Positions 1-64,000 of a stretch of 64,000 nucleotides of DNA are shown one piece after another (position 1 is the first letter of the stretch; every line of letters begins with the position of its first letter). Under the pieces are notes generated by a model. The model searched no databases. It saw only the letters and a list, made by a program, of their open reading frames with translations, and had not been told where the DNA came from. This DNA comes from Candidatus Hodarchaeota archaeon (GTDB lineage Archaea; Asgardarchaeota; Heimdallarchaeia; Hodarchaeales; Hodarchaeaceae). The translations under genes and the position numbers were made by a program. Location: contig JAEOTC010000121.1 in the NCBI GenBank assembly GCA_016840035.1, positions 1 through 64,000 on the forward strand, read 5' to 3'.

Positions 1-420
1 AATTATTTTAGTGGTTCTCAAGAGTCTACAGCTCTCGAAATAGTAGTCTTGATATTAATTTTCATCGCGATTTTAGGGGAAACTTTGAGTGATTTTCAGC
101 TCTACCAATTTAAGAAAAAGTCAACGAACGCTGGTAAAATTTACTCTGGGGGAATTTGGAAGTATAGCCAGCATCCAAACTATTTCTTTGAGATGTTAAC
201 ATGGTGGACTTTTTGGCTCTTCGCAATTATCTCTGTATCATCTTCTCAACTCTTCTGGGCAATTCTTTCTATCATTGGACCAATTATAATCACTTTAAGC
301 CTACTTAAAGTTTCGGGAATTTCGCTCCTCAATAAACGTTATGAATCTGAACCATCTTACACAGATTATCAAAAACGGACATCGACTCTTATCCCTTGGT
401 TTCCAAAGAAGAATGAATAG
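1..420 (+). CDS. DUF1295 / steroid 5-alpha-reductase-like membrane protein (5' partial)
   Basis: Frame is open from base 1; motifs GETLSDFQLYQFKK, GIWKYSQHPNYFFE and YTDYQKRTSTLIPWFP are typical of DUF1295. Confidence 0.85.
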   Translation, partial: NYFSGSQESTALEIVVLILIFIAILGETLSDFQLYQFKKKSTNAGKIYSGGIWKYSQHPNYFFEMLTWWTFWLFAIISVSSSQLFWAILSIIGPIIITLSLLKVSGISLLNKRYESEPSYTDYQKRTSTLIPWFPKKNE

Positions 421-431
421 AAGGCAAAGAT

Positions 432-848
432 ATGTCAGATTTTCAATATTCCACAGGTGTATGTAATATTGGTGAAGCAGAAATTGCTCAGCGAAGAAGA
501 ATTGGATATTTAGGACTTGGATTAACAATAGTATTTTTTATGGTCTATTTAGGCTTAATATATTCGGTAGAATTAAATCCGTTGTTTGGAGTATTAGTTT
601 TCATTCCAGCTGAAGTATTTACCGTTGGATTTCTGCAAGCAAAAAAGAAATTCTGTGCTGCATATGGTTTAACTCATCGACAAAATGTAGCATCCCCTCT
701 TGGAGTAACTTTGAAGATAGAAGATAAAGCTTCACATAAGAAAGATAGAAATAAAGCCTTCCTAATAATAATTCAATCTATAATATATGCTGGAATAATA
801 ACCATCATAGTCTCTCTTTTTGGATTAATTTTGTACCAATTCTCCTAA
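432..848 (+). CDS. Small membrane protein of the 'GxCNIG...FC' family (YgaP/DUF2892-like TM hairpin)
   Basis: YSTGVCNIGEAEIAQRRR, two TM helices, FLQAKKKFCAAYG, third C-terminal TM. Confidence 0.65.
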   Translation: MSDFQYSTGVCNIGEAEIAQRRRIGYLGLGLTIVFFMVYLGLIYSVELNPLFGVLVFIPAEVFTVGFLQAKKKFCAAYGLTHRQNVASPLGVTLKIEDKASHKKDRNKAFLIIIQSIIYAGIITIIVSLFGLILYQFS

Positions 849-887
849 TTTGAATCGGAGGGAACTATTATTTCTAACGATGGTTTT

Positions 888-1328
888 TTGCAGAAAATTT
901 GGTTGATTTTTAGGGTTAATTTTTCTTGGGTAACATTTAGTTTGATTGGGTTCTTTTTCATATATATTGGCATACTAGATGTTCTCTTTGAGGAACTATT
1001 GGATCCCATAATTTGGATGGAGATAAAAAATTTAGGTTCTGAATCTATATCTTATGCTAACATAATTGTCCGCGTCTTGGGCTATACAATGATTAGTTTT
1101 GGGCTTACAATTTGTGTAATTTCGATAAAAAGTTACCGTAAAGGAGAAAAATGGGCCTGGTCTATCATGTGGATTGTTCCTTGTTTCTTATTTTTTATAT
1201 CGCATACAGTTTATACTAGTGGTGGGAATGTCTGGATAATTGAGGTAATTATATTACTCTTAGCAGTAATTACGCAGGTTTTCGCTTTTTTCTTTCCCAG
1301 AAATAAAGTTAAAGAGTGGAATAGTTGA
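888..1328 (+). CDS. Hypothetical 4-TM membrane protein
   Basis: Four hydrophobic segments, YRKGEKWAW loop; fills the gap in a + strand gene run. Confidence 0.65.
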   Translation: MQKIWLIFRVNFSWVTFSLIGFFFIYIGILDVLFEELLDPIIWMEIKNLGSESISYANIIVRVLGYTMISFGLTICVISIKSYRKGEKWAWSIMWIVPCFLFFISHTVYTSGGNVWIIEVIILLLAVITQVFAFFFPRNKVKEWNS

Positions 1329-1337
1329 TAATTAATT

Positions 1338-2231
1338 ATGAAAATTGGCTTCGTCGGATCTGCAAATACAACAATTGGTTGTAGGCCAGATAAAACTTTT
1401 CGCTTGACTTCTTATTCTGAAAAAAGAGTTTTAGAAACAGTTAAATCCAATTTAGAGTGTTTGAAAGATACTATTACATTTTGTATTCAAAATAATCTTT
1501 TATTTTATCGTATAGCCGATTTTATTCCTTTTTTATCTCATAAAACCTCTATTCCTTGGGAAACAATCGGTTCTATTAATTTTGATTTGTTCACTACTAT
1601 TGGAAAAATGATAAGAAAATCCAATATGCGAATAGCTATGCATCCAGGTCAGTATACGATAATAAATTCACCTAAAGAAGACGTTGTAAGTAATAGTTTC
1701 ACTGAACTAATGGGAAACGCTTGGATATTAGATAAATTGAAATTAGATAACACTGCAAAAATCCAAATTCATGTGGGAGGAGTTTATGAGGATAAAGACG
1801 AAGCGAAGAATCGTTTTATGAGTAATTTTGAAAAATTACCAAATAATGTGAAAAAACGACTTGTAATCGAAAATGATGATCGATTGTTTGATTTAAGAGA
1901 TTGTTTAGATATATCGAATCAAATCGAAATTCCAATTGTTTTTGATGTCTTTCATCATTCATTAAAGAATAATAATGAAAGTATAATTGAAGTATTAGGT
2001 ATCTTAGAAGATTTCTGGAGCATTGAAGATGGTAATCCAATGATTGATTGGAGTCATCAAGAACCAAGTGCACGCATAGGTAGACACACCAATACAATTG
2101 ATTTGAATCTCTTCAAAGCTTTCATCTCTGACATCAGGGTAAATAATCCTGATATAATTCTTGAAATTCGTGATAAAGAAAAAAGTGCCCTGAAAGCTAT
2201 TCGATATCTGCAAGAGATAGGTAGGATTTGA
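1338..2231 (+). CDS. uvsE: UV damage endonuclease UvsE
   Basis: MRIAMHPGQY, IQIHVGG, LVIENDD, FDVFHH, GRH, IILEIRDKE motifs. Confidence 0.93.
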   Translation: MKIGFVGSANTTIGCRPDKTFRLTSYSEKRVLETVKSNLECLKDTITFCIQNNLLFYRIADFIPFLSHKTSIPWETIGSINFDLFTTIGKMIRKSNMRIAMHPGQYTIINSPKEDVVSNSFTELMGNAWILDKLKLDNTAKIQIHVGGVYEDKDEAKNRFMSNFEKLPNNVKKRLVIENDDRLFDLRDCLDISNQIEIPIVFDVFHHSLKNNNESIIEVLGILEDFWSIEDGNPMIDWSHQEPSARIGRHTNTIDLNLFKAFISDIRVNNPDIILEIRDKEKSALKAIRYLQEIGRI

Positions 2232-3610
2232 GGATGCAAAACAAACCTAAATTGAATTCCTTGTTCATTTTTCGTAGAGATTTACGTGTTGATGACAATT
2301 CTGCTTTAAATTCCGCATTAGAATCGTCTTATCAAGTTTTACCAATCTTTATTTTGGATTCAAATCTCCTAAAAAACCCTGATCGTAGTGATAATGCGAT
2401 ACAATTCATGCAAGAATCTATTATTGATTTAAAGAATCAATTAAGTAATAAGAAAGGAGATTTACACGTCTTAGAGGGAAAACCGTGGGATGTTGTTAAC
2501 AGCTTACTTAGTGAAAGTAACTTGGATTTAAAAGCAATCTATTTTAACAGAGATTACACTCCTTATAGTATAAAACGGGACAGATTAATCCATAAAGTAG
2601 CTAAATCCCATGATGTTTCGTGTAGAATTTTTAGTGATCTTTTATTGAATGAACCTGAATCAATATTAAAAAAAGACGGAGCTCCTTATACTATCTTTAG
2701 CCCTTTCTATAGAAAGGCTTCAGAAAAACTGATAGTCCCTCCAAATTATCTTAACCGCGAGAACTTTCTGATTGGAAGACATATAAAAAAAATAAATATT
2801 GGAAAATTGAAATTTACGAGCAACCCCCATTTATTCATCAGGGGAGGAAGAAAAAATGGATCTTCAATTCTGAGAAGTATCAAGCAATTTAGTAAATATG
2901 AATCTGAAAGAGATTTTCCCTCAAAGCAGGGAACAACATTTCTATCTTCACATCTAAGATTTGGGACTTTATCAATTCGAGAAGCGTACCATGCCATAAA
3001 AAACCAAGGTAGCTTGCCATTAATGCGACAATTATACTGGAGAGATTTTTACCACTACATCGGATTTCATTTTCCCCATGTATTTAAAAAATCCTTTCGT
3101 GAAAAATATAACAATCTTAAATGGACCCAGAATTATAGAACTTTTACACTTTGGACAGAAGGAAAAACTGGGTTTCCCATTGTGGATGCAGGTATGCGTC
3201 AAATTAATAAAACAGGTTACATGCATAATCGGGTTCGGATGATTGTTGCCTCCTTTTTAACAAAAGATTTACACATTAATTGGCAATGGGGAGAAAAATA
3301 CTTTGCAAAAAAACTCGTAGATTTCGATATCTCTGTGAATAATGGAAATTGGCAGTGGAGTAGTAGTACAGGGTGTGATCCAGTTCCATATTTTCGTATC
3401 TTCAATCCTTGGACTCAACAGAGAAAATATGACCCTGAATGTAAATATATTAAAGAATATTTGCCTGAACTTAGAGAATTGACACCACAAGAAATCCATA
3501 ATTTAGAAAAAAAGATACCTCATGGTTTAAATTATCCAAAACCATTAGTAAACCATTCAGAGGCTCGAAAAAAAGCACTTTTGATGTTCAAAGGTGTTCA
3601 AGAGGTCTAA
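2228..3610 (+). CDS. phrB: Deoxyribodipyrimidine (class I CPD) photolyase
   Basis: FRRDLRVDDN, LSSHLRFG, LYWRDFY, GYMHNRVRM, NNGNWQW, YFRIFNP; overlaps the uvsE stop. Confidence 0.95.
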   Translation: MRMQNKPKLNSLFIFRRDLRVDDNSALNSALESSYQVLPIFILDSNLLKNPDRSDNAIQFMQESIIDLKNQLSNKKGDLHVLEGKPWDVVNSLLSESNLDLKAIYFNRDYTPYSIKRDRLIHKVAKSHDVSCRIFSDLLLNEPESILKKDGAPYTIFSPFYRKASEKLIVPPNYLNRENFLIGRHIKKINIGKLKFTSNPHLFIRGGRKNGSSILRSIKQFSKYESERDFPSKQGTTFLSSHLRFGTLSIREAYHAIKNQGSLPLMRQLYWRDFYHYIGFHFPHVFKKSFREKYNNLKWTQNYRTFTLWTEGKTGFPIVDAGMRQINKTGYMHNRVRMIVASFLTKDLHINWQWGEKYFAKKLVDFDISVNNGNWQWSSSTGCDPVPYFRIFNPWTQQRKYDPECKYIKEYLPELRELTPQEIHNLEKKIPHGLNYPKPLVNHSEARKKALLMFKGVQEV

Positions 3611-3641
3611 AATTATCAAATAAGGGAATTAAGTAATAATT

Positions 3642-4376
3642 TCAATATATTCTTCCGAGAGAGGCATCTAAGATCCTCCCTGTCATCAAAGGAGTTGTTG
3701 CAGCAAATTCTATCATTTCATTCAAATTCTCTGGTTGTAATGGTTCTCTAAGAAGTTGTTTTACAATTCTATCTGAAATTAACTTTTCCAAAGAAACACC
3801 GGTTTTTACTGCTTTCTGCTTTAATTCCCTGTTATGACGCTCAGTGAAGACATAAGTTGGAGAAACTCCGTTAATTCGAATATTTGGGGCTAAAACTTGT
3901 GCCATTGATCGAATGTAATAAACCAAACCTGCTTTTGCTATTCCATAGGACATTTTGTTAAGTGAGGCTTCAAAAGCGGAAGTACTTACAATATGAACTA
4001 TAGATCCAGTCTTCATTAATTTAGTTGCCATTTGTGTTAATAAAACTGCTGAAGTTAGATTTACGCTTATTACTTCATTGAAAAAGTTTGAATCAATTTC
4101 TAAAGGTTTTTTTGAGGCTAGAGATCCTCCTATAGCATTGATGAGAACATCAATAGATCCAACTTCAGATTTTACCCAATTTTCCAATTTATGAATTTCA
4201 TTTTCTCTTGTACAGTCAGCTGAAATGCTTTTAATATCTGGAAACCGATCACTTGACATGTTTAAACTAGTAACAAGAACCCGATTATTCTGTAAAGTAA
4301 GTTTTTTCATGATGGCTTCACCAATTCCACCAATAGCTGCACCAGTAATCAAAACTCTCTTATTTTCGATGATCAC
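3642..4376 (-). CDS. SDR family oxidoreductase
   Basis: VLITGAAIGGIG Rossmann motif, catalytic YGIAK, IRINGVSP. Confidence 0.88.
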   Translation of the reverse strand: MIIENKRVLITGAAIGGIGEAIMKKLTLQNNRVLVTSLNMSSDRFPDIKSISADCTRENEIHKLENWVKSEVGSIDVLINAIGGSLASKKPLEIDSNFFNEVISVNLTSAVLLTQMATKLMKTGSIVHIVSTSAFEASLNKMSYGIAKAGLVYYIRSMAQVLAPNIRINGVSPTYVFTERHNRELKQKAVKTGVSLEKLISDRIVKQLLREPLQPENLNEMIEFAATTPLMTGRILDASLGRIY

Positions 4377-4564
4377 AACGAATCTCCTCTTTTTGAAATT
4401 TATGATTGCGTTTTTTAATTATTTCTTATATTCTATAAATTCTGGAATCTATAATCCGATGTTCAAGTAAGTAGGAATTTATTTATTTAATAGAAATGCC
4501 CATCTTAGTCATAATTTGATCAAAAAAAGAGTACTAGAAAACGTTCTCCAAAGGAAATATTGAA

Positions 4565-6241
4565 ATGGAAGCATTATGGTATAAATCGTGGCCAGATGGA
4601 GTCAGAAAACATCTAGATTATCCAAATATAACAATTCATGCTCATTTTGAAGATACTGTGAGAAGAAATCCAGACTATCCCTTTCTATCCATACTTGGGA
4701 TGAATTACTCATATTCAGAAATTAATGATCAAGCAAATAGACTTGCCAATGCACTCCTGAAAAGAGGCATTTCAAAAGGTGATAAAATTGGAATATTTGC
4801 ACCAAATATTCCCCAATGGGTTGTAGCATTCTATGGAGTATTAAAAACAGGAGCTACGGTTGTTTTAATTTCTCCCTTATTAGGATCAGAAGATCTTAAA
4901 CATATAATCCTTGATTCTGAAATAAAACTTATAATTGCTCTAGATTTACTTTATCCGAAACTTGCAGATGATTGTTTTGATTGTCCCGTCCTCCAAGATG
5001 AAGAAAATATTATCATTACATCATTAGGTGATCTTCTTTCTCCAATAAAACTATTCTTAGCAAAAGCTATCCGAAAATTACCGAAAAACCCTCCTATTCC
5101 TAAAAGAGTTCTTAGATATCAACAACTTCTTGATGAAAATGAACCTTATTTCTCAAGCGTTAAATACGATCCAGAGTATGATATTGCAGTATTAGCATAT
5201 ACAGGAGGCACTACTGGGACACCTAAGGGAGCAATGTTGACTCATCGTAATATCATTAGTAATATGCGTCAAGCACGGGAATGGGCAATAACTACTCACC
5301 CATTGGGAGTCCATAAGAAATTTTTAGGAGCAGTTCCCTTTTTTCATGCAATTGGTTTAACTACAGTTTTTCTAGCTACTGTAGAATTTGAGAGTACCGT
5401 ATATCTTGTTCCGAATCCTAGAGAGTTTGAATCAATCTTAAAACTTATTTCTAAGGAGAGGATAAATTACTTTCATGGAGTTCCCACTTTATTCAAAGCA
5501 ATTATGAATATTCCGAATTTCCATAAGTATGATATGAACTCTCTAGATATTATTTTCTCTGGAGGAGCACCTTTACCAGCAGAATTAGCAATTAAAATTG
5601 AAAAAGCATTTAAGAATGCACTGGTGGTTGAAGCATATGGCATGACTGAACTATCTCCTATGGTCGCAGCAAACCCATTAGAAAAGGATAATAGAAAATA
5701 TGGAAGCATAGGGATTCCAATAACAGATACTAGATTGAAAATTGTCGATATTGATACTGGTAAAGAATTACCCCAAGGAACCTCAGGTGAAATTTGTGCC
5801 AAAGGTCCCCAGGTGATGAAAGGTTATTACAATAGAGTCGAAGATACAAAGCTCACAATTGATGAGGATGGCTGGTTGCATACTGGAGATATTGGTTATA
5901 TGGATGAAGATGGTTTCTTTTTTATTCAATCTAGAAAGAAAGATATGATTATCGTATCAGCCTATAAAGTTTTTCCCCCAGAACTGGAATCATATATTCG
6001 GAAAGAATTCGACCAAATAGAAGAAGTAGCAATCATTGGTATACCTGATGAATATCAGGGAGAATCAGTAAAAATGATTGCAGTCCTAAAAGAGGGTGCA
6101 GTATTAACCGATAAGCAATTCATAAATCAACTAAAAGGCAAAATTGCCGCTTATAAAATTCCAAAAATTATTGAATTTCGATCTGATCCATTACCGAAAA
6201 CTGGGATTGGCAAAATAGATAGAAAACTTTTACAAAAGTAA
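4565..6241 (+). CDS. Long-chain fatty acid-CoA ligase
   Basis: YTGGTTGTPKG AMP-binding motif, EAYGMTE, GWLHTGDIG, terminal GKID. Confidence 0.92.
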   Translation: MEALWYKSWPDGVRKHLDYPNITIHAHFEDTVRRNPDYPFLSILGMNYSYSEINDQANRLANALLKRGISKGDKIGIFAPNIPQWVVAFYGVLKTGATVVLISPLLGSEDLKHIILDSEIKLIIALDLLYPKLADDCFDCPVLQDEENIIITSLGDLLSPIKLFLAKAIRKLPKNPPIPKRVLRYQQLLDENEPYFSSVKYDPEYDIAVLAYTGGTTGTPKGAMLTHRNIISNMRQAREWAITTHPLGVHKKFLGAVPFFHAIGLTTVFLATVEFESTVYLVPNPREFESILKLISKERINYFHGVPTLFKAIMNIPNFHKYDMNSLDIIFSGGAPLPAELAIKIEKAFKNALVVEAYGMTELSPMVAANPLEKDNRKYGSIGIPITDTRLKIVDIDTGKELPQGTSGEICAKGPQVMKGYYNRVEDTKLTIDEDGWLHTGDIGYMDEDGFFFIQSRKKDMIIVSAYKVFPPELESYIRKEFDQIEEVAIIGIPDEYQGESVKMIAVLKEGAVLTDKQFINQLKGKIAAYKIPKIIEFRSDPLPKTGIGKIDRKLLQK

Positions 6242-6246
6242 GAAGG

Positions 6247-6269
6247 AACATGATCTGTATGATCATGTT
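6247..6269. terminator. Perfect hairpin between convergent genes
   Basis: AACATGATC-TGTAT-GATCATGTT, 5 nt after the ligase stop. Confidence 0.5.
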
Positions 6270-6284
6270 TAAGTTATTGTAAGC

Positions 6285-6425
6285 TCAAAATTCTACGAGA
6301 AACGCCAGCATTGTGACAATGATTGCAGATATTATTGACAATCCTGTAATTTGTAGTGCTTTTCGGAAATCTCGTTTTCGCATTTCCTTATTACTTACCT
6401 TTCCTGTATAAAACATTGTGGTCAT
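6285..6425 (-). CDS. 46-aa tail-anchored small membrane protein (not in the ORF track)
   Basis: Translated by hand: MTTMFYTGKVSNKEMRKRDFRKALQITGLSIISAIIVTMLAFLVEF; GAGG just upstream of the ATG. Confidence 0.55.
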   Translation of the reverse strand: MTTMFYTGKVSNKEMRKRDFRKALQITGLSIISAIIVTMLAFLVEF

Positions 6426-6475
6426 TGCCTCTAATGAATAGAATCTTTCTTTTTGATCGGACATCTGTTTTTACC

Positions 6476-7231
6476 TCATTTCATTGAATATTGATTTTTA
6501 AGCGCATTGGTCACACAGAATCTGAAAAAATATTGATAAAGGCCTTGGAATGACATAAACAGCGGTAAAACTATAATCAGACGCAAGTATCGAATATTAT
6601 CCGAATAATCTAAAAATAAACCTTCTAGATACACAATTCCTATTAAAATAAGTAGAGATAGTGCACCAAATCCGAATCCTGTTAATAATCTTCGTTGTCG
6701 TTCTTGTGGGCCGATGTTACATTGGCCTGGTTTATATCCTAAGCTTTTAAATAGAAAACCTTGAACTCTTTGCCGATTCTGTTCATCTGTTAGTACTTTA
6801 TCAACTTTCGGTTGAGGAATAATATTTTCCTTAATTAGATAACCTTTAATAGTTTCATTAAAATGCTCAGTTTGTTTTTCGACAAAATCATTTAAACCAT
6901 CAGGATAGTTTCCAGCCATAAATCCACCAATAAATCCACTTGTTCCATGAATGTGCTTTTCACTATCTTTCAGATCTACGTCTGAAGAAAAATGTCCAAA
7001 AACTAGTTTCATCCTATGATTCCCAATATTTTTGATCGCGAAAGATTTGTTCTCGAAAATTACGAACTTAATCTCATCGTGAGCCATTTCTTGTGCAAAG
7101 GCTGAGAGTGCTTGAAAAAGGCTTGACTGCAAGATATACTCGTCAGATTCATTTTCTTCGTCTTCCCGTGACCAGTGGAATAAAGGAATTCCTGAATCTT
7201 GTATAACAAAAACTTCATCTATACTACTCAT
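6476..7231 (-). CDS. Longin-like domain fused to a 'GxCNIG...FC' membrane domain
   Basis: N-term VFVIQDSGIPLF...SSLFQALSAFAQEM (Asgard longin pattern); C-term YKPGQCNIGPQERQRR, 2 TM, FRFCV. Confidence 0.65.
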   Translation of the reverse strand: MSSIDEVFVIQDSGIPLFHWSREDEENESDEYILQSSLFQALSAFAQEMAHDEIKFVIFENKSFAIKNIGNHRMKLVFGHFSSDVDLKDSEKHIHGTSGFIGGFMAGNYPDGLNDFVEKQTEHFNETIKGYLIKENIIPQPKVDKVLTDEQNRQRVQGFLFKSLGYKPGQCNIGPQERQRRLLTGFGFGALSLLILIGIVYLEGLFLDYSDNIRYLRLIIVLPLFMSFQGLYQYFFRFCVTNALKNQYSMK

Positions 7232-7349
7232 AATAATCTCTCTGGCTTAAGATATATGATATTCTCATCAATAAATCAGAGCTCTAAGCGCTAATATTAA
7301 AAGATTTTTCGTTTTTTATCGAATAAAAAATTTAAGATTACATAAATTC

Positions 7350-8087
7350 TTGGATTTAAGAAGTGAGTTCTTGGAACCGTTTAGAATTGAATCAAAACTC
7401 GGGTTTAGAAGACGGTTAATTCACTACTTTCTACTCCACTTAGCTAGAATTATATTTTGGTTTATTCCATTTGAAGTACATGGGAAAAATAACCTCACAG
7501 TGGAAGGAGTGCCAACTTTACTCACTTCAAATCATTTAAGTCATCTTGATTCAGTCTTTACTGCAGTAGCAGCTTTTCCAGTCAAACGTGCAATTAGATT
7601 TACAGGGGCAGCCGAATTTATGAAAAAGATGATGTTTCGTTGGACAAAGTACGAACTCGCCTTCCCTGTTGGAAGGGGACTAGAAGAAAGAGACAGATTT
7701 ATACGTAATACACTTACACTTCTCAAAAATAATGAAACTGTTGGAATATATCCCGAAGGGGGAAGGTCAAAAACAGGGAAGTTTCAATTTGAAAAAATTA
7801 AAGTTGGTGCTGGATGGATTGCGAAATTAGCAGGCCCAAATACAAAGGTTATACCTGTCTTTGTGTTTGGAACAAATAATATTATACCTTTTGGTAGATT
7901 TTTCCGTCTCAATTTCAATGCAAAAGTTAAAATCTATTTTGGACCTCCATTAAACTTAGATCGGTATTATAACTTACCAAATTCTATAGAAACTTCTCAA
8001 AGAATAACAAATGAGATTGTAAAGGGTATTATTACAGAAGGACGGAAATGTTTTGAGGATTTAGCAAATCATACTCATAAATCTTAA
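7350..8087 (+). CDS. Lysophospholipid acyltransferase (PlsC family)
   Basis: NHLSHLD (HX4D), YPEGGRS, VIPVFVFG. Confidence 0.88.
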   Translation: MDLRSEFLEPFRIESKLGFRRRLIHYFLLHLARIIFWFIPFEVHGKNNLTVEGVPTLLTSNHLSHLDSVFTAVAAFPVKRAIRFTGAAEFMKKMMFRWTKYELAFPVGRGLEERDRFIRNTLTLLKNNETVGIYPEGGRSKTGKFQFEKIKVGAGWIAKLAGPNTKVIPVFVFGTNNIIPFGRFFRLNFNAKVKIYFGPPLNLDRYYNLPNSIETSQRITNEIVKGIITEGRKCFEDLANHTHKS

Positions 8088-8094
8088 GCTCGCT

Positions 8095-8565
8095 TTAGAT
8101 CTGGTAACTATTGAGTGTTCCCCATTCTTCAATCTTATTGAATTTTTCTTTCTTTGATTGAAAATGGATCCAAGTAAAAGCCCTATCTAGGTATGGATAC
8201 TTGTTAAATAATTTTTTATCTCCATAACGAAATGTCTCGAGTACTAACGGCAGTTCTCTTCTAAAAATTCTATCTCGATAACTTATTGGGCCTATTCCCC
8301 CGCTAACCTTACAATAAACATGAAATATATAACCTTTTTCATTTTTCTGCCATTCAGCCAGAACTTCATCACGCATAATTCGTGTTTGCCAGCCTTTGAG
8401 CTGTTTATAATTATAATCGCTAGCTATGGTCAGAAATAATTCTCCAGTACGATCTGAGTGTGTCAAAGTATATCTACGAGGGATTATAGGCGAATCAGAA
8501 GTAGTGGGTGGGAAAAAAGTTGTATGCAATTTATGTGGATTCAAACGACTCAATTTTGTACCCAC
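8095..8565 (-). CDS. Staygreen (SGR) family protein
   Basis: PRRYTLTHSDRTGELFLTI, MRDEVLAEW, IFRRELPLVL, YGD, FQS...EEWG signature. Confidence 0.9.
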   Translation of the reverse strand: MGTKLSRLNPHKLHTTFFPPTTSDSPIIPRRYTLTHSDRTGELFLTIASDYNYKQLKGWQTRIMRDEVLAEWQKNEKGYIFHVYCKVSGGIGPISYRDRIFRRELPLVLETFRYGDKKLFNKYPYLDRAFTWIHFQSKKEKFNKIEEWGTLNSYQI

Positions 8566-8569
8566 TACT

Positions 8570-8592
8570 CGAATAAAAAAAAGAAGAGAGGA
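8570..8592 (-). terminator. Pyrimidine/oligo-T archaeal terminator after heliorhodopsin
   Basis: CT-rich run followed by an oligo-T tract on the - strand directly after the stop; similar tracts follow other - strand genes. Confidence 0.5.
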
Positions 8593-9438
8593 TTAAGCAA
8601 AGATTAATCCCGAGAATACTAGCCAAGCTAGTGCAGATTTTGCAACTAAGCTAAGTATAATATATCCTCTTTCACCAAACAGGTAATCTTTCCATGGGCC
8701 AACCTTTTTATATTGCAGAAACATGTTCACTGCAAAGCTATTGAAGAAGAGGAAGTACATAACTATAGCGATATAGACGAACGTTGGAATTGCTTGGCCT
8801 ACATCTAGATCAAAACTGGTAAAGGTTGCAACAATCACTATCCAAGGCATAATGCCTGCAATCCAGCCAAGCCAGTAAGGTAACCAGTCTGTTTTTTCGG
8901 TATATTGATTAATTTTTTCCATCAGTAATCCATATGTATTCATTAAGAAATTTAACACGAATACAAGAGCAATGACCCAGAAGTCTAATATACCAAAAGC
9001 AAGTGAGATGAAAATAATCATCACTGAAGAGCTAAAAGCATATTCCCACCATCGAATTGGATTCATCCTTTTTTGTAAGTTAGAAATATATGAATTATTT
9101 AGTGGATAAGCAATCAAGAAGTGGGCTATTGCTGACATTAATAAGAAGCTAGCTAATAAGATTCCTGCGATATTTTCAAATGGGAAGAGTACTTCAGGTA
9201 CAGGACGAAATATTGGTTTGGTACCAGTAAGGACATCTACTTCTAATTTTGAGATGTAGATATCAACCGAAAAATTCCGGATTTGGTCAATGAACAAACT
9301 TAGTCCGAAAATCAAAACTGCTTGAACTAAGTGTAAAACTGCCATAACTGTGTTGAACTTTTTCAAATAGGCAGCACTTATCGAGGATGTTTCCCCGTTA
9401 TCAAATTTAAATTCACTCATTTTCATCATACCTTGCAA
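8593..9438 (-). CDS. heR: Heliorhodopsin
   Basis: AVLHLVQ, SAIAH, NPIRWWEYAFSSSVM, retinal-binding LSLVAKSALAW; true start probably a few codons in. Confidence 0.95.
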   Translation of the reverse strand: MQGMMKMSEFKFDNGETSSISAAYLKKFNTVMAVLHLVQAVLIFGLSLFIDQIRNFSVDIYISKLEVDVLTGTKPIFRPVPEVLFPFENIAGILLASFLLMSAIAHFLIAYPLNNSYISNLQKRMNPIRWWEYAFSSSVMIIFISLAFGILDFWVIALVFVLNFLMNTYGLLMEKINQYTEKTDWLPYWLGWIAGIMPWIVIVATFTSFDLDVGQAIPTFVYIAIVMYFLFFNSFAVNMFLQYKKVGPWKDYLFGERGYIILSLVAKSALAWLVFSGLIFA

Positions 9439-9623
9439 AAATTTGAGTTTTGGGTGATTAAGGCTTTTTTTTCACTTTATATAATGCATTATCTTCAGAA
9501 ATTCATAATCTCCCGATTTTCGTAGAAGTTAATGGAACTTTTTGTTCTAATTATCTATCTAAGTAGTCAATACATTACTGAATCAGTTTTTCACAAAGAG
9601 TGATGGTGTTCATTTCTCCTGGT

Positions 9624-9842
9624 TTATTTTTTTAGGAATCGTCTCCTTAATGAAAAGTAAAAAATTGAAATGGCCGTCAAGAAGGAAATAGCTGCAGTTT
9701 GAGATTGAGTTTCTGAGGTCTCAGTGGAATCTTCTTGACTTTCTATCGTTGATTCTTCCGTAGTAGTTGAATATGATTCCTGAGTGGAGTCAGATGAACT
9801 CTCATTATTATTACTCGTAGTAGTGTGATCAGTCGTCGTCAA
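9624..9842 (-). pseudogene. Orphan Ser/Thr-rich linker plus C-terminal anchor (gene remnant or mini-protein)
   Basis: S/T/E-rich stalk, hydrophobic helix, RRRFLKK; no signal peptide, and an in-frame stop lies about 10 codons upstream of the TTG. Confidence 0.45.
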
Positions 9843-10002
9843 AGTGGTAGTATTCGACTTATTCTTCTTTCATTGGTCTTTTCATCAACTGCAGCTGATT
9901 TAACGACATTATTTGGGCTTATATTCTTTTCCTACATCTGACTAACGCTATAAGAAGAAACGATGAGTTAAGAAAAAAAAGAAAAGAGAGGGATAAATTC
10001 CT

Positions 10003-13000
10003 CTAGCTTTTTCGTCTGATGAAAATTACAGAGATAGATAGTAGAATTAAACTCCAGAGCTCAAAACCAGGTGAAACTGAAGTAGTGGTTGGTTCTGTGG
10101 TTGCAGATTCATCAGTAGTGGTAACAGTAGTAGTTGTTACTACCGTTGGCTCATTAACAGTAATGGAAACAGTAGCTGATCCATAATTTCCTGTTTGATC
10201 AAAGACGTTAATGCGAATAGTATGAGCTCCAGCACCAAGAGAGGCAAGAAATGAAGTGTCATTTACATTTATTCCTGGTATAAATACTGAATCTATATAC
10301 AGTTCAATAAGTTCAAGACCTGCTAGGTCACCTTGAGCCGGGTCAGAAGCACTCCATGTAATGGTCAGATCGTATTCGGTATCGCCTTCTTCTATAGTAA
10401 AGATTTCCTCATTTGTGGGACTTGTTATCTCTACAATAGGATTAGTAATATCAACTTCAAAGCCAATACCTGGACCTACAGCGGTTAAAGTTGCAAATTG
10501 CATTAGTAACACGGAATAGGAATCTAGAATTTCATCTTGATTTCTTCCCTCTGGAACAAGCATATCAACAACATTTGGATCATAGATAGAATCATCACCG
10601 CCTCCAAATTTCCATTCTTGAGGTTGAGAATAAAATTCCCGAAACGCTGAATAATCTTGACTACCTACGACAACGGTATAAGCCCAATCTTCTGTGGGGA
10701 TATCAACCACACTACGAGGTGCTTTTATGACGATGATCTTATCAACAGCATCAGAGAAAGATTCCATACCTTGGGTTTGAGTTCCATTTTCCCAAAGAAT
10801 ATATCGGTTAAATCCGTCTGATCGAACCAAAACTTCCCAGGCATTCTCGGAACCAATTGTAAAATGACCATTCTGATCGCAAAGTGTTGAACCTACTCCA
10901 GGTATCCGATTTTTATCGATATAGACTTGCATTAACGGATGACTGTATCCTACTGGGGAATTCCAGACATTTTCCAATTCTTTAAACTTGAATTCAAAAA
11001 TTGTCCATTCTGCATCATAACCAACACGAAATCTTAGTATATCCATAAATCCTTGACGATCAAGATCTCCTTCAGGATGCATCTGAGGATTAGTTGGATA
11101 AATTCCACGTTCATCTCCTTCTGGGTCATCAATTGAAAAAATTTCAGTCATTGTTACGCCTCCAAACGGAATGGTTAATCTCCATGGACCATCTTGGGGC
11201 ATGACATCAACATTCCTACTGTTAATTGTTCCCACAACTGAAAGAAACAGAGTATCTCCTTTTTCGGCATTCAAGGTGGTTAGTGGGATACTAAATTCAA
11301 TAAAGTCAGCAGCTGCAATATTTGTCTCAGTTGAGACATGTTTTTCCCACTGTTTTGATGTATTCACCTTATAGATATCGATCTTGCTTAGATCGGAAAA
11401 CTCTATTCGTAATTCTGTAGATAGCTCAATTCCAAGAATTTCACTTGAATCGGAGTGATTCGCGTAGCGAGGAAAGATGACTGAGTCATTCGCATTCGAA
11501 TCATAGAAATAGAGTCCGATAGAAACAGAACTGTTTCCTACAAGTGAAGCAAGTGAGAAACCGGGTGCAAGATCAATACGGAAGTGAACAGCTTCAAGAT
11601 CTTCATCAACAGCTGCATATAATTCTCCTAGAATGTCTACTTTGTCGTCCACTTTGCCAGAATCATTATAAAATGCTGAAAGATCCCATTCAGCTCCAAT
11701 TTTCTGACCATCTATTATAGGTAATTCTTTTCCTTTGAATACTCCTCCAATAGATGGTTTCATCTGTAAGAATAGACTAGGATACATATCAAGAATTTCT
11801 TGATCTGTCCAATTGATTCCTTTATATACTGCCCTTAAATTCAGTTTAAAAGCCCAATCGAAAAGCTCATCATGACCAGAATCACGATCAGAACCATACC
11901 ACCAGAACCAATCCGATCCTTCGGCAGCATAAAGGGCTTCCCAAGCATCAGTTACGTTTTCTGTAGGGTGTGCAGCCTCATAAGCAACTAAAGTTTCACG
12001 AGCAGTAATTAAACGATCCCATCCAAGATTTTCATCATCTTCACCAATCCAAACAGTTAAATCATTCGCCCAACTACCAGTTTTCATGGGAATTTCATCA
12101 AGTGTACTTACTGGATGTTCGTTCAGGTATTGAGAGGGAGTTATGGTGCGAAGCCAACCTGCATCTTGGGCAGCTTCAAGTTTCTCGTACAAACTCTCAC
12201 GGAACAAATTACCCGTATATTCAGTATCACCATCACCGTCTAAGTCATATTGGTAATTTTCCCAAGCATTCTCACCATCTAAAGCTACAGTAAAAACAGG
12301 GTCTTCAGTACCATTCCAGTCATTTAAAATGTCCTGAAGAGTATCTACAAAGTTTATTGCTGCAGTGTCTGGGATCAGCCCACCATAATTGAAACCTACT
12401 TCATCTGATAATTGTTGGTGACGGAAAAAAACAGCAACTGACTTATTTTCCTCTGTAACCCGATAAGGTTTGAACCATTGTTCAGGTGTTAATGAAGATA
12501 CAGATAATGATTTCTGAAGGATTGTATAATCAGTGGCAATCCAAGAAATCCCACTTTCATTTACCAGAGGTACTACTGCGGGACTTACAGCCATTTCCGA
12601 AGGCCACATACCGTTGGGATATTCACCGAAGTGCTCATACGTGAAATTGCGACCTTTTTGAATTTGAATTAATGCATCGTCACTCCAATTCGTTTCTCCT
12701 GAAGGAAGAGGAAGATTAGCATTTCCTGGATCGGTTTCTTGAGCTGACGTCAGGTTTACAAGAAGTGGAAGAATAGGGTGATAAAAAGGTGTCGTCATAA
12801 TTTCAAGACGTCCTTCATTCTGTAAAGAATCATGATAGGGGAGAGTATCCTGAATAATTGAGTAAGCATAGTTGAGGAGATTGGTTTTATCTGTTTTAGA
12901 ATAATGATTTCCTGCGATATCATTTTCTAGTGTTATATTTGCCACAACATTCATGTCAAGAGTTGTATAGCGTGGATTTATCCAATGTGCTAAAAATAAG

Positions 13001-13575
13001 ACTTTTAAGTCAAGAAATTCTTGATTTGTGAACGCATTGACTTGTTCACTTAGAGTTGGATACAAATTTCTTTTCTCTGATAATTCATGATATCGGGTAC
13101 CATTTTGTCGAAATTGAGAATTAATGTCGAAAAAATACTGCATAATTACAGATTTATTCTCATAACTCATATCTTCCTCATCCATCGCAAGAATTTCTAA
13201 ACGACGGTCATATGCAACTCCATTTACATAATCATCCAGCTGCTTAAGTAAACTCGGAGTTAGATTTATTGAAACATTTATATCTGGATAATCATTGAGC
13301 ACATCAGCCATATACGGATAGCTGTTTATTCCATGCATAAATACCCATGGTTGTTCATAGATATTTGTTTCTGGATCCTGATATGATGGTTGATGCTGAT
13401 GCCAGATAATAACTAGGTTCATAATTGGATCAGCTGCTGTTTTTGAGGTTTCTTCAATTTTCAAATTACCCTGACCGCTAACCAGCTGTAATGCTGGTCC
13501 AATAATTAACCCTCCAACTAGAACTATTACAATAGTGTATTTGATCACATTTTTCTTTATCATAAAGTCACTCAT
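10003..13575 (-). CDS. Surface-anchored GH57 amylopullulanase with glucodextranase-type DOMON domains
   Basis: WHQHQP, HPILPL, WPSEMAVS nucleophile, ALDGENAWE acid/base, AEGSDWFWW; DPEGDE DOMON, Ig-like domain, Thr linker, SPGFE-TM-RRKS. Confidence 0.9.
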   Translation of the reverse strand: MSDFMIKKNVIKYTIVIVLVGGLIIGPALQLVSGQGNLKIEETSKTAADPIMNLVIIWHQHQPSYQDPETNIYEQPWVFMHGINSYPYMADVLNDYPDINVSINLTPSLLKQLDDYVNGVAYDRRLEILAMDEEDMSYENKSVIMQYFFDINSQFRQNGTRYHELSEKRNLYPTLSEQVNAFTNQEFLDLKVLFLAHWINPRYTTLDMNVVANITLENDIAGNHYSKTDKTNLLNYAYSIIQDTLPYHDSLQNEGRLEIMTTPFYHPILPLLVNLTSAQETDPGNANLPLPSGETNWSDDALIQIQKGRNFTYEHFGEYPNGMWPSEMAVSPAVVPLVNESGISWIATDYTILQKSLSVSSLTPEQWFKPYRVTEENKSVAVFFRHQQLSDEVGFNYGGLIPDTAAINFVDTLQDILNDWNGTEDPVFTVALDGENAWENYQYDLDGDGDTEYTGNLFRESLYEKLEAAQDAGWLRTITPSQYLNEHPVSTLDEIPMKTGSWANDLTVWIGEDDENLGWDRLITARETLVAYEAAHPTENVTDAWEALYAAEGSDWFWWYGSDRDSGHDELFDWAFKLNLRAVYKGINWTDQEILDMYPSLFLQMKPSIGGVFKGKELPIIDGQKIGAEWDLSAFYNDSGKVDDKVDILGELYAAVDEDLEAVHFRIDLAPGFSLASLVGNSSVSIGLYFYDSNANDSVIFPRYANHSDSSEILGIELSTELRIEFSDLSKIDIYKVNTSKQWEKHVSTETNIAAADFIEFSIPLTTLNAEKGDTLFLSVVGTINSRNVDVMPQDGPWRLTIPFGGVTMTEIFSIDDPEGDERGIYPTNPQMHPEGDLDRQGFMDILRFRVGYDAEWTIFEFKFKELENVWNSPVGYSHPLMQVYIDKNRIPGVGSTLCDQNGHFTIGSENAWEVLVRSDGFNRYILWENGTQTQGMESFSDAVDKIIVIKAPRSVVDIPTEDWAYTVVVGSQDYSAFREFYSQPQEWKFGGGDDSIYDPNVVDMLVPEGRNQDEILDSYSVLLMQFATLTAVGPGIGFEVDITNPIVEITSPTNEEIFTIEEGDTEYDLTITWSASDPAQGDLAGLELIELYIDSVFIPGINVNDTSFLASLGAGAHTIRINVFDQTGNYGSATVSITVNEPTVVTTTTVTTTDESATTEPTTTSVSPGFELWSLILLSISVIFIRRKS

Positions 13576-13745
13576 CCACTCTAATATAATGTATCTTAAG
13601 AAACGAGTTCAATTACTGTTCCATAAAAAATATTACTTGGATAATCGCGAAATTCCGACCCCTATGTGCTATACATTTTCTTCGAACAGGAACACAAAAA
13701 AAACATCTAGTGAAGAGGTTTCTATTTAGAAACGGTGATTCTTAT

Positions 13746-15212
13746 ATGTTTAAGATCAAAATTTTTCTTATTCTGCTATTTTTTTCTACCTTTATTTTAA
13801 TTTTTCCAGTAAAAGGAGAAACAAACGCAGTTAATATAGATTTCTGGTATATTGAACCAGATGTAACTGATGATACACTTTTAACCCTAGTAGAGGATTT
13901 TGAAACGAGTGCTGGAGTAGAAGTGTCAGTAACTCGTCTACCCATAGATATTGCTAAGGAAGAATTCAAAACAGCTTCATTGAATGGCTCTGCACCTGAT
14001 TTAATACAGGGATATGCTACTTGGATTCCAGAATTGGTTACTAACGGTTTGATTTCTGCTATAGATGAAACTGATCTAGTAACCGATTTCACGTTGGAAT
14101 CTCTTAGAGCTGTTTCGTATTTTGAAATCGTTAATGATATCATTAATCCTAATAATATACTATCTTATGGATACCCTCAGCGAGTCGATACTCAAGCTTT
14201 CCTGTATTCTAAATCTATAGCAACCTCAATGGGGGCTACTATTCCTGAAATTGATCAAAATTGGGATGTTCTAACTTTTAAATCTGCAATTACTAAATTA
14301 AATGATCAAAGTGATCCAGGAAACAAAAAATATGGTTTTTCATTTACAGATTTACCAGCAGGGGCTGACCCACTATTTCATGGGAATAACGGAATTAAGT
14401 TTCTTGATTTCTCAGTAGATAAAGCTCATATTGCGATTGAATCAAATTCATCAGTTGATGCTCTTCAATTTCTATACGATGTTGTTCAAACAAATCGTTT
14501 AACTCCTGATTATGCTGATCAAGGTACTGCAAACACATTCTCTCATTTTGCTGAACTAGGAGATGTTGCATCGACTTTTGGGTTCGCTGCTGATATTAAG
14601 AATTATTTAACTGGTTCTCAATTCTCAGATCCGACTAATCTTGGTATTGCTCCCGTTCCTATGAACTCCGGAGCTACAGGAGCTCCTCTTCAAGTCATAG
14701 CTTTGATGTTAAGTGATTCCTCTACATTAGATGAGAAAGCAACAGCTAAGGACCTCGCAAAAACGCTAACAAGTGAAGAAGCAATGGTGAAGAATGCGAA
14801 GGATGAATATTTATTACCATCAAGCTTGGGAGTCTACGATCATGTCGATCTGACTTCTAACTCTGTTATACAAAGTTTTAAGATCCTCTTGGAAAATGCA
14901 CGGGAGTTACCGATATCTAAATACTGGGACTCGACTCAAGAGGATTATTCTATTGAAATTGGTGAAATGCTTAACGGAGATCAGAACGGAGCTACTGCAG
15001 CTATAGCAATACGCATTCGTTGGAGCTTTGCTCTTCCTACATCAGCGGGTATCCCTCCTATTCTACCGTTCGAAGAAGAAACGACAATTCCTACTACAAC
15101 TACTGAAACAACTACAGGTGAGACAACCGAGACAACTCAAGATACTTCAAGACTAGAACTTTTCATTGTTTTAATTGGGATTTGTGGTGTCTTATTATTA
15201 AAGAAAAGGTGA
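13746..15212 (+). CDS. Extracellular sugar-binding protein (maltodextrin-like), C-terminally anchored
   Basis: Signal peptide, IDFWY, APDLIQ, YGYP, NLGIAPVP; Thr linker-TM-KKR. The ATG at 13746 is preferred over the GTG at 13710. Confidence 0.8.
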   Translation: MFKIKIFLILLFFSTFILIFPVKGETNAVNIDFWYIEPDVTDDTLLTLVEDFETSAGVEVSVTRLPIDIAKEEFKTASLNGSAPDLIQGYATWIPELVTNGLISAIDETDLVTDFTLESLRAVSYFEIVNDIINPNNILSYGYPQRVDTQAFLYSKSIATSMGATIPEIDQNWDVLTFKSAITKLNDQSDPGNKKYGFSFTDLPAGADPLFHGNNGIKFLDFSVDKAHIAIESNSSVDALQFLYDVVQTNRLTPDYADQGTANTFSHFAELGDVASTFGFAADIKNYLTGSQFSDPTNLGIAPVPMNSGATGAPLQVIALMLSDSSTLDEKATAKDLAKTLTSEEAMVKNAKDEYLLPSSLGVYDHVDLTSNSVIQSFKILLENARELPISKYWDSTQEDYSIEIGEMLNGDQNGATAAIAIRIRWSFALPTSAGIPPILPFEEETTIPTTTTETTTGETTETTQDTSRLELFIVLIGICGVLLLKKR

Positions 15213-15216
15213 GAAC

Positions 15217-16722
15217 ATGAAAAATAAAAAAATATTTACACTGAGTGTACTAGTATCAATATTTCTAATGACTTTCATACCAATAAACGTTAAGGCTAAA
15301 TCACAGGATACGAACATAACCTTCTGGTACACAGAAAATGATTCTGAGAAACCAGGAGTACTAGCTTTAATAGATCAGTTTAATACCGAAAATCCTGATA
15401 TCAATGTTGAAGCACTACAGAAAGGATTCTTTGATGCACGAGCTCTTTATACTAATGCGTTCATTGCAGCGAATGAACCAGAAGTATTTCGAGCAGCACG
15501 CGATTGGGTTCCCGAATTCGCAGTCGCTGGGATGATTGCTCCTTTAACTGCGGAATATACGACTGAAGATTTAAATGATTTCTTACCCAGCGCGATCCGA
15601 CTCGTATCTTATCCAGACTCCGATGGAGTAAATCAAATTTGGGGTTTTCCACACCTTATTGATACTCCAGGATTGATGTATAATAAGGAAATAATGAATA
15701 ATGCAGGGATTGATGTCTCAGCTTTGAATATCAATACATCATGGACATGGGATGAATTCATTGGAAATGCTAGCCTTGTTGTAGATAATACAGCTGCCTA
15801 TGGTTATACTATTGCAGGTATGTTTTTCGGGGCCCAAGCAATTTTCTTTGGGCGAGGAGCACGTCTCTTTAATGATGGAATCCTAGATATTAATCATATT
15901 GCAATCAATTCTACAGAATCTCGTTCTGCATTAACTTTTCTAAAGAATATGATTGAAGTTGAGCAAATCACCCCAGTCTGGGAAGAAATGGGATGGGAAA
16001 CAATCAATGTACTCTTCGCTGACGATGGTGAGGTTGCTATGATTCAACAAGGACCTTGGGAATTAAAAAATTTCTTGGATAATTCTCCTGAATTCAATCC
16101 AACAGTTGATGGAGCCAAACCTTATGCGTCGGCTGATAATTTAGGAATCATGCAACTTCCCCACGATGAATTTGGAAATCAAGGTGCTCCACTTGGAGGA
16201 CATGCATATGTACTTTCAGCATTTGCTTCTGGTGATGAATATGACGCAGCAGTAAAACTCGCCAAGTTCTTATCAGGAGAAGATGCCATGGCTGCGGGTG
16301 CGATCGATTATTATCACGTACCTGGAAGAGAAAGTGTTATGGAACGATCTGATGTGAAAGCTTCTGCAGGATATGAGTATGTCCTTGGGTTCAAGAAGAA
16401 TGTAGACAAAGCCTACCAAGTTCCTGTTGATCATCGTTGGGCTAGAATTGAGCAAGAATTTGCCGATAATATTGATGAGTACTTAGCTGATGATATCTCA
16501 TTAGATGAATGTATAGCTCAAACTATCTCAATTTGGAAAGAAATTCTTGGCCAAGATGTTGTGGATGTTACCACCACAACTGAGACTGATGGAACTCAAC
16601 CTAGCACTACTACAAAACCTCCACAAACCGAATTAACTGAAGAAACTCCTGGATATAGTTTTACACTTATTTTTTTGAGTTTTCCAGTTCTTATCTGGAT
16701 TGTGAAAAAGCTTAGAACTTAG
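15217..16722 (+). CDS. Extracellular maltose/maltodextrin-binding protein, C-terminally anchored
   Basis: ITFWY, WGFP, GLMYNKE, WTWDEF, AMIQQGPW, PLGGH; TPGYS-TM-KKLR. Confidence 0.87.
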   Translation: MKNKKIFTLSVLVSIFLMTFIPINVKAKSQDTNITFWYTENDSEKPGVLALIDQFNTENPDINVEALQKGFFDARALYTNAFIAANEPEVFRAARDWVPEFAVAGMIAPLTAEYTTEDLNDFLPSAIRLVSYPDSDGVNQIWGFPHLIDTPGLMYNKEIMNNAGIDVSALNINTSWTWDEFIGNASLVVDNTAAYGYTIAGMFFGAQAIFFGRGARLFNDGILDINHIAINSTESRSALTFLKNMIEVEQITPVWEEMGWETINVLFADDGEVAMIQQGPWELKNFLDNSPEFNPTVDGAKPYASADNLGIMQLPHDEFGNQGAPLGGHAYVLSAFASGDEYDAAVKLAKFLSGEDAMAAGAIDYYHVPGRESVMERSDVKASAGYEYVLGFKKNVDKAYQVPVDHRWARIEQEFADNIDEYLADDISLDECIAQTISIWKEILGQDVVDVTTTTETDGTQPSTTTKPPQTELTEETPGYSFTLIFLSFPVLIWIVKKLRT

Positions 16723-16749
16723 TGGATAAAATTTTAAGAGAGAGAAATA

Positions 16750-18288
16750 ATGACTAAAGAAGTAAGTGAATCAATGGAGTTTAGCCCTCAAACGAAGATG
16801 TCACGTAAGCTTCGTGACCTTATCACTGCCTACGGATTCCTTCTACCTGCTTTCGTTGCGATTTCTCTCTTTGTTTTTGTACCACTCTTTTTTTCCTTTA
16901 TCATGTCGATTTTTAGAAATCCTACAGTTGTAGAACTGCGATTTGGGGTTGAATTCTATACCAATTTTTCGAATCTGTGGTGGAGAAATATTCGTGATTT
17001 CTTTACTGCAACTGCTGGGGATGACATAGGAATCCTAAAAGATGATGGTATTTATCTAATTATCAACTTAGTTGTTTTAATAGGGTTTGCTGTCGTTTTC
17101 TACAGGAAAACAAAGACCATATTACTCAACAAGTATCCTGAATTGCCTAAATTCGCCATTTTAAGTGTTAGCATTCCTCTTACAGTAATAATTACTCCTA
17201 TTATCTTGCAGTTATTCGTTACAATTCTCACATTTATTCCTGCGTTTATTAAACTACCAATTGAAGGCTATCGGGTTGTCTTGACCTCATCGGAAATTGA
17301 ATTTTTCAAAATCTTGTTCAACACTGTATTTTGGACTGCAACGTGTGTCTTCCTACATGTCCTACTCGGTATGCTACTAGCAATCCTTATGAATCGTGGA
17401 GGAAGTTCTGCACAGAGTTTATTCCGAGGAATCTTTATTCTACCATGGGCAATCCCAAGTTTTGTTTCAGCCCTTGTATGGCGATATTTCATATTTAATC
17501 GCCGTCAAGGGATATTAGGGCAGATCACTGCAAATGAAAGAGGAGCCAATTCATTCATAGTTACAGTAGCAGACCTTATAGGTGTCGTTATCGGGATAGG
17601 TGTAATTATTATCCTTTTCTTGGTAATTCAGCAACTTTTAACAGAACGAATGCCAAAAGAATCGATCTCAAAATATCTATTTCTTTACGGAATTCTGATA
17701 GTACTGTTTTTTGTTGGATTTGAGACTATTCAGATATCGAGTGGTATCCTGAATACATTTAAGTTTCTTGGATATAAAATTCTCGATATACCAGAAATAA
17801 ATTCAACGTTTTGGATAACAGATAAACTATTTTTATTTGGTATTGAATTTAGAATGATTACTTTTTCAGCAATACTCACCAACGTGTGGTTAGGAGTACC
17901 ATTTATGATGGTGTCATTCCTCGCAGCGCTTCAAAGTATTCCACAAGATCTATATGAAGCTGCAGACATAGATGGGGCTGGAACTTGGAATAAATTTCGA
18001 GATATCACTCTCCCCTTATTAAAGCCAACGTTAATGACTGTAAGTTTACTTGGAGTTATCTGGACATTTAATTTGTTTAATATCTTCTATATTCTGGCTG
18101 ATAATCAAAATGGTCTTGGTGATAGGGTGAACTATGACATATTTGTCACATTTATTTATGAACAATTCAATCGATTCAATTATAATGCGGCCGCAGGCCT
18201 AAGCTTCACAGTTTTCATAATGCTTGTCTCATTCAGCTTGGTGTACCGTAAATTAATGAGAGCTGAGGCACTATTCGAAGGAGAATAA
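16750..18288 (+). CDS. Carbohydrate ABC permease, MalF-like, with extra TM insertions
   Basis: AYGFLLPA, ILPWAIP, WLGVPFMM, EAA loop LYEAADIDGA. Confidence 0.9.
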   Translation: MTKEVSESMEFSPQTKMSRKLRDLITAYGFLLPAFVAISLFVFVPLFFSFIMSIFRNPTVVELRFGVEFYTNFSNLWWRNIRDFFTATAGDDIGILKDDGIYLIINLVVLIGFAVVFYRKTKTILLNKYPELPKFAILSVSIPLTVIITPIILQLFVTILTFIPAFIKLPIEGYRVVLTSSEIEFFKILFNTVFWTATCVFLHVLLGMLLAILMNRGGSSAQSLFRGIFILPWAIPSFVSALVWRYFIFNRRQGILGQITANERGANSFIVTVADLIGVVIGIGVIIILFLVIQQLLTERMPKESISKYLFLYGILIVLFFVGFETIQISSGILNTFKFLGYKILDIPEINSTFWITDKLFLFGIEFRMITFSAILTNVWLGVPFMMVSFLAALQSIPQDLYEAADIDGAGTWNKFRDITLPLLKPTLMTVSLLGVIWTFNLFNIFYILADNQNGLGDRVNYDIFVTFIYEQFNRFNYNAAAGLSFTVFIMLVSFSLVYRKLMRAEALFEGE

Positions 18289-18292
18289 AAAG

Positions 18293-19777
18293 ATGGCAGG
18301 ATTAAGATCATTCAAATCTGTTGAAAGACCCCGAATCTCATTCATTCATTTGGCATTTCTTTCACATATAATTAGCACGATTATTGCACTTTGGGGGTTT
18401 TGGGCCATTGAAACAATCTTATGGAATCGAATTGCTTATTCTAACGGGGAATGGGTAAATTCCCTCCCACTTTATCTGAATTCTACTTTAGCTCAAGTTG
18501 AGGAATTACTCCTTTCAAATTCTATCCTTTTTACAACTGGAATTCTCATTATTTTTCTCATATCATCACTCATGTTTCTAAGATATTCACGAGAAAGAAT
18601 AAATTGGAATCCTACAACTCGCTTATTATTCAGAATTCAGCTATTAGTTGTATTTATCTGTTCTTTAATGGGTTTCTGGCTATACATGTCTGTACTGACG
18701 ATTTCCGACCTACGTAGTATCGGTGAGGGGCAGAGTGGGGCAGAGTGGCTTCGTACTGATATACGAAATTATTCAGATTTCTTTTTCTTTTTTGGGTTAT
18801 TAATTAATTTAATTTTTGCATTCTTTATAGTCGCTACTCTAATAATTTTATTTCTGAATAGAGAGCGAGAGGAAACACGATTCAAACAAAGATTCAGTTT
18901 ATATCAATTTATCCTAAACTCAATAAAGCGATTACCATTTTATTTAGTGATTTCTGGGTATCTCTTATTAACCTTAATTCCTGTCCTTATGACTATTCTT
19001 GTGTCATTTTCAACAACAGCTGATCTTCGTATGCATCGATTACCAAGCATTCCTCTGGAAGCATTTATCAAAAACTTTTCCTCTGTGGTATTTGCTGTAA
19101 GTGCGAATGAATTAGGGTTTGCTGCAGCCTTTTTATATAGTATAATTCTGGGTTTCGGAACAGGACTTTTAGGTCTTGCAGTTTCCTTATCTGCAGGTTA
19201 TGCTTTAGCTCGCTTTAAATTTGCTGGAAATAAAATACTTACCTTCATGATCCTTGCGACTCAAATGTTTCCAGGTTTAATTCTTCTCATTCCTCAATAC
19301 GTAATTTGGACGGACATGGGATTATTAAGAGAAGGGACATTACTCTTTGGTGTCCTATTAGCATATATTTCGGGAGCAGTTGCATACTGCACATGGATGA
19401 TGAAAGGATATTTTGAAACTATTCCTTTGGATTTAGAAGAAGCGGCATTAATTGATGGAGCTGGACGCTTAGGTACTTTTACTAGAATTGCTGTACCTTT
19501 AGCCAAACCTGGTATGGTCGCTGTATTAATCTTTACATTCTTGACTGCTTGGTCAGAATTTGTACTAGCAAGGACATTTATCGGAGAATCCAATCCAATT
19601 CTTATCACGCTCCCTCTGTTATTTTATAATTATCAAAATCCAGGAGCTCCAGAGAATCCAATATTTTTTGAACTTTTAGCGCCGTATGCGATTCTAGTGG
19701 CCCTCCCTCCTGTGTTGTTATTCTTATTCTTACAAAAAGAACTTGCTGCTGGAGCAGTAGCTGGTGCAGTTAAATAA
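18293..19777 (+). CDS. Carbohydrate ABC permease, MalG-like, with N-terminal TM extension
   Basis: AGYALARF, TQMFP, KGYFETIP, LEEAALIDGA, C-terminal GAVK. Confidence 0.9.
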   Translation: MAGLRSFKSVERPRISFIHLAFLSHIISTIIALWGFWAIETILWNRIAYSNGEWVNSLPLYLNSTLAQVEELLLSNSILFTTGILIIFLISSLMFLRYSRERINWNPTTRLLFRIQLLVVFICSLMGFWLYMSVLTISDLRSIGEGQSGAEWLRTDIRNYSDFFFFFGLLINLIFAFFIVATLIILFLNREREETRFKQRFSLYQFILNSIKRLPFYLVISGYLLLTLIPVLMTILVSFSTTADLRMHRLPSIPLEAFIKNFSSVVFAVSANELGFAAAFLYSIILGFGTGLLGLAVSLSAGYALARFKFAGNKILTFMILATQMFPGLILLIPQYVIWTDMGLLREGTLLFGVLLAYISGAVAYCTWMMKGYFETIPLDLEEAALIDGAGRLGTFTRIAVPLAKPGMVAVLIFTFLTAWSEFVLARTFIGESNPILITLPLLFYNYQNPGAPENPIFFELLAPYAILVALPPVLLFLFLQKELAAGAVAGAVK

Positions 19778-19789
19778 AGGTGAACAAAA

Positions 19790-21142
19790 TTGACTTCTGT
19801 AACATTTAATAATGTATCCAAGTATTATGGGAATTTTGCTGCAGTAGATGATCTTAATCTAACTGTAGAAGATCAGGAATTTCTTGTTCTTGTTGGACCT
19901 AGTGGTTGTGGAAAGACAACATCTCTTCGAATGCTAGCTGGACTTGAAGATATTAGTACTGGTACAATTCAGATTGGGGAAAGAATTGTTAATGATGAAC
20001 CTCCTAAAGCCCGAGATATCGCGATGGTGTTTCAATCTTATGCGTTATACCCCCACTGGACAATTTATGACAATTTAGCTTTTGGTTTACGAATGAGGAA
20101 TGTGAGTTTTTCGCAAAATTTTCTTGTATTCCTCTTACAAGCTATCCTTTATTCCATCGCTCTTGGAATTTTTTATGCTTTTTCGTACGTTATTGAGTTT
20201 CTATTACCTGATGTTGGTGCATTATTATTCATTTCTGGATTGATTGGAGGTATTGTTACCTTGATAATGTTCGCTGAGGTTAGGCATGATATTCGACGAT
20301 TCATTCTCAATTTGAAATTACTTCCAGCGTTAGCGAGCATGGCTGAGATAGAAAATGAAATTGAAATGAAAGTTAAAGAAACCTCAACACTTTTAGGGAT
20401 ACGTGAACAGCTGTTCAAGAAACCAAAACAATTAAGTGGTGGCCAGCGACAAAGAGTGGCTCTTGGCAGAGCGATCATTCGCTCACCCGAAGTATTTCTC
20501 ATGGATGAACCTTTAAGTAATTTAGATGCTAAGTTACGGGTACAGATGCGTGCTGAACTCCAAAGAATGCAAAAGAGATTGAAAACTACCACAATTTATG
20601 TAACACACGATCAAATAGAGGCTATGACCTTAGCTGATAGGATTGCCATAATGAATGAAGGAGTTCTTCAGCAAGTGGGAACACCTGATGAAGTTTATAC
20701 TACTCCTGTTAACAAGTTTGTAGCAGGGTTCATTGGAAGCCCATCAATGAATTTCAGTGAGGGTAAGATTATCGTGGATCAAGGAGAACTTTTCTTCGAG
20801 TCGGGATCATTCAAATATCCTGTCCCTTCGCAGTATCGGGAAATATTACGAGAGGTCTTTGCCGGAAAATTAGTATGGCTAGGAATCAGACCAGAACATA
20901 TTCAATTGACTGAGTATAGCGCCTCGAGGCAAGTAATGGCATCCGTTGGAGTATTAGAACCTATTGGCTCTGATACATATGTGTATATAGATTTTCCTAA
21001 AGAGGAATCCATGATTGTGAAAGTAGAAGGTATTGCAGGTTTTAAGCTCGATGAAGAACTCGATGTAAAATTCTTACCCGAGCATTTGCATTTCTTCAAT
21101 TATGAGACAGGTCATCGAATTAACCCAGAAGAAGCGGAATAA
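19790..21142 (+). CDS. malK: MalK-type ABC ATPase with an internal hydrophobic hairpin
   Basis: GPSGCGKT, VFQSYALYPH, LSGGQRQR, LMDEPLSNLD, YVTHDQ, C-terminal TOBE (GIRPEH). Confidence 0.9.
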   Translation: MTSVTFNNVSKYYGNFAAVDDLNLTVEDQEFLVLVGPSGCGKTTSLRMLAGLEDISTGTIQIGERIVNDEPPKARDIAMVFQSYALYPHWTIYDNLAFGLRMRNVSFSQNFLVFLLQAILYSIALGIFYAFSYVIEFLLPDVGALLFISGLIGGIVTLIMFAEVRHDIRRFILNLKLLPALASMAEIENEIEMKVKETSTLLGIREQLFKKPKQLSGGQRQRVALGRAIIRSPEVFLMDEPLSNLDAKLRVQMRAELQRMQKRLKTTTIYVTHDQIEAMTLADRIAIMNEGVLQQVGTPDEVYTTPVNKFVAGFIGSPSMNFSEGKIIVDQGELFFESGSFKYPVPSQYREILREVFAGKLVWLGIRPEHIQLTEYSASRQVMASVGVLEPIGSDTYVYIDFPKEESMIVKVEGIAGFKLDEELDVKFLPEHLHFFNYETGHRINPEEAE

Positions 21143-21369
21143 GAAGACAAAGAGATCTAAAGGAAGTATTTATTCCTTACTAGCTAAAGAAATATTCTAC
21201 TAATGAGACGATAGTAGTATTTATTCTCTGAAATGACTGGATTTTACCTTTCATTTGCAAGTTCGCTTTAGGAGAAAAATTAGATGTCTTCAATAATTAA
21301 TGATGAATTCTGAACCTGTTTAATGAATAGTATTGAATAGTGATAAAAAGAATCATCAACTCTTAGTCG

Positions 21370-21403
21370 AATAAAAAAAAAGAAAAAAGGAAGTAGACGT
21401 AGA
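21370..21403 (-). terminator. Pyrimidine/oligo-T terminator
   Basis: CT-rich run and long oligo-T tract on the - strand after the stop at 21404. Confidence 0.5.
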
Positions 21404-24073
21404 TTATCTTCTACGTCGAATATAGAGAGTTACAAAACCTAACATCGCTAGAATACTAAATAATGCGAACCCAGGTGTATCATCTTCGGTAGTTGTTGGT
21501 TCTGTGGTTGGTTCCGTTGTTGGAGCTTCTGTGGTAGTTGTTGTGGTGGTTGTAGTCTCCGTAGTTGTTGTCACCTCTTGGGGATGGATTGTAACTGTTA
21601 CTATTGCTGAACCATAGTTTCCTGTAAGGTCATACACATTGATCCGAATTGTATGCGCACCTTCACTTAGACTAAGTACTGTACTAGAGTCTGCTAGGCT
21701 AATACTAGGTTGTAATACACCATCTACAAAGAATTCAAGGTAATCAAGACCTGCTATAGTTGCATCTGCAGGATCCGAAACTGTCCAGTCAAATGTTACA
21801 TCGTATGTTGTGCCTGATACAATTGTGAATTCAGATGCATCTGCAGGTGCTGTAAATGCGGCAACAGGATCAGTTACGTCTTCGACAAAACTAATTCCTG
21901 GGCCAACAGCCATGACTGTGGTTCTAGTAGAAGTTGGGATATCATATCCATAGGTTATGTATTCCTGTAACCATGTTGAGTTTCCACCTTCTGGCACAAG
22001 AATGTCTACATAGTTAGGATCAATATCACCGTCTACACCGCCACCAAAGACATAAGCTTCAGGTGCAGCATTGTGTTGTCGGTAATTTGTATAATCATTA
22101 CTTCCTACCATGACAACATATTTCCAGCTTGTGTCAGCTGTACTTCCAATTAAGGAGGCTGGAACAGAGAAAGAGATCCAATAAGTATCAGTTGTATCAT
22201 TCAAGTCTGTATTAATAGATATACCAGTCCCTGATTGAACAACATTAGTAGAATCATTCCAATACCATTTTTCCCAACTTGTAACTTGGAATCCATGATC
22301 CCATTCAATATCAGTATTTACATAAGCATTTCCATAGCTGTCGGTGCTTCCACCTGGTGCATTATCCACCATTACCATAAATGTTGGATGCGAAAAGCCT
22401 GTTGGACCACTCCATGGATTACTATTATTATACATCTTAAAGTGGAATGTAGTTACCCACTCATTACTAGTAACCGTGAAATTAAGAAGATCTAAGAGCC
22501 CTTCGTAGGGGGCAAATGAGACATCAGTAGGATAAACACCGTATTCATCACCTTGAGGATCTGTCATAGAGAATACTTGTGATTCTGGAGGAGGCACAAG
22601 TACAAACAGAGATATATTTGCGGTAGTCACAGAATTGTTATTTGAGGCATTGATGTAGAAAGTTACATTTGTTGGATACATATAAGGACCAATGCTTACA
22701 TTAAATTTATCAGCTTGTGTACCAGCTTCTTCAAGGAAAGTGAAGTCTTTCGTATTCCATGTACCAGACATATTTGTCTCCCAATAGAGAGTAACAACTG
22801 TACCTGGTGGTTGATGAATGAAAGTTGTACCATTCAGAAGTTGGCCTACATTCGCTGTAATGTTGATTAATTGTCCTGGGAGGATAAATCCACCTGAAGG
22901 TTCAACTGCACTTATCTCTTCAATATCAACTGGGGGAAGGGGACCAATGGTCACGTTGTACTCGGCTGTTGGTCCATAACCAGTCTCAATCATCCAAGTA
23001 AGAGTATCATTTTCATCAAATCCGCCTGTATCCATTTCCAAGCGATACCAGTCATTATTACCTTCATAATCACCGACAACATGAGTCATTGATACATTCG
23101 TCCAAGAACTCCACATCATAGCACTATAATCATGATATTTTACCTTGAAAGTAGCCCAATCAGAGGCATTTGGGTGATCGTGGGAGCCGTACCAGACAGA
23201 TATTTTAAATTCCAATAGGAATCCTTTGGGCATAAGACCACCGAAGGAATTATCCGCTTCATTACCAGCCCAACCAATACCTGATGGTTCTGGAGTGAGC
23301 TCAGGGTTACTATCACCATCTGCATCAACTTCAATTAAAGCATAGTTTGAAACTTTCTCAGGAGCTGCACTGTTGAAACTATTTGGGATCAAATCAGCAG
23401 GTGAATCTCCACCACCACCACCAAACATGGCAGCTACAATGTGTATTTCAGCATTTGCGGGGATTCCAGCAGGATAAAATAGAGACCATGGAATAAATGC
23501 TTCATAATGGACTATTGATGAACCAGCGGCCGTGGAAACATTTCCAGTGCTGGCGTTATATCCAGAATCACCAGGAACATACGTGAATGTTGTTCCATCT
23601 TCCACAGTAAAATTCCTGAGGTCCCAAGGGGAGAGTCCCCAAGTTCCAAGAAACCAGTTTGTTTTAAAACCGTTTTCAAATACAGCATTTCTATTCCAAG
23701 CATCTGCTGTATTATGATCTGTAACTCCAGTTGCACCATTATCTGTGTCAAAGAATACCAAAAATCCATTTGAAGCGCCTTGTAACGATGCATTCAAACC
23801 AACAGCGAAACCTGTGGCATTTAATGAAGTATACAAATCATTCAAACCCCAAGCACCACCAGTACCCCAGGCTTCATCACCATAATGGTCTGTAGTGAGG
23901 GTTTTATTGCCATCAAACCAATCATTCCCTATCGATCCATCAATTAGCACATCGTTATGTGTTGATGCATCCGATAAAATTGTGGTTGGGATAGCAGCTA
24001 TATCTTTTGGGAGTACTACTAGCATTGAAACTGTAACAATGAGTAATACTACTCCAATTACTTTACCTTTCAT
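21404..24073 (-). CDS. Secreted surface protein with carbohydrate-binding DOMON/CBM9-like and Ig-like domains, PGF-type anchor
   Basis: Signal peptide; IDGSIGNDW; DPQGDEYG DOMON paralogous to the amylopullulanase C-terminus; Thr linker; TPGFA-TM-RRRR; no GH57 motifs. Confidence 0.75.
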   Translation of the reverse strand: MKGKVIGVVLLIVTVSMLVVLPKDIAAIPTTILSDASTHNDVLIDGSIGNDWFDGNKTLTTDHYGDEAWGTGGAWGLNDLYTSLNATGFAVGLNASLQGASNGFLVFFDTDNGATGVTDHNTADAWNRNAVFENGFKTNWFLGTWGLSPWDLRNFTVEDGTTFTYVPGDSGYNASTGNVSTAAGSSIVHYEAFIPWSLFYPAGIPANAEIHIVAAMFGGGGGDSPADLIPNSFNSAAPEKVSNYALIEVDADGDSNPELTPEPSGIGWAGNEADNSFGGLMPKGFLLEFKISVWYGSHDHPNASDWATFKVKYHDYSAMMWSSWTNVSMTHVVGDYEGNNDWYRLEMDTGGFDENDTLTWMIETGYGPTAEYNVTIGPLPPVDIEEISAVEPSGGFILPGQLINITANVGQLLNGTTFIHQPPGTVVTLYWETNMSGTWNTKDFTFLEEAGTQADKFNVSIGPYMYPTNVTFYINASNNNSVTTANISLFVLVPPPESQVFSMTDPQGDEYGVYPTDVSFAPYEGLLDLLNFTVTSNEWVTTFHFKMYNNSNPWSGPTGFSHPTFMVMVDNAPGGSTDSYGNAYVNTDIEWDHGFQVTSWEKWYWNDSTNVVQSGTGISINTDLNDTTDTYWISFSVPASLIGSTADTSWKYVVMVGSNDYTNYRQHNAAPEAYVFGGGVDGDIDPNYVDILVPEGGNSTWLQEYITYGYDIPTSTRTTVMAVGPGISFVEDVTDPVAAFTAPADASEFTIVSGTTYDVTFDWTVSDPADATIAGLDYLEFFVDGVLQPSISLADSSTVLSLSEGAHTIRINVYDLTGNYGSAIVTVTIHPQEVTTTTETTTTTTTTTEAPTTEPTTEPTTTEDDTPGFALFSILAMLGFVTLYIRRRR

Positions 24074-24148
24074 TATATTAACCCAATATTGTGTTAGTTA
24101 TGTTTTTTTAGAAGAACGTAAGAAACCAAACTAATAAAATAGCTTAAT

Positions 24149-24170
24149 CTAATATGAGCTGTCATATTAG
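24149..24170. promoter_or_regulatory. Perfect palindrome, candidate operator
   Basis: CTAATATGA-GCTG-TCATATTAG, about 75 bp upstream of 24073 in a divergent intergenic region. Confidence 0.5.
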
Positions 24171-24589
24171 TTTCGTGATCTTAATATACAGGTTTTTTTG
24201 ATTTAATTTTTAATCGTTATCATAAATAAATAGTATTTCCTGTGATTGGATTTTACGAAAACACTAATGGGGCGATATAAAATCCTTTTTATCATACTCT
24301 TCCCCATATATCTGGCTTTACGAGATGTGGTAGCTAATAAAAAGAGTTAACAATAGATATCCTTCCCAGACCTCTACTGTTTAAATGTGAAAATGATCCT
24401 TTGAATTTTATACAAGGAGCTATCCCTTTATTTTATTTTCTATTTTCTACCCCTATGACGGAGAGGGGTGAATTTAGGCACTTTTAGGGTTGTTTGATTT
24501 AGAAAGAAAGTTTAGAAAAACGAATTAAGAACTACATCATAAGATTAAAGCTATAAAATAAATGTCTTACTAAAGATTCGTGAGTTCAG

Positions 24590-26845
24590 ATGAAGTCGAA
24601 TAGATATATTTTCGTATTAGTGCTTATTTTTTCTATAAATATCGTCATTAGTACATCTTTGGCAAATCCAGATGGTACAAATGCTTCCCAAAAATTGGAT
24701 CTTGTTTTTCTATTACATGCAAATCAAGCGAATGTACCTTATGGTGATGTTGCGAATGATTTATGCTATCATGGTGTTTTAGAAACTATGAGGAATCATC
24801 CTGATCTTCATTTTCCCTTACATTTTTCTGGGACTTTATTAACCGATTTAGCTTGGTTCAACACTTCTACGTTAGATTTATTAAGACAAGGCATTAATTC
24901 TGGTCAATTTGAAATGATAGGATCAACATATGCCCAAAATATCATTTATTCCCATCATGATGATTGGGATAATCAGATTCAGATTGTTAAACATCGTCAA
25001 GTTTTAGAGGAAATCTTAGGGATGGAACCAGTTGGATTCTGGAATCCAGAACGATGCTGGAATCAAGAGAGGTACGTTAAGCTAATCAGTGAAGGGGGTT
25101 ATTTGTATACATTTGTTGAAGATCATATTATAAATGAAGGACAACCATTCACTGGTGAGTATGATGAATACATTGTGAGAAATACATCGGTAGATTCTGA
25201 GAATTTGTTAATCGTAAATGATGATAAAACGATTCTACATCTAATAGATACCATTGCAGGTACTACAGAACCTCCTACATCACCTACTGTAATTTCAGCA
25301 GTAGATAACTTGATCTCCTATCTGGATCAAGTGTATCAGAATGACACAAATGATGATTACCTTGTATTTTACGGGCAAGATATGGAGGCATGGGGATTAT
25401 GGCAGGAAGAAGCTCAGACCGATGACCTACAAACAGTGGCAAGTAGACTAGATTATCTTTTCACTCGATTAGAAGAGGAATCCGATTGGTTAAATCTGTG
25501 TACACCAACTGAATTTATTTCAGACCTTCCTCCTGATTATACGTTTTCATATATACCATCCATACCAGATGGAAGCGCAGTGTGGATGCATAATCCTTCA
25601 GTAGATGCAGGTTACAATGATTGGTTTGACTTTTCTGAGAATGATTCACGATTAGATGATTATCGCTTCCAATTTGCTACCGCAAGAGATTATTTAAAAA
25701 ATGCAGAGGCGTGGCTATCTACATACTATTTTTCAGGGAATGAAATCCATAAGACAAGATTCAAAGCAGCGAGTAAATTACTAAGTTATGCCCATTTCGT
25801 CTTTGCTGCGAATCAGTACGAGTTTGGATGTATTAACTGTTTTTTTCCTTGGTTTTACCGTGCAAAAACAGCTATGATTACTGCACAGGCTGCAATATTT
25901 GCAATGACTGCAAATTCATCAACTATGGTCATACAGAAAGATCTTGACTTTGATAACAATATAGAATTTATTATATTTAATAATAGATCTATGTTTGTAT
26001 TTTCTGGACTTGGTGGACGGTTAATCAACTGGTATGATCTTTCTACAGGAGAAGTTTTATTAGCTAATGATCTCCCTAATACTTATGCCACTTGGTCTAT
26101 CAATGGATTAGATTACCCATCTGGAACTTACCTCTCTTCTCCAATTGAATTAGTTACAGGTGCAGATCTATGGGGACGGACTACAAATTCTTATCTTCTT
26201 AGGCCTAAAGCATTTTATGATACTTGGGGTGATTCTGAAGCTGAATGGATTTGGCAGTCTAGAAATCGAACAGTTATTACAGGAAAGGATTTCATTCAAT
26301 TTTATTTTGATTATTCAGATCGAATAGTTAGTAAAGTCTACTCCTTATCAGATGATTCAAATCAGCTCTCTATAACCTATTCAATCAATAATGGTGAATC
26401 TTACATAATAGAACCTAAAATTGGTTTAAGTTTAAGTCCTGGGAATGAGGATATTCTATATTCTGGTAAAGAATTTCTTGAAGAAAAAATAACTCAGAAT
26501 GGAACACACAATTTCCTCCATGTCAGTAATTCGAAGTCCCTTGTTGACATTACTCTAACGGTAGGAAACACTGTCAATATAAATCCTACAATTCAAGATC
26601 CCATGTTCGCCTTAGGCTATTCTATTGAGCTTCCCGCCATTGATCAACATTCTGAAAGCACTTATACCTTTCTCATTGAGGGGACCAAAAGAGAAGATAG
26701 TGAACCCTCACAAACATCAACTATCAGTAAATCTACTCAGAATACAACAACAGATACAGAAGTAGTGAATGCATCTTTCCCAGGAATATTATATATTCCA
26801 GCAATCTTAATAATATTGGTTATCCTCCAAAAAAGGAAAATCTAA
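24590..26845 (+). CDS. Secreted/anchored GH57 (alpha-amylase or 4-alpha-glucanotransferase-like)
   Basis: Signal peptide; LHANQ (CSR1 variant), LHFSGTL, GFWNPERCW, YGQDMEAWG; DLDFDNNIEF...GGRL beta-sandwich; FPG-TM-KRK. Confidence 0.8.
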   Translation: MKSNRYIFVLVLIFSINIVISTSLANPDGTNASQKLDLVFLLHANQANVPYGDVANDLCYHGVLETMRNHPDLHFPLHFSGTLLTDLAWFNTSTLDLLRQGINSGQFEMIGSTYAQNIIYSHHDDWDNQIQIVKHRQVLEEILGMEPVGFWNPERCWNQERYVKLISEGGYLYTFVEDHIINEGQPFTGEYDEYIVRNTSVDSENLLIVNDDKTILHLIDTIAGTTEPPTSPTVISAVDNLISYLDQVYQNDTNDDYLVFYGQDMEAWGLWQEEAQTDDLQTVASRLDYLFTRLEEESDWLNLCTPTEFISDLPPDYTFSYIPSIPDGSAVWMHNPSVDAGYNDWFDFSENDSRLDDYRFQFATARDYLKNAEAWLSTYYFSGNEIHKTRFKAASKLLSYAHFVFAANQYEFGCINCFFPWFYRAKTAMITAQAAIFAMTANSSTMVIQKDLDFDNNIEFIIFNNRSMFVFSGLGGRLINWYDLSTGEVLLANDLPNTYATWSINGLDYPSGTYLSSPIELVTGADLWGRTTNSYLLRPKAFYDTWGDSEAEWIWQSRNRTVITGKDFIQFYFDYSDRIVSKVYSLSDDSNQLSITYSINNGESYIIEPKIGLSLSPGNEDILYSGKEFLEEKITQNGTHNFLHVSNSKSLVDITLTVGNTVNINPTIQDPMFALGYSIELPAIDQHSESTYTFLIEGTKREDSEPSQTSTISKSTQNTTTDTEVVNASFPGILYIPAILIILVILQKRKI

Positions 26846-26925
26846 GTAGGAAATCTTTTTAAAAATCTTGTTAATTGTAAATCACAAACAGGATTAATAG
26901 GAAAAAGAAATAGAAGATGTATTAG

Positions 26926-27207
26926 ATGGAATTTGAACTGTATGTAGTTATTGGATCAGTACTTGGTGCTGTGGGTGGATTTCTTTCACAATACTTACGT
27001 AAGACGAAAATTAAAAACGAAGAACTGAACTTTGAAGTTAAATTTGCAGTATCCGCTCTTCTCGCGATAATTGTGAGCTTTGTTCTTAGTACTTGGTTAA
27101 CTCTGTCTGATCCCCTAATAGGTTTAGTAATTGGGTTCCTTCTTGGGTTTGGAGGAAAAGATACTATCGACGAGGTTCTCAAATACTATCGTGATTTGAA
27201 GAAATAA
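26926..27207 (+). CDS. Small 3-TM hypothetical protein
   Basis: Three Gly-rich hydrophobic helices and a basic C-terminus. Confidence 0.6.
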   Translation: MEFELYVVIGSVLGAVGGFLSQYLRKTKIKNEELNFEVKFAVSALLAIIVSFVLSTWLTLSDPLIGLVIGFLLGFGGKDTIDEVLKYYRDLKK

Positions 27208-27239
27208 AGAATCCAGCATCCTTGAATAAGTTGGATAAC

Positions 27240-28151
27240 TTATTCTTTTGGAGATAAGACGAATAGGACTTGAGTATCCCTCAGATGTGCTCCAAGATTG
27301 GCTGCAACTTCAGTTGCGGTATCTTTATTTGTAAAGGAGTTAAATAGAAGGGGTTCTTTCCATTGTTGTTCGCTGCAGTGTAGAGCAATTTCTCTTAAAA
27401 GTAGTTTCCAAGTATCTTCAAATCCAGGACGAATGGCAGTAAAGCGTACAATAATTCCATCGTCTATATATCCTCTCAAGGGAGCACCTGCTGCTACAAG
27501 GAGATTTTCTTTAAAAAACAAAACAGCATGATTATCAGGAACGACTCGATCTGCAAAATAAGAATTCCATGCTTCATTATTGGGAAACGCTTCTTTAATA
27601 TTGGGATCAGTTTTACACAGGTCTATAAGGATTGGAATATCATCTATCGTACCCATTTTAACTGAAAATTCATGAGTGGATTCTTTATTAACTTGGGTGG
27701 TGTCCAAAGAATAGAAGAATGCTGTGTCTTTCAGAGTAAAGCCTTTATTTTTCGCAAATTCAGTTTGTCGTTTCCATGTTTCTGTAAAATAACCCATAAC
27801 AATCTCATTTTCAGGATACTTATTTGATACATAATCTAGCATTTCATCAAACAGAAAATCTTGAACTTCGACAGGGCAATGTTCTAGTGCCCAAGGATAA
27901 CCGATCCATGTTTGAGCGGGGGTTTCAGTGACAGTAGTTTGAATATATGCGAGAGGTTTTTCCTCCTCATCTAAAGCATATCTAACCCCAAACTTATCCT
28001 TTTTCTCGTTCATATAACGTTGTTTGATTTGCTCCGCAGATGTCTTTCCAAATGCCGAACTTGGATTTCTTTGCAATTCATCATTATAGATTTGAGCTTG
28101 TAACTCTTCAAATCCTTGATCAGGTTCATAATAGCGATAAATGATCTTCAT
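27240..28151 (-). CDS. Hypothetical protein, probable tandem GNAT-like fold
   Basis: Two repeats of GNAT-like beta/alpha pattern (FAKNKGF); CoA motifs degenerate. Confidence 0.5.
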   Translation of the reverse strand: MKIIYRYYEPDQGFEELQAQIYNDELQRNPSSAFGKTSAEQIKQRYMNEKKDKFGVRYALDEEEKPLAYIQTTVTETPAQTWIGYPWALEHCPVEVQDFLFDEMLDYVSNKYPENEIVMGYFTETWKRQTEFAKNKGFTLKDTAFFYSLDTTQVNKESTHEFSVKMGTIDDIPILIDLCKTDPNIKEAFPNNEAWNSYFADRVVPDNHAVLFFKENLLVAAGAPLRGYIDDGIIVRFTAIRPGFEDTWKLLLREIALHCSEQQWKEPLLFNSFTNKDTATEVAANLGAHLRDTQVLFVLSPKE

Positions 28152-28310
28152 AATTATCGAAATTTAGTTTTTATTTAAGATATTAATAAGGCTAGTATTT
28201 TGGCAAACAAGAGAAAATAGGGAAGAGGATCAGACTTTACTATTGTAGGATGTATGTTAGTAGAATTAATTTTAAAAGAAAAAAGAGGGAGAGAAGGAGC
28301 TGTTCCTTCA

Positions 28311-30761
28311 TTAATTTGTTCTACGACGTTTTCGTGAAATATAGTATGAAAATCCAGAGGCAGTGATGACTACAGTTATCAGCTCAAACCCAGGTGCAGA
28401 TTTTTTCATTTCTGCAGGTGTGATCTTCTTCACAACTAGGCCTTTTTGCTTAACTTCATTATCACTGACTGTGTCGTTATACTCCTGATCTAGGTCGAAA
28501 CTAAGTGCTGTAGCTGAGAGCTTGGAGATAACTACTCTTAGAGTACCGTTATAAAGAGCGACTTGTCGTTCTACATCAGCAAATAAGTAAGATGTATCAG
28601 ACACAGTTAGGATCAACATGGTCTGCCATGCTTGGAGGTCGTCAGAGCCAGACCTATAGGTTCCGAAAATATCTAAGTCACGCAGATTTCCACCATGAAC
28701 ATGAATTCTATTCTCAAATGTAACATTGAGACTCGCTGTTGTAGAATAATTTCCGATGAGATACACAGTAATATTATAAATACTGTTTCGATCCAAATCG
28801 AGAGGAATTCCGAAAACTTGATCATCATCAATTGTCTGTTCGCTGTTTACGTCGAATTCATCTGTACTACTGATCTGTGATTGTGGTATGAATGTACCTG
28901 CGAAGCCTGTAGGTGCAAATGCCGAGGAAAACGCTGAGAATGTCAATGGAGCCCATGATTGATCAATTGCCTCATTGGTGCTGATTTCAAGAGTCCCTGC
29001 GAATTCTGTCAGGGGGCTTGTTAAATTTTGAGCTGAAGTTGGATAGACTACAAGAATTGGTGTGTCATAATCTCTTGTTGGTAGATACTGACTGATGACT
29101 GAATTGTTTGAAGTAGGCCATGCATCCCACACTCCGTTCATTTCACGATTTCCCAGTTGTACACTGCTAGAACCAGTTGTGACAAGTTCATTGTATTTAC
29201 TTACAACGGTGTATGAGTAAGTAATTGACTGATTTATATGGTCGGTTGTTGACAGATTAACAAAATTGACACGATTCTTTGTTAATGGTAACTCTATTGC
29301 AAAAATACTATCCTCATCGACTGTATAAGGTAAAGCTCCCGGGGATTCAACCTGTACTTTATTCACACGAATTTCATCATCGACATTGAAGTTAGAGAAT
29401 TCAATTGCGTAAGATCCGCTAGGTAGGTAGCGCCAAGCTCCTCCAAAGAAATTCTCGTTCGCTTCATAAAACCATTGACCTGGACCTACTTCAACATACA
29501 CATCATAATCGAATCCGATTGATGAATTGAATCTAAGAACAGCAGGAGAATTCAACGTGAATTCGTAAAAGATAGAGTGCTCTGGGGCAATATCTACGTT
29601 GAAATCAAGAGGCTCTGTTTCTTGGACAGTAAATGCAGAAATCTCTTGGAAGAAGATAGAATACGTGCCATGAGCTTCACCAGGAGAATACATGAAAAGG
29701 ATTACACCTTCATCTTCAGTTGCGCGAACAGATAATCCTTCTTGATCAAGGGTGCCGGAAATGACTTCAAAATGTTCACCTAATAAATTAGTAATGGGTT
29801 GACTGCTTAAAACACCTGGTTTAACCTCTTCCATCTCAAAAACGGTATTTATTCGATAATATTGGTCTTTTTCGAAGGTTAGATTAAACATTCTAAGACT
29901 AAACATTTCATTTGTCGGTTCCACTAATTGATCAGTACTATCGTCAATGGTCCATGGTTCTCCTTGGTCGAATTCTTCTGAAAAGATAGTATTAACTTCT
30001 AAGTCAGGAATCCAGGAGGGAAACTCCCATTCATGTGGAGTGAGGGTAACTAAAGTTGAATCATTAGTACTCAGTGTGAATTGCTGAATACCCCCAACTA
30101 TAGGAATAAACGGATAAGTCATCCTACTTTCAGGTACACCAACGGTGTATCCACCTTGTGGATACGCAGATGAAAACCAAAGATTACCCATTGCTTTACT
30201 GTTACTAAATGACACATCGAGAAAGAAACTGTCATTAGTTTGAACATATCCAGTATAAAGGGTACCTCCCTCTGCGAAGAATGTTGACGCATAGTCCTCG
30301 TGGAGTGAAATTGAGGCTTTCTGAGAGGCTAAGAATTCCGCATCCTTACTAGATTCTATTCTTACAGCACGAGGATACAACACACTATCAAAGAAATTAT
30401 GCTGGGAACTGCGAGTATCATCACTTAGTAGTGAGGAACTACCAATTAGTTCCCCTCGAGTGAGCGATCGATCATAATCATTGAAGTTATTTGATCCCAC
30501 ATCTGTATACTGCGCCGTTCCTGACGGACCACTCCCACCAAGATAGTATACATTGTAATAATTTGTCCCTGGGGGAATTGTATAATAATCCCAATCACCA
30601 TAAGATGCTGGATACGATTCAGGACGATAGGTATCTTCTACATCATCAACGGAGACTATAGGGGTTTGATCAGCTGCAACACTTAGGGGTGAAAGGAAGA
30701 GAATTACACCCGCAAAGATACAGAAACTGACCAATTTAAGCTTGTTATTTATTTTTTTCAT
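28311..30761 (-). CDS. Secreted beta-rich cell-surface protein with PGF-type anchor
   Basis: Signal peptide, acidic beta-rich body, APGFE-TM-RKRRR. Confidence 0.75.
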   Translation of the reverse strand: MKKINNKLKLVSFCIFAGVILFLSPLSVAADQTPIVSVDDVEDTYRPESYPASYGDWDYYTIPPGTNYYNVYYLGGSGPSGTAQYTDVGSNNFNDYDRSLTRGELIGSSSLLSDDTRSSQHNFFDSVLYPRAVRIESSKDAEFLASQKASISLHEDYASTFFAEGGTLYTGYVQTNDSFFLDVSFSNSKAMGNLWFSSAYPQGGYTVGVPESRMTYPFIPIVGGIQQFTLSTNDSTLVTLTPHEWEFPSWIPDLEVNTIFSEEFDQGEPWTIDDSTDQLVEPTNEMFSLRMFNLTFEKDQYYRINTVFEMEEVKPGVLSSQPITNLLGEHFEVISGTLDQEGLSVRATEDEGVILFMYSPGEAHGTYSIFFQEISAFTVQETEPLDFNVDIAPEHSIFYEFTLNSPAVLRFNSSIGFDYDVYVEVGPGQWFYEANENFFGGAWRYLPSGSYAIEFSNFNVDDEIRVNKVQVESPGALPYTVDEDSIFAIELPLTKNRVNFVNLSTTDHINQSITYSYTVVSKYNELVTTGSSSVQLGNREMNGVWDAWPTSNNSVISQYLPTRDYDTPILVVYPTSAQNLTSPLTEFAGTLEISTNEAIDQSWAPLTFSAFSSAFAPTGFAGTFIPQSQISSTDEFDVNSEQTIDDDQVFGIPLDLDRNSIYNITVYLIGNYSTTASLNVTFENRIHVHGGNLRDLDIFGTYRSGSDDLQAWQTMLILTVSDTSYLFADVERQVALYNGTLRVVISKLSATALSFDLDQEYNDTVSDNEVKQKGLVVKKITPAEMKKSAPGFELITVVITASGFSYYISRKRRRTN

Positions 30762-30958
30762 TGGATTTTTCCTTCTTTAATCAAAATGACATGCATCCTC
30801 ACGGAATTGTGTTATAAATAGCTTAAGAAATAGAAAAATTGATTGTTACATCTATGAATTTAAAATGCAAAGAAAATGTTGATATAATCATCAAAACTAC
30901 TAAACTTCCTCTTCGTTTAGTACAAATCCTTGAAGTCAATGGAAAATCACTTATCTGT

Positions 30959-32446
30959 CTATTGTTTCATTTTCCGACGTCTATAGAAAATGTACACTAA
31001 TAAAGCTAAAATCGATATGAATTCTCCCGCATAACTTGCCGCCCCAGGACCTTCATCATCGGTAGTAGTTGCGGTTTCATCTGTGGTAGTAGAGGGCTTT
31101 TCTAATTTAAGAAATTCTTCAAATGATAAAAGCAAATGAATATGGTCAATTAAAAATTGATTTTCATAGTCTTCACTTGATGTATAATATCTCGAGTTTG
31201 CTGTTGCAAAATTAGATCGCACCATTCCGAGGGTATAATCTGCAAAATTTCGTTTTTGCTTGAGGATGTTTGTTCGAATATATAACAGCTGATCGTTAAG
31301 AATTAAAATTGAGGAAAGATCAGAAGCGGTCTCATTATAACTAAATGCTACGCTCCAATCCTGTTGTAAGAAAACATCTGTAATATAATTATATAGTCGA
31401 TTGGTTAGCATAGAAATTTCTTGAACTGAACCTAATAAGGATTCTAGATTATTTAACGCTAAGAACATATTCGATTGATGATGACTGTAAAACAAATCGG
31501 AAGAAGACGTTAAATTAGCTTCAAACTTGTGAGGTAATCCAATTGTGGAATCAGTGAGTGTTTCTAGAGTTTCTAGTAAAAGGGTTGCCTGCTCTGTGGT
31601 AGAATTAAACATAAAGATGATGGGGTGCTCAATAGTTTTTCCGAGCACTTGACAAAAGAGAATTTGATGTTCTGTGAGTAATTGAGAATCATTGAATGGA
31701 TTGAAGGTACCTGTCTCATTATTGTATCCAGAGCTAACATTCTCCCAGAGTTGTTTACTAAAATTACGATATACTTGCAGGGAGTGTGCTTGCAACGGGA
31801 TATTTGAAGAGGGGTAAGCTACTAAGCTTCTCAAGGCTAATATTTGAAAAACGAGGTCTTCAGACAAAAAGGATGATTTATTCCAAAGATTATAAGTGTT
31901 GAATACGATTTCCCGACCAAGATCCCACCATTCAGAATTTTCTTCGAATTGGCTTAAGATCCACACTAATTCAAATAATTCTAGATTTGTTATTGTTTGT
32001 GATCTGTTAATTGTACCATTAACTATGACAGGATTTATCAGAGAGCGATTGGAGGCAATAAGCGTGTTTATTAGTGATTCCACTTTTGGAATTGAGTCTG
32101 TTAAGTATGTTTCAGTATCTAGAGGGAGAGTTGTCACCACTTGGGTTGTTGTGCTTATTTCTGTGGTGGTGGTTGTCATCGGTGTTGTGGTAGTTGTTTC
32201 ATTATTGTTGTTATTACTTGGAGAATCGAAGTTGATGATTGACCCTCCGAGCACTAAACTTGTTGATACTACAAGAATTATGATAACAGCAATGATTCTG
32301 AGTGGAAGTGTTCTTTTTGGTTTAAAGATTATAGGAGGTTTCCCATCCTTCATCTGAGATATAGATTTTCGACTTTGTGCAAGATATTCGTCCAAGTCTT
32401 CGTGTGATGGTGCTTCAAACCCTTTCTTTCCCCGAATATCACTCAT
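30959..32446 (-). CDS. Membrane protein with N-terminal TM, helical ectodomain and C-terminal anchor
   Basis: Cytoplasmic N-terminal 45 aa, TM, Asn/Thr stalk, helical domain with many NxS/T sequons, Thr linker, TM-RRRK. Confidence 0.7.
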   Translation of the reverse strand: MSDIRGKKGFEAPSHEDLDEYLAQSRKSISQMKDGKPPIIFKPKRTLPLRIIAVIIILVVSTSLVLGGSIINFDSPSNNNNNETTTTTPMTTTTTEISTTTQVVTTLPLDTETYLTDSIPKVESLINTLIASNRSLINPVIVNGTINRSQTITNLELFELVWILSQFEENSEWWDLGREIVFNTYNLWNKSSFLSEDLVFQILALRSLVAYPSSNIPLQAHSLQVYRNFSKQLWENVSSGYNNETGTFNPFNDSQLLTEHQILFCQVLGKTIEHPIIFMFNSTTEQATLLLETLETLTDSTIGLPHKFEANLTSSSDLFYSHHQSNMFLALNNLESLLGSVQEISMLTNRLYNYITDVFLQQDWSVAFSYNETASDLSSILILNDQLLYIRTNILKQKRNFADYTLGMVRSNFATANSRYYTSSEDYENQFLIDHIHLLLSFEEFLKLEKPSTTTDETATTTDDEGPGAASYAGEFISILALLVYIFYRRRKMKQ

Positions 32447-32471
32447 ATCCTTACATCAGCCATCATTTTCG

Positions 32472-33275
32472 TCATTGGAGTAATTTTGTACAGAAAATGT
32501 CAATTTCTGTAGAAAAGGGATGTTCCTTTTCATCTAACACATAAATCCTTTCGGTTACAAAGGGAATCCTTGGGAAAGTGTGAAGAAGAGGAATGGAGGT
32601 TGAGCTTTCCTCGAGGCATTTGGTAATACCCAGGATATTCACCTTAACTAAGTTTACATCTAATGGATTAGGGGTATGTACTAAGTCTTCTATCTGTTCT
32701 ACTTGATTCATAATTGAAAAGAGCTTTGCTCCTTCAAGTTTTGAATAGCATTCTGAAATCACTAAACGTAAACCAGATATTTCTGATTTTACAGGACGAG
32801 TAACTACCATAATTTTATCCGAAACAACCAAAGCGTCAAGTGATCGATAAGTGATTCCAGGCATACAATCGAAGATGAGAAAATCAAACTCTTGTGAGTT
32901 ACAGTACCTGATAAATTCAAATAATTTAGCAAGAATTCTCCCTTCACCATGCTGGGTTAACTTCGTGCGAATTTTGGATTCTTTCTGCTGTAAAATTTCG
33001 ATATTTGAAAAAACACAATGAAAATTATCCATATTAGTCGAGTTAATCACTGATTCTGGTCCATGATCACCCACGAGAAACCCAGTAAATGATTTTGTTG
33101 CGTGAGAAACTGAAAAGGTACTCGAAGCGAATAACGACTGATGTGATGGTGCACGAAGATCAAAGTCGACTAAACAAACCTTTTTACCTGACAGAGCGAG
33201 TTTTACTGCAGTATTTACTGAAAGAAGAGTTTTTCCTACTCCTCCTCTATAACTGTGAAAGGTAATTGTCTCCAT
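32472..33275 (-). CDS. ParA/MinD family ATPase
   Basis: HSYRGGVGKT deviant Walker A, LVDFDLRAP, IFDCMPG, IMNQV. Confidence 0.88.
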   Translation of the reverse strand: METITFHSYRGGVGKTLLSVNTAVKLALSGKKVCLVDFDLRAPSHQSLFASSTFSVSHATKSFTGFLVGDHGPESVINSTNMDNFHCVFSNIEILQQKESKIRTKLTQHGEGRILAKLFEFIRYCNSQEFDFLIFDCMPGITYRSLDALVVSDKIMVVTRPVKSEISGLRLVISECYSKLEGAKLFSIMNQVEQIEDLVHTPNPLDVNLVKVNILGITKCLEESSTSIPLLHTFPRIPFVTERIYVLDEKEHPFSTEIDIFCTKLLQ

Positions 33276-33728
33276 CTAACTATTCACTCCTACAATTCGA
33301 TACCAGACTTCAGTTGCTCTGCTATCAGAGTCAATCTTTTCTCTTTTCTTCATTACAAAACCTTTTTGGGCTAAGAAATTAAGATATCTAGATTCTAAAC
33401 CCCTGCTTCTTGAGGTCATATCAGCAATTTCTTCGCTTTTTACCCAATCTTCCTTTTTTTGTATGGCCTTATACGTTTTGAAGATGCCAGGTCGTGATTC
33501 TTGAAGATTGATAATCTCTAAGCTAGAAGGCATTGCTATTACACCTTCTCTTTGAACTTCAGCCGGTTTCACTGAATCTTCCGACCGTATGTGTGTTGGG
33601 AGGGTAGAAGATGAAGCTAAATAGGTATCAATAGAATGTAGTTTTTGAGAAATCGTTTTCAATTCCGTCAAAATCTGTGACAGAATTGTCTTCAATTCCT
33701 GATCCTGTAAATTTGACATTTTCGACAT
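33276..33728 (-). CDS. Coiled-coil plus winged-helix DNA-binding protein
   Basis: N-terminal heptads (LKTILSQILTELKTISQKL); SEEIADMTSRSRGLESRYLNFLAQKGFV followed by a wing; stop abuts the ParA ATG. Confidence 0.75.
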   Translation of the reverse strand: MSKMSNLQDQELKTILSQILTELKTISQKLHSIDTYLASSSTLPTHIRSEDSVKPAEVQREGVIAMPSSLEIINLQESRPGIFKTYKAIQKKEDWVKSEEIADMTSRSRGLESRYLNFLAQKGFVMKKREKIDSDSRATEVWYRIVGVNS

Positions 33729-33755
33729 TCCCCTCTATCATCTTTTGCTTAATAA

Positions 33756-33779
33756 ACGTTGCGCAATGTTGCACAACGT
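33756..33779. promoter_or_regulatory. Inverted repeat upstream of the wHTH gene
   Basis: ACGTTGCGCAA-TG-TTGCACAACGT (10/11 match), GC-rich in an AT-rich spacer. Confidence 0.55.
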
Positions 33780-33853
33780 ATTAAAAATGACAAAAAAAAT
33801 ATTATTTACTAAAATAATCTTTGATCACATTCGTTTCTAATTATTATTAATGA

Positions 33854-33875
33854 AAGTGATATCTCACTATCACTT
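33854..33875. promoter_or_regulatory. Second perfect inverted repeat
   Basis: AAGTGATA-TCTCAC-TATCACTT. Confidence 0.5.
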
Positions 33876-33995
33876 ATCTACCTATTCAGAACAGTTTAAA
33901 AAAATATAAACCTTTAACATACGAAGAAATGCGAGTTTTGATCATTTTTCAATAAAACATGGAAATATTGATGAAAAGGGTATGGATGGCTTCCA

Positions 33996-34874
33996 ATGGT
34001 TGTGATAAGTCAAATCTGGATTCAACACCTAAACTGTACTCAGATAATCGGTCACTGTCATCTTAGAACGGGAAGTGAACTTGACCCTTTCTTAGGAGGA
34101 AGTATGTTTACTGCTTTGGAAGCTACTTTAGCAGATATTGAGCAAGAATTTAATTACACAATGAGTGGATTTTATGGATATAGAATCCCTGAAATCGAAG
34201 GGATGGGACTATTTACGGTTTCAGATAAAAATTTTAGAGTATATTTCTTATGTGAAGGGTTATACACCAAGGGGATTCCATATTTGGCAGGGAAAGCAAT
34301 TTCTAGTAAGGTAAAGATGCTTTTTGATCATCTTCAAGATAAATCGTATGCAACTTCCTGTACACTAGCTCACAAATTGGAACAAGGGTCATATTGGTTT
34401 GATCTGATGTGTTCTGTAGGATTTGGAGGAGAAATTTCAGTTGAAATGATCGATGAGATTTACCCCTTGAGAAGCGTTACGATTCATACTAAATCTCATC
34501 TACAAACAAATTTTACCAAGATTTTTCAGCTAGAATCTTCTCTATTAGGTTCGTTAGGGTATGGATGGAAAGAGAGAGATGATATGATTGCTTCAAAAAT
34601 TGAAGGAATTTTTAGAGAACCAGAGCGAAGCTACCTGTTTTATGTGACTATATTCAAGCAGATACGAGAATTCATACCTGCTTTCGAACCAAATACAGTT
34701 ATCTTAACTTACCAACCTTCTGCAAGTTCAAGAACTGAGAATGCTCTTGTGGCATTTCTGTCTGCAAGAGGTGATTCACTTGATATTCGATATTGTATAC
34801 CTGTAGTGAAGAGTTCGGGACTCGAAGGAACACCAACCAATCTCTTTTTACAAAACTTATTCCTGGATTCCTAA
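33996..34874 (+). CDS. Hypothetical protein, N-terminal longin-like domain
   Basis: ISQIWIQ...ELDPFLGGSMFTALEATLADI resembles the Asgard longin beta-beta-helix start. Confidence 0.5.
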   Translation: MVVISQIWIQHLNCTQIIGHCHLRTGSELDPFLGGSMFTALEATLADIEQEFNYTMSGFYGYRIPEIEGMGLFTVSDKNFRVYFLCEGLYTKGIPYLAGKAISSKVKMLFDHLQDKSYATSCTLAHKLEQGSYWFDLMCSVGFGGEISVEMIDEIYPLRSVTIHTKSHLQTNFTKIFQLESSLLGSLGYGWKERDDMIASKIEGIFREPERSYLFYVTIFKQIREFIPAFEPNTVILTYQPSASSRTENALVAFLSARGDSLDIRYCIPVVKSSGLEGTPTNLFLQNLFLDS

Positions 34875-34896
34875 TAAGTATCCTCTGTGGAGTATT

Positions 34897-35565
34897 TTAT
34901 GGATTTCCAAGGATTAGATTGAACAGCTTCAAGTAATCTTTTAATTGATACTTATAACCTCGACTAAGAGAAAGGTCAATAAAATCATCGTATTCAAAAT
35001 CATGGATAAAATCTCTAATATCCGAACAAATTGAGAAGTGGGGCTGTTGTTTAAGTGAAGAAATCCAATAAGAAGAATGTATTATCTCTGGGACTAACAA
35101 AACAACCCTAGGTATATCAACCGCAATGGGAACAGAAGTTTTTTTCTCAACCAATTTGATTAGATTCTTTGCTGTTTCCTTTAGTTGCTTTTCTGAATTT
35201 CCCTTTACTGCTAATACGTTCATACATTCAAGGTATGAGTAATAATCATCGAACTCCCTCCCATGCTTTGAATGGAATTTTTCAACAATCCCCTGTTTTT
35301 GAAGAAAATTATAGGAGATGATATGAATCGTTAATTCTACTGAATGAGAATTAATTAGCTTTTCTAAGTCGGTTGACCACCCAAATCTTTCTTTGACACG
35401 TGTTTCGATGTCTTTATCAAAATCGTATCCGTAAAAGGTACTATGTGGAGTAAACCACATAGTTGAATCGTCTTTTCCCATCTGAGTATGCTCCATGTCA
35501 ATGAAACATATTTTGAGCTTCTTACGGGCAGGTGGACTCTCATCCATTTCCATTCTCTCACTCAT
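34897..35565 (-). CDS. Hypothetical protein, possible degenerate Ras-like GTPase fold
   Basis: RKKLKICFI..MGK, STFYGYDF, VELTIH, YYSYL..VLAV, IPRVVLL in Ras-like order; the ORF track starts at 35649. Confidence 0.45.
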   Translation of the reverse strand: MSERMEMDESPPARKKLKICFIDMEHTQMGKDDSTMWFTPHSTFYGYDFDKDIETRVKERFGWSTDLEKLINSHSVELTIHIISYNFLQKQGIVEKFHSKHGREFDDYYSYLECMNVLAVKGNSEKQLKETAKNLIKLVEKKTSVPIAVDIPRVVLLVPEIIHSSYWISSLKQQPHFSICSDIRDFIHDFEYDDFIDLSLSRGYKYQLKDYLKLFNLILGNP

Positions 35566-35701
35566 AGTATTTTTTACATAGTTATAACTTAATTTGTAAG
35601 ACTTCTCTTTGCCATAAGAAGCATACTTATATTTATCAAACTGTAACATACATACAGAACTATTTCAGATATTATCTAAACCCAATTTCAAACGCCGTAA
35701 A

Positions 35702-37018
35702 TTGAAGGTATCAGTGACAATGGACACAGAAAACACAGTGAATTCTTCTTTTGAATCCTTGGAAAACTCAAATGAAACATCAAATCTTTCAGGTTATCTA
35801 TTAATTTGGATAGGACAATTAATATCAATTTTAGGATCAGGTATTGTACAATTCGCCATAATATGGTGGTTAACTGAAGAAACTGGTAGTACATTTGTGC
35901 TCGCACTAGCAACTTTTGTAGGATTAGTACCCATGGTACTTATTGGTCCGTTTTCAGGAGTATTAGCAGATAGATGGTCAAGAAAAAAAATTCTACTAGC
36001 AACTGATTTTTTCCAAGCTTTTGCTACAATAGGCCTTATTATCCTCTTTTGGTTGAATATTGCTGAAGTTTGGCATGTCCTCGTGTTAATTGCAATACGA
36101 GGGTCTTTTCAAGCGTTTCAAATGCCAGCAAGTGTTTCTATTGTCCCTCAAATGGTACCAAAAACTCAATTGACTCGAATTAATGGTTTAGGACAAATTT
36201 TCAATAATTTAATTTTCATAGTGAGTCCTGTCTTGGGAGCTATCATCCTAGAATACTATACTATTAATGTCATACTATGGGTTGATGTTATTACTTTTTT
36301 TATTGCAGTATTCACGCTTATTCTTGTAACAATACCGCCCATAATTGCACGATCACAAGAAGGAGCTAAACCTGAAAGTGCTTCATTCAAAGACCAATTT
36401 TTCGAAACATTTCACTATTTGAAGGAACATGGATGGTTACCGCTCATCTTTGGTTTTACCCTTGGGAATATCTTAATTAATCCATTGTTTAGCTTACTGC
36501 CATTATACATTAAGGAGGTGCATCTAGGAGGTGCATTTGAGCTCGCTATTATCATTGGTGTTTTTCAGGTAGGAAGTTTAGTAGCGTCATTCTTGATTGC
36601 AGTAAGTAATTTCTCACCAAAAGTTAGCACAATTGTTGGATTTGTTTTCTCAGCTTTTGTTGGATTATTTGTAATGGCATTGGCCCCTAAGGGTATCTTC
36701 GAAGTAATGGTTATAGGGGCATTAGTAATTGGATTTTCTGTCGCATTCATTGATGTAGGGATCATAACTTTGCTTCAAGTGCATATACCACAGGAATTGC
36801 ATGGTAGGATATTTTCGATCACTTTTACCTTAGTTAAATCTGTTTTACCAATAGCATTACTCTTCATTGGAGGTATTGCAGAATTTATTCCATTAAAAAT
36901 CATCTATCTAACTTGTCCAGTTTTAGGTGTCTTTTTAATCATTTATTTAACCTTTATAGCAAATGTTTCATCACTAGACACAAAATTAGCTGAATCTGTT
37001 CTCACTTCGCAAACATAA
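35702..37018 (+). CDS. MFS transporter (DHA3/MefA-like)
   Basis: GQLISILGS, GPFSGVLADRWSRKK, 12 TM, PQELHGRIFS. Confidence 0.9.
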   Translation: MKVSVTMDTENTVNSSFESLENSNETSNLSGYLLIWIGQLISILGSGIVQFAIIWWLTEETGSTFVLALATFVGLVPMVLIGPFSGVLADRWSRKKILLATDFFQAFATIGLIILFWLNIAEVWHVLVLIAIRGSFQAFQMPASVSIVPQMVPKTQLTRINGLGQIFNNLIFIVSPVLGAIILEYYTINVILWVDVITFFIAVFTLILVTIPPIIARSQEGAKPESASFKDQFFETFHYLKEHGWLPLIFGFTLGNILINPLFSLLPLYIKEVHLGGAFELAIIIGVFQVGSLVASFLIAVSNFSPKVSTIVGFVFSAFVGLFVMALAPKGIFEVMVIGALVIGFSVAFIDVGIITLLQVHIPQELHGRIFSITFTLVKSVLPIALLFIGGIAEFIPLKIIYLTCPVLGVFLIIYLTFIANVSSLDTKLAESVLTSQT

Positions 37019-37127
37019 CATTTAATCCATCATTCTCCTCCCTTTTTACTTACTACTTCAGGGAAATTACATTTATTTAACTTAAGGGGTAAGTTAACAC
37101 CAACAGATTATCATCCCAACCAGTATC

Positions 37128-38060
37128 TTGAGCGTTTGCTGTATGCCATCTGACCTCTCCTATAAGTTTATCCGTCGTTTAGTCAAATTTAGTGCCAGAA
37201 TCGGGTACAGACTAGAGGTAAAGGGAAGTGAGAATCTCGCGAATCATCTTGATGGATTGGGTGACGGAGTCATCTTTGCAGCTAATCATGAAAGTGTCAT
37301 CGACGCGTTTCTCATGGGATTAATTGTACCACCAGAAATATCTCGAGTCTTTTTCCTTGGAAAACAATCTGCCCTCTGGAGAAACCAAATCTGGGGAACA
37401 ATGATGGATTATTTCGGAGTTATTCCTGTTCAAAAGAAAAATAATGATGAAGCTATTCGTAGAGGTTTAGAGGTACTGCATAAAAACCAAGCATTAGGAA
37501 TTTTTCCAGAAGGACATATCAGATATTCCCGTAAAACTCTTGATGGTAAAGTGGGAGTTGCTAGATTTGCTTTTGAAACTGAATCTCCAGTTGTTCCTGT
37601 AGGGATTGTAGGAACCGATGGTGTTCTTCCTTATGGAGGGAATTGGCCAAGTGCAGGAAAAAAGGTTACTCTTACTGTTGGTGAACCAATTTATCTGTCA
37701 TATGATTTTGATAAGTCTGATATTTATAGCTTAGGTGCCTTACGTCAAGCCACTGACCTTGTTATGTATAATATTCGACATTTAAGTTCAGGTTATGGCG
37801 TCAATCCCCATGATGCCTCAAGTTTAAAGAGTATGAAGGGGGTTGATAAAATTCTAATACCACGCAGAAGAATGCAAGTACTTCGTTCTCAACAGTTACT
37901 TCAAAGCCAGAAGAAAGATGTTGTGGATCATTTCACAGAGTGGATGTCTTCACTTGAAAATGATTGGGAGAGAAATCCCGCAAATGAAGAAATCAGTCGG
38001 CCTATTCCGGCAAAAGGTGCTAGCGAAGAGTTTCTTGGATGGTTGAACGATCAATTATAA
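37128..38060 (+). CDS. Lysophospholipid acyltransferase (PlsC family) with C-terminal extension
   Basis: ANHESVID, IFPEG, PVVPVGIVGT. Confidence 0.88.
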   Translation: MSVCCMPSDLSYKFIRRLVKFSARIGYRLEVKGSENLANHLDGLGDGVIFAANHESVIDAFLMGLIVPPEISRVFFLGKQSALWRNQIWGTMMDYFGVIPVQKKNNDEAIRRGLEVLHKNQALGIFPEGHIRYSRKTLDGKVGVARFAFETESPVVPVGIVGTDGVLPYGGNWPSAGKKVTLTVGEPIYLSYDFDKSDIYSLGALRQATDLVMYNIRHLSSGYGVNPHDASSLKSMKGVDKILIPRRRMQVLRSQQLLQSQKKDVVDHFTEWMSSLENDWERNPANEEISRPIPAKGASEEFLGWLNDQL

Positions 38061-38083
38061 GAAAACAATTTGGGGAGTTTAGC

Positions 38084-39139
38084 TTAGGAGTTAAATTGAG
38101 CATTTATTTGTTTTATCAAAGGCCTAAACCATGCAAGAAGAGTTAAATGACCACCAGGGTAACGATATAGCTGTTTGTCCAGCAATCTTGCAAGTTTATA
38201 AACACGATTGAAGGGAACGATCCTATCATATAAACCTCCAATGATCACAGTATTCTCGTTGGTTGTAAACGGATAGAAAGATTTTATATTAGTTGGATAT
38301 AAGATTTTATAACCAGAGCTTAGACCTTGCTCCTTATACTGTTGAATATAATTATTTGCGATTGGTACAATCTTGGTTTTTGAAGCAAGACCAAAAAGAA
38401 AAGGACTAGCTAAGGCTGCTATACAATCAATACCTGAAAGAACTTGAGAAGAAAGGGCAACAAGGTGACCCCCAAGAGATACACCGAAAAGTATCACACG
38501 ATCGTACTCCTTCTTTAGATACTTGATTAGGAATTGAATCTCGATAATAGATTGATTAAATGCCTCAAACATCCTAATAGGGTTACCATTTATAAAATAT
38601 GCACCAGAAAAGGGAGAATCATAAGGAACGCGATGATGATGGTATGGTAATTCTAAAGCAAAAATATCACTTTTGAATTGATTGAAAATGAGACGAAAGT
38701 AAAATTGTTCATGAAATATAAAATGCGATTCTGCATAACCATGAATGAAAAGAAAAGCTGTTTTCAACGGTTTAGATTTCTTTTTTCGATATTTATGTAT
38801 TATAATTTGTTTAAGGGGATCGAATTTAGAGTCATTAAATACTTCATTGGATATTGGTTGATAAGGAGTATATACGGATCCAATCGATTCATGAAATAAC
38901 CCTCGTTTAACTGTATCTTTCCAAAGGATCTCTCTATCATTTGAGTTCTTTAGAGTGAATATCTTACGTGGATTCTTCTTGTAAAAGGGTAAATATTCTT
39001 GGATTAAGCTATCATTAAGCAGAAAATCTTCTAAATATCCATTATTTCGGTATTGAAAATAGGATATGACCGGATATTCAAGTAAATCAGATGGAACAAT
39101 CTGGAATGTCTCAAAAAGTTGTTTAATGATTGCACTCAA
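38084..39139 (-). CDS. Alpha/beta hydrolase (ABHD18-like)
   Basis: FIHGY, LPYHHHR, GVSLGG nucleophile, YDRIVP, PGGH. Confidence 0.8.
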   Translation of the reverse strand: MSAIIKQLFETFQIVPSDLLEYPVISYFQYRNNGYLEDFLLNDSLIQEYLPFYKKNPRKIFTLKNSNDREILWKDTVKRGLFHESIGSVYTPYQPISNEVFNDSKFDPLKQIIIHKYRKKKSKPLKTAFLFIHGYAESHFIFHEQFYFRLIFNQFKSDIFALELPYHHHRVPYDSPFSGAYFINGNPIRMFEAFNQSIIEIQFLIKYLKKEYDRVILFGVSLGGHLVALSSQVLSGIDCIAALASPFLFGLASKTKIVPIANNYIQQYKEQGLSSGYKILYPTNIKSFYPFTTNENTVIIGGLYDRIVPFNRVYKLARLLDKQLYRYPGGHLTLLAWFRPLIKQINAQFNS

Positions 39140-39239
39140 GAAAATCTGTCCCTGATTGTATTTAACAATCTTAGAAATTCTTTATTTAAAAACTACTATA
39201 TTTGAATCTCATTCAACTTGACAGGACGTTCTGAATCAC

Positions 39240-40103
39240 CTACATTCTCTTTTTGAGAAAAGTGCCGTTCCGATACTCTTCAAATGCTATTCGTAGCTCT
39301 TCTTCTGTATTCATAACAATGGGGCCAGCCCATGCAATAGGTTCATTTATCGGCTTTCCTGAAATTAATAGGAAGCGTACTCCAGTATCCTCATTTGTTG
39401 TAACTTGTACAGTTTCTCCTTCTCTTTTGAATATAACTAAATTGTCTTGCTTCGTATATTCCTGACTATTAGGAGTAAATCGTCCTTTTCCCTCGAAAAT
39501 ATAAGCAAAAACCGTGTATCCATCATTAACTCCATGTTTAAAGGTTACTCCAGGGGGAATTTCAACATCTAGATAATGAGGTTCTGTAATGATCTCTTTT
39601 ACTGGGCCTTCGGTTTCTTTATAGTGGCCAGCAAGTACACGTACTTGAGTACCATCTTCTTCATTTATTACAGGAATGCTAGATGCGTGGATATCTTGGT
39701 ATCGCGGATCGATTAGTTTTGATACTCTTGGGAGGTTTACCCATAACTGAAATCCTGATAGCTTTCCTTTTGTTTGTTGGGGCATCTCTTCATGAATAAT
39801 ACCGCTTCCAGCAGTCATCCATTGAATATCACCTTCACTTAAAGCTCCTGAGTTTCCAAGACTGTCTTTATGCATGATTAAACCTTCTCGCATGTAAGTA
39901 ACAGTCTCAATTCCGCGATGAGGATGCCAAGGAAACCCCGCTATGTAATCATTGGGATTGTCAGATCCAAATGCATCAAGAAGTAAGAAAGGATCGAGTA
40001 ATTTCGTCTCTTGATGGCTGAAAACCCTTTTTAATTTAACACCCGCCCCATCCATGGTAGGAATACTTGATTGAATTTTATCAATAGTTCGAAATCTAAT
40101 CAT
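39240..40103 (-). CDS. Pirin family protein
   Basis: DPFLLLD, GFPWHPHRGIETVTY, WMTAGSGIIHEE, QLWVNLP, GPIVMNT. Confidence 0.95.
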   Translation of the reverse strand: MIRFRTIDKIQSSIPTMDGAGVKLKRVFSHQETKLLDPFLLLDAFGSDNPNDYIAGFPWHPHRGIETVTYMREGLIMHKDSLGNSGALSEGDIQWMTAGSGIIHEEMPQQTKGKLSGFQLWVNLPRVSKLIDPRYQDIHASSIPVINEEDGTQVRVLAGHYKETEGPVKEIITEPHYLDVEIPPGVTFKHGVNDGYTVFAYIFEGKGRFTPNSQEYTKQDNLVIFKREGETVQVTTNEDTGVRFLLISGKPINEPIAWAGPIVMNTEEELRIAFEEYRNGTFLKKRM

Positions 40104-40306
40104 AAGAAGAAGAGATTCTTGGATTCATTTAAGCTTCTCTCTGATAAAATCACAATTTAGGATTTCAAAAAATCGAAAGAAGTAAGTTATTCGAACCTAG
40201 ATACCCCTAGAAGATGGATAGTAATACAAATTCATGGATTGAATTAACTGCTCTCTAAAATCTCAGAGAGACAATAAATGAATAAATAAAATGTGAGGGG
40301 GAGTAT

Positions 40307-40579
40307 TCACATCTTAGATGCTGCTAATCTAATATCATCACTCTTTACAGTTTTACGACCAGAGTTATTGCAAATTTCAACAGCATACTTTGACAGTTTT
40401 AAGCTGTGTTCGGTCAGAACTGTATTAAGTGCGTCTACTGCATCAGCGGAAACTCGGAATGCACCTGCATCACGAATTAATCTTTCAACTCTAGCACTAG
40501 CAAATCCACCAGCTCCAGAGCTTGATTTCTTTGCGGGTGCGGCTTTTTTGACTTTTTTAGCGACTTTCTTCTTAGCCAT
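40307..40579 (-). CDS. Archaeal histone with Lys-rich N-terminal tail
   Basis: Histone fold ARVERLIR..GAFRVSADA...GRKTVKSDDI, preceded by MAKKKVAKKVKKAAPAKKSSSGAGG; ATG at 40579. Confidence 0.93.
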   Translation of the reverse strand: MAKKKVAKKVKKAAPAKKSSSGAGGFASARVERLIRDAGAFRVSADAVDALNTVLTEHSLKLSKYAVEICNNSGRKTVKSDDIRLAASKM

Positions 40580-41033
40580 ATTTTTCAATTCCTTTTCTCT
40601 TAAGGTAAGTTTAGTAACTTGTCGTGAGTTCTACATAAGGAACTATTCCCTTTAAAAACTTATTCCATTATATCCGGTGCATTCTAGAAAGCTAACCTCA
40701 GACAACAATCATCTGAGGGAACATGAACAATTAGAGATATAGCTAGAGGAGGGAAGCTAGAACTTTCAACTATCTCGGAAAATATGAGAAACCTGATAAA
40801 GGTACTACTTGATTATGACCAAAGAGATTCTCATATTCAGATATAGATTTTCATGAATAAGGACAATCACTCTTAGCCAATTTAAAAGAAATATAAAAAT
40901 ATTGATTCTCAACAGATTATATGAAGTTTAAAGCGCTATGCTTGTCTAATTTTGAATAAATTTGCCATTTAAAAAAAAGAATTATGAAATAGGACAAGGA
41001 GTTAAAATAAATTTCAAAATAAGAAAATGGTAA

Positions 41034-41966
41034 ATGCTCTGCGAAAATATGAAATACTCCTCTGAACAAGATGGTGAGTGGAGATTATATCCAGTGAAAA
41101 CGAAATTCTATACAGATCTAAATGTATTTTATCAACATGTTATCTCATTTCTGCTTAACCATGAAGCGGAGAATAATCTCCTTTTAGGAATCCTAAATAC
41201 TTTGAAAAAAGATATTGCTACTTATAGTAAGGAAAATCCCCCTATTTTTATTTCAGTAGAATCGGAAGATATGATTGAATTAGTTTCTATAAGGACTCCA
41301 CCTTATAATCAACTTATATCATATACCAAGGATTTGAAAATGATAGATAGATTGGTAGAAGAGCTCAACAGGAAGAAAATGAAAGTTCCGGGAGTTTTAG
41401 GTTTTAAGGAAGGTGCCTTAAGATTTGCAGAGAAGTGGTGTGAACTACATAGTCTGGAATTTAAGCTGGAAGTTAATGAAAGGATCTATAGGCTAGAACA
41501 GGTGAATCCAGAAACACTCGGAACAAATCAAGTTGAACTAGCAACAGATGAAGATGAGACTATTATTTTAGAAATGTCTAAGGGTTTTTTCTTTGAAGCC
41601 CTTCCTGAAGAGGCGATTGAAGTGACTGATCTTGAAGCTTCGCAGCAGAGGATGAAGAAATCGTTACAAGATAAAATGATTTTCGTTTTAAAGGTTGGAG
41701 GGCAAATTGTATCTATGGTCAAACAGGGTCATCATACACCAAATGGCCAGATAATAAGCGCAGTTTATACACCTCCTCAAAAGCGTAGGAAAGGATATGC
41801 AACTGAACTCGTAGCTAAAGTGAGTCAAAAAACTCTCTCTAAAGGGAAAAAATATTGTTTTCTATTTACTGATCTCTCCAATCCTACATCAAATAAGATT
41901 TATCAAACAATAGGATATCGTCCGGTCACTGATATGGATTTATATCGTTTTCATGAAAGGAAATAA
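41034..41966 (+). CDS. GNAT family N-acetyltransferase
   Basis: HEAENNLLLG; VYTPPQKRRKGYA; LFTDLSNPTSNKIYQTIGY; start uncertain. Confidence 0.88.
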   Translation: MLCENMKYSSEQDGEWRLYPVKTKFYTDLNVFYQHVISFLLNHEAENNLLLGILNTLKKDIATYSKENPPIFISVESEDMIELVSIRTPPYNQLISYTKDLKMIDRLVEELNRKKMKVPGVLGFKEGALRFAEKWCELHSLEFKLEVNERIYRLEQVNPETLGTNQVELATDEDETIILEMSKGFFFEALPEEAIEVTDLEASQQRMKKSLQDKMIFVLKVGGQIVSMVKQGHHTPNGQIISAVYTPPQKRRKGYATELVAKVSQKTLSKGKKYCFLFTDLSNPTSNKIYQTIGYRPVTDMDLYRFHERK

Positions 41967-41967
41967 G

Positions 41968-42201
41968 ATGAAAAAGAAACAAAAGTGTGTAAAATGTGGA
42001 GGAGCTTACACAGTTAATGTTCCTAATAGTTTTTTCGAGAGGGAGGAACATCTAGTCATTAAATGCCCATATTGTAGCTCCATTACATCTATGATGATAG
42101 AAGATGGAAAATTGATTCCTGAATCCGAAGCAAGCACTTATCTAAGAAGTTTACCACAAAAACAAGTCGAAACTGAACCTTGGGTTCAATTAATTAAATG
42201 A
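41968..42201 (+). CDS. Small zinc-ribbon protein
   Basis: CVKC...CPYC; start at 41953 or 41968. Confidence 0.65.
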   Translation: MKKKQKCVKCGGAYTVNVPNSFFEREEHLVIKCPYCSSITSMMIEDGKLIPESEASTYLRSLPQKQVETEPWVQLIK

Positions 42202-42293
42202 GAATAATTTTCAACTATTCTGAAAGATCTGAGAAGTTAAACCTTCGTTTTTTATAAAAAAAGATTTTGAATTGACTTATAGTCAAAACAAAT

Positions 42294-44042
42294 CTAAGCA
42301 ATGTCTCTTCTCGGGGTCCAATACTTTAAGACAGATATAAAGAAAATAATACTTACTACCCCAAATAGAATTGTTTCTGGAATTACTTGTTCTAGAAGAA
42401 TATCATTCAAAAGAATTCCCGCCACATCAATGTAATAGAAGGGAGAAAGATACAATAACCAATCCAATTCTTGATTTATATACCATATCATCGGTATGAA
42501 GAGCGCAATTAGAAAAGCACCAACTAGAGTTATTGGGATGTACTTTAAACGTGGAATAGAGGCAAATGCTACAAATAAAACAAGAAATAGACTATAACCG
42601 ATCCCTAAAAATATAAAAGTTAATACAGTTGCCCAAAAATCAGTAATTACGATATCTGAGTAAGTACTCATAAGTATCTCACTACTATACATTGCAATAA
42701 AATTACAGATCAGGATGATCCATAAACATAGGATAGTGGCCATTGTTCTTTGGAACAAAATTCGTGGACGTGTACGGGGCATAGACCAGGTAATTTCATC
42801 GTAACCAGCATTTTTATCACGTAAGACAATAGTATAGGTCATTATGAATAGAAATGGACCATAGAAAATCCAATGGAGGGTGAAATACTTTAAAATTACA
42901 AATCCTGCAAAAGTTGGAGTCATTGAATGTCCAAAAGTAAAAGCTGCTAAGATAGGAGAATCTAGCACAGCAGTCATTTCAGCAAATAGCAATGTCATTT
43001 CCTCGTCTCCAGGGTAATTTTGTGCGATTAATGCTTGCAAAATACTAGTTACAAATAAATAGATTAAGATAATTCCTGCAGTAGATTGGAGTTGATCTCT
43101 AAATGCCGGATATCTCCATCCAATTCGTGAAAGTATTGATTCAATTGGTGTTCGAAAAATAGAGATTTGTTTAATCTTAGTAATCAACTTATTTTGCCCA
43201 TCTTCATCCCTTCCACTTTTAGTATGAGATGATCGTGTTTCAATGTAATCTGTTCGATATAAGAAGAAGAGGATTAGGGAGATCAAAATAACTCCTAGAA
43301 AAAGGCATTTAACAATATATTCTTCATTCCAAGTTCCTGCTAAACCATGTCGGAGGGAACCAATTTGAGACATGAGATTAAGATCATTTATAAATGCTAA
43401 GGCGTCAATTCGCTCGATTTCAGCATATAATAGATTTAATGTAAAAGAAACGATAAAGAATATACCACCAAAAGCGTATCCTGTTCTGGTAGAGCTTTTG
43501 ATAGAGCTACCTAGTGTTGTTACCATTGTTACAATGAAAACAAAAAAAATAGGAAGAACAGAAGCGATTGTAAATGCAGACAAATTAGTACTGGTATCAT
43601 TTGATATTAAGAGTCCAGCACTGATTAGATAAGCAGGAAGTATTGTAAGGGGTATTAAAAGACAAATCATGATTAAATTTTCAATAAAGTTCCATAAAAT
43701 TGATTTTTCAGTGCTAAAAATTAATTCTTTTCCATCTTTTTCATTGAAGGGTAACATCTTCACTCCTAAAAAGATCCCTATAACTGGATAAAAATTTGTT
43801 AATGCGAAAGTAGAGAAGAACATTAATAACCATATCAACATACCATATTCACTCACATCTGCCACACCCATTAACATTTGAAATAAGGGTATTGAAACAA
43901 ATGTTTGAACCGCTTCAGGACCTGGGTAAATAAATCCAAACAATAGAGATATTACTGTAAAGATTATTAATGCAAGAAAAAAATAACCTCTGTATCTCTT
44001 GAAGTTCAACCAATAACGCTGAACTATATACTTAATTATCAA
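42294..44042 (-). CDS. ABC-2 type exporter permease, internally duplicated
   Basis: Two similar ~6-TM halves (NEKDGKELIFS / DKNAGYDEITWS), LSPFYY; TTG start overlapping the ATPase end. Confidence 0.78.
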   Translation of the reverse strand: MIIKYIVQRYWLNFKRYRGYFFLALIIFTVISLLFGFIYPGPEAVQTFVSIPLFQMLMGVADVSEYGMLIWLLMFFSTFALTNFYPVIGIFLGVKMLPFNEKDGKELIFSTEKSILWNFIENLIMICLLIPLTILPAYLISAGLLISNDTSTNLSAFTIASVLPIFFVFIVTMVTTLGSSIKSSTRTGYAFGGIFFIVSFTLNLLYAEIERIDALAFINDLNLMSQIGSLRHGLAGTWNEEYIVKCLFLGVILISLILFFLYRTDYIETRSSHTKSGRDEDGQNKLITKIKQISIFRTPIESILSRIGWRYPAFRDQLQSTAGIILIYLFVTSILQALIAQNYPGDEEMTLLFAEMTAVLDSPILAAFTFGHSMTPTFAGFVILKYFTLHWIFYGPFLFIMTYTIVLRDKNAGYDEITWSMPRTRPRILFQRTMATILCLWIILICNFIAMYSSEILMSTYSDIVITDFWATVLTFIFLGIGYSLFLVLFVAFASIPRLKYIPITLVGAFLIALFIPMIWYINQELDWLLYLSPFYYIDVAGILLNDILLEQVIPETILFGVVSIIFFISVLKYWTPRRDIA

Positions 44043-44991
44043 CGATTTCACCCTTTTTTCCTTCATAGAATTGTAAGAAAAACTCTTCGAGACTTGCAGG
44101 GGGATAGACAAGTTCTTCAGGATCCATAGCGAGAAGAGCTCCCATATTATCTTTAATTGAGTCCTCTGTTCTTATTAATAACCTAACGAAATTATCCTGT
44201 TTCCTATATTCTAGAAGTCTTTCACCAAACTCATTAAGACGGGATTCATCTGGGTTTTTTAGACGAGCTTCAAGAACACGTGGTACATCTTTATTTAAAT
44301 CGTTAATATCTTCAACACTAATCAGAATACCATCTTTTACAATCCCAACACGATCACATACTTTTTGTACCTCTTCCAGATTATGTGAACTCATGAATAA
44401 CGTTTTACCCTCATTTTTAGATTGTAATAAAAGCTTAAACACTTCTTGTTGTAGTAATGGATCTAATCCTGAGGTAGGTTCATCCATGATAAGAACGTCA
44501 GGATCATTCATAAAAGCAGAGACAATGCCTACCTTTTGTTTATTCCCTTTTGATAATTCACCAATTTTTTTAGTTAGATGAGGAGTTAATTCAAACCGAT
44601 CAATGATCTCTTGACGTCGTGATGCAGGTTTAGCGCGCATAGCTTCAATGTAATTAAGAAATTCTTTAATCGTATAATACTCTGGAAGAGCTAACTCTCC
44701 AGGTATATAACCTATCTTCTCACGGAGCTTTGGATTATCACGAGTAACATTTTCTCCATTTATTTTTATATATCCACTTGTTGGCAGTAATGTATTTATC
44801 ATACAACGAATAGTTGTTGTTTTTCCAGCTCCATTTGGACCAAGAAAACCAAAAATTTCCCCACTTTTAACATTTAAATCTAAATTCTCTATCCCACAGG
44901 TTTTTCCATAATATTTTGTTAATCCTTTAATTTCTATTGTAATATCAGAGCTCAAATTCTTCACCACGATTAGAAATAGAAATAAAAACAA
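44032..44991 (-). CDS. ABC exporter ATP-binding protein
   Basis: GPNGAGKT, LSKGNKQK, IMDEPTSGLD, SSH. Confidence 0.93.
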   Translation of the reverse strand: MFLFLFLIVVKNLSSDITIEIKGLTKYYGKTCGIENLDLNVKSGEIFGFLGPNGAGKTTTIRCMINTLLPTSGYIKINGENVTRDNPKLREKIGYIPGELALPEYYTIKEFLNYIEAMRAKPASRRQEIIDRFELTPHLTKKIGELSKGNKQKVGIVSAFMNDPDVLIMDEPTSGLDPLLQQEVFKLLLQSKNEGKTLFMSSHNLEEVQKVCDRVGIVKDGILISVEDINDLNKDVPRVLEARLKNPDESRLNEFGERLLEYRKQDNFVRLLIRTEDSIKDNMGALLAMDPEELVYPPASLEEFFLQFYEGKKGEIVDN

Positions 44992-45298
44992 TAATCTGTT
45001 TAAATTGAATAAAAATTATGCTAGAATCAATATCTAAAATTTATCTGTTTAGTTACAATTTTTCAAAGTCCGAATTTAAAGACTGTTGGTTTAGGTAATT
45101 TGGTTTGAAAAAGAACCATTTCAGGCCAGTTCTTCTTCTATATATGTTTTATATTGAAAATAAGATTGAAAAACCTAGTAGAACGCAAACAATGAATTCT
45201 TCTTTCAGAAAATTACTCGAATTAACCTCAATGATATTTGTAAATAGTTTTAATGTATGATAAAGATTGAAAGTTCGGTAACACTCCTAGGTGTTTGA

Positions 45299-46405
45299 AT
45301 GGCTTATACATTTCCCCAAATGCAATATATAGTACTCTCGTGGTTATCCGTCCTTTTGGCTATAAGTGGAACAATTATTGTATTTAGGATATATCGGAAA
45401 CTTAGAGCTAAACCATTGATCTATCTAGAATTAATTTTAATATTTCTGATCCCATATAATATTTCTCATGGTTTGTTATTTCTTGTGGGGTTTGAGGACC
45501 AGTCTGTAATGGAACTACTTTTTCGAATTCAAATGGTTTTCCTTTTCATTGTAGTTTTCTTCCTAGTTTTCTTTATAGAGTCACTAAGAGCTGATAGTCC
45601 TTCACCATTCATCTTGATGGCGCTTGGTTTAGGAATAGGTAATGGATTAGTCATGGCTATCATTCCTGACTCCATTCAATTCGATCTTGAAATAGGCCCT
45701 TATCTTGCAGATTTTGCACGGATAGTATTTGGAATTGATCTAGTGTGTCTAGCAATTCTTTTAACCTTAAGAATTGGTAGGTTCATTCCATACGTCCCCG
45801 AAAAATACTTTAAACCGGCTCTCCTCTTTTATTTTGGGTGTTTAAGCCCTATCTTATTTCCATTGGTATTAGTAAGTACAAAAATATCGTTAGTGATATT
45901 AGGGATAGAAATCTTAAGTGTAGCATTAGGTACATTCATTGTAATTATTGCAATATTACTTGATGAACGTGTATTACGAGTTTTACCTTTCAATGCTTAT
46001 CGAATATCTGTCATCAATATGAACATTGGATTATCGATTTTTGATGTTCTTTTTAAGGCAAAACAATCAGGCCCTAATTCTAGTGTCCTCATTCCACATT
46101 TAATGACTGCAAATTTCCAGTTTGTACAATCTGTTATCCATGATACGGAAAAAATTAAATCAATTGAGACTGATAATTATTATTTCATATTTGAAGCTTA
46201 TAAAGATATAGTAGCGTTTGTCATCGCTGATAAAACCTCAATGTTGATCAAATCTTCATTAAAGGAATTTGTTAAGAGCTTTTATGAAAAGTTTGGAGAA
46301 ACTATTGACTCCTCCGAGATTAGTCAATATACCAACGCAGGAGCATTATTGGAATTATATTTTGCTTATCTCCCAGCATATAAAATTGTTTCTATCGGTT
46401 CTTAA
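45299..46405 (+). CDS. 7-TM membrane protein with C-terminal longin-like domain
   Basis: Seven hydrophobic segments (aa 10-222), then ISVINMNIGLSIF...TANFQFVQSV...IKSIE...LKEFVKSFYEKF. Confidence 0.65.
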   Translation: MAYTFPQMQYIVLSWLSVLLAISGTIIVFRIYRKLRAKPLIYLELILIFLIPYNISHGLLFLVGFEDQSVMELLFRIQMVFLFIVVFFLVFFIESLRADSPSPFILMALGLGIGNGLVMAIIPDSIQFDLEIGPYLADFARIVFGIDLVCLAILLTLRIGRFIPYVPEKYFKPALLFYFGCLSPILFPLVLVSTKISLVILGIEILSVALGTFIVIIAILLDERVLRVLPFNAYRISVINMNIGLSIFDVLFKAKQSGPNSSVLIPHLMTANFQFVQSVIHDTEKIKSIETDNYYFIFEAYKDIVAFVIADKTSMLIKSSLKEFVKSFYEKFGETIDSSEISQYTNAGALLELYFAYLPAYKIVSIGS

Positions 46406-46508
46406 GAGACGATACCCCTTTAGACCAATCCCTTGGGTATCCATTCATTTACTCATTTCTGGAGGGGGAAATTTTTATTTTATACATAGTTACCCTTATT
46501 GATACTTC

Positions 46509-47948
46509 ATGGGACAAAATATACTCAGTTCACAACTCATTTCGGTACTTGATGCCATGATAGATCCAGTCCACATTATAGATAGAGATTTCACAATCAT
46601 ATTCATGAATGAGGCGTTTAAAAAATGGAACGCCCATTTTGGGTTTAAATCACAAGTGATTGGGAAAAATTTGACTGAAATTTTTCCTTTTTTGTCAGAT
46701 AGACCATTAGCCGAGTATAAATATATTTTTGATACAGGGGAGGCAATGGCCATTGCTGAAAGGACAAATCATCGACGAGAAGAATTCTATAATATCCAAC
46801 GCATCCCAATAATGGACGGGGTTACCAATGAAGTTTCTAACATAGTTACAATTATCCGTGATGTAACTAAAAGTGTTAGTGTTATGGAAGCGCTTAAAGA
46901 ATCGGAAAGAAAGTACCGATCGCTAATTCAGACAATGGGAGAAGGAGTATGGGTAACAGACAGATTAGATAGAACGATCTTAGTTAATTCAACACTCTTA
47001 AAGATGCTAGACTATTCGGAAAGCGAAATGCTCGGAAGAAAAGTAAGCGAGTTTTTAAGCCCAGAGTATCTTGATGCATTTGAGGAGGTACGGGAACAAC
47101 GTTTGTCTGAAGAAGTACCTGCTTCAACTTATGAATTGGTGTTTTTAACGAGAAACGGTTTAACAGTCCATACTAGAGTGGCAGGGACAGCATTATATAA
47201 TGAAGAGAATGAGATGATTGGTTCATTTGGAGTGATCTCTGATATTTCGACTGAAAAAAGATTTCAACAGCTTCAAGAACGATTTATTGGAGTAACAGCT
47301 CACGAATTAAGAACGCCTTTAGCGATTATTTCTGGGTACTTAGAACTTCTACTAAAAAATCCCTCAAATACTAAAGAACATCAAGACATTTATGATGCAA
47401 TGTTCAAAAACGCAGCAAGGTTGCATCAGCTCGTACAATCGGTACATGACCTAACGGCAATCCAAGCTAATGTTTTTACCATCAATCCAACAAAAACCAA
47501 TCTATTTGAGTTTATTTCCCAATTTAAAATACAAATCAAAATGCTTTATCCAGATCGAATGATTATTATTGACGAATTACTCCACACACTTCAGATTGAT
47601 CTAAATATAGATGCTAATAGAATAACACAGGTATTAGAGAATCTTGTGGATAACGCAGCTAAAAATTCACCTAAAAACAAGATCATAGCAATCAGCTTTA
47701 GTCATACGGAGGATTCTCTCCATGTTACAGTTCAGGATGAGGGAACGGGAATATCCAACCAGAAACTCTTTCAATTATTTCAACCCTTTTCTCATATCCC
47801 TAGTGAGTACTCTCAACGAGGGACAGGTTTGGGACTTTACATTGTAAAATCCATTATTTCTGCACATAATGGGATAATGAGTGTCTTTACACAGGAAAAC
47901 AAAGGTAGCTGTTTTTCTGTATCGATTCCTAGCATTGATGAACAGTGA
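46509..47948 (+). CDS. PAS-PAS sensor histidine kinase
   Basis: Two PAS domains, AHELRTPL, NLVDNAAK, VQDEGTG, GTGLGL. Confidence 0.93.
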   Translation: MGQNILSSQLISVLDAMIDPVHIIDRDFTIIFMNEAFKKWNAHFGFKSQVIGKNLTEIFPFLSDRPLAEYKYIFDTGEAMAIAERTNHRREEFYNIQRIPIMDGVTNEVSNIVTIIRDVTKSVSVMEALKESERKYRSLIQTMGEGVWVTDRLDRTILVNSTLLKMLDYSESEMLGRKVSEFLSPEYLDAFEEVREQRLSEEVPASTYELVFLTRNGLTVHTRVAGTALYNEENEMIGSFGVISDISTEKRFQQLQERFIGVTAHELRTPLAIISGYLELLLKNPSNTKEHQDIYDAMFKNAARLHQLVQSVHDLTAIQANVFTINPTKTNLFEFISQFKIQIKMLYPDRMIIIDELLHTLQIDLNIDANRITQVLENLVDNAAKNSPKNKIIAISFSHTEDSLHVTVQDEGTGISNQKLFQLFQPFSHIPSEYSQRGTGLGLYIVKSIISAHNGIMSVFTQENKGSCFSVSIPSIDEQ

Positions 47949-47957
47949 GAGTTAAAT

Positions 47958-48842
47958 TTACCCTTGTAAGCTATTACTCAAAAAATCAAGAACGGTATGT
48001 TTATATTCAGGTAAATATTCATGATTGAAGTGGGTACCTTCCTCTGGAGTCCATAATTGTGCATGTTTAATCGTTGTGCTTAATTCCTTGGAATAAGTGT
48101 AGGGGAAAATAATATCCTGTTTTCCATGAATTATTAAAGTAGGGACACTTATTTGTGGTGCAACATCTAAAGGACTGTAATCTCCTCTTTTAAACCTTCT
48201 AAATATTCTCCGAGTAATAAATGAAATACCTGGCATTAATACCGGTGTTAGTATCCGAAGTGCAGGCTTGTAGACAAATCTTAAACTGAAGGGAAATGCA
48301 TACGGAGGAGATTCTGCAATGATTGCTTTAACTTGGGAATTTTTTACACCAGCCAAGAGCGCTGCTCCTCCTCCGATTGAATGGCCACATAAAATTACCT
48401 GTTTAGACCACCAAGAAATTGTTGCTTTTAGATCCTGAGTAAAACGTATTATACTCATCCCGAAAAATTCTTTATCGGAATTTCCATGATCTCTTGCAGA
48501 GATAAGAATTGTTGTATAACCTTTTTCACCAAAAATCTTTGCTCGTGCAACCATACGTCCTCTATTACGTCCCCAACCATGAAGAAGTATTACTGCTGGC
48601 TTACTATCCTCTGATTCCTCTTTATTGTCTAAATTTTCACTAGGTACAACAACCCAGCATTCTAATTTTTTATTATTTACTGTAGGAATCGAATATTCTT
48701 CTATCCTTCCCCAATCAGGGATATCTGGCACTGGATCCCTCGGAAGTTTAGCTAAAATAAACATGATTACGATGCAGAGTATTAAGTAACCCAGGATTAA
48801 GGAAATCATAACTAGACTTAATTGGAGAAGAATTTCGACCAT
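47958..48842 (-). CDS. Membrane-anchored alpha/beta hydrolase
   Basis: N-terminal TM, LLHGWG, RDHGNS, GHSIGG, IIHGKQD, GTH. Confidence 0.88.
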   Translation of the reverse strand: MVEILLQLSLVMISLILGYLILCIVIMFILAKLPRDPVPDIPDWGRIEEYSIPTVNNKKLECWVVVPSENLDNKEESEDSKPAVILLHGWGRNRGRMVARAKIFGEKGYTTILISARDHGNSDKEFFGMSIIRFTQDLKATISWWSKQVILCGHSIGGGAALLAGVKNSQVKAIIAESPPYAFPFSLRFVYKPALRILTPVLMPGISFITRRIFRRFKRGDYSPLDVAPQISVPTLIIHGKQDIIFPYTYSKELSTTIKHAQLWTPEEGTHFNHEYLPEYKHTVLDFLSNSLQG

Positions 48843-49025
48843 AAAATGACCCTCTTTAGAGGAAATGTTTATGAGTTCTCATACTCCTTGGATTAACAAT
48901 CTTTCAACAATCCTTTATATTTCATTCTTGATCTTGAATAAAATATTAATTATAAGAAAATAAGGAAGTTTCTAACGAATTAAATTCTAGAATCCCTGGA
49001 AAACCAATTAGAAGAGGAAATAATA

Positions 49026-49604
49026 ATGAGTGATAAAGCAGAATATGAATACTGTCGATTATGTGGGTATGTACGACGAGTGGGTAAAGGAGGAGTATGT
49101 CCTGCGTGTGGAGCAAGAGAAAGAGCATTCCTACCATATGAACATAAAGCTTCAGAGCAGAGACGCATGTTCTTAAAATTAGATGTACATCCTGTATCTG
49201 TTCACTTCACGATTTCCTATATTGCAGTGATCGCATTGCTGTATATAATCTCTATATTCTCTTCTGAATTGGTTGGAATATCAATAGAAGGAACGAGAGA
49301 TCTTCAAATTATCTTTTTCCCATTTCTAGTCATTGGAGGTGGAATTACAGGGATTATTGACGGAAAAATTCGTTTTAGAAAGCTTACCACTCCTTATCTA
49401 CAACGAAAAATTATTTTAGGAAGCGGTCTATTTGTTATTTCAGTTCTGATCTTTTTCGTACATAATCTTAGCACAACAGATGGATTGATCGGATTACTTG
49501 AAGGATTGTTGATTTTCTCAGCATTTGGAATTGCAAGCTACCTAGGTTGGATTGGTGCAGAAATGATATGCCCCATAGTTCCAGTCGGAAGACCGAAAGA
49601 GTAA
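49026..49604 (+). CDS. Rubredoxin-like domain fused to a DUF2231-like membrane domain
   Basis: CRLCG...CPACG; HPVSVHF followed by 4 TM, ending LGWIGAEM. Confidence 0.75.
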   Translation: MSDKAEYEYCRLCGYVRRVGKGGVCPACGARERAFLPYEHKASEQRRMFLKLDVHPVSVHFTISYIAVIALLYIISIFSSELVGISIEGTRDLQIIFFPFLVIGGGITGIIDGKIRFRKLTTPYLQRKIILGSGLFVISVLIFFVHNLSTTDGLIGLLEGLLIFSAFGIASYLGWIGAEMICPIVPVGRPKE

Positions 49605-49679
49605 TATTGAAATCAAAATGGATCAAAATTAGGATGCAAGAGGTAATCATAACTGTCACCACAAGTAAGGTCTGTTAAA

Positions 49680-49796
49680 ATGATCTGCCCATCCTGTGGA
49701 AAACGACAAGGAAATTGTTTCGTATATTGTGTGATGTGTGGAACAAGACTTAAAACCGACTCTATCCAATTAACCCATCAAATCGAAAAAGAATGA
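49680..49796 (+). CDS. 38-aa zinc-ribbon microprotein (not in the ORF track)
   Basis: Translated by hand: MICPSCGKRQGNCFVYCVMCGTRLKTDSIQLTHQIEKE. Confidence 0.6.
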   Translation: MICPSCGKRQGNCFVYCVMCGTRLKTDSIQLTHQIEKE

Positions 49797-49799
49797 GCA

Positions 49800-50909
49800 T
49801 CAGCGCTCAATTTTGGGAAACGATTTGATATTGGAGAGAGGTTCTTCTACCATATAATCATAAGATGTTTTCCACTCTTGTTTATTAAAATCAAAGTTCT
49901 CAGGATAGAAATAGTAAAGCATAGATCCTTGAACTTTCGTGTCAAGCACATGTACCTTAAAATTCGGGATATTTTGCCATCCTGCATAAGTGAAATCAGA
50001 AGCCTGTCCTGGACTCATGGTTATCCAAACGAGAAGTTTATTGTCTTTCAGAATATCTAGCGATAAAAAGAAAGGGGGAGCATCTGTTCTTACTCTATCA
50101 TATAATTGCTCTTGTTTATGTTGATCAACTTCCGATCCGAAGGCGATAATAGTTTCAGTAAGGTCAAAAATCTCTCTATCATACATGAATCTATATGAAC
50201 CAATAAATTTTTCTTTGACTGTTATATAATCTTTCAGAACAACATCTTTGTCTTGACCTGTTTTAATACAAATGTCATCTACTGTTAAAGAGGCATTGGC
50301 AGTAATCAATCTTAGAATTTTTGCTTGGGAGGGTGTAAATTCTGAAAGATTCTTCTTAGATTCATCTGGAGTGGGTAAAGGAGGTGGATCAGTATCAAAA
50401 GTTGCGAACCAAATAGACCAAATGAAACTCCAACTTGATGTTCCTGAGTTATATTTTTCTAAGTCTGGATGAGAAGTTACTCTTATTCCACTGCTTTCTG
50501 AAATTTCGAACGAAGTAACAATTCTCTGTTCCAAAAGTTTATCAAATAAAATTTGGATGTTTCTCTTTGTTCCAATCGGGATGTCAAATTGAATAAACAT
50601 CCCTATATTTCCACCAAATATTCTAGTCCGATAGTGAGTATATGGATGAGCCGTACATAATTCTTCGATAATTTCAAGACATGAAAAATTGGGAAGTATA
50701 GTGATAACGTGTATACGCTCCAATCCCAATGATTCAGGGTTATATATTGCAATTGGATCTTGGATTACACCTTCGGTTTTTAAGAAAGAATACCGTTTTA
50801 CTGCTTCTTGTTCTGTTAAATTTACTTGTCTGGCGAGCTCACTCATAGACATAAAAGGATCTTGATTTAATGCAAGTAAAATTGCAAAATCCTCAAATTT
50901 GAGCTCCAT
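49800..50909 (-). CDS. Tandem wHTH / Lrp-AsnC-like transcriptional regulator
   Basis: ILLALNQDPFMSMSELARQVNL and a second HTH KILRLITANASLTVDDICIKTG; HPYTHYR. Confidence 0.75.
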   Translation of the reverse strand: MELKFEDFAILLALNQDPFMSMSELARQVNLTEQEAVKRYSFLKTEGVIQDPIAIYNPESLGLERIHVITILPNFSCLEIIEELCTAHPYTHYRTRIFGGNIGMFIQFDIPIGTKRNIQILFDKLLEQRIVTSFEISESSGIRVTSHPDLEKYNSGTSSWSFIWSIWFATFDTDPPPLPTPDESKKNLSEFTPSQAKILRLITANASLTVDDICIKTGQDKDVVLKDYITVKEKFIGSYRFMYDREIFDLTETIIAFGSEVDQHKQEQLYDRVRTDAPPFFLSLDILKDNKLLVWITMSPGQASDFTYAGWQNIPNFKVHVLDTKVQGSMLYYFYPENFDFNKQEWKTSYDYMVEEPLSNIKSFPKIER

Positions 50910-50945
50910 CTATTTTCACACGCTAATTATTAAAGTATTTTAAGT

Positions 50946-51506
50946 TTAAATCATTAACAACGTTCTTACAGGTTCAGTACCACCTCGTCCTCCAGGTGGG
51001 TCAAAGATTAGAGAGTCATACGAGTGAATTGCACTTTTATAAGCTATATATGCGGTACAATGTATACCAACTGTATACCAGCCTGATTCTGTTGCATGAT
51101 TAAACATATACAGGACCGACTGTTCGGAGGGTTCCGTCTTAAGATAATATCTATGTTTAAACGTCAAACCAGATGGGAGTTCTAAGCCAACATCAAGCTT
51201 ATAAAAATAAATAATATCCCAATCTTCTAAATGAAAATCTAAGGTAAAATGAACCACGATGTCGTCTTCTTCACCATCAAAATCTGCATCACAATAGTAG
51301 GCACGGTCAATGGTAATTGTCATTTTTACAGGTTTGATTCTTTCCCATTCAACCTCATCCTTTTCAACGTCGTCCCTTTCTTCCTCAACCCATTCGTCAT
51401 CATAAATCGTGTAACCTTCGTGAGCTAAAATTGGAAAAGAAGAAGCGCTTATAAGAAAAATAAAGAGAATAAGACAACCTAATCCTAGAAACTGTTTCTT
51501 TTTCAT
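50946..51506 (-). CDS. Secreted hypothetical protein
   Basis: Signal peptide, DADFDGEEDD acidic loop, FDPPGG. Confidence 0.65.
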   Translation of the reverse strand: MKKKQFLGLGCLILFIFLISASSFPILAHEGYTIYDDEWVEEERDDVEKDEVEWERIKPVKMTITIDRAYYCDADFDGEEDDIVVHFTLDFHLEDWDIIYFYKLDVGLELPSGLTFKHRYYLKTEPSEQSVLYMFNHATESGWYTVGIHCTAYIAYKSAIHSYDSLIFDPPGGRGGTEPVRTLLMI

Positions 51507-51739
51507 AGAAAATATACTCCTGTGTAAATTGAGGAATTATAACTACGACATAATTTTTATACATTTGCGAGGATAGATTTACTAGACCGGTTTATATATA
51601 GACGGGTGCAAAAATATGCGTCCATTCGTAAAAAACGAGTTCCTAGGATTCGTTTTAAACTTTTTTAATTTTTAGAAAGGGAGTAAATAGAAAAAAAAGA
51701 ATTTTCTCCCTCTGATCCCTTGTTCAATTTTTTTGGTAT

Positions 51740-53332
51740 CTATTCGAGTCTATCTAAATGGCGCACACCAATGTAGAGAAGTAAAGCCCCAAGAGATAGT
51801 GTAGAAAATGCAACAACCACCATAATATAATAAAACGAGTCTATGATCCCAAAAGTTACATAGAGATACATATCCAGCATGATTAAACCAAAGAAAAAAG
51901 GAATCATTATTACAAATATGATAACCTGCATGTTGATCATGTATTCGGGAGCTTTTTCGTGATATGCAGGATTACGAAGGAATAAACCGGTGGAAAACAA
52001 AGTTAATCCAATGGCCATGGCCATTTGAAATCCTACATTAAAAAATATTTCATAAAGCTTGATTCCAGGAACCAGAAGAGAAATGATGACTTCTAGTATA
52101 ATGGCTAGTGGAACGATAATTAGGAAATAATGAGTTAATTTCATTTTGACAAAGGAGGTAGTGGTCACAGGCGTTTGTTTGTAAAGCAAAAGATTTTCTT
52201 TTCCTTGTATCGCTATTTCTCCTACAATAAAAGCTGTAAGAAGCGGCGTGATCATTATTGTACTAACGATTGCTCCTTCAGAGTCTTCAGGTTGCATCAA
52301 AAAAATATTCATCGCTGCAACCAACGCGATAACATACAATAACATTGTCAAATTACGAATGGTTCTAACATATCCTTTCCAACTAGCAACTACCATCGTA
52401 GCAAAGGGGCCATTTCCGAGTAACTGTCTTAAGAATCGGTAAAACATCCTATCGGGTTTAGCCTTAGCAGCTGAAAAAGATTTAAGTTCTAAACTGTATA
52501 AACGATTTGCTAGTACTATTCCAAAAAGAAACACAAGAGCGGTGAAAACCACAAGAAATAAAGCAGGAAAAAGTGCATTAGAACTGATTGCGGAAAGATC
52601 ACCAGGATTTCTAGCAAATTCTATAATTATTTCTGCTCCCCAGGAACTAGGAAATAAGTTTAAAATATCTTCAAACCATTTTCCTTTCTCAGGATCCAGA
52701 AGAAAGTCAAAATAACCACCCATTGCAGCATACATAATCCCAACTAGGGGAATAACCATTAGAAATGCTACACCTTTTCCAATATCTCGTCCACGAGCAT
52801 TTTTCATTAGAAATGATCTGACAAGAACAGCTGTAACATTCCCCATCCATGAAGCTGTTAAAAAGGTCAGAACGAAAATTGCTAGAATAATAAGTACCTG
52901 GAAGACATCAATCCCCAGAGGAATCATACCTATTGTGAAAAAACTTCCAATTATCAAAGCAAAAGTCACATAAAAAGGCATTTTACCAAGGAATTCACCA
53001 AAAAGTAAATTTCCAGGACGAATTGGGGTAGAAAACAAATTCTCAAAATGATGGTCCTGGATATCTTGGAGAATACTCATCAAGGGGAAAATGAAAAACA
53101 TTAGGAAGAAGAAAAATAGAATAAATTGGACAAGGACAACGGCGACAAGTGAATATACGTAAGTATCCATTTCTGAAAGCATAGATTCGGCTAGAGATGG
53201 CCCCAAATAGAAAATCCAAAACACTAATCCCCCACCAAGTAGATAAGGAAGGAATGGACGAAGTTGACGAAAACGACTTGTTATTAGCCGGTAATCTGCC
53301 TTTGCAATTATCCACCATTGAAAAGACATCAT
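51740..53332 (-). CDS. ABC exporter permease (multi-TM)
   Basis: About 12 TM, LFSTPIRP, LYKQTP; follows the ATPase gene; likely starts at MMSFQWW. Confidence 0.78.
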   Translation of the reverse strand: MMSFQWWIIAKADYRLITSRFRQLRPFLPYLLGGGLVFWIFYLGPSLAESMLSEMDTYVYSLVAVVLVQFILFFFFLMFFIFPLMSILQDIQDHHFENLFSTPIRPGNLLFGEFLGKMPFYVTFALIIGSFFTIGMIPLGIDVFQVLIILAIFVLTFLTASWMGNVTAVLVRSFLMKNARGRDIGKGVAFLMVIPLVGIMYAAMGGYFDFLLDPEKGKWFEDILNLFPSSWGAEIIIEFARNPGDLSAISSNALFPALFLVVFTALVFLFGIVLANRLYSLELKSFSAAKAKPDRMFYRFLRQLLGNGPFATMVVASWKGYVRTIRNLTMLLYVIALVAAMNIFLMQPEDSEGAIVSTIMITPLLTAFIVGEIAIQGKENLLLYKQTPVTTTSFVKMKLTHYFLIIVPLAIILEVIISLLVPGIKLYEIFFNVGFQMAMAIGLTLFSTGLFLRNPAYHEKAPEYMINMQVIIFVIMIPFFFGLIMLDMYLYVTFGIIDSFYYIMVVVAFSTLSLGALLLYIGVRHLDRLE

Positions 53333-53336
53333 CTTT

Positions 53337-54128
53337 CTATGCCCTCCAGGGGAGAGAACTTGAACTAGGATTACCCCCAGTAATTGCAATAAATGCTTCT
53401 TCAAGAGTTTTGGTCTGTGTCTGCTCCTTAATATCTGTGATGGTGCCTACAGCAATCAATTGACCTTTATGGATAATACCGATACGATCACATAATTCTT
53501 CGACTACTGGTAATCTATGACTGCTTATTAGAATAGTTTTACCTCGTTCAGACATGCTTTTCACCAACTCTTTGACAGTACGAGCAGCTCTCGGATCAAG
53601 ACCAGCTGTAGGTTCATCTAGAAAGATTACTTCTGGATTATGAATTATCGCGGAAGCTAGCAACACCTTCTGACGCATTCCTGTGCTGAATCCCTCAATT
53701 AGGTCATTTTTTCTATCTGAAAGATCGAAGAATGTTAAGAGTTCATTTATGCGAGTCTTAAGCTCATTTTTCCTCAGACCATATAGGGCTCCCATAAGCT
53801 CTAGAAACTCAAAGGCTGAGAGCTTTGCATGGACTCCAGGAGATTCTGCAAGCAATCCGCATATGGATTTAACCTGCTGTGCATCTTTTAAGATGTCAAA
53901 ACCATTTATACTCGCTGTACCGTTAGTAGGTTTTATCAATCCATTTAACAATCGGAGTGTAGTTGTTTTTCCAGCTCCATTTGGACCGAGGAGCCCAAAA
54001 GTCTCTCCTTGATGAATAGTTAATCGTAATTCATCAACAGCTCTGATTCGTCCATTTGAATAATATTTGGAGAGATCTTTGATCTGTATTAAGCCATTTG
54101 ATATATTTAAACTTTTGTTTGTTTGCAT
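53337..54128 (-). CDS. ABC exporter ATP-binding protein
   Basis: GPNGAGKT, FSTGMRQK, FLDEPTAGLD, SSH. Confidence 0.93.
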   Translation of the reverse strand: MQTNKSLNISNGLIQIKDLSKYYSNGRIRAVDELRLTIHQGETFGLLGPNGAGKTTTLRLLNGLIKPTNGTASINGFDILKDAQQVKSICGLLAESPGVHAKLSAFEFLELMGALYGLRKNELKTRINELLTFFDLSDRKNDLIEGFSTGMRQKVLLASAIIHNPEVIFLDEPTAGLDPRAARTVKELVKSMSERGKTILISSHRLPVVEELCDRIGIIHKGQLIAVGTITDIKEQTQTKTLEEAFIAITGGNPSSSSLPWRA

Positions 54129-54153
54129 TAGATTTTCAACTTCGTTAATTCAA

Positions 54154-54546
54154 TTATTTGATTCTATTTCCACACGTTGTACAAAAGAAATCATTTCTAT
54201 TAACTATAGAACCGCAATCGGAGCAGTAATCATATTTCAATCTGGAGTGGTCAATCCATTCTGTTTGAAGGTGGTTAGAAGGACTCACTTTGTATTTAAT
54301 TGATCGACCAGTAGCTCTATTAGACTGTTTTGACTCTAGTACAACTATTATAGGAATTACAGACGCAATGATCATAATTATTCCCAGTATAACAAATACA
54401 CTAGAGATAGAAATCTCTTTTACGAAAATTATTCCAATCATACCTAGTGCAAGGAATATTAAGAGAAAAGATGCAATTAATAGACCTACTAAGTTGGGTT
54501 TCTGCCCATCATTTGAAGGTGGAATGTATGGAATTATTGGAATCAT
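54154..54546 (-). CDS. 2-TM protein with C-terminal zinc ribbon
   Basis: Two TM; CSDCG...FCTTCG. Confidence 0.75.
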   Translation of the reverse strand: MIPIIPYIPPSNDGQKPNLVGLLIASFLLIFLALGMIGIIFVKEISISSVFVILGIIMIIASVIPIIVVLESKQSNRATGRSIKYKVSPSNHLQTEWIDHSRLKYDYCSDCGSIVNRNDFFCTTCGNRIK

Positions 54547-54866
54547 AATTTTTCACTGTTTGATTGACATTAATCGTCAATTACTAATTTTTGGTAACAT
54601 ACTTAAATATTCTTCGAATGGGGAAAAATTCTAAAAAAAGAAGTAAATAGTCTTTAATGAGAAAAAAATTGTGAAATTCCATCATAGAATTGCCAAAGAT
54701 GTGTGAAATTAACCAAGAAATATCATTGGATAATACTCAAATCGGTATTCTTATATTTTGAACTGAAGGAGGTGTGAATGTCTGTTTAGGACAACCAGAA
54801 GGTTTAAAAGGAAAATGGTAATTAACTTAAATTGGTAATATCAACTTTCGAAAGTGTGGACTTCTA

Positions 54867-55403
54867 ATGAAAAAGCTTTCTGACTCCGAGTTCATTGTTA
54901 TTTCAGAGATATTTAGAAAGCCATCTATTACATTAAACGAATTAGCAGAAGTTTTAGAGAACGCAAAAAATAGGAAAGTTAGAGAACCGGATAAAGCAGT
55001 TGATTTAAGATCTGTCTCTAAATTTAAATCTGTTGGATATAAAAAAATCAGAGAAGGATTAGAGAAATTAGCAACCGATTTTCGTCTTGATTTATCATTG
55101 CAAGCTGATAATCCTGAAGAGAAAAAAGAGGAAGAAAGCATTAATCACATTCTACTCAGAAATGGAATTTTACGCGGTTTTGACTTTCGAGCAAATGCCA
55201 TGGTATATTTATTTTATATTCTTGAGGAGCAGTCAATCCTTCCTTGGCAGGCTCATCATTGCAGACCAGAGTGTGAAACCGATTGTAATCACATTCTTGA
55301 TAGTCTCCGCTCTGAACATGGATTACCCTCGACAAACATACAGTTGGAAGTACTCGAATTAATTGAAATTACTATTAAAGAAATAATAGCTCGTGAAACG
55401 TGA
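54867..55403 (+). CDS. wHTH-like protein with Cys/His cluster
   Basis: IFRKPSITLNELAEVL; WQAHHCRPECETDC. Confidence 0.55.
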   Translation: MKKLSDSEFIVISEIFRKPSITLNELAEVLENAKNRKVREPDKAVDLRSVSKFKSVGYKKIREGLEKLATDFRLDLSLQADNPEEKKEEESINHILLRNGILRGFDFRANAMVYLFYILEEQSILPWQAHHCRPECETDCNHILDSLRSEHGLPSTNIQLEVLELIEITIKEIIARET

Positions 55404-56161
55404 TTAAAATGTCTGATCTCCCACATATAATTGGTTCTGATGTTCCTTCTTCACCACCAGAAAAACCACGAATCATTCGTCCTAGTCGGAATTTTTTGTA
55501 TAAAAACTATTTTCTTTTCTTATTAACGGCCATTCTTTTTATTGCGTCAATGGTAATTTTCTTCTTTATTATTAATACCTTTATTGGCAGTTCTCAAGGC
55601 CCAGGAACCCAAAAACAATTAACAGATATGTCAGTCCTCATGACAGTGGGATTTTCATTACTCTGGGTGATTCTTTTTGTAATTTATGGAGTGGGGATGT
55701 TTATTTATGTAAAACAAATGGTATTCATCGTACATGGAAGTGAAATTGTGGTTAAGAAGGGACTCATTAATAAGACGGAAAAACATGTTCCATACAGAAC
55801 TGTTACTCACATCAGTATGCGATCAGGACCATTTGACAGATTATTTAACATTGGAACTGTAGAAATCCAAACAGCTGGTGGACCAAGTTCTTCTCTAGAA
55901 TCAATGGCGGAAGAAAAACTCGAAGGAATAATCATTTATCGAGAAGTCCGTGATTATATCCTGACCCAGCTTCGTCTTTTCCAACAACAACAAAAAGGAG
56001 AGATATCTTCTGATGAGTCTGCCATAATTCCCTCAAACGAAACTGATCTTTTAAACGCTCTCTTGGATATAAAAGTAATCCTAAAAAACAAGTTCGAGAG
56101 TTTAGAGGAGAAATTCAGTCAATTGTCTGACCAATTAAAAAATCAGAGGAAATCCTATTAG
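55400..56161 (+). CDS. Membrane-flanked bacterial PH (bPH_2) domain protein
   Basis: 2 TM, VKKGLINK..VPYRTV..GPFDRLFNIGTVEIQTAG, C-terminal coiled coil. Confidence 0.85.
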   Translation: MIKMSDLPHIIGSDVPSSPPEKPRIIRPSRNFLYKNYFLFLLTAILFIASMVIFFFIINTFIGSSQGPGTQKQLTDMSVLMTVGFSLLWVILFVIYGVGMFIYVKQMVFIVHGSEIVVKKGLINKTEKHVPYRTVTHISMRSGPFDRLFNIGTVEIQTAGGPSSSLESMAEEKLEGIIIYREVRDYILTQLRLFQQQQKGEISSDESAIIPSNETDLLNALLDIKVILKNKFESLEEKFSQLSDQLKNQRKSY

Positions 56162-56208
56162 AAATTAACGTATGAGAAATAAATGTACCGTCTGATGTGT
56201 TCCTAAAA

Positions 56209-56667
56209 ATGTCAGCTAATAAAGATTCGGTAGAAGAACGAATTCTGATCGATTTAAATCCTGAGATTACTGCAAAGATAGATGTTTTAGTGGAAAAAGG
56301 ATTATATCCTGATAAAAAGGAGTTTCTTGAACAAGCAATAAGAGCTCAATTAAATATCCATCAGGAAACCTTTCAAGAGTTAGAAAGAGTACAAAATTTT
56401 GTAATGGGCATCGTGAATTTTTCTGCGGAGGATCTGGAAAAAACAGTAGCAAAAGGAAAGAAACGAGTTATTAAGGTTGTAGGACGGTTATCTTTCTCAT
56501 CTAATGTTACTCCTGAGCTGATAGACCGTTCAATTGACAAAATTATCATTGCAGGAATTTTAAAAGCTCCTTCAAATGTTATGGAAACACTGAATTCTAA
56601 ACGTTATAGTATTTTGGGATCAAAATATACAGAAAGTCATAGGTTAACTTCTAGAACGGAGGAATAG
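56209..56667 (+). CDS. CopG/RHH-domain regulator
   Basis: ILIDL..KIDVLVEKGLYPDKKEFLEQAIRAQL. Confidence 0.75.
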   Translation: MSANKDSVEERILIDLNPEITAKIDVLVEKGLYPDKKEFLEQAIRAQLNIHQETFQELERVQNFVMGIVNFSAEDLEKTVAKGKKRVIKVVGRLSFSSNVTPELIDRSIDKIIIAGILKAPSNVMETLNSKRYSILGSKYTESHRLTSRTEE

Positions 56668-56827
56668 TCTAAAGATTATTTGGAAGTAATTTCCTGTTAA
56701 AGAAATTCATGATTTTTTACATATTTTTTTAGATAGTATGAAAAATCCAAATTATTCGAAGTTCAGAGACGATTGATATTAATTGTTGACCCTTTTTTTG
56801 TCCTCTACATCATAAATTTCACCCCCG

Positions 56828-57613
56828 ATGGAGAATTCAAAGATGAACCACCACAAAATATCTAAAACGCGGATATTCCCTGTAAATACACAGATTCTCA
56901 CCTTATTTCTAGTAACTTTAGTGATAATTTCTACTATCAGGATAATTGAAGCAAAACCACAAAAAACTTCGGAAAATATATTGGACGGTGTAATCAGTCA
57001 AGATGAATATTCATATTCACAGAGTACGGAAGATGGTAAATTTATTCTTTATTGGGAACCCACAGATGAGAATACAATATTCTTCGCAATGCAAGCATTG
57101 ACAACTGGTTATATGTCAATAGGAATTAACCCTTCTCAGCGAATGAAGGATGCAGATATGTATTTCGGGTGGGTAGACTCAAATGGTTCAGTATTCATGA
57201 TAGATGCCTTTGCAGTTGATGACATGGGTACTCATCCCCCAGATACTGAATTGGGTGGTACAAATGATATTCTGGACTATAATGGGAGTGAAAATGCACA
57301 GACTACAATTATTGAATTTAAGAGACTAATAGTATCACCTGATTCAGAATATGATAATGCTATTCCGATGGTAGGTGAAATCCCCATTATTTGGGCGTAT
57401 GGAACTTCGGATAATTTTGAAGTTCACCATGGAGTTGTTAGCCGCGGTACAATGTTCTGGAGTCTAGAAGGGGCAAGTGTATTAAGGTTTGATTTCAGTC
57501 AACCCTTTATCTTGGGGCTAGCTTTTCTGATTACTTTAACAGGATTAGTAATCTATGTGGATAGCAAAGGTCGTCCTACCAGTAACAACGAGAAGACAAA
57601 CAGTGGTGAATAG
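56828..57613 (+). CDS. Membrane-anchored DOMON domain protein (heme-binding type)
   Basis: Signal/TM, GYMSIG...RMKDADM (Met ligand), IEFKR, IIWAYG...HHG (His ligand), C-terminal TM. Confidence 0.85.
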   Translation: MENSKMNHHKISKTRIFPVNTQILTLFLVTLVIISTIRIIEAKPQKTSENILDGVISQDEYSYSQSTEDGKFILYWEPTDENTIFFAMQALTTGYMSIGINPSQRMKDADMYFGWVDSNGSVFMIDAFAVDDMGTHPPDTELGGTNDILDYNGSENAQTTIIEFKRLIVSPDSEYDNAIPMVGEIPIIWAYGTSDNFEVHHGVVSRGTMFWSLEGASVLRFDFSQPFILGLAFLITLTGLVIYVDSKGRPTSNNEKTNSGE

Positions 57614-57615
57614 CT

Positions 57616-59061
57616 ATGGCTGAATTACATCCTATCGTTTTACATTTTCATATTGCCAATCTGGCATTGAGTATCTTTACCTTACTACTTGCAATCACTG
57701 TGTCTGCATTTGAGCGAACAGATTTTTTTAATCGAAAGCTCGTAAAAAGAACATTTCGTGGTAGGGAGCTTTTGAGTCAGCAAACTTGCAGAACGTATGC
57801 TGATAAATTTGAATTTGTAGCATTCATGTTTCTTCTTTATGGAATTGTAACTTTTTTTGTAGCAGGAGTTGCAGGTTTTCTAGATGCCTCAGGAAATATT
57901 GGGATTGGGGAAATTAATCTAGATAATCTTCTCTTAGGGATATCAGAAGCAAGTCTCAGCTCAATACTTGGTTATAAAGTTATATATTCCATTATTGGAG
58001 TCTCCTACTTCCTCTTCGCAGCGCTTATCCGCATATATTTTGCCAGTTACCGCAAAGAAAGAATTTTTTCACAACATCCATTATATTGGATAGTCCTTCT
58101 CTTAAGTCAAATTCTTGGTTACATTCTTTTAACGCTCGTTTCTGGAGCTGGAGCAATTAGAGTTTATGGTGGAACCTTAATTTCTGATATTCCAATCTTT
58201 GGGGAGTTCTTACCTAATGGATCACTGGATCCTACCCCCATCGTCCTTTTGGGTACTGTATTAATCGTCTTCCTCATTATCATTGCTGGTTTTTCAAAGA
58301 AACCTCCAGAAATCGAACCTCCTCACGAAGGAGAGCATGAAGAACATGAAATAACTCTTTGGCCTGCAGCACTAGCATTCGGCACAGTCTTTGTTGCAGC
58401 TGCTATCATTAACTTTACTGATGGCAACGAATTAGCAGCTTTCGGTTTCTTCTGGACATTTTTTATTGTACTGATTGGTTTCATCTTTAATGAAGCATTT
58501 AAACAAGATTTGTTTAGAAGACCACGTGAAGGATGGATTTGGTTATTCCTTGGGAGTGAAGTGATTCTATTCTCTATGATAATTGGGACAAGTTTCGGTC
58601 TAAGAGTTGCGTCTGGGAGTAATTGGCCTGATCAGAGTCAGATTCTAGATATCCCTCTAACAGCAATTAATACATTTATCTTAATAATTAGTAGTTTTAC
58701 TATGGTGAAATCGGTAGATGCAATACAGCAAGGTAAACAAAAGTTATCGCGAGATTATCTTCTCGCAACTGCGGGATTGGGAACACTATTCCTTGGTATT
58801 CAACTAACAGAATATCTAGAGTTGTTTGCACATCATTTTACACCAACTACGAACCTATTTGGATCCACATTTTATGTCCAAACAGGCCTTCATGGAGCTC
58901 ACGTATTCTTCGGTGTCCTTCTAGTTATCTTTACAACACTGAGAGCTCATCAAGGTGGATTTACCAAAGAAAATCACGGCAGTTTAGAGTTAGTTGGGCT
59001 CTATTGGCATTTCGTTGATCTTGTATGGATTGTATTATTTACATTAGTATATCTAATATAG
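57616..59061 (+). CDS. coxC: Heme-copper oxidase subunit III fused to an N-terminal DUF2231-like domain
   Basis: N-term LHPIVLHF with TM helices; C-term WLFLGSEVILF, NTFILIISS, TGLHGAHV, LYWHFVDLVW. Confidence 0.85.
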   Translation: MAELHPIVLHFHIANLALSIFTLLLAITVSAFERTDFFNRKLVKRTFRGRELLSQQTCRTYADKFEFVAFMFLLYGIVTFFVAGVAGFLDASGNIGIGEINLDNLLLGISEASLSSILGYKVIYSIIGVSYFLFAALIRIYFASYRKERIFSQHPLYWIVLLLSQILGYILLTLVSGAGAIRVYGGTLISDIPIFGEFLPNGSLDPTPIVLLGTVLIVFLIIIAGFSKKPPEIEPPHEGEHEEHEITLWPAALAFGTVFVAAAIINFTDGNELAAFGFFWTFFIVLIGFIFNEAFKQDLFRRPREGWIWLFLGSEVILFSMIIGTSFGLRVASGSNWPDQSQILDIPLTAINTFILIISSFTMVKSVDAIQQGKQKLSRDYLLATAGLGTLFLGIQLTEYLELFAHHFTPTTNLFGSTFYVQTGLHGAHVFFGVLLVIFTTLRAHQGGFTKENHGSLELVGLYWHFVDLVWIVLFTLVYLI

Positions 59062-59093
59062 AAGAGAAATTGATTGAATGGGTGAAATAAAAA

Positions 59094-59747
59094 TTGAAAA
59101 TAAAAACCAAAGTCTCGCTAGCTAGTGTACTATTTGGATTATTCTTTGCAGGACCAGTTATTTCAGGGAGAGCTTCCACGGCTCAATCTACATATACCTC
59201 TCAGATTGAGTTTTTATTCCTCCTTGTTGTGCTGGTATCAATTTTAATTGCTTCTATAGTTTTTGGATTATTGATATACATAATAATCCGCTTTAGAGAA
59301 GGAAACACAAATACTGTAAGAAAACCGATCCAAAACGGAATGCGCTTGGAAATCGGTTGGATAATATTCGCCACGATAATTGTAGTTTCCCTCTTTGCTG
59401 CAAGCTTACCCGCAACTAGTTCGTATTTTACAGAGCGAGATGATTATGACGAAGAAATCCGTGTTGTTGCATATCAGTATAACTTCACATTTACCAAAGA
59501 AAATGGGAATACAACAACAGGATTTGTCGAAATTGAAGTAAATAGAGTATATATGCTTAATATTACTTCTATCGATGTAATACATTCATTTTATGTCCAT
59601 GAACTGAGTATAAAGCTTGATATGGTTCCAGGGCGTTACAATATTGTATATTTGCAAGTTCTGGTGCCGGGAACTTATGAAGTTCATTGTGCGGAATATT
59701 GTGGATTTGGACACTATATCATGGAAGCGAGGATAATCGTAAAGTAA
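59094..59747 (+). CDS. coxB: Cytochrome c oxidase subunit II (CuA)
   Basis: LEIGW, DVIHSF, CAEYCGFGHYIM; no fused cytochrome c. Confidence 0.95.
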   Translation: MKIKTKVSLASVLFGLFFAGPVISGRASTAQSTYTSQIEFLFLLVVLVSILIASIVFGLLIYIIIRFREGNTNTVRKPIQNGMRLEIGWIIFATIIVVSLFAASLPATSSYFTERDDYDEEIRVVAYQYNFTFTKENGNTTTGFVEIEVNRVYMLNITSIDVIHSFYVHELSIKLDMVPGRYNIVYLQVLVPGTYEVHCAEYCGFGHYIMEARIIVK

Positions 59748-59763
59748 ATAAGAGGAAATTAAT

Positions 59764-61443
59764 ATGAGCTCTCACAGTAGTATAATTAAAGACGGTCAAT
59801 TCAAACTTTTTCCGCTCTTTGTAGGCATTCCGTTTGCAATAATTGTATTCATAGTTTTGAAGATTTTACTTGGTTCTTTTGGTTTCATACCAGAATTAGT
59901 TTTCTTATCTATTCTTAGTTTCACAATTTATTTGTCCACTTATGATAAAATTGATTATATTAGATTAATTGGAACCACAAATCATGCTGAAATTGGTATT
60001 CTGTATATTCTTTTAGCTATCGTAAGTGTATTTATTGGAGGGACGCTAGCTATAATCATGAGAACTGAACTGGCTTTTCCGGGTGCTACACTTGTAGATT
60101 CGGAACTGTATTCAGTTATTTTTACCGCTCACGGTACAATTATGATATTTATGGTTATTTTCCCATTAGGTGCAGGTTTTGGTAATTATCTTGTTCCTAG
60201 ATTAATAGGAGCACCTGATATGTATTGGCCTAGGTGGAACAACGCAGCTTTATGGCTGCTAATCCCTTCAGGGGTTTTAATCTTTACTGCACAATCGTCT
60301 GTGGGTTGGACATTGTACACTCCTTTAAGTGCTGAACTCTGGGGTGTGGGTGTAGATATGTGGATTATAGGAGTATTACTTGCGGGTGTTTCCTCTTTAG
60401 TGTCTGCGATTAATTTCATTATGACTGTTGCTACCATGCGTAAACCTGGATTGACATGGGGGAAGCTAGATCTTTTTAGTTGGTCCATTGTAGCCACATC
60501 AATTATCCAATTATGTGCCACTCCCTTAATAACAACTGGACTCGCTCTCTTACTCTCAGATCGTATATTGGATACAGCATTCTTCTCAGCAGTAGGATTT
60601 GGAGTAGGTTCGTTTTTATGGCAACATGTGTTCTGGAGTTATTCTCATCCTGCGGTTTATATTATGATTCTTCCTGCGATGGGATTAACTTCCCTTATGG
60701 TTTCAAAGTTTTCTAGAAATGAAATCTTTGGATACGAGCTAATGGTAATATCTATGATGGCTATTGTCTTTCTTGGTTTCCTAGTGTGGGGTCACCATCA
60801 GTATACTCTTTATGGTGCAGCCACAGATGCGTTTACAACCACCTTGTTCTCCTTATTAACCTCATTAATAGCTGTACCTTCGGGAGTCAAAACTTTTAAT
60901 TGGCTATTTACAATGTGGGGAGGTAATGTCAAGTTAGAGATCCCGATCGTGTTTCCGTTTGGTTTCATTATCGGGTTCGTCATTGGAGGAATAACTGGGG
61001 TTTGGTTGAACATTGTTCCAGTGGATATAATTGTTCATGATACAGCATTTGTGGTGGGTCATTTTCATATGATCATTTTAGGAGGAGCACTTACTGCGCT
61101 TATTGGTGCCTTCTATAATTATTTCCCCGAAATAACTGGGAAAATGTATAATCGACCCCTTGCTTGGGTTCATTGTATCATGTGGATCATTGGTTTTTTG
61201 ATAACATTTAATTCTATGATGATAGCAGGATTACATGGAATGCCTCGTAGATATTTCGATTATTCAACATTTGGTAATGTTGATGTTCTCGCGTTTTGGA
61301 ACTTTTTAGCGACCGTAGGTGCATATTTGATGTTCCTCTCTGGTGTAATCTTTGTAATCAACATGATTTACAGCTTAAGTAAAGGTCCAGAAGCAGGCGA
61401 TGATCCATTTAACCTATCACTTGATGAGGTCCCCACAGTTTAA
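59764..61443 (+). CDS. coxA: Heme-copper oxidase subunit I, type A2
   Basis: AHGTIMIF, PDMYWPRWNN (D-channel), WSYSHPAVY (A2 YS motif), WGHH, GVKTFNW (K-channel), GHFH, GMPRR. Confidence 0.96.
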   Translation: MSSHSSIIKDGQFKLFPLFVGIPFAIIVFIVLKILLGSFGFIPELVFLSILSFTIYLSTYDKIDYIRLIGTTNHAEIGILYILLAIVSVFIGGTLAIIMRTELAFPGATLVDSELYSVIFTAHGTIMIFMVIFPLGAGFGNYLVPRLIGAPDMYWPRWNNAALWLLIPSGVLIFTAQSSVGWTLYTPLSAELWGVGVDMWIIGVLLAGVSSLVSAINFIMTVATMRKPGLTWGKLDLFSWSIVATSIIQLCATPLITTGLALLLSDRILDTAFFSAVGFGVGSFLWQHVFWSYSHPAVYIMILPAMGLTSLMVSKFSRNEIFGYELMVISMMAIVFLGFLVWGHHQYTLYGAATDAFTTTLFSLLTSLIAVPSGVKTFNWLFTMWGGNVKLEIPIVFPFGFIIGFVIGGITGVWLNIVPVDIIVHDTAFVVGHFHMIILGGALTALIGAFYNYFPEITGKMYNRPLAWVHCIMWIIGFLITFNSMMIAGLHGMPRRYFDYSTFGNVDVLAFWNFLATVGAYLMFLSGVIFVINMIYSLSKGPEAGDDPFNLSLDEVPTV

Positions 61444-61469
61444 TAAAGTAACCCTAGGAGATAAAAAAG

Positions 61470-61811
61470 ATGGTAACACAAGTTGAAACACAAGATACTC
61501 ATGAGTATATTAAACGGCCGTATTTCTTAGTTTTTCTAATGCTGGGGTTTTTGACGGTTCTTGAACTGAATGTTGGATTTATTTCTGATATAGCAGGAGA
61601 AGGATCAAATGTTGAGGGATTTATTAATTTAGCGCTAATTACATTAGCAATTCTCAAAGCTTATCTTGTTGCTGCATTTTTTATGGGAATTAAATATCAA
61701 GATAATCCCAAGGTGGTTTGGGGGGTAATGTTTGGGATTCCTATGTTCATAGCATTACCAGTAGTTGTAATCCCTGCCTTAGGGACAATTGTCTATCTTT
61801 GTGGAATATAA
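61470..61811 (+). CDS. coxD: Cytochrome c oxidase subunit IV
   Basis: YFLVF..LTVLEL, LAILKAYLVAAFFMGIKY. Confidence 0.85.
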   Translation: MVTQVETQDTHEYIKRPYFLVFLMLGFLTVLELNVGFISDIAGEGSNVEGFINLALITLAILKAYLVAAFFMGIKYQDNPKVVWGVMFGIPMFIALPVVVIPALGTIVYLCGI

Positions 61812-61838
61812 TATAAAGTGTATAATCGATGTGTAGGT

Positions 61839-62507
61839 ATGGAACAAAGCACTGTAGTCGGAACAATTATAGGATTTATGATTCTAGCTGGAATTGGGTC
61901 TGCTTTCATCCTCTATCCCTTAAGTCAAAATCAAGTATTACCCGTTATTAAACCCGCACCAGAATTTAGCTTAGTAAACCAGGATAATGAAACTGTGGAC
62001 TTACAGTCATTTTCAGGAAAGGTTATAATGCTGGGTTTCCTTTATACTCAATGTACTGATGATTTATGCTCACTGATGACTCAAGATTTCAAAACACTCC
62101 AAACCTTACTTGGATCCTCATTTGGTATGGATACTATGCTTATTTGTATTTCATTAGATCCATTATTTGATACTCCTACGGTATTAAGAAACTACGCTCT
62201 ATCCAATGGGGTTAATCTAAGTGGGTGGCAATTTCTGACGGCCTATGAATTAGATACAATCCAAAAGGTTGTTGATGATTACGGAGTGTTGTCTTATGTC
62301 AATGAATTTGAGGGATTGGTAAATACAACTGAAAATAACACCACCTTCAATCTAAAGATCAGTCATGGTAATGATACTCAACCGAGTATCCTAATCCATT
62401 CTTGGGTGAGTATGCTAATAGATCAAGATCTTTTGATACGAAAGGTATATACTCGTGTAAGCTGGGTTGTGAGCGCTGCACTTGAGGATATGAGGAGTTT
62501 ATTGTAA
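61839..62507 (+). CDS. SCO1/SenC copper chaperone
   Basis: N-terminal TM, APEFSLVNQD, FLYTQCTDDLC, ISLDP..DTP, IHS. Confidence 0.88.
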   Translation: MEQSTVVGTIIGFMILAGIGSAFILYPLSQNQVLPVIKPAPEFSLVNQDNETVDLQSFSGKVIMLGFLYTQCTDDLCSLMTQDFKTLQTLLGSSFGMDTMLICISLDPLFDTPTVLRNYALSNGVNLSGWQFLTAYELDTIQKVVDDYGVLSYVNEFEGLVNTTENNTTFNLKISHGNDTQPSILIHSWVSMLIDQDLLIRKVYTRVSWVVSAALEDMRSLL

Positions 62508-62528
62508 GGAAAGAACGTGGTACTATCA

Positions 62529-63545
62529 CTATTTCTTTTTCTTTCTTGAAAGTACAGTAACCATTGCTAGTAGTCCTAAACCAAGTGAGATAATGGGGAA
62601 TTCATATCCAGAAATTTCTTTTTCATCCGTAAAGGTAATTACAAATGGTTTTGCTGATTCATTTCCGATTATTGGATCATCAAAGGCGGGAGAGAATAGA
62701 TGAGTATCTACTGTTTTATTAAATAATCCATAATCTCTATTATCCCAGTGAAGGTGTGCAAATACAGCCAATTCTGAAGGAAGGGTTCCTGCTTCTTTAT
62801 TTGACAAGACATACTCATTGATATCTACATATAGATCAGTATTGACTCCTTGTTTCAATGGAATATGTCGTCTTCCAACCATTGGGCCTAAACCACTGTC
62901 GTTGATATGAATTACAAGCCATGCAGGTCCAGGAACAATGACTTGATCAATGAAAACTTTAGCGTTTGTTGTGTTCACATCTTGATCACTTACGATTATT
63001 GTGGTAGAAAAGGTCTCTGTGCTCGAAAATTGTTCTACGGCCTCTACACTATTTTGATCCTCCAGAATGAGGTCCGCTCCGTCAGGCTCAAACATCATAT
63101 TCATATTCGTATCATTATAAAGTTTGGCGACTAGCTGAGTAGTTCTCCCCATTAGGGGTAAAGTTATTCTGACATAAAGGGTGTGGTTAACTCCTGAATC
63201 GGAACTGGTGAGGATTTTTGGAGATATCTGGGTATGATTATGACTCATCCCCACATCCTCCATCGTTGAACTATATCCAAGTAAATCGCTAGTTGAATTA
63301 TAAATTGCTACAAAACCCATATGATGGACATTTACTCTTACTACTACCTGATCATCAACTATAGGTTGATCTTTTACTATAAAATCAAACCCAACATACT
63401 CTGTTACAGTTTTTGAAATAGTTATCGTACTTGAATTTTGATTTATCGAAAATAAAATCATTACAAATAGAATTAAAGATAAGTACTTACTGTGTCTCAT
63501 AAATACCGCCAATTTACCTTTTATGTATCTAACTAATAAAATCAA
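62529..63545 (-). CDS. Secreted anchored protein with two His-containing beta-sandwich repeats (DUF7282-like)
   Basis: Repeats IVKDQ..GFVAIY and IVSDQ..AWLVIH..AHLHWD; SGYE-TM-RKKKK; start probably at 63500. Confidence 0.6.
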   Translation of the reverse strand: MILLVRYIKGKLAVFMRHSKYLSLILFVMILFSINQNSSTITISKTVTEYVGFDFIVKDQPIVDDQVVVRVNVHHMGFVAIYNSTSDLLGYSSTMEDVGMSHNHTQISPKILTSSDSGVNHTLYVRITLPLMGRTTQLVAKLYNDTNMNMMFEPDGADLILEDQNSVEAVEQFSSTETFSTTIIVSDQDVNTTNAKVFIDQVIVPGPAWLVIHINDSGLGPMVGRRHIPLKQGVNTDLYVDINEYVLSNKEAGTLPSELAVFAHLHWDNRDYGLFNKTVDTHLFSPAFDDPIIGNESAKPFVITFTDEKEISGYEFPIISLGLGLLAMVTVLSRKKKK

Positions 63546-63711
63546 GTCTGTGGAATTAGTAATATTAATAGAGACATGAGAGGTGAGAAGAAATTATTTC
63601 TTTTGTAGATAAAAATTCCCGAGAAATTAAAAGTTTTTATTACAGAGTATCTTAAACAATTTTTCACTCAAGGAAAGATTTTATAATGAGTGATATTAGA
63701 GGATTAAAAAT

Positions 63712-64000
63712 ATGAGAAGATATTACGCAGTCTTATCTGTATTATTACTTAGTTCTTGTTGTTTAACTGTTCTAACTACTAATAAATTTGTACTTAACAA
63801 GGCACACGGGGAAAATAGGACTAATGATATTTTGATAACTTCTAATAAGACAATTCCAGTCGATTTTTCTGAGTTCTTACCTGAGATTATATTACCTACA
63901 ACAGATAATCATTTTATCCTGGTTAATAATGATAATCCATACGCAGACATTAATATTAGGAAAATTGATCAAAACGGTGAATTAGTATGGAATAATTCAT
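63712..64000 (+). CDS. Secreted protein (3' partial), possibly beta-propeller
   Basis: ATG after GAGG; MRRYYAVLSVLLLSSCC...IRKIDQNGELVWN; open to the window end. Confidence 0.6.
   Translation, partial: MRRYYAVLSVLLLSSCCLTVLTTNKFVLNKAHGENRTNDILITSNKTIPVDFSEFLPEIILPTTDNHFILVNNDNPYADINIRKIDQNGELVWNNS

Follow-up and report, generated by a model that had tools for sequence, protein, structure and literature searches.

A predicted membrane hairpin inside the ATPase domain of a MalK-type ABC importer from a Heimdall-group Asgard archaeon

The stretch of DNA analysed here (64,000 nucleotides, hereafter the window) carries an operon in which two binding proteins, two BPD_transp_1 permeases and an ABC ATPase are encoded in this order, and the ATPase gene contains a large in-frame insert. 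The operon and the two genes flanking it are as follows.

10003-13575 (-): large surface protein with a Glucodextran_C domain, flanking the operon
13710..16722 (+): two tandem solute-binding protein genes (500 and 501 aa), operon head
16750..18288 (+): MalF/SugA-like permease, 512 aa, longer than SugA (305 aa)
18293..19777 (+): MalG/SugB-like permease, 494 aa, whose residues 217-494 are a full-length SugB match
19790..21142 (+): MalK/MsmX-type ABC ATPase, insert-bearing, 450 aa, TTG start (P0001)
21404-24073 (-): large surface protein with a Glucodextran_C domain, flanking the operon

The gene order of the operon is the same in related loci, and four contigs carrying orthologues keep the succession of binding proteins, two long permeases, ATPase, Glucodextran_C protein and GH57. 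One of the two flanking Glucodextran_C proteins is fused to GH57, and both end in a Thr-rich stalk followed by a hydrophobic basic tail resembling PGF-CTERM; a further GH57 gene is located at 24590-26845. The location of the importer is best explained as a GH57 starch-utilisation locus. The MalG-like permease possesses an extra N-terminal region (residues 1-205, nt 18293-18907) with four hydrophobic segments. Such permease extensions are fast-evolving, and a word-based search with MalG-like residues 1-215 gave only two matches. A relative of the neighbouring permease, 73% identical, is labelled Candidatus Hodarchaeales in NCBI, and the genome, that of an Asgard archaeon, also encodes a eukaryote-type actin (440 bits) and two Snf7 genes.

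The product of 19790-21142 is best explained as the ATPase of a CUT1-type (maltodextrin/oligosaccharide) type I ABC importer. A phmmer search against all PDB chains matched MalK, MsmX, SugC and archaeal sugar ATPases at E values of 1e-87 to 1e-104, and Foldseek against the PDB (6yir, 2it1, 2d62) gave E values of 1e-38 to 1e-40 with target-normalised TM scores of 0.85-0.90. The earlier note, made from the sequence alone, had described all catalytic motifs and the TOBE domain as intact, and every one of them was located: Walker A GPSGCGKT (36-43), Q82, LSGGQ (215-219), FLMDE with E240, SNLD, and H273, while OB_MalK (PF17912, E=1.2e-12, residues 316-371) and TOBE_2 (PF08402, E=1.8e-08, residues 364-436), which make up the C-terminal regulatory domain, both score above their curated cut-offs. 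Walker A, the Q-loop, the signature, the Walker B Glu, the D-loop and the H-loop are invariant in the family alignments. The start codon is TTG in the window gene and ATG at the same place in its orthologues. An insert-free MalK paralogue is present on another contig (C98) of the same genome.

The ATPase thus has its motifs, OB/TOBE domain and fold in common with the CUT1 ATPases MalK, MsmX, SugC and UgpC (2d62, 6yir, 1g29, 2r6g, 7cad), and its operon, like those of MalK/MsmX-type importers, includes two EAA-type permeases and binding proteins. However, known MalK/MsmX members are soluble peripheral proteins with about 1-8 residues at one particular loop, whereas the window ATPase has 82 residues there, including two membrane-type helices. 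The chains matched by Foldseek (MsmX, MalK, SugC and related chains) are each about 80 residues shorter than the window ATPase, and the Pfam ABC_tran match is stretched across residues 20-242, although the profile has 137 positions. The parts of the protein are as follows.

19790..20107 (+): N-terminal part of the nucleotide-binding domain (NBD), residues 1-106, aligning to PDB 2d62 residues 7-115
20108..20203 (+): insert helix 1, residues 107-138, predicted outward crossing (AF2 pLDDT 81-89; hydrophobic core 111-131)
20204..20212 (+): turn L-P-D, residues 139-141, predicted extracellular, the sole non-helical residues between the helices in the AF2 model
20213..20275 (+): insert helix 2, residues 142-162, predicted return crossing from hydrophobicity and alignments
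20276..20317 (+): basic amphipathic helix, residues 163-176, predicted to lie on the cytoplasmic membrane face (AF2 helix 162-174)
20318..20353 (+): linker, residues 177-188, leading back to the normal helical-subdomain helix (AF2 helix 179-202)
20354..20734 (+): remaining NBD, residues 189-315, with LSGGQ, Walker B and E240, D-loop and H273
20735..21139 (+): C-terminal regulatory domain (OB_MalK and TOBE_2, from Pfam)

The position of the insert was defined by the PDB alignments. All MalK/MsmX alignments break into query residues 4-106 and 189-440 while the target chain continues unbroken (in 2d62, residue 115 is followed by 117), so residues 107-188 constitute an 82-aa insertion. The interval of 20105-20350, with about 80 aa, proposed in the earlier note was therefore correct to within 3 nt of the one obtained with phmmer (20108-20353). 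Residues 1-106 hold Walker A, Q82 and the first helical-subdomain helix (AF2 92-104), ending in FGLRMRNVS. The numbering matches that of E. coli MalK up to residue 106 (Q82, F98-G99-L100), and the insert site corresponds to the loop at E. coli MalK 106-108, which is flanked on both sides by helical-subdomain helices. On the other side, AF2 helix 179-202 continues into the region that aligns with PDB homologues from residue 189. No solved homologue found by phmmer or Foldseek in the PDB covers residues 107-188.

The insert is singular within its own genome. Of the 46 ABC ATPase units recognised by their motifs, the product of 19790-21142 alone has a membrane-like stretch in the interval from Walker A to the signature, and its spacing of 179 between these two motifs is the widest (median 104). 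Insertions as a general habit of the ATPases of this genome were consequently rejected, with one of 46 units having such a segment.

The membrane character of the insert was assessed by several scales. The Kyte-Doolittle 19-residue mean exceeds 1.6 across 110-139 and 142-164, with peaks of 2.18 (111-129) and 2.41 (144-162), in agreement with the two strongly hydrophobic segments noticed before. Hessa sums, which throughout this work are simple additions of scale values without position weighting, are -0.30 kcal/mol for the best 19-mer of helix 1 (111-129) and -1.85 kcal/mol for that of helix 2 (144-162), and at least +9.1 kcal/mol elsewhere in the protein. Mean Eisenberg hydrophobicity <H> is 0.81 and 0.85 for helices 1 and 2, and the hydrophobic moment is just 0.15; on these values the insert helices are assigned to the membrane-spanning class, not the surface class. 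The segment behind them (163-176) is of another kind, with a hydrophobic moment of 0.56 and four Lys/Arg, i.e., basic and amphipathic. Two 19-mers with Hessa sums of no more than 0 and <H> above 0.8 do not agree with a soluble peripheral subunit free of membrane segments, and the soluble or amphipathic bundle that would have spoken against the earlier reading was not what the scales returned.

The distribution of charge points in the same direction. Summed over 13 homologues, Lys/Arg number 34 in the N-flank, 46 in the C-flank and only 2 in the inter-helix turn, the pattern that the positive-inside rule would predict for a hairpin of in-out-in topology, as judged from these sequences. The insert thus has two apolar helices of about 20 or more residues, a short polar turn and basic flanks on the predicted cytoplasmic side.

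Structure prediction gave a hairpin in two members. In the AF2 model of the window ATPase (nine-sequence alignment, mean pLDDT 81), residues 107-138, 142-160, 162-174 and 179-202 are helical, and the insert has a pLDDT of 81-89. The protein from genome G068, which belongs to another family and is 46% identical, gave a better model (23-sequence alignment, mean pLDDT 90.3, pTM 0.81) with the corresponding helices at 107-139, 141-161, 163-177 and 182-205 (pLDDT 85-95). The proposal in the earlier note of an integral-membrane ATPase is supported, as a prediction, by the hydrophobicity, by the recurrence of the insert and by these two models, and we consider that the hairpin probably spans the membrane and makes the ATPase an integral membrane subunit.

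Two observations count against a spanning hairpin. Helix 2 is borderline in some distant members (+1 to +3 kcal/mol), and a hairpin splitting a cytosolic domain requires co-translational insertion in mid-chain, which is unusual. The insert might instead enter the inner leaflet only, as a monotopic or re-entrant element like that of caveolin or reticulon, or lie on the membrane surface, so that the ATPase would be attached to the membrane and would not cross it. The turn of just 3 residues and the marginal helix 2 of those distant members are in favour of such an arrangement, as is another ATPase subfamily of the same class, described below, in which the insert at the same loop is aromatic and basic and looks clearly interfacial. 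However, both helices contain at least 21 consecutive apolar residues with the low moment given above, the turn often contains Asp, Asn, Ser or Gly, residues that would be energetically unfavourable in the middle of the bilayer, and the helices in the AF2 models (32 and about 20-33 residues) are long enough to span it after a stalk. A monotopic or surface-lying insert is therefore regarded as unlikely.

The insert is not peculiar to this assembly, as had been allowed for in the earlier note. We found 13 sequences with the insert at the same site and of the same length, from independent metagenomes or genomes, distributed over three families that belong to a single Asgard class (Heimdall/Hodarchaeales-like). 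When residues 95-200 were used as query, a word-based search detected four orthologues of 447-456 aa in JGI, ENA and Logan assemblies, 53-86% identical in that region, and a profile run against 1.84 billion representatives clustered at 50% identity added only three further clusters aligned through the insert (P0006, P0007 and P0009). In the closest pairs, the dN/dS (Nei-Gojobori) of the insert is 0.109 (window versus P0002) and 0.064 (P0002 versus P0003), and that of the ATPase core is 0.015-0.026; synonymous sites are saturated in more distant pairs. The insert values of 0.06-0.11 indicate that the insert is translated and under purifying selection, although looser than that on the core.

These data bear on the question of whether the 246 bases are absent from the mature protein, as they would be if they were due to misassembly or represented an intron, an intein or the scar of a mobile element. 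In favour of this, the insert has a slightly lower GC content than the whole gene (35.4% vs 38.4%). However, the same in-frame insert occurs in independent JGI, ENA, Logan and NCBI assemblies, and its dN/dS shows that the protein sequence it encodes is under selection. A profile built from the 13 inserts was run against the six-frame ORFs of the whole genome and matched the gene itself but no second copy (next best E=0.12), so that neither a donor gene nor a repeated element was found. Inteins carry splicing-domain motifs, measure some 130 aa or more and are under no selection for a function in the host; the insert matches neither an intein nor any other Pfam family, and its 82 residues are too few. 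An artefact, intron or intein is thus effectively excluded.

Within the insert, helix 2 (SGLIGGI..L.MFAEVR) together with E163-x-R165 is the most conserved stretch, far above helix 1, and E163 and R165 are invariant in an eight-sequence alignment. In the insert helices apolar residues are replaced by other apolar residues while sequence identity is low, which is the pattern of helices that face lipid. Used by itself as query in an ESM Atlas feature search, the insert returned no usable match.

The distribution of the hairpin-bearing ATPase was surveyed in 83 genomes of the same class. In the genus of the window (g1), the membrane-type insert was found in the window genome only (1 of 22 species), while three of the four genomes of genus g6 (family f5) and two of the three genomes of genus g13 (family f7) possess it. 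With the queries used, the other 21 species representatives of g1 (G001-G021) yielded the insert-free paralogue only. Such a scattered occurrence may be due to loss, or to transfer between members of the class. In a quick IQ-TREE analysis with the insert excised, the 13 insert-bearing proteins all fell inside one 15-row cluster (SH-aLRT 87), within which the placement of two long-branch insert-free rows is not settled. A single origin of the insert is compatible with this tree of the remaining sequence, but not proven by it.

In most of these operons the permeases are enlarged as well. The long MalG form accompanies the hairpin ATPase in the window, in L023, L026, L011, L013, L015 and G067, and in the P0006 operon. 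The P0009 operon (L128:648-5185), on the other hand, encodes the most divergent hairpin ATPase (460 aa) together with ordinary permeases of 302 and 280 aa. Since these permeases are of ordinary size, the hairpin is independent of the extra permease helices and separable from them, and strict co-evolution of the hairpin with enlarged permeases was rejected on the same grounds.

The enlarged permeases are also relevant to the idea that the hairpin lies outside the lipid, buried in a protein interface, for example between the ATPase and cytoplasmic loops of the enlarged permeases or between the two ATPase subunits. Most operons with the insert do encode permeases with about 200 extra residues, which favours this idea, but the one operon with permeases of normal size speaks against it. 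Moreover, about fifty nearly uninterrupted apolar residues without a polar face are a poor fit to a soluble interface, the charges follow the positive-inside rule, and the pattern of substitution is that of helices facing lipid. A buried interface is accordingly very unlikely, and a hairpin placed in the membrane remains the preferred reading.

The same loop has received additions in other ATPases. A review describes the helical subdomain as the region of ABC ATPases that varies most and as their contact for the EAA loops of the permeases (PMC6906923). Among the best 150 matches, about 30 MalK-like proteins have inserts of 27-187 residues at the identical point, all charged and coiled-coil-like, and no membrane-like segment was found in these. 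Examples of the charged inserts, from metagenomes, are P0011, P0035, P0043, P0048, P0067, P0075, P0127, P0132 and P0153, which recall the coiled-coil hairpin of Rad50/SMC heads. Cyanobacterial (L028-L030) and other bacterial MalKs have basic inserts of 15-46 residues in the same loop; a contig scan with the family alignment, which relies on the most conserved ATPase motifs only, detected 80 ordinary bacterial MalK loci, among them some with short hydrophilic inserts at this point, and an ESM Atlas fold search returned ordinary MalK clusters and two cyanobacterial clusters with short inserts. In those loci for which hydrophilic inserts were scored, the best 19-mers sum to +10 to +15 kcal/mol. 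The occurrence of large inserts directly after the FGL(K/R)xR helix in many MalKs indicates that the loop tolerates large additions.

The ATPase subfamily with the aromatic insert is a distant one, found in five family f3 genomes of the same class (loci L113, L114, L119, L124 and L125 in genomes G024, G042, G058, G059 and G050). It has about 80 inserted residues with a high content of Trp, Phe, Lys and Arg, the best 19-mers give +6 to +11 kcal/mol, and the subfamily groups far from the MalK-like clade. From its composition, this insert looks interfacial rather than membrane-spanning. The membrane-type insert at the MalK loop is restricted to the small clade described above.

Compared with known systems, the hydrophilic-insert MalKs (P0011, P0035, P0048, P0067, L028-L030) share the insertion point with the window ATPase, but their inserts, of 15-187 residues, are charged and coiled-coil-like or basic, unlike the membrane-type insert of the window. 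In Rad50 and SMC proteins, the ATPase head likewise sends out an antiparallel helical hairpin, which is placed between the lobe with the Q-loop and the signature motif. Pfam SMC_N gave a weak, sub-threshold match to the window ATPase; the likeness is architectural only, for the Rad50/SMC hairpins are hydrophilic coiled coils of hundreds of residues that act on DNA and are not membrane elements. Fused ABC half-transporters, like the window ATPase, combine the ATPase and membrane helices in one polypeptide. However, their membrane domain is complete, comprises at least four helices and precedes or follows an uninterrupted ATPase domain, whereas in the window ATPase only two hydrophobic helices are present, as a hairpin that interrupts the ATPase domain itself (106/189), and the translocation pathway is provided by separate permeases.

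On the basis of these results, an architecture can be proposed in which the variable loop of the helical subdomain has taken up a module of 82 residues. Helix 107-138 would run outward through the membrane, the 3-residue turn would be exposed outside, and helix 142-162 would return, giving an in-out-in topology; the basic amphipathic helix 163-176 would then lie on the cytoplasmic face of the membrane and lead back to the normal fold. With the ATPase as an integral membrane protein, each importer, having two ATPase subunits, would gain four membrane helices. The two hairpins may flank the permease pair on its outside, one on each side, and there could lock the ATPase permanently onto its own transporter and buttress the latter. 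Because the base of the hairpin belongs to the subdomain that turns when ATP binds, the hairpin would move with this subdomain and might, in addition to the EAA coupling helices, provide a second mechanical connection with the membrane part. The presumed orientation of the hairpin towards the membrane relies on MalK K106C, which reportedly cross-links to the EAA loops. The roles of anchor and buttress are what we infer from this arrangement, and the buttress is weakened by the ordinary permeases of P0009.

A functional variant of this arrangement treats the hairpin as a membrane docking or sensing element through which a membrane partner, for example a light-sensing heliorhodopsin, or the state of the lipid would regulate the ATPase. 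A heliorhodopsin gene (PF18761, E=4e-83) is located at 8593-9438 (-), 10 kb upstream of the ATPase gene. The greater conservation of helix 2 and the E-x-R motif relative to helix 1 is what would be expected of a contact surface, the subdomain from which the hairpin arises turns in the course of the ATP cycle (PMC6906923), and modulation of an ABC exporter by a heliorhodopsin is on record (PMC11109279). However, that published case concerns an unrelated multidrug exporter, and the heliorhodopsin gene of the window is on the strand opposite to the operon with a 3.6-kb gene between them. Docking or sensing by a specific partner or by lipid is considered quite unlikely.

Literature searches on a membrane hairpin in an ABC ATPase domain, on the MalK K106C cross-links and on Hodarchaeales ABC transporters found nothing on this feature, and the layout was found in none of the solved structures in the PDB or the papers searched. 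In prokaryotic ABC importers, the ATPase is soluble and held on the permeases only via the EAA coupling helices, and a conserved membrane hairpin emerging from the rotating subdomain would break this rule. We tentatively suggest, as a possibility still open to considerable doubt, that the hairpin is a working part of the machine, i.e., a second force-transmitting or gating link or a sensor of lipid or a partner, more than a passive anchor, and that it represents a previously undescribed ABC-importer architecture that arose in Heimdall-group Asgard archaea. The practical value of the finding is modest. The family has few members and does not extend beyond a single archaeal class. The hairpin offers a natural test case for how much freedom the helical subdomain needs, for the importance of ATPase exchange or dissociation, and for the recruitment of peripheral helices. 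The variable loop of MalK-type ATPases thus emerges as an evolutionary docking point, onto which coiled coils, basic segments, interfacial aromatic segments and, as predicted here, membrane helices have been grafted.

Follow-up and report, generated by a model that had tools for sequence, protein, structure and literature searches.

Among archaea, Hodarchaeales are currently viewed as the closest relatives that eukaryotes have, and models of eukaryogenesis are affected by whether these archaea respire oxygen, and by what means. The adjacency of DOMON and cox genes in this order is already known (Appler 2024, 10.1101/2024.07.04.601786); that preprint also describes Complexes I and II for Heimdallarchaeia and includes Complex III and cytochrome c in the chain it models. 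A 2025 preprint (10.1101/2025.11.07.685452) names the oxidase a typical ubiquinol oxidase, the B3_Heim enzyme, from an operon 83% identical to the one described here, having oxidised quinol and not cytochrome c. The construct expressed in that study was cyoABCD of NJBF01000076.1, with the DOMON gene omitted, and the assay was performed on crude membranes of E. coli, which contain bo3 and bd of their own and in which a control mutant retained residual activity; the preprint's reference 12 is cited for a CuA oxidase able to use cytochrome c as well as ubiquinol. Neither preprint mentions a fusion in subunit III. Our data match neither the Complex III/cytochrome c chain nor the typical ubiquinol oxidase: CuA is retained, the enzyme has no bo3 quinol site, no bc1 complex or cytochrome c was detected across the family, and the lone Copper-bind (plastocyanin-like) match, in 1 of 22 family genomes, comes from a genome without the fusion. 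The presence of a DOMON protein and an extra subunit III domain in a lineage without detectable conventional donors suggests that the oxidase is fed with electrons in an unusual way, and these two conserved extra parts define a concrete, testable electron route.

The window, by which we mean the whole stretch of 64,000 nucleotides that was analysed, contains at 56828-62507 six ORFs in one tight operon, in the order DOMON, DUF2231-like::CoxIII, CoxII, CoxI, CoxIV and SCO (Table 1). The first-pass annotation had described this six-gene layout, with 2 bp between the DOMON and fusion genes and no CxxCH motif in any product; all of the ORFs were found in place with Pfam support, the 2 bp gap was recovered next to other intergenic gaps of 6–32 bp, and a motif scan of all six operon proteins returned no CxxCH. 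The whole fusion ORF spans 57616-59061, with its Pfam COX3 match at residues 308-480. In the SCO protein (PF02630, 63.9 bits) the Cys pair is C79-x4-C84 (Cx4C), where the usual motif is CxxxC.

Table 1. Features of the oxidase operon, in window coordinates.
Feature	Coordinates	Strand	Evidence
DOMON protein, 261 aa	56828..57613	+	Pfam PF03351 E 8.5e-24
Subunit III fusion, residues 1-240: DUF2231-like N-terminal domain, 5 TM	57616..58335	+	Alignment, AF2, orthologue DUF2231 scores
7-TM CoxIII part of the fusion, canonical	58336..59061	+	PF00510 E 3e-23; NCBIfam subunit III models
CoxII, complete CuA site	59094..59747	+	PF00116 + PF02790; TIGR02866 E 5e-41
CoxI, A2-type catalytic subunit	59764..61443	+	PF00115 E 4e-137
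CoxIV, small subunit IV	61470..61811	+	PF03626 (COX4_pro) E 9e-9
SCO1/SenC-type copper chaperone	61818..62507	+	PF02630 E 2e-17

The residues of CoxI and CoxII agree with the earlier assignment to the A2 oxidases with an intact CuA site. All six His ligands of the low-spin heme, the high-spin heme and CuB are present in CoxI, where H123, H295, H344, H345, H433 and H435 align with E. coli CyoB H106, H284, H333, H334, H419 and H421. The helix-VI motif is FWSYSHPAVY, with E286 aligning with A297 and YSHPAV constituting the A2 motif, and the cross-linked Tyr (Y299), the K-channel K376 and the D-channel D152 are all kept. In CoxII the CuA ligands (H, C, E, C, H, M) are intact, as HSFYV ... CAEYCGFGHYIM, whereas E. 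coli CyoA is without them and has SASYSGPGFSGM at the aligned positions. The high-affinity quinol site of bo3 (R71/D75/H98/Q101) is absent, its place in CoxI being taken by the aliphatic residues I91, L95, L115 and V118. Judged by these residues, this Hodarchaeales archaeon has a core enzyme of the A2 type, a heme-copper oxygen reductase that contains CuA; the organisms named for close homologues support the Asgard/Hodarchaeales origin. The enzyme resembles the A2-type caa3 oxidases of Thermus and Rhodothermus in that YSHPxV replaces the helix-VI Glu, no metal ligand is missing, both the K and the D channel are retained, CuA resides in subunit II and an electron donor may be built in. In caa3, however, that donor is a cytochrome c fused to subunit II, whereas the Hodarchaeales operon has no cytochrome c domain, its candidate donor is a DOMON protein encoded separately and anchored by its own TM helix, and its subunit III is extended at the N-terminus by a further domain of 5 TM. 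With the E. coli bo3 and aa3-600 quinol oxidases the enzyme shares a four-subunit, A-family constitution and, through its 83%-identical Asgard relative, reported oxidation of ubiquinol but not cytochrome c (10.1101/2025.11.07.685452). Unlike them, it keeps CuA, does not have R71/D75/H98/Q101, is A2 and not A1, and has a subunit III composed of 7 TM plus the extra domain.

The DOMON protein combines a Sec-type signal peptide, an extracytoplasmic DOMON domain (84.6 bits, above the 32.7-bit Pfam cut-off) and a C-terminal TM anchor, which is better conserved than the domain itself (pairwise identity 73.5% versus 64.2%). Since the signal is of the Sec and not the Tat type, loading with heme would have to happen outside the cell, a point against the DOMON as a heme donor. 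Membrane tethering and retention of the Met in RMKDAD and the His in HHG had been read from the sequence at the outset; the signal peptide and conserved TM helix support the former, and Met106 and His201 (the second His of VHHG) proved invariant in 25 homologues, these being ORF numbers equivalent to M101 and H196 in P0121. The Met-His spacing is 95 residues, and it is 98 in CDH and 93 in fly CYBDOM (PMC10691727). With the AF2 model (pLDDT 84), Foldseek returned a probability of 1.0 to 4zel, 6jt6, 4qi3 and 1d7c, which comprise the DBH DOMON and CDH/PDH cytochrome domains, while a profile search of PDB sequences gave no residue-level alignment to a solved heme DOMON, the matches being confined to b561 parts of fusion proteins and an unrelated alginate lyase. 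The invariant Met and His and the modelled fold together indicate that the domain probably binds heme, and the heme, if bound, would most likely be b-type with Met/His ligation. Close homologues include genuine DOMON-Cytochrom_B561 fusions, and certain relatives are fused to SCO-like thioredoxin-fold domains of the Redoxin/AhpC-TSA type. A PGF-CTERM-like, surface-anchored DOMON paralogue is present on C129.

The N-terminal domain of the subunit III fusion (N-domain) has 5 TM with its N-terminus outside (positive-inside K+R, 18.3 versus 2.9), and is joined by an acidic, His-rich cytoplasmic linker to CoxIII, which is itself conserved in 24 aligned orthologues. In alignment A1, H5, P6, H10, D90 and K121 are invariant and H12 is near-invariant; all are on the outer face, and the N-out topology thus puts this conserved polar cluster on the same side as the DOMON and CuA. 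The DUF2231-like label given in the first-pass annotation is supported through orthologues but not through the protein's own match to PF09990, which at 17 bits is under the 26.4-bit cut-off: the N-domain of orthologue P0037 scores 27.2 bits, that of P0009 21.8 and the standalone P0247 19.1, and the HPxxxHF motif that they share is located at the start of TM1. Our literature search on DUF2231 returned a single mention, in a cysteine-annotation database. The AF2 model of the N-domain (pLDDT 85) gave no Foldseek match in the PDB (best E 0.58), an ESM Atlas shape search returned only unnamed clusters (TM about 0.55), and the score in an Atlas feature search was 0.75.

The same annotation had proposed a split CYBDOM-like wire, of which the DOMON half was supported, in signature, fold and synteny, and the b561-like membrane half was not. 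The PF03188 (b561) profile had no match in the N-domain, and a b561-like heme wire was rejected since the only conserved His residues are H5, H10 and H12, clustered at the outer end of TM1. A specific relationship to b561 was likewise rejected: VIA-align returned generic helical bundles, and b561 4o6y (Z 9.8) scored below designed ones (Z 11). The Hodarchaeales pair is like CYBDOM and the CDH cytochrome domain in its conserved Met/His, its DOMON fold and the presence of a membrane-domain partner, but that partner is DUF2231-like and not b561, without the four-His, two-heme pattern; DOMON and membrane domain are on separate polypeptides, and the proposed acceptor is the CuA of an oxidase.

Conservation of the two extra parts is strong. 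About 35 Asgard protein clusters retain the 5-TM::CoxIII fusion, and the DOMON gene is directly upstream of it in 8/8 surveyed fusion genomes and on three further contigs. The two genes abut or overlap by one base in relatives with identities of 83%, 55% and 42%, and in NJBF01000076.1 the six-gene order is identical to that of the window operon. Synteny of DOMON and fusion with cox genes, a point on which the earlier proposal depended, was found wherever the contig allows. An apparent exception with DOMON and fusion but no CoxI (GCA_020348965.1, G055) was rejected, as a 100-N scaffold gap cuts its coxII before the first CuA His. Candidate non-Asgard DOMON relatives in cox operons were also rejected, the Chloroflexota copy lying in an oxidative-stress, MsrPQ-like locus, and Redoxin- and b561-fused DOMON relatives are located outside cox operons. 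We consider it very probable that both the DOMON protein and the domain fused to subunit III belong to the oxidase as true subunits.

Conventional electron donors were sought by profile and motif searches. In the source genome there was no match to Cytochrom_C, Cytochrom_C_asm or Rieske; Cytochrome_B and Cytochrome_CBB3 were found in 0/22 family genomes, a search of the same 22 found no monoheme cytochrome c, and neither Ccm/Ccs nor a bc1-type Rieske protein was detected in genome or family. In a genome-wide CxxCH scan the sole ORF with two motifs was the NiFe-hydrogenase small subunit, and a hidden c-type cytochrome was rejected on that basis. The check for Ccm, cytochrome c and Rieske-cytochrome b genes that the first-pass annotation had asked for thus detected none in genome or family, with the source genome being about 87% complete, so that absences are not proof. 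Cytochrome bd, a quinol oxidase, is encoded in 5/5 fusion genomes tested, which implies that a quinol pool exists; a search of five genomes for MqnA (PF02621), a marker of the futalosine pathway, gave no match. The arrangement recalls Sulfolobus SoxM and actinobacterial bcc-aa3, in which electrons pass from quinol to oxygen without soluble cytochrome c and a bound subunit, sulfocyanin or diheme QcrC, hands them on to CuA. Those complexes hold Rieske and cytochrome b in a bc-type complex, however, and none was detected in the Hodarchaeales family.

We propose that the heme of the tethered DOMON would replace cytochrome c as one-electron donor to CuA, that it would be reduced at an outer-face site of the fused membrane domain, and that membrane quinol would be the ultimate donor, the whole complex acting as an oxidase that depends on quinol and needs neither bc1 nor cytochrome c. 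For the full route, from quinol through the N-domain and DOMON heme to CuA, we see the case as evenly poised. Donation from the DOMON to CuA is the step we lean slightly towards accepting, and it would be comparable to CDH, where a tethered DOMON cytochrome passes single electrons to a partner. Assignment of the N-domain as the quinol site is tentative, and may well turn out to be wrong. That the N-domain is without a recognisable cofactor pattern or a specific structural match counts against the proposal, and, to our knowledge, subunits II and III are not in contact in known A-type structures, which counts against a route from N-domain to CuA. If true, the proposal would describe a new way for electrons to enter heme-copper oxidases and would give the DUF2231-like domain its first function; it would also mean that the heterologous assay of the B3_Heim enzyme omitted a conserved subunit.

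The core enzyme might itself be a quinol oxidase to which the DOMON and fused domain are non-essential, as an alternative or overflow electron entry, a protective/ROS redox module or a regulator. Quinol oxidation reported for cyoABCD of NJBF01000076.1, whose contig shares the six-gene order, argues against the DOMON being strictly required, and the CuA oxidase accepting both cytochrome c and ubiquinol supports such a reading of the core (10.1101/2025.11.07.685452 and its reference 12). Yet the bo3 quinol-site residues in CoxI are all aliphatic while CuA is retained, endogenous oxidases and the residual activity of the control mutant complicate the assay, and if the 483-aa 'cyoC' with the N-domain was expressed, the activity could stem from the N-domain. 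A dispensable accessory is also hard to reconcile with strict DOMON-fusion pairing and the conserved DOMON TM anchor, and we regard this explanation as unlikely.

It is distinctly unlikely that the two parts are assembly factors, a metalloreductase/chaperone pair that, alongside SCO, would reduce Cu and hand it over (or deal with heme) as CuA and CuB mature, and would carry no electrons in turnover. This would account for the SCO chaperone closing the operon and the DOMON relatives fused to SCO-like Redoxin/AhpC-TSA domains; eukaryotic CYBDOM proteins are ferric reductases (PMC10784544, PMC10784552), and the outer-face His/His/Asp/Lys cluster could bind metal. Covalent fusion to subunit III and the conserved DOMON anchor indicate a stoichiometric, permanent subunit, however, and CuA would be left donorless in a lineage where searches detected neither cytochrome c nor cupredoxin. 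Alternatively, the DOMON may carry electrons to CuA from an extracellular donor such as Fe(II), reduced humics or a syntrophic partner's shuttle. The DOMON is extracytoplasmic, CDH-type DOMON cytochromes trade electrons with external partners (PMC10691727 and its references), and the C129 paralogue is surface-anchored; but extracellular uptake leaves the conserved subunit III membrane domain and the DOMON anchor unexplained, the genomes carry cytochrome bd and hence a quinol pool, and Complexes I and II are reported in Heimdallarchaeia (10.1101/2024.07.04.601786). We hold it to be highly improbable.

Standalone homologues of the N-domain exist but are rare. Pairing of these homologues with a DOMON was rejected, their neighbours being MFS, TetR and Big_7 genes, and a 259-aa ORF upstream of the standalone homologue in L009 is not DOMON-like. 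In its broadest form our proposal would make the DOMON and DUF2231-like domain an undescribed quinol:CuA module that would replace bc1 and cytochrome c and make a CuA-bearing A2 oxidase into a self-sufficient quinol oxidase, with the same HPxxxHF module reused in the opposite orientation, alongside a cytoplasmic rubredoxin-like domain, in a 192-aa, 4-TM protein at window 49026-49604; this we consider doubtful, if conceivable.

The first-pass annotation described a tight run of six oxidase-related open reading frames, and its frames and coordinates were confirmed exactly, with the families backed by Pfam and NCBIfam. Intergenic spacings along the operon are, in order, 2, 32, 16, 26 and 6 bp; the window spans bases 1-64000 of a contig 133.6 kb long, and the genome is 4.3 Mb, ~87% complete. 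By the names that its close homologues carry, the genome belongs to Hodarchaeales, class Heimdallarchaeia. A motif scan also bore out the claim that CxxCH is absent from all six proteins.

Operon genes and neighbouring open reading frames in the window
Feature	Position	Strand	Assignment
192-aa ORF	49026-49604	+	N-terminal CxxC...CxxC rubredoxin-like module (weak RUBY_RBDX match), then four TM helices
Membrane protein	55400-56161	+	bPH_2
Ribbon-helix-helix regulator	56197-56667	+	RHH_8
DOMON gene	56828-57613	+	Pfam E 8.5e-24
Fusion gene, 481 aa	57616-59061	+	COX3 on residues 308-480 (Pfam, NCBIfam)
CoxII	59094-59747	+	COX2 + COX2_TM
CoxI	59764-61443	+	COX1, E 4e-137
CoxIV	61470-61811	+	COX4_pro
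SCO	61818-62507	+	SCO1/SenC
338-aa surface protein	62529-63545	-	Two DUF7282 repeats, signal peptide, C-terminal TM/basic anchor

Immediately 5′ of the operon, and sharing its strand, come the bPH_2 and RHH_8 genes, the latter adjacent to it; the RHH_8 protein could regulate the cox genes. The DUF7282 protein, convergent with the operon end, is probably unrelated to it because it is not kept at that position in the Heimdallarchaeota B3_Heim locus. The SCO1/SenC homologue carries its Cys pair as C79-TDDL-C84, a Cx4C spacing, versus the usual CxxxC copper-binding motif.

CoxI and CoxII were aligned to E. coli CyoB and CyoA (from NC_000913.3). CoxI keeps all six His ligands, the cross-linked Tyr Y299, the K-channel Lys K376 and the D-channel Asp D152, and its helix-VI Glu is replaced within FWSYSHPAVY, the A2-defining motif. 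The four residues that form the high-affinity quinol site in bo3 (R71, D75, H98, Q101) correspond to I91, L95, L115 and V118. The CuA site previously called intact in CoxII is indeed so (ligands H...CAEYCGFGHYIM), whereas E. coli CyoA has lost these ligands. With CuA kept and the bo3 quinol-site residues missing, the enzyme is built for electron entry via CuA and lacks a bo3-type quinol site.

Across 83 genomes of class Heimdallarchaeia, the full fusion of a DUF2231-like domain to CoxIII occurs in 8, all from the window's own family, and in 8/8 a DOMON match lies directly upstream on the same strand. CoxI shares the fusion's contig in the window's own genome (G000) and in G048, G049, G053 and G062; it sits on a separate short contig in G067, and G063 has only a C-terminal CoxI fragment on another contig. 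On three public contigs the stop and start codons of the DOMON-fusion pair overlap or abut. Contig NJBF01000076.1 (B3_Heim) has the identical six-gene order, with subunit III 83% identical; JBHLLX010000100.1 (42% identity) keeps the pair intact with the remaining cox genes rearranged; the third is CP070760.1 (genome G055). This last seemed an exception, with the pair and a 165-aa CoxII but without CoxI; we reject it as an assembly artefact because coxII breaks off at '...SIDVI', where 100 consecutive N interrupt it (9947-10047 of locus L005). The scaffold gap, in a 'single-contig' 3.16-Mb Heimdallarchaeota assembly, lies just before the first CuA His and hides the rest of the cox operon, so Complex IV presence/absence calls from that assembly would be wrong. 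Among the non-Asgard DOMON relatives examined, none was in an oxidase locus. One, in Chloroflexota CP070642.1 (locus L024, 3381-7919), clusters with rubrerythrin/ferritin, a desulfoferrodoxin-N peptide, Fe-SOD, a small Rieske protein, an MsrP-like molybdoenzyme and an MsrQ-like b-type cytochrome fragment; these neighbours suggest that standalone members of this DOMON subfamily serve in periplasmic redox reactions or in oxidative stress.

Among 5.8 billion proteins searched, ~35 full-length fusion clusters were recovered (467-499 aa, 100% coverage, identity down to 42%), all with Asgard names: Hodarchaeales, Heimdallarchaeota, Kariarchaeaceae or Promethearchaeota. The N-terminal part of the window's protein scores only 17 bits for DUF2231 against a gathering score of 26.4, but orthologous N-domains reach 27.2 (P0037) and 21.8 bits (P0009), so the assignment is reasonable yet remote. 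In an alignment of 24 orthologues, conservation over the first 240 residues roughly equals that of the CoxIII part: H5, P6, H10, F11, D90, K121, R139, Y141 and R146 are invariant, H12 is nearly so, and no further His is conserved. The AF2 model of this domain is confident (pLDDT 84.8, pTM 0.81) and has five long helices. Lys and Arg, counted loop by loop across the alignment, are concentrated in odd loops (18.3, versus 2.9 in even loops), which places the N-terminus outside. The five TM helices thus bring the chain to the cytoplasmic side, where canonical 7-TM CoxIII starts, and H5, H10, H12, D90 and K121 lie together at the outer membrane face, on the same side as CuA and the DOMON domain. 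Foldseek found no fold relatives in the PDB, and an ESM Atlas shape search returned unnamed clusters only. An exhaustive HMMER search of 1.8 billion representatives yielded only 16 relatives, standalone proteins of ~220-260 aa among them; the standalone forms examined have no adjoining DOMON genes.

The DOMON protein comprises a Sec-type signal peptide, the DOMON domain and one C-terminal TM helix, in keeping with the membrane tether proposed earlier. Invariant in 25 homologues (identity down to 30%) are the Met of (R)MKDAD, a His in PHPPD and a C-terminal His; the Met and His said to be kept as heme ligands are among them. Met and His are 95 residues apart; in the heme-b cytochrome domain of cellobiose dehydrogenase the distance is 98 (Met65/His163). 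The AF2 model (pLDDT 83.9) matches the human DBH DOMON (E 2.6e-7) and, with probability 1.0, the cytochrome domains of pyranose dehydrogenase (6jt6) and cellobiose dehydrogenase (4qi3, 1d7c); no residue-level alignment to a solved heme DOMON was obtained. Among the close homologues, several (31-38% identity) are true fusions of a DOMON to cytochrome b561, and others join a DOMON to Redoxin. In Drosophila CYBDOM CG8399 the Met-His distance is 93 and the Met likewise lies in an acidic motif, while non-heme DOMONs lack both residues (PMC10691727). By its invariant Met/His and its fold, the DOMON is a candidate binder of heme b, as the most economical mechanism assumes. Ten cox-linked DOMONs share on average 73.5% pairwise identity over the TM anchor, 64.2% over the DOMON domain, 26.1% over the tail and 24.8% over the signal region. 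That the anchor is better conserved than the globular part points to a specific intramembrane contact, and hence to a DOMON that belongs to a membrane complex as a subunit instead of standing free on the surface. A 246-aa paralogue elsewhere in the genome (C129:4900-5268, minus strand; locus L002, 1303-2043) keeps the same Met and His, has a PGF-CTERM-like C-terminal anchor (TPGFQGLLLIVGII...KRKK), and lies outside any cox context beside a 398-aa open-ended ORF.

The own genome has a single COX1 and no match to Copper-bind, Rieske, Cytochrome_B, Cytochrom_C or Cytochrom_C_asm. Cupredoxin_1 matched nothing but CoxII itself. Family-wide, Cytochrome_B and Cytochrome_CBB3 are each found in 0/22 genomes and Copper-bind in 1/22 (G061, which lacks the fusion). 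Rieske matches occur in 7/21 other family genomes; five are of a type with an open frame of ~336-344 aa that also turns up in genomes lacking COX1, the other two (G060, G061) are open frames of 117 aa, and no cytochrome b goes with either type. The genomes behind these absences are incomplete; the pattern is consistent across many of them, and control genomes matched in every search. In a genome-wide CxxCH screen the only ORF with two motifs was a NiFe-hydrogenase small subunit (Oxidored_q6), encoded with the large subunit at C114:8993-11391 (minus strand; locus L026).

The evidence supports the DOMON and the fused N-domain as integral, co-evolving oxidase parts, and it likewise supports a lineage that makes no use of cytochrome c, bc1 or plastocyanin-like carriers. 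Most economically, a putative heme b in the tethered DOMON would take cytochrome c's place as donor to CuA, receiving electrons at the conserved pocket on the outer face of the N-domain, with quinol as the ultimate reductant. The general idea of a DOMON heme feeding CuA, put forward in the first-pass annotation as a split CYBDOM-like wire, is retained. Its b561-like, two-heme transmembrane form is dropped: the only conserved His are H5, H10 and H12, and in VIA-align the domain resembled generic helical bundles, cytochrome b561 scoring lower (Z 9.8) than designed bundles (Z 11). Nor would a transmembrane wire be needed, because the outer face could itself be the place of quinol oxidation. All five fusion genomes tested carry the quinol oxidase cytochrome bd, so a quinol pool exists; the bd genes adjoin the DOMON-cox cluster in G055 and G062, with cydAB directly upstream of the pair and co-directional in CP070760.1. 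The futalosine-pathway marker MqnA was not found in five genomes.

DOMON-cox adjacency is already in the literature, and we found no description there of the DUF2231-like::CoxIII fusion; DUF2231 itself came up in one paper, on a cysteine-annotation database, as a single mention. Appler et al. noted the adjacency, and their model still runs electrons via Complex III and cytochrome c (10.1101/2024.07.04.601786). A 2025 preprint expressed 'cyoABCD' of NJBF01000076.1 in E. coli, detected ubiquinol oxidase activity in solubilised membranes and none towards cytochrome c, and labels the enzyme a typical ubiquinol oxidase; it is silent on the upstream DOMON gene and the N-terminal extension of 'CyoC' (10.1101/2025.11.07.685452). 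Neither study mentions the subunit III fusion or the family-wide failure to detect a conventional donor. The lack of cytochrome c use agrees with a DOMON donor, whereas the quinol oxidase activity seen without DOMON makes an obligatory DOMON less likely. Given the assay background and the undefined 'cyoC' construct, an obligatory DOMON may still hold, and should the full 483-aa gene have been expressed, the N-domain itself may be the source of the activity. In rival readings, the DOMON and the fused domain may be a non-essential accessory, may help assemble Cu or heme, or may serve extracellular electron uptake. Overall, the arrangement is genuine and well conserved, and the proposed DOMON-mediated donation to CuA is testable.

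In the 192-aa protein the TM region opens with VHPVSVHF, which has the HPxxxHF motif of the fusion N-domain; the likeness is confined to 16 residues (hhalign probability 9%). Its family (52 clusters) is restricted to Hodarchaeales-like genomes, on contigs as long as those bearing the fusion. Judged by eye from charge distribution, the motif would face the cytoplasm, beside the rubredoxin-like domain; this is compatible, speculatively, with a site that swaps electrons with any redox domain joined to it. In the distant relative JBHLLX010000100.1 an orthologue (36% identity) is encoded 4.5 kb away from the DOMON-fusion pair, near cytochrome bd genes.
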